From: a virus
Lineage: Duplodnaviria; Heunggongvirae; Uroviricota; Caudoviricetes
Reading direction: 5' to 3' (one strand)
Length of the DNA: 7,229 nucleotides
IMG/VR virus record: IMGVR_UViG_2675903368_000012
Made by a program: the position numbers and the translations under genes. Of this stretch, positions 1 through 7,229 are shown piece by piece. The notes beneath the pieces are model-generated. The model saw only the letters and a list, made by a program, of their open reading frames with translations, was not told where the DNA came from and searched no databases. How positions within the stretch are numbered: position 1 is the stretch's first letter; every line of letters begins with the position of its first letter.

Positions 1-2112
<2,112 letters not shown>

Positions 2113-2118
2113 AGTGAT

Positions 2119-2484
2119 TTACTTCGTCATGCCATTCAGGGTGTCGCGGCAGACTGTAGCCAGCCGCTGAATTTCCAGCACGGTGTCTTCTGTGTCGGCA
2201 TGGCGATGTGTGATGCGGATGCTGTCGGCAATCACATCGACGATTGCAGAGGATGGGCGCTGGTAAATGCCAATAACGGACGGGGTGCCACCTTCAATGC
2301 GGTAAAGCCTGCAATTTCCCTCGTGGCTGTCAATCATGTAGCGACCATCAATAACAATCTTTCCGTCAGCGAGCTGCGGTACAGGCAGGGATTTCAGGTA
2401 CATGTCATAACGATCACGCACGCGAGCGGCAAGATCACGCTCTGTGTTGAGCAGGTATTCAAGAAAGTCGTTGGCGAGAATCAT
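2119..2484 (-). CDS. Hypothetical phage early protein, 121 aa, immediately upstream of gene A
   Basis: ORF with a GAGGA Shine-Dalgarno about 8 nt upstream of the ATG at 2484. Its TAA stop lies 6 nt before the gene A ATG, suggesting translational coupling. No family recognised. Confidence 0.7.
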   Translation of the reverse strand: MILANDFLEYLLNTERDLAARVRDRYDMYLKSLPVPQLADGKIVIDGRYMIDSHEGNCRLYRIEGGTPSVIGIYQRPSSAIVDVIADSIRITHRHADTEDTVLEIQRLATVCRDTLNGMTK

Positions 2485-2556
2485 TGCGGCAATCCTCTTG
2501 TTACAGATGTGCGAAGGCCTCCCGCCGCAAGGTGCAGGAAAGGCCCGGAACAGGAA

Positions 2557-2787
2557 TTAATGGAGTTTGTTTTGCTGCTGGATGAGCTGTTGAAGCTCGT
2601 GCAGATCATCCGCCAGATAGCTGAAAACAGAGGCGGAATAAATGTTTGATAGTGCGTGGCTGCGCTCATGCAACATATTGATGTGCATGATTTGCGCGAC
2701 GCGTGATGCGCGGGAAAGTCTGCGGTTGATTTCAGTCTGGATGTGACGACGCTCCGCGATAGCGCGGTGTGGTTTGCGGTTTGCCAT
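2557..2787 (-). CDS. Hypothetical small basic protein, 76 aa, first ORF after the structured leader
   Basis: ORF MANRKPHRAIAERRHIQTEINRRL... with C-rich third codon positions typical of enterobacterial coding sequence. A possible SD (AAGGGG) sits 8 nt upstream and is embedded in a hairpin arm. An overlapping alternative frame (the 205 aa ORF in the track) is low-complexity and was rejected. Confidence 0.5.
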   Translation of the reverse strand: MANRKPHRAIAERRHIQTEINRRLSRASRVAQIMHINMLHERSHALSNIYSASVFSYLADDLHELQQLIQQQNKLH

Positions 2788-2925
2788 GGTGTGGCCCCTT
2801 GTGTAGTAAGTTGTGAAAACTCACCATCCAGAGCTGCGAAACTGTGGGTGGCGAGACGTACGAGGTTCGCAGTACCGGCTACACAAGAACCCGGCCCGAC
2901 CGAAGTCGGCCCCGTACGCCCCGCC

Positions 2926-2954
2926 ATAATTCTGACGCGAAAAAAACGTGGCAA
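2926..2954 (-). promoter_or_regulatory. Candidate sigma70 promoter just downstream of the terminator, for the 76 aa / 121 aa / A module
   Basis: Minus strand reads TTGCCA (-35, 5/6 to consensus), a 17 nt spacer, then AATTAT (-10, 4/6 with A2 and T6 present). Predicted start near nt 2919, at the base of the cUUCGg hairpin. Sequence-only call. Confidence 0.3.
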
Positions 2955-2964
2955 TACAGAACGC

Positions 2965-2987
2965 ACAAAAAAACCGCTGGCGCGGTT
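2965..2987 (-). terminator. Rho-independent terminator for minus-strand transcripts leaving the 99 aa gene
   Basis: Read on the minus strand: stem AACCGC / GCGGTT (6 bp, 4 GC pairs) with loop GCCA, followed directly by a run of 7 T. On the plus strand the same hairpin is followed by GTGCG with no T-run, so it is unidirectional. Confidence 0.55.
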
Positions 2988-3109
2988 GTGCGCTTGTGTA
3001 GTCAGCAGGCTGCGAAACCCGGCACCCGTTTTGTGAGGTGCAGCGGAAATGTAACCTGACTGATTGCGGCATGGCAAGCGGTTTTTTTGTGTGTGCATGT
3101 TCTGGTTTC

Positions 3110-3409
3110 TTAGTGGTTCAGAAAAAAATCAAAAACCTTGTCAATGCGTTGCAGCAGCTCTTGCTGTATTGCTTTCGGCGTTTCCGGTTCGCCTGGCGCC
3201 TCCAACGTCGCGCAGAAATCCTCGATTTCATGACGGAGCGTCAGGCGAATGGCGAGAGGTGTGGTTCTGGCGTGCTCCAGCTCATCCAGCAGCGCCAGCA
3301 CAGCAGACGGCGAGAGCATTGCGCGAAACGCCAGTAATTTTTGAGGCGTTGCCATTCGTTGCAGGTCAGTCGCCAGTTCGCGTAATTCCTGGTGGTTGAT
3401 GGCGCTCAT
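3110..3409 (-). CDS. Hypothetical helical protein, 99 aa
   Basis: ORF whose ATG overlaps the stop of the upstream 81 aa gene (ATGA overlap at 3406-3409). TAA stop at 3110-3112. No family recognised. Confidence 0.7.
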   Translation of the reverse strand: MSAINHQELRELATDLQRMATPQKLLAFRAMLSPSAVLALLDELEHARTTPLAIRLTLRHEIEDFCATLEAPGEPETPKAIQQELLQRIDKVFDFFLNH

Positions 3410-3651
3410 GCTCTGGCTTCCTTCAGTAGCTGGTTAAACGTGTTGGTAAGTGGATTGCCGCACCCGAACGGCATCGGGTTTATCTGGTAAGAAAAGCGAC
3501 CGCCTGTTTTGCGCTCTTTTCTTATGACTGAACCGCTGCGCCAGAGTCGGCGTAACTCCGCATTAATGGCTGTGGTTGGAGTATTCAGTGCTGCGGCGAT
3601 TTCTCCACCGCTACACCCCGGATTGGCGGCGATATAGTCCAGAATGGTCAT
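3406..3651 (-). CDS. Small winged-helix regulator, PapI/FaeA-like, 81 aa
   Basis: N-terminal pattern ILDYIAANPGCSGGEIAAALN...LRRLWRSGSVIRKE matches the PapI/FaeA signature as I recall it (IL..L....G....EIA.AL......L..L...G.V.R). ATGA overlaps with both neighbouring genes. Confidence 0.7.
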   Translation of the reverse strand: MTILDYIAANPGCSGGEIAAALNTPTTAINAELRRLWRSGSVIRKERKTGGRFSYQINPMPFGCGNPLTNTFNQLLKEARA

Positions 3652-3851
3652 CTGCGTGACTCCTGTACCTGTCGGATAAGGTTCACCCGCACCACATTCG
3701 TGGCGCAGAAGTAAGTGCCGTCAGTGAGATAGATGTGATGTGCATCCTTTTCTGAACGGTGTTTGTCGATTGTGGTAATCAGGCGTTCGTCGACTTCGTA
3801 TTCACGCCCTCTGGAGGTAAAACGAACGACAGGAAAATGCTTAATTGCCAT
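3648..3851 (-). CDS. Hypothetical protein, 67 aa
   Basis: Strong SD (AAGGAGG) 5 nt upstream of the ATG at 3851. Stop overlaps the start of the next gene (ATGA). No family recognised. Confidence 0.7.
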   Translation of the reverse strand: MAIKHFPVVRFTSRGREYEVDERLITTIDKHRSEKDAHHIYLTDGTYFCATNVVRVNLIRQVQESRR

Positions 3852-3937
3852 TACGCCTCCTTGGCGTGTGCGAATACCTCCGCGAATGCGGATTGTTTTT
3901 ACATTTTCTTATTTAATCTGTGGTTTTATTTGCTCTG

Positions 3938-4051
3938 TTATTCGCCAGTGAAAAAGCGTTCAATCTTTTTTATTGAATGAATAATTCGCATAATCCCAAT
4001 AGCGCAGGCCACCGAAATAATCAGAACAAGCCATGAGATAAATATACTCAT
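3938..4051 (-). CDS. Small hydrophobic peptide, 37 aa (MSIFISWLVLIISVACAIGIMRIIHSIKKIERFFTGE), not in the ORF track
   Basis: ATG at 4051-4049 overlaps the TGA stop of the 80 aa gene (ATGA). About 20 hydrophobic residues followed by a basic tail, i.e. a single-pass membrane peptide. TAA stop at 3938-3940. Confidence 0.4.
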   Translation of the reverse strand: MSIFISWLVLIISVACAIGIMRIIHSIKKIERFFTGE

Positions 4052-4290
4052 GCGATATTCCCCAGCTCATACGGTTCAATATGTTCCCCGCATTCTGCGG
4101 CACAGATCAGCTCGGAAAGTTCGTTAAGTGCATCCAGATCATCAGCGTAAAAAGCCACGTCATACAGACTTCGGATTGCTCTGGTCAATGAGTCACGGGC
4201 CGCACGTTCAGCATGAGCGCCTGATACACTTAAGCGAAAATAAAAGCGCTCAAGTGCTTTGTTAATGAGAGTTTTATATTCTTTGCCCAT
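4048..4290 (-). CDS. Hypothetical protein, 80 aa
   Basis: ORF with an AGGG SD-like element 7 nt upstream, starting 11 nt after the stop of the 94 aa gene. No family recognised. Confidence 0.65.
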   Translation of the reverse strand: MGKEYKTLINKALERFYFRLSVSGAHAERAARDSLTRAIRSLYDVAFYADDLDALNELSELICAAECGEHIEPYELGNIA

Positions 4291-4301
4291 CGCAACGCCC
4301 T

Positions 4302-4589
4302 TTAATCTGCTTTCTGAATTTCAGTTTCTGAATCCATACAGATAATTTCGATATAGGGTTTATCGCCATTAACCTGACGAGCCTTTTCAGCTTCGCTAAT
4401 GATTTCGCGTACGGTCTGGTACGGAAGTTCCACGATCAGTCGCGTGCCGTTCAGATAAACGTAAGTGGCTTCGGCGGCTCCGTTTTTCCCCGCCGGAGCC
4501 ACTCCATCAATAGCGGATGCGCGTAATAACAGTTCACCGCGAAAATCAATAAAGCGGATAAATACACCTTGAGTATGGTCTTTAGTCAT
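4302..4589 (-). CDS. Hypothetical protein, 95 aa (internal ATG of the 115 aa track ORF chosen as start)
   Basis: ATG at 4589 is preceded by AGGTG at 7 nt spacing and lies 10 nt after the TAA stop of the 113 aa gene. The longer 4649 start would overlap that gene by 50 nt. Confidence 0.65.
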   Translation of the reverse strand: MTKDHTQGVFIRFIDFRGELLLRASAIDGVAPAGKNGAAEATYVYLNGTRLIVELPYQTVREIISEAEKARQVNGDKPYIEIICMDSETEIQKAD

Positions 4590-4599
4590 AAAGCACCTG

Positions 4600-4941
4600 T
4601 TATAAATCAGCCTGTTTAATAAAACTCTGTCCACGCAGCAGACGATCAACCGTGCGAAGCGCTTCGTATAATGTGAAATCCTGCCCGAACTGATTGTCGC
4701 CGCTGCTCAGAGCAAAAATGCGGTTTCCGGTAAACGGATTGCGCGGGCATTTGTGGACCACGATTCCAGCTTTCTCAATCAGCCAGGCATGCTCGCCGAT
4801 TTGTTTTACTGGGTAGCCATCCGGCGTTGCGTGTGTATCACTCAGGCTGTAGCGGATGTTGCTGCGTGATGCACTGGTAGCAAAACGGTTAGCGTGGCGT
4901 TCTGCACCATTGCGAAAGCGTGAATTACGTTGCTGTTTCAT
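4600..4941 (-). CDS. Hypothetical protein, 113 aa
   Basis: ORF starting 1 nt after the stop of the upstream 35 aa ORF (TAA-c-ATG), consistent with termination-reinitiation. No family recognised. Confidence 0.65.
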   Translation of the reverse strand: MKQQRNSRFRNGAERHANRFATSASRSNIRYSLSDTHATPDGYPVKQIGEHAWLIEKAGIVVHKCPRNPFTGNRIFALSSGDNQFGQDFTLYEALRTVDRLLRGQSFIKQADL

Positions 4942-4942
4942 G

Positions 4943-5050
4943 TTAAAGACTCTGTACAGATTTAATTATTCCGGCATAGAGGCCGAACTCAAAATATTTG
5001 CGATTAAATCGCATCGCATTGTTTTCACGTTTTGCGGACTGCTGGTTCAT
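4943..5050 (-). CDS. Small ORF, 35 aa (MNQQSAKRENNAMRFNRKYFEFGLYAGIIKSVQSL), not in the ORF track
   Basis: GGAGG Shine-Dalgarno 9 nt upstream of the ATG at 5050. Its stop is 1 nt before the ATG of the 113 aa gene. Contains a perfect 13 bp palindrome GCGATTAAATCGC at 5000-5012. Confidence 0.4.
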   Translation of the reverse strand: MNQQSAKRENNAMRFNRKYFEFGLYAGIIKSVQSL

Positions 5051-5100
5051 TTTCGTTTGCCTCCGCACATGAGAATTGCGCCGCTTAAGAGGTAACCGAA

Positions 5101-5125
5101 GTTAATTGATAGTATTACAATTAAC
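5101..5125. promoter_or_regulatory. Perfect 8 bp inverted repeat GTTAATTG-N9-CAATTAAC, candidate operator
   Basis: AT-rich palindrome in the 143 bp gap between the membrane-protein gene and the 35 aa ORF. No T-run follows on either strand, so it is not an intrinsic terminator. Confidence 0.3.
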
Positions 5126-5193
5126 ATAAGGTCCAATTTGTCCATGCCACACATAATTACCCTCATTGCAGTAGTTGTGGGTTGTCAGGTTTC

Positions 5194-5400
5194 TCACCCG
5201 ATAAACCAGATAACAAACGCTATCAACATCGCCCCAATAGCTGCCGGGAAAAGTCCTTTGGTATAAGCGGCGATATATTCAATGCTGAGTTCAATAAAGC
5301 GTTCTTTATGTCCCGTTAACTTGCGAAACAAATAGATCTCTATTACGCCTATCTCAATAAAAACAAGGGTCAGAATGGCGCTGATGATATGGCTGGTCAT
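5194..5400 (-). CDS. Small membrane protein, 68 aa, two predicted transmembrane helices
   Basis: ORF directly downstream of cox (cox stop at 5407-5409). Two hydrophobic stretches (ISAILTLVFIEIGVIEIYLF and LFPAAIGAMLIAFVIWFIG). SD is weak. Confidence 0.55.
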   Translation of the reverse strand: MTSHIISAILTLVFIEIGVIEIYLFRKLTGHKERFIELSIEYIAAYTKGLFPAAIGAMLIAFVIWFIG

Positions 5401-5406
5401 TTATGA

Positions 5407-5694
5407 CTAAAGTCCCAGCCACAACAACCATGCGTCGCGGCGTTCTTTCGGTTGCTCAAAAAACGCTTTGCGCATGCCTTCGTTAAATGCTGGCAGATAT
5501 ACCCAGTTTTCTGATGCACGCGTCTTTACTGAACCTGGTTTCACAAAGTCAATTGTTGGTAGCTTTGCTGCGTCAATCATGGTTCTGACTGTGGATTCCT
5601 TGCGGCCGATCATCTTGGCGAATAGTTGATATGGCACCGCTTCAAGTGGATATGGTGCTACCTGAATGAACCCCCCAAGCTCTGATTCGCTCAT
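5407..5694 (-). CDS. cox: Cox/Apl-type excisionase and transcriptional regulator (P2 Cox-like), 95 aa
   Basis: First gene of the leftward early operon, divergent from the repressor gene. HTH-like segment AVPYQLFAKMIGRKESTVRTMIDAAKLP. C-terminal WVYLPAFN...PKERRDAWLLWLGL matches my recollection of P2 Cox. GGGAG SD 9 nt upstream. Confidence 0.8.
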   Translation of the reverse strand: MSESELGGFIQVAPYPLEAVPYQLFAKMIGRKESTVRTMIDAAKLPTIDFVKPGSVKTRASENWVYLPAFNEGMRKAFFEQPKERRDAWLLWLGL

Positions 5695-5823
5695 TGTGGT
5701 AATCTCCCTAATTCGTTCGAATGGCTCAAAATGGCTTATATCGGCTTATTTGAGTGTTTTTATGTTTGTGCCCGATGTGGCATGTTGTGATGGAGGATAT
5801 GCCCGATATGGCATCTTTGTCAA
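5695..5823. promoter_or_regulatory. Repressor/cox divergent switch region with candidate early promoter Pe and operator repeats
   Basis: Direct repeats TGCCCGAT(G/A)TGGCAT at 5769-5783 and 5800-5814. On the minus strand, a perfect TTGACA (5823-5818), an 18 nt spacer and TATCCT (5799-5794). Three 10 bp-phased GGCT units at 5723-5726, 5733-5736 and 5743-5746. Confidence 0.5.
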
Positions 5824-6128
5824 GCATGGGTGAAAAATTTCGCCTGATTCGTGAAGCAGAAGGTATGACCCGCCAGGAGTTTGCGGATTGTGTTGGGCTG
5901 CCTTATGGGACGGTAACTAACTATGAGGTGAGGGGGAAGCAAGTAACAGAGGGTGCCTTACTTAAGGTTACGAAACACCCTAAATTTAAGAAGTATGCTT
6001 ATTGGTTATCAACAGATGAAACGATGCCGGAGGTCGGGCAAATTTCTCCGGCTCTCTCTCTTGATGGTTCCTGCAATTCGGAGGGAGATCGCGTTTCAAC
6101 CGAAACAATCCAAAAATTATCCCGCTGA
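5808..6128 (+). CDS. C: Immunity repressor, P2 C-type, 106 aa
   Basis: Conserved segments GLPYGTVTNYE, KHPKFKKYAYWLSTDE and GQISPALSLDG match my recollection of P2 C (GVPYGTLSYYE ... PQFTKYTLWFMTNQ ... GQIAPALA). GGAGG SD 11 nt upstream of the ATG at 5808. The track ORF's 5754 start is a GTG with no SD. Confidence 0.85.
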   Translation: MASLSSMGEKFRLIREAEGMTRQEFADCVGLPYGTVTNYEVRGKQVTEGALLKVTKHPKFKKYAYWLSTDETMPEVGQISPALSLDGSCNSEGDRVSTETIQKLSR

Positions 6129-6224
6129 GGCCAGAAAACTGGTTAGACCTGCTTTTTGTCTGGTCTGATTATTGCTGGAAAGAGGCTGGAGAAATTGTAG
6201 AGCGGTTCATTGGAGGGCTTCGTA

Positions 6225-7229
6225 ATGTCGATTAAGAAGCTCGAAGATGGTCGTTATTTGCTGGACATCAGGCCGAACGGACGCAAGGGAAAGCGCGTGC
6301 GTAAGGTATTTGACAAAAAATCGGTAGCGGTGGCCACTGAACGCTACATCATGGCGAACGCTGAAAAGCGGAAATATATACAGGGCTACCGTGATCGTCG
6401 AACGCTAAATGATTTGCTTGAGTTGTGGTGGATGTATCACGGCCAGCACAGGCGTAAGGCGGAAGAAGACCGAAAACAACTGCGCAACATAATCAATGAG
6501 CTTGGCGCTGATATGCAGGCTGTGGATCTTGATAAGCTGAAAATTATCGCGTGGCGTTCTCAAAAGATAGCTGATGGATTGAAACCGTCATCTGCTAACA
6601 GGTACATGAATCGGTTATCCGGAATGTTTACCGTGCTGAAAAAAATAGGTCTTTGGGATGCAGAACATCCAGTAAGGGGAATTTCTATTCTTTATGTATC
6701 TCCACGAGAAATGGCGTTCCTGTCACAGAAGGAAGTGGCGCTATTGCTCGATACACTGGAGGGCGACTACTGGCGTGTTGCGCTTTTGTGTTTAAGCACA
6801 GGGGCGCGCTGGAGTGAAGCTTGTAAGCTTCGTGGTGAACAGATAGTTCATAACCGTGTAACGTTTCTTGAAACCAAAAATGGCCGGAAGAGAACAGTAC
6901 CAATTTCGCAGGCAGTTTGTGAGGCGATCAAAACCAGAGAAACAGGCGGCTTGTTTGAGGTGAAGTACCGGGAATTCTGCCTGGCGCTGAAAAGAGTTAA
7001 GCCCGATTTACCAAAAGGCCAGGCTGCACATGTGCTGCGGCATACGTTCGCCAGCCATTTTGTGATGAACGGAGGAAACATTATTGCGCTTCAGAAGATT
7101 CTTGGTCACGCAACCATTCAGCAAACAATGGCATATGCGCATTTTGCACCGGATTACCTGCAGGATGCGGTGGCCCTTAATCCGCTGAAAGGTGGCGTAA
7201 GTGTCCACGCAGTGTCCACGGGGGATTAA
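6225..7229 (+). CDS. int: Tyrosine integrase, P2 Int-like, 334 aa
   Basis: N-terminus MSIKKLEDGRYLLDIRPNGRKGKRVRKVFDKK parallels P2 Int. Catalytic-domain motifs LSTGARWSEA, HVLRHTFASH and LGHATIQQTMAYAHF. GGAGGG SD 7 nt upstream of the ATG at 6225; the track ORF starts at an upstream TTG. Confidence 0.9.
   Translation: MSIKKLEDGRYLLDIRPNGRKGKRVRKVFDKKSVAVATERYIMANAEKRKYIQGYRDRRTLNDLLELWWMYHGQHRRKAEEDRKQLRNIINELGADMQAVDLDKLKIIAWRSQKIADGLKPSSANRYMNRLSGMFTVLKKIGLWDAEHPVRGISILYVSPREMAFLSQKEVALLLDTLEGDYWRVALLCLSTGARWSEACKLRGEQIVHNRVTFLETKNGRKRTVPISQAVCEAIKTRETGGLFEVKYREFCLALKRVKPDLPKGQAAHVLRHTFASHFVMNGGNIIALQKILGHATIQQTMAYAHFAPDYLQDAVALNPLKGGVSVHAVSTGD

Follow-up and report, generated by a model that had tools for sequence, protein, structure and literature searches.

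A probable RNA immunity cassette of the P4 type in the early operon of a temperate, P88-like phage of the P2 type

We analyzed a 7,229-nt stretch of phage DNA, which is called the window throughout this report. Over 941 nt, the window matches Xuanwuvirus P884B11 at 99.6% identity, and its identity to the P2-like phages P88 and relatives is 92 to 97%. Pfam families of the early operon, including Phage_Cox, Phage_GPA and others, were found in the window, and its repressor shares 37% identity with the P2 C repressor (E = 1e-22), the protein that is bound by epsilon of the satellite phage P4. The early region is P2-like (Peduoviridae, Xuanwuvirus), with a C-type repressor, Cox, gene A and an integrase in the P2 order. 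The features of interest are as follows.

2481-3098, minus strand: 205-aa eta-like ORF (Pfam Phage_ASH, reading frame, conservation)
3048-3088, minus strand: promoter-like site, analogous to P4 PLE and to PisrK (consensus scan, conservation)
2967-3041, minus strand: isrK/seqA-like small RNA (Rfam RF01394, terminator scan)
2844-2931, minus strand: c4/CI-type antisense RNA (Rfam RF01695, fold, covariation)
2795-2841, minus strand: target a2/b2, the equivalent of P4 seqC (sequence, covariation)
2557-2787, minus strand: 76-aa epsilon-like ("derepression protein") ORF, the predicted first gene under c4 control (Pfam, BLASTP)
2484-2119, minus strand: 121-aa ORF, downstream of the epsilon-like ORF
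2112-1, minus strand: replication gene A (Pfam Phage_GPA, 429.8 bits)

An earlier note on this DNA had described a triplicated bipartite motif in this region and had read it as a structured leader that could hide the ribosome-binding site ahead of the replication genes. By exact pattern scan, the 9-mer CTTGTGTAG occurred three times in the 7,229-nt window, at 2798-2806 (+), 2993-3001 (+) and 2879-2887 (-), and the 7-mer CTGCGAA, scanned over the whole window, was found with it at 2834-2840 (+), 3010-3016 (+) and 2866-2872 (-), so that both parts of the motif are present in triplicate exactly where they had been reported. One further copy of CTGCGAA at 6905 is unrelated to the cassette. A repeat finder recovered identical direct and inverted pairs (D5, D8, I9, I10 and I11). 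Taken alone, the repeats are weakly significant: a 9-mer repeat arose in 22 of 200 window-wide shuffles (one mismatch allowed) and a 7-mer repeat in 18 of 200, and such shuffles are blind to the clustering of the six copies within 220 nt in a fixed order and spacing. Chance was ruled out because the six boxes covary in 86 related loci with near-invariant flanks, as described below.

The earlier note had also pointed to a likeness to the c4/CI antisense RNAs and had suggested an Rfam search, which on the minus strand gave both the C4 antisense RNA and isrK above their thresholds. In the whole-window Rfam scan, the match to RF01695 (C4 antisense RNA) at 2931-2844 (-) covered model positions 1-87 of 87 with a score of 83.2 bits (gathering score 45; E = 8e-16). 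With this score, and with an order of isrK, C4 and epsilon identical to that of P4, the resemblance is more than a likeness. The closing stem of the c4 RNA has 17 bp (2926-2910 with 2865-2849), followed inward by hairpin 1 (2909-2896) and hairpin 2 (2895-2874). Box a' (CUUGUGUAG) lies in the loop of hairpin 2 (2887-2879), and box b' (CUGCGAA) lies in the junction (2872-2866). When c4 was folded alone, it adopted the family structure at -47.7 kcal/mol.

The inverted copy of the motif had been drawn as one arm of a nested, two-tier hairpin of about 90 nt with the adjacent direct copy. This hairpin is not the favoured fold. The minimum free energy (MFE) fold of 2931-2770 left the c4 RNA intact at -66.6 kcal/mol, and the nested hairpin, when enforced, gave -58.4 kcal/mol, about 8 kcal/mol worse. 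The region is more than a leader hairpin: the inverted copy corresponds to the loop (a') and the junction (b') within a discrete 88-nt RNA gene with a stable fold. As modeled, the boxes should pair as the exposed loop and junction of a folded c4 RNA with a linear target, either in trans or as a cis pseudoknot, without melting of the c4 RNA. Joint folding of c4 and its target by RNAcofold and duplexfold did not recover the box duplexes; since loop-to-linear pairing cannot be represented in these programs, box-level duplex energies were used.

A purely cis-acting leader switch, in which the inverted copy would hide the Shine-Dalgarno sequence by means of the adjacent copy, the upstream copy would compete and no processed trans-acting RNA would be made, appears improbable to us. 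The three sites do lie on one transcript within 250 nt, and the long isrK transcript of Gifsy-1 forms an inactive cis structure (PMC4825925). However, the inverted copy is enclosed in a self-contained fold that matches the C4 family, the nested hairpin is disfavoured against the fold with c4 intact, and the homologues P1 c4 and P4 CI work in trans as processed RNAs (PMC4825925, PMC12197685, PMC10111431). In addition, the many specificity types described below are predicted by immunity in trans, and a cis-only switch has no obvious need of them. Solely from these homologues, we infer that the c4 RNA may be processed by RNase P from a longer transcript and may act in trans to provide superinfection immunity.

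Upstream of c4, RF01394 (isrK) matched 3041-2967 (-) over the full length of the model with 64.1 bits (gathering score 50). Hairpin 1 of the isrK-like RNA is at 3041-3022, box b1 (UUCGCAG) lies in the loop of hairpin 2 (3016-3010), and box a1 (CUACACAAG) is single-stranded (3001-2993). An intrinsic terminator follows on the minus strand, with a stem at 2987-2972 and a U run to 2967. The earlier note was correct in placing the upstream direct copy directly before a terminator, where it could compete for the inverted copy. It had taken this copy for the tail of the upstream transcript, but the copy is part of an isrK/seqA-like RNA with its own conserved promoter-like site.

This promoter-like site at 3048-3088 represents a putative internal promoter for the cassette. 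It has a promoter-like -35 hexamer, TTGCCA (3077-3072), an 18-nt spacer and a -10 hexamer, TACATT (3053-3048), and an UP-element-like A7 tract (3088-3082) lies at about -47 to -41 of the putative promoter. The predicted start at about 3041 is the first base of the isrK model match, with the -10 hexamer ending 7 nt before it. The site was invariant or nearly so in 46 distinct related sequences, and the equivalent site reads TTGCCT-17-TATAGT in P4 and TACACT in lambdoid phages. A second promoter-like match at 2954-2926 was treated as chance, since its start would fall inside the c4 closing stem. We also considered an antiterminator formed by a 21-nt inverted repeat (3094-3074/2981-2961), which is present in the MFE fold and could let read-through transcripts skip the isrK terminator. 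The repeat is invariant in relatives and has no P4 equivalent, its partner is the 3' half of the terminator, which by reasoning is kinetically unfavourable, and the A7 tract suits an UP element equally well or better. The antiterminator was considered unsupported.

Downstream of c4, the target consists of box b2 (UUCGCAG, 2840-2834), a spacer hairpin (2826-2804) and box a2 (CUACACAAG, 2806-2798). As had been reported for the downstream direct copy, a2 runs into the Shine-Dalgarno sequence of the 76-aa ORF, overlapping AAGGGG (2800-2795), which lies 7 nt ahead of the epsilon-like ATG at 2787. The 76-aa ORF matched PF25738 (Derepression) with 32.5 bits (cut-off 27) and was 29% identical to P4 epsilon by BLASTP (E = 4e-9), and its homologues are labeled "derepression protein" in database sources. 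No kil ORF was found between a2 and the epsilon-like ATG, and the P4 scheme is thus not copied exactly. The 121-aa ORF showed no similarity to P4 orf151. Matches to gene A and to the 121-aa ORF were found in 79 and 65 of 90 loci, respectively, and these two should be the genes whose expression is gated by the cassette.

Window positions 1-73 are the end of an IS100 element, which interrupts gene A in this copy. Because the IS100 end truncates gene A, this prophage is probably replication-defective, and the cassette may now be irrelevant for it.

The covariation analysis covered 86 loci encoding epsilon-like proteins, for which about 350 nt of upstream sequence was aligned. Outside the boxes the backbone was near-invariant, promoter-like hexamers and terminator included, and the variation was concentrated in the six boxes. 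In the 86 loci, 11 a' types and 5 b' types reassort to give 13 box combinations. Reverse complementarity held in all combinations, between a' and both a1 and a2 and between b' and both b1 and b2, with the outermost base of a2 occasionally off. The a'-a2 pairing was 97% intact with 5 of 9 pairs changed on both sides, and the b'-b2 pairing was 100% intact with 4 of 7 pairs changed on both sides. Across 12 specificity types, the a1-a' and b1-b' pairings were both 100% intact, with 6 of 9 and 4 of 7 pairs changed on both sides, respectively. The pairing partners are thus those that had been drawn in the earlier note, the inverted copy with each of the direct copies, and the covariation check that it had proposed gave compensatory changes in a'-a2 and b'-b2 across relatives.

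The c4 stems were 99.5 to 100% paired overall with compensatory changes. The closing stem was 99.5% paired, with three pairs changed on both sides and five on one side; hairpin 1 had two pairs changed on both sides, and hairpin 2 was invariant. The isrK stems were 100% paired with invariant positions or one-sided changes in this set, as was the terminator, and these elements provide no covariation evidence. When the c4 stems, a'-a2 and b'-b2 were scored together in 12 representatives, 99.2% of the cells were paired and 14 pairs were changed on both sides; with a1-a' and b1-b' included, the values were 99.8% and 15 pairs. None of 500 shuffles matched the observed percentage of pairing, the number of double-sided changes or the covariation score, and slid controls were 36 to 46% paired over the two sets, and 38 to 46% in the set with a'-a2 and b'-b2. 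Covariation does not tell cis from trans pairing and fits the two equally.

The summed duplex energy of the boxes averaged -23.2 kcal/mol for cognate and -8.6 kcal/mol for non-cognate combinations, and the duplex of a1/b1 with a'/b' gave -21.9 kcal/mol. Cross-reaction was found in one representative pair only, which shares its a' and b' boxes. In one type (L082), a' has a G where a1 and a2 have a U, giving a G.U wobble, and one G.U wobble is also present in a1-a' of ST64B. The survival of some pairs only as G.U speaks for pairing between RNAs and against DNA sites. The same box type was found on two contigs in two genomes; if these are truly co-resident prophages, this counts against strict exclusion. 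The box type of the window was not seen in P4-like or lambdoid elements, and all 40 IMG/VR pattern matches to it were on a P88-like backbone.

These results bear on the alternative, raised in the earlier note, that the repeats are binding sites for a protein, that is, DNA sites of a phage regulator that coevolve with the specificity of the protein. The sites of one protein would also change together, in either orientation, and covariation of three copies is compatible with this. However, the pairs that are kept only as G.U would be mismatched sites as DNA, the boxes coincide exactly with the unpaired positions, loop and junction, of an RNA with covarying stems, the a and b boxes reassort independently, and the homologues work as RNA (PMC4825925, PMC12197685, PMC10111431). 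We consider the alternative very unlikely.

The 205-aa eta-like ORF covers the promoter-like site, isrK, c4, a2/b2 and, out of frame, the epsilon-like ORF. Its score against Pfam Phage_ASH was 26.9 bits, barely above the cut-off of 26, and BLASTP against P4 eta was not significant, so that the link to P4 eta is made by the Pfam Ash profile and by frame equivalence only, the reading frame relative to the RNA being that of P4 eta. The ATG of the ORF (3098) is upstream of the predicted start of the internal promoter and, in several different junctions, lies about a dozen nucleotides or less from the stop of the upstream gene. Its stop overlaps the start of the 121-aa gene (ATGA, 2484-2481). The ORF was open in 81 of the 86 related loci, with several different upstream junctions, and was broken in five (four frameshifts and one nonsense codon); all 37 distinct epsilon alleles leave it open. 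The chance of an open frame was 0.076 over epsilon (synonymous resampling), 0.023 over the RNA part and 0.0003 under a shuffle of the whole ORF, and the conditional chance for a diverged Citrobacter allele was 0.064; as single-sequence statistics, these are modest.

In P4, transcripts from the upstream promoter escape termination because eta is translated on them, whereas those that start at a constitutive promoter inside eta do terminate and give rise to CI (PMC10111431). By analogy, the eta-like ORF probably lets transcripts of the early operon bypass the block. An alternative is that the region is conserved for an Ash/Eta-like protein and that the repeats are incidental to coding, since the 205-aa ORF with its weak Phage_ASH match spans the region and is open in most relatives. 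Such an explanation fails to account for the reverse-complement covariation at three sites and for the strong covariance-model scores. The protein is most variable exactly at the boxes, and loci of the E. albertii type shift frame across c4 (+1/-1 indels) with the RNA intact. We regard this alternative as extremely improbable.

The P4 immunity region has the order PLE, seqA, CI RNA/seqB, seqC, kil/eta, epsilon, orf151 and alpha. An Rfam scan of P4 placed isrK at seqA and its terminator and C4 on the CI RNA; epsilon, orf151, orf106 and alpha come next. The order of the Rfam matches and the epsilon gene is thus shared by the two elements, and the promoter or promoter-like site is at the equivalent position. 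The layout of b2, hairpin, a2 and Shine-Dalgarno sequence is also the same, standing before kil in P4 and before the epsilon-like ORF here. The first downstream family here is the homologue of P4 epsilon, the RNAs lie within a long ORF in the same frame that begins upstream of the internal promoter, and replication genes are located downstream in both. The earlier note had considered such an RNA new in a P2-type element and in front of replication genes. The host is indeed of the P2 type, but the cassette, including the epsilon-like and eta-like ORFs, is homologous to the P4 immunity region; the position ahead of the replication genes is seen here, but is not new, since the P4 immunity region likewise precedes replication genes.

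The two systems also differ. In P4, kil is the first gene, whereas in this phage, which has no kil, a2 abuts the start of epsilon. P4 eta contains kil in frame, whereas the eta-like ORF runs over epsilon in a different frame and stops on the next start codon. The replication gene is the primase-helicase alpha in P4 and the P2-type nickase A here, and the upstream promoter is PLL in P4 and the early operon promoter here. P4 is a satellite, whereas the cassette described here resides in a complete P2-like phage that itself encodes a C repressor and Cox. Nucleotide similarity between the two is low outside the RNA cores.

In the immI regions of P1 and P7, c4 acts with a1/b1 and a2/b2 to control icd and ant. 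The P1 c4 RNA has boxes a' and b', with one target pair upstream and one downstream over the ribosome-binding site of a small first ORF; it gates an anti-repressor, and the box sequences of P1 and P7 differ, which results in heteroimmunity. The c4 RNAs of these phages and of the window are of the same Rfam family, and the action of P1 c4 on ant is documented (PMC12197685). In contrast to P1, which was compared from the literature, the upstream targets here are in an isrK-type RNA with a terminator. The RF03163 (c4-a1b1) score of the window was 20.9 bits, below the gathering score of 46.7, and the same stretch was better fitted by isrK; P4 scored 44.1 bits on this model, just under the threshold too. 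The first ORF is Icd in P1 and epsilon-like here, and ant lies downstream in P1 and the replication genes here.

Among lambdoid phages (Stx2a_WGPS2, ST64B), the same box architecture is present with box types of their own, and window positions 2803-3041 share about 70 to 73% nucleotide identity with Stx and ST64B-type phages. In these phages, however, the spanning ORF runs on into a Rha domain (Ash-Rha genes), and the downstream genes differ. The isrK - orf45/STnc1160 - anrP region of Gifsy-1 is similar: an RNA of the isrK family, equipped with promoter and terminator, precedes a c4-like RNA and a gene of the anti-repressor type. In Gifsy-1, IsrK activates the downstream anti-repressor-like gene in trans (PMC4825925), and this published mechanism is one of activation, not of immunity.

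The Gifsy-1 system suggests that an IsrK-type activator could be the main function here: the long transcript would by default be silent in translation, and a short a1/b1 RNA, produced at the terminator, would as an anti-antisense free the epsilon ribosome-binding site in trans, leading to derepression and induction. The upstream RNA passes the isrK threshold and has its own terminator and promoter-like site, and a1/b1 pair with a'/b' as well as a2/b2 do, which is consistent with such a role. On the other hand, the P4 seqA site, its homologue, promotes termination, not activation (PMC4825925, PMC10111431), and a single promoter would supply both the short RNA and c4, in a balance that is not predictable from sequence. 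We hold activation as the main function to be possible but doubtful; an activator of this type could also coexist with a P4-type immunity cassette.

The observation in the earlier note is confirmed, and its interpretation is partly supported. We conclude that positions 3098-2481 (-) of the window very probably form an RNA immunity cassette of the P4 type, located within the early operon of a temperate phage that is P88-like and of the P2 type. For such a cassette, we propose that the internal promoter, with its predicted start at about 3041, would transcribe the isrK/seqA-like RNA with b1 and a1, ending at the intrinsic terminator. Read-through would produce the folded c4/CI-type RNA, which would expose a' in a hairpin loop and b' in the junction. 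Pairing of a'/b' with a2/b2 of the message would block ribosome entry at the epsilon-like Shine-Dalgarno sequence, and the untranslated message would be prone to termination, with polarity, Rho-dependent if the homologues are a guide, lowering expression of the 121-aa gene and gene A. Pairing of a'/b' with a1/b1 could either aid termination of the nascent transcript, as in P4 seqA, or let the short RNA titrate c4, as with IsrK. Transcripts from the upstream early promoter would carry the eta-like start codon, and ribosomes would cross the terminator, c4 and a2/b2 as far as the ATGA, making these transcripts insensitive to the block. The box sequences would represent specificity types and would result in heteroimmunity.

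The locus is thus not a new kind of leader; a c4/CI-family immunity RNA is present, and a false lead is removed. The points of chief value are the link between helper phages and satellites, the natural specificity types and the overprinted eta-like ORF. The presence of P4-style RNA immunity and an epsilon module in a full P2-type phage lineage connects helper phages and satellites through a shared cassette, and it raises the question of what role an epsilon-type anti-repressor has in a phage with its own C repressor. With at least 11 natural specificity types, compensation at three sites and a near-constant backbone, the cassette offers a clean system for RNA heteroimmunity and for orthogonal antisense switches.

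A broader reading, which we put forward as speculation and consider rather unlikely in full, is that immunity in P88-like helper-type phages has a second layer, made of RNA, which was either taken over from the P4 satellites or is ancestral to theirs and which gates a self-directed epsilon-type anti-repressor and the replication nickase. The two-box code, which is hypervariable with at least 11 a' types and 5 b' types in reassortment, would then serve as a kin-recognition barcode. It would determine, among P2-like phages and P4-like satellites that share a cell or enter it, which can silence or derepress which others. The eta-like ORF, overprinted on epsilon in another frame, would be translated and act as a bypass device.

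The early regions of P2 and 186 gave no C4 or isrK match, and the cassette is regarded as an acquired module because these phages are without it. Literature searches returned no description of a c4/CI RNA in P2-like phages, P88 or Xuanwuvirus; the Rfam C4 and isrK models have already been used to find relatives of CI and seqA in satellites (PMC10111431). By megablast, the 307-nt cassette was present in 1153 of 5426 complete E. coli genomes (21%), in 1283 copies. No RefSeq feature lies under the cassette among the 12 matches listed, and in phage records it is covered by a hypothetical CDS on the plus strand or by a note that reads "similar to ash family protein". At present, annotation pipelines place spurious or "ash-like" protein features over these RNA genes.

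The RNA cassette in the window is overprinted by a long open reading frame (ORF) likened to P4 eta:

2481-3098, minus strand: eta/Ash-like ORF, 205 aa, overprinted on the RNA cassette

This ORF also overlaps the epsilon-like gene, out of frame, and ends in an ATGA shared with the start of the 121-aa gene. It is open in 81 of the 86 relatives, and the region may be a long dual-coding stretch. In the E. albertii-type cassette (L006, L075 and L087), a +1 insertion at target box b1 and a -1 deletion at target box b2 shift the eta-like frame throughout the c4 RNA, where the alternative frame is open too, and the original frame is regained afterwards. This stretch is G+C-rich, with two of its three frames open.

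The lambdoid phages Stx2a_WGPS2 (gp13, L093) and ST64B (Sb41, L094) carry the isrK/C4 cassette within one CDS of about 385 aa, in which an Ash segment and a Rha domain are fused. In these phages box b' reads UUUCCAC and its targets GUGGAAA, a strand swap relative to the P88 type, whose b' is GUGGAAA.

In two related loci the C4/isrK RNAs are covered by an annotated hypothetical CDS on the plus strand or by an "ash family" pseudo-feature, as follows:

4869-5057 in phage P88 (L002): SF19_gp13
4859-5119 in L001: annotated feature over the same RNAs

In the 12 E. coli records listed, the region matching the cassette is without any annotated feature. The plus-strand ORFs of the window at 2743-3036 and 2844-3059 are probably spurious, like the annotated plus-strand CDS.

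Two further elements were found in the cassette region:

3074-3094 with 2961-2981: inverted repeat of 21 nt, 19 of 21 positions complementary
2926-2954, minus strand: second sigma-70-like match (TTGCCA-17-AATTAT), between the terminator and c4

One arm of the inverted repeat covers the A-tract sequence that precedes the internal promoter, the other the isrK terminator's 3' half together with its U run. The two arms pair in the minimum-free-energy fold, and the repeat is invariant among relatives; P4 has no equivalent. The repeat could act as an antiterminator for read-through transcripts, or its upstream arm could merely be an UP element. The second sigma-70-like match is probably a chance occurrence, since its predicted transcription start falls within the c4 closing stem and its -35 element varies among relatives (TTGCCA or TCGCCA).

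At the window edge, gene A (1-2112, minus strand) is interrupted:

1-73: terminal part (73 nt) of IS100, an IS21-family element with many copies in E. coli

The IS100 end replaces the C-terminal ~260 codons of gene A, leaving a product of 703 aa versus 940 aa in relatives, and the prophage is therefore probably replication-defective. The junction was absent from all complete E. coli genomes in the collection searched.

L007 (NZ_JBQPOM010000071.1, "Vagococcus sp. WN89Y") is an enterobacterial P88-like early region on a contig assigned to a Gram-positive organism. It contains C4 and isrK, with 88% identity for the epsilon-like protein and 81% for gene A, and the assignment most likely reflects assembly contamination or mis-binning. 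Two genomes (IMG/VR contigs L029/L030 and L044/L045) each carry the cassette on two contigs with an identical box type. These pairs are either assembly duplicates or co-resident prophages of the same type; co-residence, if true, would count against strict type-specific exclusion.

Follow-up and report, generated by a model that had tools for sequence, protein, structure and literature searches.

Why should the early region of a P2-like phage carry an intrinsic terminator, closely followed by a promoter-like element, upstream of its replication gene? This question arises in a 7,229-nucleotide stretch of DNA (the window) that represents the early region of a P2-like Escherichia coli prophage. 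Both elements lie on the minus strand, between the genes for a 99-aa and a 76-aa protein (Table 1). An earlier note, made from the letters of the window, had proposed that the terminator ends the 99-aa gene unit and that a TTGCCA-17-AATTAT element just beyond it may be a promoter, such that the 76-aa, 121-aa and A genes would be transcribed separately from, or conditionally with, the genes upstream.

The locus is widespread. The flagged area matches Xuanwuvirus P884B11 at 99.6% identity and other P88-like phages at 92-97%. About 284 of 5,426 complete genomes carry at least 80% of the window, and its E. coli chromosomal copies adjoin pdxB. In existing annotation, the gap between the 99-aa and 76-aa genes is either blank or labelled as the remnant of an Ash protein, and searches for tRNAs and tmRNA within its 322 bp found none.

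Table 1. Coordinates of the genes, RNAs and signals discussed in the text, listed from the integrase end of the window
Feature	Position	Strand	Details
Integrase gene	6210-7229	plus	
C-type repressor gene	5754-6128	plus	
cox gene	5694-5407	minus	Pfam Phage_Cox; followed by a run of small genes
99-aa gene	3409-3110	minus	stop codon 3112-3110
Gap between the 99-aa and 76-aa genes		minus	322 bp; contains the flagged terminator and promoter-like element
Promoter-like site (upstream)	3048-3077	minus	TTGCCA 3077-3072, 18 nt, TACATT 3053-3048; from pattern scan
IsrK/seqA-type leader RNA	2967-3041	minus	Rfam RF01394; two 5′ hairpins, a1 3016-3010, b1 3001-2993, terminator
Outer helix	2961-2993	minus	GCGCAC 2993-2988 with GUGCGU 2966-2961; predicted fold
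Intrinsic terminator, predicted	2967-2987	minus	stem AACCGC 2987-2982 / GCGGTT 2977-2972, loop GCCA 2981-2978, seven T 2973-2967
Promoter-like element (downstream)	2926-2954	minus	TTGCCA 2954-2949, 17 nt, AATTAT 2931-2926
C4/CI-type antisense RNA, predicted mature form	2847-2925	minus	G2925 to about C2847, 3′ end GCCACC; ends by homology with P1 c4
C4 helices			closing stem 2925-2910/2865-2850; first hairpin 2909-2896; second hairpin 2895-2874
C4 patches			b′ 2887-2879, in loop of second hairpin; a′ 2872-2866, single-stranded
Targets a2 and b2	2795-2840	minus	a2 2840-2834, b2 2806-2798; order as a2/b2 before icd in P1
76-aa gene	2557-2787	minus	first gene under the C4 target; P4 epsilon ("derepression protein") family
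121-aa gene	2484-2119	minus	same transcription path
Replication endonuclease gene A	2112-1	minus	same transcription path

The AACCGC/GCGGTT hairpin and its seven T were found as the earlier note had placed them, with the T-run on the minus strand only; two of the seven T are also the final two bases of the stem. A pattern scan of the window returned 15 terminator-like sites, with 8.2 ± 3.0 expected, and nine promoter-like sites, with 6.5 ± 2.7 expected. Pattern scans alone show no excess over chance for either kind of site, and evidence for function must therefore come from elsewhere.

Such evidence came from RNA families. The Rfam C4 family (RF01695) gave a full-length match at 2931-2844 with 83.2 bits (gathering score 45, E = 8.3e-16). 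Upstream of it, the isrK family (RF01394) matched 3041-2967 with 64.1 bits (gathering score 50, E = 2.4e-12), and the terminator hairpin and U-run form the 3′ end of this match. The two matches stand in the expected order and on the expected strand, and the predicted fold of the leader consists of two hairpins and the terminator. A third family, c4-a1b1 (RF03163), overlapped the isrK match at 3054-3002 with 20.9 bits, below its gathering score of 46.7. Despite this score, the property that defines c4-a1b1 functionally, complementarity of a1 and b1 to C4, is present in the leader.

Matches to isrK and then C4, in the same order, also occur in P4, Gifsy-1, ST64B, mEp460, an Stx2a phage and the Citrobacter Xuanwuvirus phiSM, and relatives of the IsrK-C4 system have been noted in P1, P7, N15 and some lambdoid prophages (Barquist et al., PMC3632133). 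The gap is, in our judgement, quite likely an IsrK-C4 RNA immunity module of the kind known from P1 immI, P4 immunity and Gifsy-1 isrK. A literature search for such a module in P88-like or Xuanwuvirus phages found no description in the papers covered. The presence of the module in the P88-like group thus appears to be new; its kind was already known.

To follow variation in the module, we collected a P88-like sample of 80 IMG/VR loci that encode the 76-aa protein. The module is present in all 80. These loci contain 43 distinct intergenic sequences; the co-variation analysis covered 38 P88-like sequences. Variation among the gaps is concentrated in three patches that change together: a1/b1 in the leader, b′/a′ in C4 and a2/b2 ahead of the 76-aa gene. 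Across the 38 sequences (alignment A1), a1/b1 and a′/b′ were 100% paired, with double changes at 10 of the 16 pairs (147 cells), compared to at most 56% paired in slid controls. Between a′/b′ and a2/b2, 97.7% of positions were paired and double changes occurred at nine of 16 pairs.

The patches fall into discrete types. Ten distinct (a′, b′) combinations, made from five a types and nine b types, each occurred with matching a1, a2, b1 and b2, and a second, independent sample contained additional specificity types. Cognate duplexes were approximately 6-7 kcal/mol more stable than non-cognate ones. Since the a and b types occur in differing combinations, recombinational reassortment is suggested. 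At the downstream target, b2 overlaps the Shine-Dalgarno sequence (AAGGGG, 2800-2795) that precedes the start codon of the 76-aa gene (ATG, 2787) by 7 nt. The co-variation shows pairing of the predicted C4 RNA with both of its target sets, the one in the leader and the one at the ribosome-binding site of the 76-aa gene.

C4 itself also co-varies. Its three helices were 100% paired in the 38 P88-like sequences, and double changes were found in the closing stem and in the first hairpin. In the 16-bp closing stem, the third pair changes from C-G to U-A in 8 of the 38 sequences, indicating that the functional C4 RNA would include the bases directly after AATTAT. The predicted ends of the RNA show an AAUUAU context immediately before the first G and the tail GCCACC at the 3′ end. 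In P1 and P7, c4 is processed by RNase P.

Conservation of the gap could in principle stem from a protein instead. A 205-aa ORF (3098-2481) might encode a member of the "Ash" family, in which case coding constraint would explain the conservation. Pfam Phage_ASH matches residues 16-109 of this ORF with 26.9 bits (gathering score 26), and one GenBank record labels the stretch "similar to ash family protein". The frame is open in 39 of the 43 variants, a weak point that is not decisive alone; the other four break it, and six variants lose the start codon. The ORF also overlaps the 76-aa gene. Moreover, the variation is clustered in three short stretches whose joint changes preserve RNA pairing, a pattern not expected under coding constraint. 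Phage_ASH also matches the old P4 "cI" ORF, yet the P4 cI immunity factor is an RNA (PMC4825925, PMC3632133). A coding explanation is thus extremely unlikely, and we continue with the reading of the gap as an IsrK-C4 module.

Within this module, the terminator hairpin has an energy of -8.4 kcal/mol, a modest value that would fit a leaky terminator. Because the stem is invariant across the P88-like set, that set carries no information on the hairpin, and support comes from other lineages only. Using a pattern anchored at the C4 5′ end, we obtained 90 distinct C4 loci from viral contigs. A hairpin and U-run lie between a1/b1 and C4 in 89 of them, and the stems are compensatory across lineages (AACCGC/GCGGTT, ACACGC/GCGTGT, ACCGCAG/TTGCGGT and, in P4, GACGCG/CGCGUC). 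A G+C-rich hairpin, a U-tract that follows directly and conservation in relatives are all found at 2987-2967, as predicted for an intrinsic terminator.

The predicted fold adds an outer helix to the terminator, for a combined predicted energy of -17.2 kcal/mol. Since this helix spans both the terminator and its U-tract, it could form in read-through RNA only. Compensatory outer pairs were seen elsewhere (GCGTAC/GTACGC, GCGCAT/ATGCGT, GCGGACA/TGTCCG in P1 and CGACA/TGTCG in the Gifsy-1 group). The paired run was 5.0 for cognate versus 3.3 for non-cognate sequences, and the helix is weak in the SfV-like lambdoid group.

The terminator does not directly end the 99-aa gene unit, as had been suggested: approximately 123 nt separate it from the stop codon of that gene, and this interval contains a conserved promoter-like site. 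A second T-run, described in the earlier note as 18 nt further on, exists as seven T at 2946-2940, at a distance of 20 nt. We rejected this run as a second terminator, because no hairpin precedes it and it is unconserved, with TCTTTTT in its place in over half of the variants.

The TTGCCA-17-AATTAT sequence is likewise present where it was placed, but its interpretation changes. AATTAT forms the first six bases of the Rfam C4 match. It does not vary among the P88-like sequences and recurs in the C4 loci examined from P1, Gifsy-1 and the lambdoid phages; where the window RNA has AAUUAU before C4, P4 has GUCAAU. In the P1 record, the mature c4 RNA begins at the G right after AATTAT. AATTAT (2931-2926) is the conserved leader on the 5′ side of the predicted RNase P cleavage site of C4.

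These data bear on the possibility that a plain terminator ends the upstream operon and that a sigma-70 promoter at 2954-2926 restarts transcription for the 76-aa, 121-aa and A genes. The element agrees with the consensus at 9 of 12 positions and has the optimal 17-nt spacing, yet promoter-like matches are no commoner in the window than in shuffled sequence. AATTAT is invariant, as a -10 hexamer might be, but is accounted for as the C4 leader. The proposed -35, TTGCCA, is kept in 28 of the 43 variants; 13 have TCGCCA, with the second position changed from T to C, one has TTGCTA and one has TTGCCG. TTGTCA-, GTGTCA- or TTGTCG-like hexamers do stand 16-19 nt upstream of AATTAT in other lineages, and a weak promoter would be compatible with the sequence.

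The start site poses a further difficulty for a restart promoter. As co-variation in the closing stem of C4 begins at the third base, transcription beginning about 7 nt past AATTAT would truncate the C4 RNA and remove part of that stem. P1 has no counterpart of the TTGCCA -35, and the P1 record, which is exhaustive on promoters, lists none at the equivalent place. In Gifsy-1, a fusion that lacked the isrK promoter but kept the spacer between the terminator and C4 was silent (3 versus 280 Miller units), and deletion of the isrK promoter abolished both downstream transcription and the C4-region RNA (PMC4825925). The conserved hexamers and compatible start expected of a sigma-70 promoter are not found at 2954-2926, and we judge a restart from this element to be highly unlikely. 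A seam within a processed RNA fits the element better, and the locus offers a caution for motif reading: a textbook terminator next to a decent promoter match can mark such a seam.

A better-supported candidate for an internal promoter is the predicted sigma-70-type site at 3077-3048, upstream of the leader. Its hexamers and spacing are invariant in 43 of 43 variants and kept in 23 of 23 sequences of the second sample, including two with a diverged spacer. The isrK match begins at G3041, 7 nt beyond the end of the site, and the predicted start is at or near this G. Homology between variants starts approximately 13 nt upstream of the -35 of this site, and differing sequences are joined on beyond that point. 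This boundary, just upstream of the -35, implies that the promoter candidate travels with the module.

In P1, the site aligns with the annotated promoter P1c4/P51b (TTGACC-17-TATAGT). Further promoter-like matches align in P4 (TTGCCT-18-TATAGT), Gifsy-1 (TTGACA-17-TATATT) and the lambdoid loci (TTGATT-17-TACACT). The P4 match is presumably the known PLE promoter.

The likeness to P1 extends over the whole module. There, the order is P2c4/P51a and P1c4/P51b, a1, b1, a hairpin and U-run, AATTAT, c4, a2, b2 and the first gene; the P1 record gives a 77-nt c4 RNA (48343-48419), followed by a2, b2, icd and ant. The P1 terminator stem is nearly identical (ACCGC/GCGGT), the processing leader is the same and b2 again falls on the ribosome-binding site. 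Specificity types differ among P88-like relatives as they do between P1 and P7. Unlike P1 immI, the window has no icd or ant downstream: its first gene is of the epsilon family and its second is without a known family. No C1 operator is known in the window, in contrast to P1. The families also score differently, since the P1 leader has 35.1 bits for isrK, below the gathering score that the window exceeds, whereas P1 C4 and c4-a1b1 are above threshold.

P4 shows the same order of elements, with isrK at 60.8 bits (seqA) and C4 at 74.9 bits (CI RNA). As in the window, a terminator hairpin with its U-run adjoins the seqA-type site, the leader is preceded at about 7 nt by a promoter-like match, and an epsilon-family gene and then a replication gene are found downstream. 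The window differs in belonging to a P2-like, helper-type phage rather than a satellite. Its epsilon-like gene directly follows the target, whereas other ORFs intervene in P4; its replication gene encodes an A-type nicking endonuclease rather than the alpha primase-helicase; and its spacer between the terminator and C4 is approximately 41 nt, compared to approximately 107 nt in P4.

Gifsy-1, the prophage in which IsrK was characterised, carries isrK (79 bits) and then C4 (69 bits), an AATTAT leader and a2/b2-like sites before an anti-repressor gene. The C4 match covers the orf45/STnc1160 region, which the authors of the Gifsy-1 work read as a 45-codon ORF (PMC4825925). A subset of isrK transcripts reads through the terminator to yield the downstream message, and IsrK provided in trans switches on translation of the anti-repressor downstream (PMC4825925). 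Gifsy-1 lysogens express both IsrK and STnc1160 in every condition tested (bioRxiv 787010). Gifsy-1 is, however, a lambdoid prophage, its module lies beside a late antiterminator gene, and the anti-repressor that it regulates is of the AnrP type.

The early regions of P2 and 186 contain terminators of another sort. The earlier note knew of no equivalent internal terminator in canonical P2 and named one after cII in 186. These statements agree with the records only in part: for P2, a putative rho-independent terminator is annotated after gene B, and the 186 record puts tR1 after dhr. Both are also intrinsic and stand in the early lytic operon upstream of A, but they are not part of an antisense RNA module; Rfam C4 and isrK searches of the P2 and 186 early regions gave no match.

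The genes downstream of the module are informative about its targets. The 76-aa protein matched the Pfam "Derepression protein family" (PF25738) with a modest 32.5 bits (gathering score 27), compared to 170 bits for P4 epsilon, and BLASTP aligned it to P4 epsilon with 29% identity over 66 aa (pairwise E = 4e-9). The profile and the pairwise comparison were both needed for this link, since a tblastn search of the phage collection with the 76-aa protein returned only Xuanwuvirus relatives. P4 epsilon de-represses P2 by binding the P2 C repressor. NCBIfam holds no name for either the 76-aa or the 99-aa protein. For the 121-aa protein, the sole match was phrog_3237, a family of unknown function, and comparisons with P4 orf151, Pfam and NCBIfam revealed no homology.

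Scanning the minus strand between 2787 and 2112 gave no promoter-like or terminator-like sites, and from the module to gene A the only such site is a terminator-like match inside C4 itself. Transcription into the 76-aa, 121-aa and A genes must therefore pass the terminator and the module. Expression of these three genes is very probably conditional, in line with one half of the original proposal; the other half, separate transcription from their own promoter at 2954-2926, is the part that we do not retain.

How might the module work? By homology with the known systems, we propose that the predicted sigma-70-type promoter at 3077-3048 starts transcription near 3041 and that most transcripts would stop at 2987-2967, yielding an approximately 75-nt leader RNA with a1 and b1. 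Some transcripts would read through, probably together with early-operon transcripts from upstream. As in P1, read-through RNA would be cut by RNase P after AAUUAU (2926/2925) and trimmed near 2847 to give a C4 RNA of about 79 nt. Its b′ and a′ would then pair with a2 and b2, as the co-variation indicates, and may thereby cover the ribosome-binding site of the 76-aa gene. Translation of the 76-aa gene would be blocked, and expression of the 121-aa and A genes may fall through polarity or premature termination, as judged from P1 and P4. The terminator would be the partition point between a decoy RNA and an RNA that is both repressor and message.

The same parts could also operate in the manner of P4, with C4 acting mainly via premature termination, both at 2987-2967 when a1/b1 are paired and near a2/b2. 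The layout, a seqA-type leader, terminator, CI-type RNA and downstream target followed by epsilon-family and replication genes, is that of P4, b1 ends only 5 nt before the terminator stem, and Barquist et al. name the P4 IsrK-C4 immunity system as such (PMC3632133). On the other hand, b2 lies directly on the Shine-Dalgarno sequence, as is annotated in P1, and no intrinsic terminator is predicted downstream of a2/b2. In P1 immI, the block to translation is the primary event. Termination as the main mode of action is a possibility that we consider rather less than probable; the two mechanisms are not mutually exclusive, and either or both may operate.

Pairing of a1/b1 with C4 may serve either of two ends. 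The leader RNA could be a decoy that frees the message from C4, as IsrK would be in Salmonella. Alternatively or in addition, C4 may act at a1/b1 to increase termination and thereby restrict its own production. According to Briani et al. in 2000, the P4 terminator t1 is reportedly strengthened by pairing of CI RNA with seqA, an effect said to serve CI autoregulation. In the predicted fold of the read-through RNA, a1/b1 are paired with a′/b′ in cis, which resembles the inactive "structure A" of Hershko-Shalev et al. (PMC4825925). These authors found that co-expressed C4-region RNA did not relieve IsrK toxicity and attributed the action of IsrK to alternative mRNA folds (PMC4825925); the decoy step is thus not settled.

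For annotation, the consequence is that a gap in a widespread E. coli prophage holds two RNA genes of known families, which the earlier note had missed. Some P2-like helpers share both the RNA immunity module and an epsilon-family gene with P4 satellites, a finding that bears on how control circuits are exchanged and contested. The natural sets of matched antisense and target sequences, at least ten in number, provide a panel for RNA-based immunity specificity.

A more speculative extension, which we hold only tentatively and think somewhat improbable, is that the IsrK-C4 switch of P88-like (Xuanwuvirus) phages gates the phage's own epsilon-type anti-repressor together with A, and that release from C4 triggers inactivation of its own or a co-resident P2-like C repressor. 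If so, a P2-like phage would gain an RNA-gated route to induction and a second, RNA-based immunity specificity, and the many co-varying types would be the outcome of diversifying selection between phages in competition and the P4-like satellites, which have the same module. A search of the window for LexA boxes, which might have linked the module to SOS induction, found none near the module, and three one-mismatch matches in the window are at chance level. P88 was isolated via mitomycin C induction, and phiSM is spontaneously released (PMC5285337, PMC6456863).

A protein-family label coincides with the RNA module, which consists of the isrK-type leader RNA and the C4-type antisense RNA. Translation of the isrK-C4 region matched the Pfam family Phage_ASH, as did the old P4 'cI' ORF, and the GenBank record PV468777 labels the isrK-C4 stretch as 'similar to ash family protein'. 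Because Phage_ASH matches both translations, the 'Ash protein family' looks like conserved RNA genes that have been conceptually translated.

Matches and predicted elements in the window and in P4
Feature	Location	Strand	Basis
Phage_ASH (PF10554) match	window 2481-3098	-	Pfam, translated isrK-C4 RNA region, 26.9 bits
Phage_ASH (PF10554) match	P4 locus (L083) 8168-8584	-	Pfam, old P4 'cI' ORF, 59.7 bits
Helix bridging terminator hairpin and U-tract	window 2993-2988 with 2966-2961	-	predicted pairing
Promoter-like site TTGACA-18-TATCCT	window 5794-5823	-	pattern scan, 10/12 consensus positions

In the lambdoid phages Stx2a_1447, mEp460, and ST64B (L086-L088), the module lies between a cII-like gene and the replication gene O (locus ~1640-2800), embedded in an ORF of 1.15 kb whose annotation reads 'antirepressor' or 'Rha'. 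The 5′ part of this ORF is probably non-coding.

Among Xuanwuvirus relatives, Citrobacter phage Shae_phiSM (L085) carries an extra gene at 1826-2377, encoding a 184-aa 'DNA binding protein'. It separates the Ead-like gene from the RNA module, which marks the upstream junction of the module as a site of gene exchange. The RefSeq annotation of NZ_CP122685 (L001) contains no feature within the module (locus 4214-4537); its locus tags jump from RS07830 to RS07840 exactly at the module, as though an assigned feature were not displayed.

Within the module, the predicted bridging helix spans both the isrK terminator hairpin and the U-tract, and could therefore form only in read-through RNA. When lineages were compared, this helix showed compensatory changes in P1, in Gifsy-1-type elements, and in several lambdoid lineages; it was weak in the SfV-like group. 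Possible roles include serving as a processing site or insulating the C4 fold. In the lambdoid group comprising L093, L104, L117, and their relatives, GCUCAUG, made up of the terminator loop and the 3′ stem's first base, is complementary to a CAUGAGC that lies ~12 nt past the U-run, in the interval between the isrK terminator and C4. This pairing could represent a lineage-specific alternative structure.

In one variant (L073), 17 nt (ATTCTTTGCTCTCCGGT) are inserted into hairpin 2 of C4, aligned to window ~2891; the insertion resembles a partial duplication with a different type of b′, the exposed loop patch of C4.

The window's best promoter-like match lies outside the module, directly upstream of cox and facing the C-type repressor gene; it is probably the early promoter Pe. 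At the low-coordinate end of the window, the A ORF (1-2112, minus strand) encodes 703 aa and ends at the window's first codon, whereas the replication endonuclease of RefSeq relatives is 940 aa. The similarity of these relatives to the window begins only at position 74, leaving 1-73 outside, and the 3′ end of A may be truncated or recombinant.

Follow-up and report, generated by a model that had tools for sequence, protein, structure and literature searches.

Very small membrane proteins with a single hydrophobic helix are known from several bacterial and phage systems. The type I toxins of Escherichia coli, such as Hok, TisB, IbsC, ShoB, LdrD, ZorO, and DinQ, are about 20 to 50 aa long and combine one hydrophobic helix with a charged end. 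Among the holins and single-gene lysis peptides, P2 Y and the 37-aa Lys of phage M are examples of small transmembrane peptides encoded by phages. More generally, small phage membrane peptides have time and again proved to target host membrane machines specifically, whether to inhibit or to modulate them. Small, non-essential, host-directed genes are also found in the early operon of phage 186, where fil encodes an inhibitor of cell division and dhr an inhibitor of host replication. A further group, comprising AcrZ, MgtS, MgrB, CydX, and KdpF, consists of proteins of fewer than 50 aa with a single transmembrane helix, which are thought to bind larger membrane proteins (PMC12648545).

Here we examine a locus that resembles each of these in some respect. 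It lies in a window of 7,229 nt (the whole stretch of viral DNA that was analyzed, to which all positions refer), which is the immunity and early region of a P88-type prophage (genus Xuanwuvirus, P2 family). An initial annotation, made from the letters of the window, had singled out a short minus-strand ORF as a hydrophobic peptide, likened it to type I toxins, and raised the matter of an antisense RNA across it. We find that the observation is correct: the ORF is a genuine gene that is conserved among relatives and already listed in the databases, and it is an ordinary representative of a known type. The toxin and antisense interpretation is not supported. The coordinates of the features that enter the argument are collected in Table 1.

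Table 1. Features of the peptide gene and its surroundings in the window
Feature	Positions	Strand	Basis
37-aa small membrane peptide gene, stop codon included	3938..4051	-	P88 gp07 / WP_000021652 family
Codons 2-21, predicted transmembrane helix SIFISWLVLIISVACAIGIM	3989..4048	-	Kyte-Doolittle, AlphaFold2
Codons 22-37, basic amphipathic tail RIIHSIKKIERFFTGE, predicted cytoplasmic	3941..3988	-	net charge, hydrophobic moment
ATGA stop/start overlap of DUF4754 and the peptide gene	4048..4051	-	sequence read; GCATGA conserved
Shine-Dalgarno-like element GGGGA, inside the last DUF4754 codons	4055..4068	-	anti-SD duplex energy
DUF4754, upstream partner gene, 80 aa, predicted small helical bundle	4048..4290	-	Pfam PF15946, AlphaFold2
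Conserved 5-bp mRNA hairpin UCCGC-N4-GCGGA	3879..3892	-	covariation
Candidate early promoter TTGACA-18-TATCCT	5794..5823	-	consensus match only, 10/12

The plus strand of the window carries the integrase (from 6210) and a repressor-like HTH gene. On the minus strand, the genes follow each other in the order cox (Pfam Phage_Cox), a 68-aa two-helix membrane ORF, DUF4761, a 95-aa gene, DUF4754, the 37-aa ORF, a 67-aa gene, a MarR-like winged-helix gene, an Ead/Ea22-like gene, the isrK/C4 RNA region, a 76-aa “derepression” gene, a DUF5405-like gene, and the gpA replication endonuclease. The candidate early promoter is situated about 100 nt upstream of cox, between cox and the divergent repressor-like gene, and from its position the operon, and hence the peptide gene, is probably transcribed from it. 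No convincing sense-strand terminator was found ahead of the ORF. The peptide gene lies inside the early operon, with one promoter-like site of chance-level quality upstream of it (4265-4237, within DUF4754). Its neighbors are early-operon genes, and no late lysis cassette (endolysin or spanin) is found next to it.

Three other elements of this region deserve mention in their own right. The 68-aa ORF with two hydrophobic helices (5194-5400, minus strand; phrog_14475), directly 3' of cox, is present in strain 503025, phage Chuche, and loci L177 and L178 and is absent from P88 and the O157:H7 prophage; it behaves like an accessory (moron-like) gene. Strong Rfam matches to the C4 antisense RNA (RF01695, 83 bits) and isrK (RF01394, 64 bits), at 2844-2931 and 2967-3041 on the minus strand, are seen just upstream of the gene for the 76-aa “derepression protein” (2557-2787), and the arrangement resembles a c4/ant-like RNA immunity module of the P1/P7 type, here carried by a P2-family prophage. 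The gpA ORF (1-2112, minus strand) reaches a stop after 703 codons at positions 1-3 of the window, and its intact homologs are about 940 aa long. The prophage of strain 503025 is 99.5% identical elsewhere but cannot be aligned over positions 1-73; its own gpA is marked in RefSeq as a pseudogene with an internal stop. The prophage in the window may be replication defective.

The ORF starts with ATG and encodes the 37-aa product MSIFISWLVLIISVACAIGIMRIIHSIKKIERFFTGE; both its extent and its product, as first reported, are borne out by the ORF list. Its G+C content is 35%, against 51% for the window. The Kyte-Doolittle profile reaches its maximum of 2.68 (19-residue window) over residues 3-21, which form the sole strong transmembrane segment of the peptide, and the tail that follows (residues 22-37) combines a net charge of +2 with a high hydrophobic moment. 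AlphaFold2 models residues 2-34 as one helix with a mean pLDDT of 92. The original description of one hydrophobic helix followed by a basic tail thus agrees with the transmembrane prediction by hydropathy, by charge, and by structural modeling. In having a single transmembrane helix within fewer than 50 aa, the peptide has the size and helix content by which small membrane regulators are recognized, and it is equally a small hydrophobic membrane peptide of the sort found in type I toxin-antitoxin systems. Across lineages, M1 is invariant, as are S6, W7, L10, G19, and I20 in the helix and I24, I30, E31, and F34 in the tail. A test for a conserved helical face gave no significance (p = 0.06-0.2).

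Comparisons across relatives speak clearly for a coding function. Of 169 related regions drawn from viral contigs, genomes, and phages, 168 preserve both the frame and the ATGA overlap, the single exception being phage 503458, whose DUF4754 gene also carries a frameshift. Both are likewise intact in all eight divergent loci and in all 45 loci retrieved by a profile search; one of the 45 starts with GTG. The divergent lineages, recovered with a degenerate DNA pattern and a DUF4754 profile, encode a 41-aa version (…IESLFTG[DE]KRRK) that is always located directly 3' of an 80-85-aa DUF4754-like gene; KRRK is added at its end, and the tail charge of this type is about +4. Among 96 unique sequences from close relatives (Nei-Gojobori), the peptide frame shows a pS of 0.187, a pN of 0.044, and a dN/dS of 0.21, against dN/dS values of 1.1-1.4 in four control frames of the same sequences; the antisense frame that shares the third codon positions has a value of 0.32, and DUF4754 itself has 0.10 in the close-relative comparison. 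In deep comparisons, the peptide frame retains a dN/dS of 0.09-0.31 (pS 0.50-0.74, pN 0.16-0.27), against 0.8-4.5 in shifted frames. The initial annotation had named loss of the frame in related prophages as the outcome that would speak against the ORF; the frame is found to be conserved, which clearly favors a real gene. On this comparative evidence, ORF 3938-4051 is almost certainly a genuine protein-coding gene.

The statement that the ORF was unannotated held only for the gene track available to that first reading, because RefSeq, the P88 record, and UniRef all list the protein. In all of the genomes inspected, RefSeq enters the 114-nt ORF as a “hypothetical protein” (WP_000021652, WP_000021655, and WP_000021656), the record of phage P88 names the same protein gp07, a “membrane protein” (YP_009113050), and the UniRef names include “Prophage membrane protein,” with several exact sequences each present on about 1000 contigs. 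The peptide is 100% identical to a protein of Xuanwuvirus P884B11 and 97% identical to P88 gp07. It displays the full-length pattern of the P88 gp07-like family of 37 or 41 aa (M-[SN]-x-[FL]-x-SW...G-I...I-E-x-x-F) and occupies the position typical of that family, after DUF4754 with a 4-nt overlap in a P2-family early operon. When 1.84 billion representative proteins were searched exhaustively with HMMER, only eight clusters were recovered, all of the P88 gp07-like family. Searches of Pfam, PHROGs, NCBIfam, PADLOC, and the PDB sequences gave no match for the peptide, and no relatedness to any characterized protein was found.

The source genera named for the family are Escherichia, Shigella, and Salmonella, and a Citrobacter rodentium phage also carries it; judged by these searches, the family is tiny and confined to Escherichia and its close relatives. 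Within this range it is common: of 5426 complete E. coli genomes, 1366, or about a quarter, contain the 801-nt stretch surrounding the ORF. A scan of genome contigs returned only two loci. One copy of the DUF4754-peptide module, 95% identical and located on a 226-kb contig (locus L004, NZ_JBQPOM010000071.1), is labeled as belonging to the Gram-positive Vagococcus sp. WN89Y; this most likely represents contamination or mislabeling by Enterobacteriaceae DNA. The last four to seven residues of the peptide are replaced or lost in about 8% of alleles: about 6.5% have a frameshifted tail that gives a length of 45 aa, and about 1% encode just 30 aa. The allele of the isolated phage Chuche is itself only 30 aa long. 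These altered and truncated tails, including that of phage Chuche, indicate that phages can remain viable without the gene, or at the least without its tail. We found no papers in the literature on “DUF4754” or on the peptide sequence. A Ribo-seq study of EHEC is uninformative for the peptide, since its screen was limited to intergenic ORFs of at least 50 aa in uninduced cultures.

The relationship of the peptide gene with its upstream partner is constant in arrangement. The partner matches PF15946 with 176.7 bits, against a Pfam gathering threshold of 27, and its AlphaFold2 model (pLDDT 90) consists of two long helices. Foldseek searches with this model against the PDB and BFVD retrieved only generic helical bundles (best E-value 0.58), a profile search against PDB sequences retrieved only designed helical repeats, and a search with a divergent DUF4754 query gave five near-identical matches. 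The ATG of the peptide gene (4051-4049) overlaps the TGA of DUF4754 (4050-4048). The initial annotation had pointed to this ATGA overlap with the 80-aa early gene, and it is not only present here but is kept across lineages: GCATGA is found in every one of them, with GCGTGA as the single variant. A Shine-Dalgarno-like element is likewise present in every lineage, 6-10 nt 5' of the peptide start. Its predicted duplex with the anti-Shine-Dalgarno sequence has an energy of -5.5 kcal/mol here and ranges from -4.2 to -10.3 kcal/mol over eight lineages; internal windows average -1.5. The residues of DUF4754 that this element encodes vary by lineage (LGNIA, IQEEA, IEELA, IERAA, and TEVAA). Overlaps of 4 nt occur at three junctions of the early operon, and coupling is therefore a feature of the operon as a whole.

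The two coupled genes differ in their history. In divergent comparisons, the peptides share 57-68% identity, against 32-40% for the DUF4754 proteins, and at loci L175 and L176 identical peptides follow DUF4754 proteins whose mutual identity is only about 40%. The 41-aa type of peptide is paired with a P88-type DUF4754 at loci L172 and L176. The finding of identical peptides behind divergent DUF4754 proteins suggests that recombinational spread may explain part of the conservation. On the other side of the peptide gene, the gene that follows the spacer is variable: it is a 67-aa gene (MAIKHF...) here, a 136-138-aa gene (MNAKEEG...) in O157:H7 and many others, and a 105-aa or 92-aa gene elsewhere. 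A mosaic recombination junction is seen right after the peptide gene, at 3852-3937 of the window and at the equivalent positions in relatives. The L175/L176 pairing and the variable gene after the spacer together point to recombination junctions on both sides of the peptide gene.

The reading that we prefer combines these features into one scheme, and as a whole, including its mode of action, we give it about an even chance of being correct. The peptide gene would be transcribed together with cox, DUF4761, and DUF4754 from the repressor-controlled early promoter, and the peptide would be translated from its own Shine-Dalgarno-like element as well as through coupling to the termination of DUF4754. 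As the operon should be repressed in the lysogen, the peptide would be made only after infection or induction. The product would be a 37-aa single-pass inner-membrane peptide, for which the positive-inside rule predicts a periplasmic N-terminus and a cytoplasmic basic amphipathic tail. It may act as a small membrane-embedded modulator that binds either a conserved membrane component of the host or itself, helix to helix. In such a role it would be part of an accessory early host-directed program and not a free-standing toxin with an antisense antidote.

Within this scheme, a specific helix-to-helix contact between the peptide and a conserved membrane component seems to us more likely than generic damage to the membrane, at a confidence that approaches or just reaches an even balance. 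The invariant polar and small residues of the helix (S6, W7, and G19) suggest a specific interaction over generic hydrophobicity, and this constraint, along with a divergence slower than that of the neighboring genes, is the basis for the choice. A more explicit form of the same idea makes the peptide a host-takeover effector, in which the S6-W7...G19-I20 helix and the I30-E31..F34 tail would bind an inner-membrane machine of E. coli. The target, possibly an essential one, would be inhibited or re-tasked early in lytic growth and could belong to division, envelope synthesis, transport, or respiration. In this explicit form the proposal is possible but unlikely to be right; if true, it would explain why the peptide diverges about half as fast as its neighbors, and it would provide a new natural 37-aa inhibitor with a defined host target.

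Alternatively, the peptide could damage membranes as such, with oligomers in the inner membrane depolarizing or permeabilizing it, in the capacity of an early host-shutoff, host-killing, or superinfection-exclusion factor. The combination of a short hydrophobic helix with a basic tail is shared with many membrane-active peptides, the early-operon location would suit such a factor, and the conserved small residues S/A13, A17, and G19 could mediate self-association. Yet replication and late expression still depend on host energy, so that early depolarization would be detrimental to the phage itself. Moreover, the gene is coupled 1:1 to a soluble partner, the long operon that carries it shows no antidote, lysis and endolysin genes are absent from the vicinity, and there is no match to any PADLOC or PHROG family. 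On balance, we consider this an improbable explanation.

The constancy of the gene pair raises a different option, namely, that the peptide is an anchor for DUF4754, with which it would form a stoichiometric complex whose cytoplasmic peptide tail tethers DUF4754 to the inner membrane. The pair with its ATGA overlap is conserved in every lineage examined, down to 32% identity in DUF4754, the two genes always occurred together in the loci fetched, and coupling would favor equimolar synthesis. However, the swapped pairings described above, with the same peptide beside DUF4754 proteins of about 40% identity (L175/L176) and the 41-aa type beside the P88-type DUF4754 (L172 and L176), weaken this option because they indicate that the peptide and DUF4754 do not co-diverge, and 4-nt overlaps are common in the operon whatever the function of the genes involved. 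An anchoring role seems doubtful to us.

The spacer that follows the peptide gene also contains a conserved element, which bears on whether the product or merely its translation matters. Within this 86-nt spacer, about 45 nt 3' of the peptide stop, is a short mRNA hairpin that is preceded by an A/C-rich, G-poor tract and followed by GG. Across the alignment, 97.9% of its cells are paired, against 36-63% in slid registers, and its covariation score was reached by none of 500 shuffles. Two of the five pairs change on both sides (C-G to U-A), the loop varies, and the G·U variants pair in the operon-sense RNA only. The fold z-score of the spacer is -3.0. Since the operon strand has no T-run here, the hairpin does not qualify as a classical terminator; it could serve in RNA processing or stability, bind a protein, or belong to a Rho-dependent site. 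We also considered it as an equivalent of the tR1 terminator of phage 186 or of the P2 terminators and rejected this, for the sequences are unrelated and those terminators bear T-runs. In the minimum-free-energy fold, the stop-codon region pairs with sequence just 3' of the hairpin; as a conserved structure, this outer stem was discarded, being broken without compensation in many alleles.

Together with the A/C-rich tract, the fairly fixed distance between the stop codon and the covarying hairpin and the pairing of the stop-codon region in that fold would fit a leader-like ORF, in which the act of translation and not its product counts and termination modulates the hairpin or spacer and hence the distal early genes. 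Such an arrangement is very improbable here: the amino acid sequence is under strong purifying selection, which a pure leader ORF does not need, the outer stem involving the stop-codon region shows the uncompensated breaks just described, and the 45-aa and 30-aa alleles move the stop codon and still retain the hairpin.

Similarly slight is the chance that the locus is like a type I toxin-antitoxin system, with the peptide as a toxin held in check by an antisense RNA that starts on the plus strand near CATAAT (3989-3994). The small hydrophobic peptide is of the expected kind. The hexamer noted in the initial annotation is indeed present on the plus strand, and a lenient scan finds antisense-strand matches of 8-9/12 in several lineages. 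Nevertheless, the antisense RNA that it had suggested lacks promoter, terminator, and Rfam support. A standard scan detects no plus-strand promoter in 3600-4400, no plus-strand terminator was found downstream of the putative antisense start, and no Rfam family matches at the locus. The -10-like hexamers are not independent evidence, because they arise when Ile/Met/Lys codons are read in reverse complement (CATAAT from ATT ATG and AATAAT from ATT ATT); an antisense promoter over the ORF was accordingly set aside as unsupported, the lenient matches being by-products of codon usage. Synonymous sites are also nearly saturated in the deep comparisons. On the sense strand, the gene has neither a promoter of its own nor a structured leader and overlaps the preceding gene by 4 nt; a search for an independent toxin transcription unit found none, with the Shine-Dalgarno-like element placed within DUF4754 and the nearby promoter-like site at chance level. 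Without its own promoter or leader, a plus-strand promoter or terminator, or an Rfam match, the defining organization of a type I system is missing, and the proposed likeness to type I toxins gives way to a gene inside a polycistronic early operon. Finally, the notion of a spurious ORF in a non-coding stretch, conserved for DNA- or RNA-level reasons or diverged too recently to decay, could appeal to the very short length, the near-identity of the majority of copies, and the want of a matching protein family, but is effectively refuted by the comparative data, in which 50-74% of synonymous sites have changed and yet the frame, start codon, Shine-Dalgarno-like element, and hydrophobic pattern are kept, with dN/dS well below 1 in the peptide frame only.

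The interest of the gene lies in its being among the best conserved of the P88-like early operon and in its presence in about a quarter of complete E. coli genomes. With 37 aa, clear invariant residues, and natural truncated alleles that can serve as controls, the peptide is a cheap and well-defined candidate for study as a modulator of the host membrane.

When set against the systems introduced at the outset, the peptide resembles the type I toxins in size, in its single hydrophobic helix, and in its charged end; this likeness is one of architecture only, as the peptide has no sequence relation to them, no promoter or leader of its own, and no detected antisense RNA and is instead coupled within a phage early operon. 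The holins and lysis peptides are likewise small and phage encoded, but the peptide gene belongs to the early operon, and any endolysin or lysis cassette is distant from it; a role in lysis timing is incompatible with early expression, and by this early-operon context the peptide is not a holin. With AcrZ, MgtS, MgrB, CydX, and KdpF, the peptide shares its helix and size, and by analogy a comparable mode of binding may be proposed for it. It has no homology to these small inner-membrane regulators and, in contrast to their chromosomal and stress-regulated genes, is phage encoded and belongs to early lytic growth. Phage 186 offers a parallel in gene order: its early operon, also of the P2 family, has fil and dhr in the same promoter-proximal place with a structured spacer right behind them, and its annotation includes translational coupling, as we propose for the peptide gene. 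However, Fil and Dhr are not homologous to the peptide and are not transmembrane (hydropathy maxima of 1.26 and 0.49), and the spacer of 186 contains the T-run terminator tR1, the sequence of which is unrelated to the hairpin at 3879-3892. No analogous small transmembrane ORF was found in the early operons of phages 186 and P2, where Fil, Dhr, and Orf78 are all not transmembrane. It is with P88 gp07 that the correspondence is complete: members of this family are the same protein at 86-100% identity, in the same place directly 3' of DUF4754 and with the same ATGA overlap. The product of the ORF shows no difference from the P88 gp07, RefSeq, and UniRef entries, and the ORF belongs to the P88 gp07 family.

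Follow-up and report, generated by a model that had tools for sequence, protein, structure and literature searches.

This locus raises the question of how a repressor of the P2 C family recognizes its operators. The structure of P2 C is a symmetric dimer set for two consecutive major grooves, and cooperative binding with one dimer per half-site has been proposed (PMC2995052). The binding of this symmetric dimer to non-palindromic direct repeats is a puzzle in the literature (PMC2995052, PMC4752584). Operators have been mapped in three immunity classes, namely P2, P2 Hy dis, and WPhi (PMC1904268). In this study, we analyzed a 7,229-nt stretch of Caudoviricetes DNA (IMG/VR record IMGVR_UViG_2675903368_000012), hereafter the window, for which a preliminary description had proposed a complete P2-style switch with its own site sequences at positions 5695-5823.

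The 1-kb stretch around the switch was 99.7% identical to Xuanwuvirus P88_4B11 (Peduoviridae, P2-like) and 98.4% identical to Escherichia phage PhiR44_2. We found nothing in the literature on the switch of Xuanwuvirus or P88-type phages. The 136 bp at 5695-5830 were present in 223 of 5426 complete E. coli genomes (~4%), every copy being chromosomal, and 167 of the 223 matches reached at least 99% identity. ST131-type clinical strains were among the carriers. Judging from the comparisons below, the region is very likely the transcriptional switch of a P2-like temperate phage whose immunity class has not been studied experimentally. The switch represents an uncharacterised but common immunity class, and the form of its operators is a noteworthy variant.

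The locus encodes P2-type C and Cox regulators

The P2 gene order was found in the window. An A-like replication gene, small early genes, and cox run leftward, and C, directly opposite cox, is followed rightward by int. The C gene (5808-6128, plus strand; PHROG 147) encodes an immunity repressor of 106 aa with an N-terminal HTH of the P2 C type. Residues 6-88 aligned with the P2 C structures 2XCJ/2L49 in the PDB (E=4.4e-16). Pfam gave HTH_3 and HTH_31 alone, both under their cut-offs, and no other domain. C shared 33% identity with P2 C and 42% with WPhi C, which places it outside the classes with mapped operators (P2, P2 Hy dis, and WPhi). With 43% identity, it is also a different C from that of class IX (PhiECO5, UTI89 prophage; PMC3448106), and these four classes are the ones from which the class was set apart by comparison. 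Relatives of C were gathered from the protein database and by contig look-ups; a scan of one genome per species with C gave a single distant Pseudoalteromonas match and was uninformative for the C class.

The cox gene (5407-5694, minus strand) encodes 95 aa and heads the early (lytic) operon. Its product matched Pfam Phage_Cox (E=1.3e-22), PHROG 272 (Cox-like excisionase and repressor), and the P2 Cox structure PDB 4LHF (E=3.5e-26), with 56% identity to P2 Cox and 44% to WPhi Cox. A Shine-Dalgarno sequence, GGAGAT (5702-5707, minus strand), was read from the sequence 7 nt before ATG 5694, and it is kept in all relatives sharing the cox 5' end. The integrase gene (6225-7229, plus strand, running off the window) was identified by Pfam Int_N and Phage_integrase and is annotated as integrase in NC_049391. 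C lies ahead of it on the same strand as the first gene of a C-int operon, and the integrase gene is the second gene of this lysogenic operon; C and int are probably cotranscribed.

A switch of the CI/Apl/CII type of phage 186 was also considered. Phage 186 is likewise P2-like and has convergent promoters. It carries an additional gene, cII, and a CI repressor roughly double the size of C (PMC3448106); seven CI dimers assemble into a wheel (PMC2995052). The window repressor has 106 aa and matches P2 C, and among the ORFs downstream of cox no match to a transcription regulator was found in PHROGs, the two ORFs tested falling in families of unknown function. This type was rejected.

Database annotations disagree on the start of the repressor. 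On the plus strand, C starts at ATG 5826 in NC_049391 (100 aa) and at ATG 5790 in PhiR44_2 (112 aa), and some metagenomic clusters list 117 aa with no codon mapped. Homologues of 66-86% identity from Salmonella, Serratia, Citrobacter, Lelliottia, and Enterobacter were almost all 106 aa long, which corresponds to ATG 5808, and shared the N-terminus M[AT]xxSS[MLI]G. In several of them, the residue corresponding to the annotated start is L or I, so ATG 5826 was ruled out as the family start. The heteroimmune phages Chuche and Shae_phiSM keep ATG 5808 and a GGAG 11-12 nt upstream. In the window, the Shine-Dalgarno sequence GGAGG (5792-5796, plus strand) overlaps the complement (AGGATA) of the predicted early promoter -10. 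On the evidence of the homologues, the true start of C is ATG 5808 and not the annotated ATG 5826.

A predicted early promoter lies among two sets of repeats

The preliminary description had placed a TTGACA just inside the repressor start, with TATCCT 18 nt farther on. Both hexamers were found on the minus strand, the -35 TTGACA at 5823-5818, within codons 4-6 of C, and the -10 TATCCT at 5799-5794, with an 18-nt spacer. This early promoter, Pe, matched the consensus at 10 of 12 positions in a consensus scan and scored 12.3 bits in a purpose-written position-weight scan. In the latter scan, other minus-strand candidates between 5761 and 5840 reached at most 4.8 bits, and plus-strand candidates between 5681 and 5815 at most 4.4 bits. 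TTGACA over the C start is also present in P2 and WPhi. At the equivalent place, the -35 is TTGACA in Chuche and TTGATT in Shae_phiSM, and the -10 at the homologous position is TATACT in Chuche, TAAACT in Shae_phiSM, and TATCCT in the UTI89 prophage. The scan recovered Pe with an 18-nt spacer in Chuche (11/12) and in the UTI89 prophage (10/12). In a few prophages of the window's class, the predicted -10 or -35 was altered by substitutions. Such prophages may be crippled, or the Pe hexamers could be less constrained than assumed. From the position of the -10, transcription would start at ~5785-5788 on the minus strand, giving a leader of ~93 nt that crosses the GGCT array described below before cox.

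A 15-mer, TGCCCGAT(G/A)TGGCAT, occurs twice around the -10, as had been claimed. The distal copy, O-dist (TGCCCGATGTGGCAT; 5769-5783, plus strand), lies at about +4 to +18 of Pe and begins 11 bp past the -10. The proximal copy, O-prox (TGCCCGATATGGCAT; 5800-5814, plus strand), fills the spacer between -35 and -10 at about -13 to -27. O-prox contains ATG 5808-5810, so the claim that the second repeat spans the repressor start agrees with the start supported by the homologues. The copies are 31 bp apart from start to start, and the repeat can be extended to 18 nt at 89% identity. By our estimate, chance pairs of 14/15 identity are expected at ~4e-4 in a 130-bp stretch. No further copy with three or fewer mismatches was present in the window, and nothing elsewhere in the whole 37.1-kb phage came closer than three mismatches. 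A third, distant operator, as in phage 186, was rejected on this count. The two copies are candidate operators for C.

On the cox side, GGCT occurs at 5723, 5733, and 5743, which is the exact 10-bp period that had been reported. The array comprises three 10-bp units, AATGGCTCAA, AATGGCTTAT, and ATCGGCTTAT, at 5720-5749, and a weak fourth unit of the same type (AATTCGTTCG) may be present at 5710-5719. It is the sole such array in the window when up to one mismatch is allowed and the sole exact one in the whole phage; 5 of 200 shuffles yielded a phased GGCT array of this kind.

Repeats change with C and the GGCT array with Cox

We compared the sites in relatives that share either Cox or C with the window phage. 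Chuche has nearly the same Cox (98%) and a different C (41%), as does Shae_phiSM (Cox 97%, C 48%). Both keep the GGCT array, and at the position of the window repeats they have pairs of their own, TTTCTCAACTTAGAAA / TTTCTCATATGAGAAA and ATCACATGTAAC / GATCACATATGATC, respectively. The alignment with these two phages is conserved from cox through the array to ~5752 and breaks where the repeats begin, and the Pe hexamers stay in register. The opposite combination was found in the Serratia locus L064 (Cox 44%, C 77%), which keeps a pair of TGCC-N6-GGCA repeats (TGCCTCATCGGGCA / TGCCCTATATGGCA) and carries different 10-bp phased boxes of a TAGACC type. In L075 (P0042; C 53%), the HTH half of C is swapped and the C-terminal half is the same. 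This locus has different operators, GTwCCT-AATA-AGGwAC, and AAnnGCTT-type boxes.

This two-way swap indicates that the repeats travel with C and the GGCT array with Cox, and it is the strongest evidence obtainable without experiments. It shows that the predicted operators and candidate Cox boxes behave as separate modules in exchanges among phages, each moving with its own protein. Together with the homology of both regulators, the gene order, and a layout like that of P2 and WPhi, the swap bears out the proposal of a P2-style C/Cox switch.

The GGCT array as candidate Cox boxes

The resemblance of the GGCT units to the boxes bound by Cox or Apl proteins, noted in the preliminary description, gained support from the relatives, where the array is kept with a 97-98% identical Cox and replaced where Cox differs. 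Loci with the next closest Cox proteins (62-74% identical) have similar boxes, namely AATGGCTAAA, AATGGCTTGT, and ATTGGCTATT in L049, AATTGCTTAA, AAAGGCTTAC, and AACTGCCTAT in L063, and AATCGCTTAA, AACGGCTTAT, and AACGGCTTAT in L070. Loci with Cox of ~53% identity have AATTGC-type arrays of the same 10-bp period. In the UTI89 prophage, blastp returned no match between the annotated Cox-family protein (173 aa) and the window Cox, and TTTGTT-type repeats are found both in the switch and next to int. Among the haplotypes of the window's class, the sole change inside the array falls on the non-conserved third position of the third unit (5742). The comparisons among loci support the association of the array with Cox, with AAnGGCTyA as the candidate Cox box.

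We then considered the rightward promoter of C and int, Pc. The ribosome-binding site of C at 5792 requires that Pc start to the left of 5792, so the promoters would converge, and Pc would lie within or next to the GGCT array. Neither in the window nor in three relatives did a consensus scan detect a promoter on the plus strand. Convincing Pc hexamers were not found by position weights either, the candidates being weak and not conserved across classes. The best plus-strand score (4.4 bits) belonged to TTGTGG-17-TCGAAT (5694-5722), a low-confidence candidate that adjoins the cox start like the annotated Pc of WPhi; its TCGAAT (from 5717) has no conserved A at -10 position 2. An alternative -10, TATGTT (5761-5766, plus strand), abuts O-dist and is also of low confidence. 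As a control, the same scan ranked the annotated P2 Pc first, at 6.8 bits. Thus, of the claim that the switch is a complete P2-style one, the P2-style part stood, and a convincing Pc, needed for completeness, was not found.

In P2, according to the annotated P2 record, Cox binds a 74-bp stretch that begins ~60 bp past the int stop codon and ends 10 bp within int. In the P88_4B11 record, nt 16-24 past the int stop codon form a box, AACGGCTTA, with an inverted AGCC and the near-match GGGC on its flanks. The box lies just past two copies of the P2-type Int arm site (GTGTCCAC). The pattern AWNGGCTYA, which was derived after seeing the data, has one match in the 75-bp stretch beyond int, where ~0.009 are expected, and five in the whole genome, where ~4.5 are expected; three of these five are the switch boxes that gave the pattern. 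Chuche and Shae_phiSM have nearly identical DNA on the attP side and so add no comparative power. We regard this possible Cox box at attP as suggestive only.

It could be argued that the array is not a Cox site and is instead part of Pc or its upstream element, an intrinsically bent stretch resembling an A-tract, or an element of the leader of the cox mRNA. In favor of this, the array must contain or adjoin Pc and no separate Pc was found, the array is transcribed within the ~93-nt cox leader, there are only three units, and the attP match is statistically weak. Against this, the box sequence changes with the type of Cox (AAnGGCTyA, TAGACC/GACC, or AATTGC) while the 10-bp phasing and the position on the cox side are kept. 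The similar boxes of the loci with 62-74% identical Cox, and the TTTGTT-type repeats that accompany an unrelated Cox-family protein both in the switch and next to int of the UTI89 prophage, also argue for a Cox site. Moreover, the cox-boxes of P2 are spaced 10-11 bp apart and overlap the -10 and -35 of Pc (PMC3936717), so a Cox site and a promoter are compatible in the same DNA. We therefore consider a function of the array other than Cox binding rather unlikely.

The candidate C operators are dyad-symmetric

Each 15-mer was found to contain a dyad. The core of O-dist is TGCC-N6-GGCA (5769-5782), and O-prox has the extended form ATGCC-N6-GGCAT (5799-5814). Within each copy, 5/7 to 6/8 pairs are complementary, and the same is true in nine related loci. 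Outer complementary arms of at least 4 bp were present in 19 of 20 operator copies from ten loci, compared with 18% of random 20-mers, a count in which independence is overstated by the shared ancestry of the loci. In the same uniform test, the half-sites of P2 (ATCTAAAC) and WPhi (GTCACCAATA) reached arms of 2-3 bp only. The preliminary description had contrasted the direct-repeat operators with lambda-like palindromes. The direct repeats were confirmed, and their own sequences differ from the half-sites of P2 and WPhi, as had been claimed. The non-palindromic half-sites of a P2-type switch were not found, as each copy is itself the dyad TGCC-N6-GGCA.

The operators were invariant within the class. 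Among 10 haplotypes (21 sequences) of the window's immunity class, 0 of 30 operator positions varied, compared with 13 of 90 other non-coding positions (one-sided Fisher p=0.019). In homologues of C with 73-81% identity, the arms of O-dist were conserved, and the centre and flanks changed. The centres drifted among CGATGT, ACATAT, CCATGT, TCATCG, and CTATAT. The spacing between the two operators ranged from 31 to 34 bp among close homologues, which indicates that strict helical phasing is not required.

At roughly even confidence, we favor the reading that the dyads are two tandem palindromic operators, each bound by one C dimer, an arrangement that is perhaps ancestral in the whole P2 C family. 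The two arms of each dyad are one helical turn apart, which would fit the two recognition helices of the 2XCJ dimer, and the puzzle of a symmetric dimer on a non-palindromic site would not arise here.

The published proposal for P2 C (PMC2995052) could also be applied literally, with asymmetric half-sites, one monomer bound specifically and the other on non-specific DNA, and the symmetry incidental. The window copies share an oriented, asymmetric centre, CGAT(G/A)T, and the direct repeat extends to 18 nt, as this model would have it. However, it is the dyad arms that stay constant among homologues while the centres change. In two homologues in which PYG at the start of the recognition helix is replaced by SYD or SYN, the distal copy is TGTC-N6-GACA, so that the change from TGCC to TGTC in one arm is mirrored by that from GGCA to GACA in the other. 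Sites of other classes are symmetric as well, including TTTCTC-N4-GAGAAA in Chuche, GATCA-N4-TGATC in Shae_phiSM, TTCACC-N4-GGTGAA in the UTI89 prophage (class IX), and GTwCCT-N4-AGGwAC in L075; altogether, five different arm sequences occur in different immunity classes, all of them symmetric. The half-sites of P2 and WPhi have no such symmetry, and the dyads are thus not a general by-product of the layout. We consider the literal model unlikely for this class, and the shared centre leaves room for a directional component of recognition, as proposed for P2.

It is very improbable that the 15-mers represent a local duplication without function or a target of another factor, such as a host protein or Cox, because they show no variation within the class whereas the surrounding DNA does, change together with C and not with Cox, occupy the same promoter positions as the mapped operators of P2 and WPhi, and form a pair of a quality that chance would rarely give in a stretch of this size.

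An RNA hairpin or terminator reading of the dyads was rejected, with stems of 4-5 bp and no terminator-like site in 5695-5830. One extra TGCC-N6-GGCA was present at position 16783 of the phage, inside a CDS annotated as 'Phage protein' (16763-19570), and is probably due to chance.

Proposed operation of the switch

In lysogeny, the 106-aa C would bind O-prox, in the Pe spacer, and O-dist, just downstream of the Pe start. One symmetric C dimer would occupy each 14-bp dyad TGCC-N6-GGCA, and the two dimers may act cooperatively. With operator centres 31 bp apart, or about three helical turns, the dimers would flank the -10 from one face of the helix. The bound dimers would bracket the -10 and exclude RNA polymerase, as has been demonstrated in WPhi and P2 (PMC1904268), keeping Pe, cox, and the replication genes off. 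In the lytic state, Pe would fire, and its first product, Cox, would form an oligomer on the AAnGGCTyA boxes at 5720-5749. Cox on these boxes would block Pc, and the synthesis of C and integrase would stop. Cox would also be expected to act at attP as an excision factor.

This analysis provides a site-level map for a common prophage switch, with Pe, two operators, candidate Cox boxes, and a corrected C start. Dyad-symmetric repeats with arms one helical turn apart, as the crystal structure would lead one to expect, are found here and in at least five related immunity classes, and the question of how a symmetric dimer recognizes its site becomes testable with the window's class. If the palindromic reading is true, the non-palindromic 8-mers of P2 would be the better-conserved arm of a decayed palindrome, and the natural arm variants (TGCC or TGTC, with PYG or SYD/SYN, respectively) would offer a tractable system for studying how the C dimer reads DNA. 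Apart from its bearing on P2 C recognition, the locus is of modest specialist interest. In a literature search that was not exhaustive, no mention of palindromic operators in the P2 C family came to light.

Comparison with known switches

The 434 operator, ACAA-N6-TTGT, has the same 4-N6-4 geometry as the window dyads. The structural relatives of P2 C, namely the 434 and P22 c2 repressors and C.Esp1396I, are HTH dimers on palindromic operators, and C.Esp1396I binds directly repeated palindromes cooperatively with one dimer on each (PMC2995052). These systems differ from the window in gene context, dimerisation domain, and promoter layout, and the sites of C.Esp1396I are 15 bp apart.

The closest characterised system is the C/Cox switch of WPhi (Liu & Haggard-Ljungquist 1999; PMC1904263, PMC1904268), followed by that of P2. 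WPhi has homologous C (42%) and Cox (44%) proteins, TTGACA at the C start, convergent promoters, and a C-int operon, and its two C sites lie on either side of the Pe -10 with a spacing of about three turns, 34 bp compared with 31 bp in the window. It differs in its 10-bp half-site (GTCACCAATA), which is not dyad-symmetric, whereas the window site is a 14-bp dyad, and in its Cox-box sequence. The sites and transcription starts of WPhi were mapped experimentally, and those of the window were read from sequence.

P2, with O1/O2, Pe/Pc, and its cox-boxes (PDB 2XCJ, 4LHF), resembles the window in its homologous C (33%) and Cox (56%), in operators that flank the Pe -10, and in a Pe -35 that overlaps the C start. 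The candidate boxes on the cox side of the window operators, and the possible box at attP, recall the 10-11-bp phased Cox sites that P2 has at the corresponding places. Its half-sites, in contrast, are non-palindromic 8-mers (ATCTAAAC on the C-coding strand) and are 22 bp apart, compared with 10-bp half-sites 34 bp apart in WPhi, and in both phages the -10 of Pe lies between them (PMC1904268). Each Cox site of P2 contains at least six cox-boxes, TTAAA(G/C)NCA, compared with three clear boxes in the window, and its Pc has a perfect TATAAT, to which no hexamer in the window is comparable. The Apl protein of phage 186 resembles Cox, acts both as a dual regulator and as an excision factor, and binds direct repeats with a spacing of one helical turn (PMC7498355).

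P2 Hy dis belongs to the same family and also has two repeated C sites and a C/Cox pair, but its half-sites flank the -35 and are 26 bp (2.5 turns) apart. A sub-class of the window's C family, made up of homologues with the N-terminus MAHM (L063, L065, L068), is nearer to P2 Hy dis in this respect, with its proximal site over the -35.

Repressor start and early promoter

At least three differing starts or lengths, concerning the stretch 5775-5826, are found among public annotations of the predicted immunity repressor C. The start is annotated at the ATG at 5826 in NC_049391 and at the ATG at 5790 in PhiR44_2, and the protein is annotated as 117 aa in metagenomic clusters. Homologue alignment supports the ATG at 5808 as the start, which gives a protein of 106 aa. 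At 5792-5799, the same base pairs serve as the C ribosome-binding site (GGAGG, + strand) and as the -10 hexamer (TATCCT, - strand) of the predicted early promoter, Pe. The gap between the ribosome-binding site and the ATG is 11-12 nt, which is unusually long, and both the overlap and this gap were retained in every heteroimmune relative examined.

In related loci of the same immunity class (L008, L015, L048, and L013), the predicted Pe hexamers were substituted while both operators were intact. CATCCT and TGTCCT were found as -10 forms and TTGATA as a -35 form, at positions equivalent to 5798, 5799, and 5819 of the window. These prophages may be promoter-down and non-inducible.

Repressor genes and operators in related loci

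The interval between cox and int holds two C-type repressor genes in tandem in L066 and L068 (1-1021 in each), which are the Logan contigs SRR14430917_244 and SRR25193055_432. The first encodes a 99-aa C, 52% identical to C of the window, and is accompanied by palindromic sites specific to it (GGTCTCACTTGTGAGACC). The C encoded by the second gene belongs to the window class, and this gene is preceded by a complete operator/-10/operator cassette; TAGACC-type boxes phased at 10 bp were also found 5' of this gene. The cassette for immunity seems to travel as a modular unit, and such prophages may have double immunity.

C homologues with the N-terminus MAHM form a sub-class (L063, L065, and L068), in which the repeat is CACAT(G/A)TG(A/T)CA with a spacing of 36 bp. 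The proximal copy lies within C codons 2-5, overlapping the -35, so that the operator itself encodes the N-terminal residues AHMS. This placement is similar to that in P2 Hy dis.

The E. coli UTI89 prophage PhiECO5 (L072, 35361-35882) is Xuanwuvirus-like. Its protein annotated as "Cox family" is 173 aa long and gave no blastp match to Cox of the window. Despite this mismatch, the layout of operators and Pe beside the C gene was the same as that of the window, with a predicted operator pair TTCACC-N4-GGTGAA at a spacing of 32 bp and a predicted Pe of TTGACA-18-TATCCT.

Flanking features

Directly 3' of cox lies a strongly hydrophobic 68-aa ORF (5194-5400, - strand). In PHROGs it falls into family 14475, whose function is unknown, and a Pfam search with it returned no match. 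The ORF was kept in relatives and also in some loci whose Cox differs, and it appears to encode a small early-operon membrane protein.

In the P88_4B11 record (L002), paired P2-type Int arm sites, GTGTCCACGCAGTGTCCAC and TGTCCACGCAATGACCAC, were found at the int end and beyond, at 27082-27100 and 26805-26822. These predicted sites, which bracket the presumed attP, match the reverse complement of tgTGGaCa, the consensus reported for P2-type integrases (PMC3448106).
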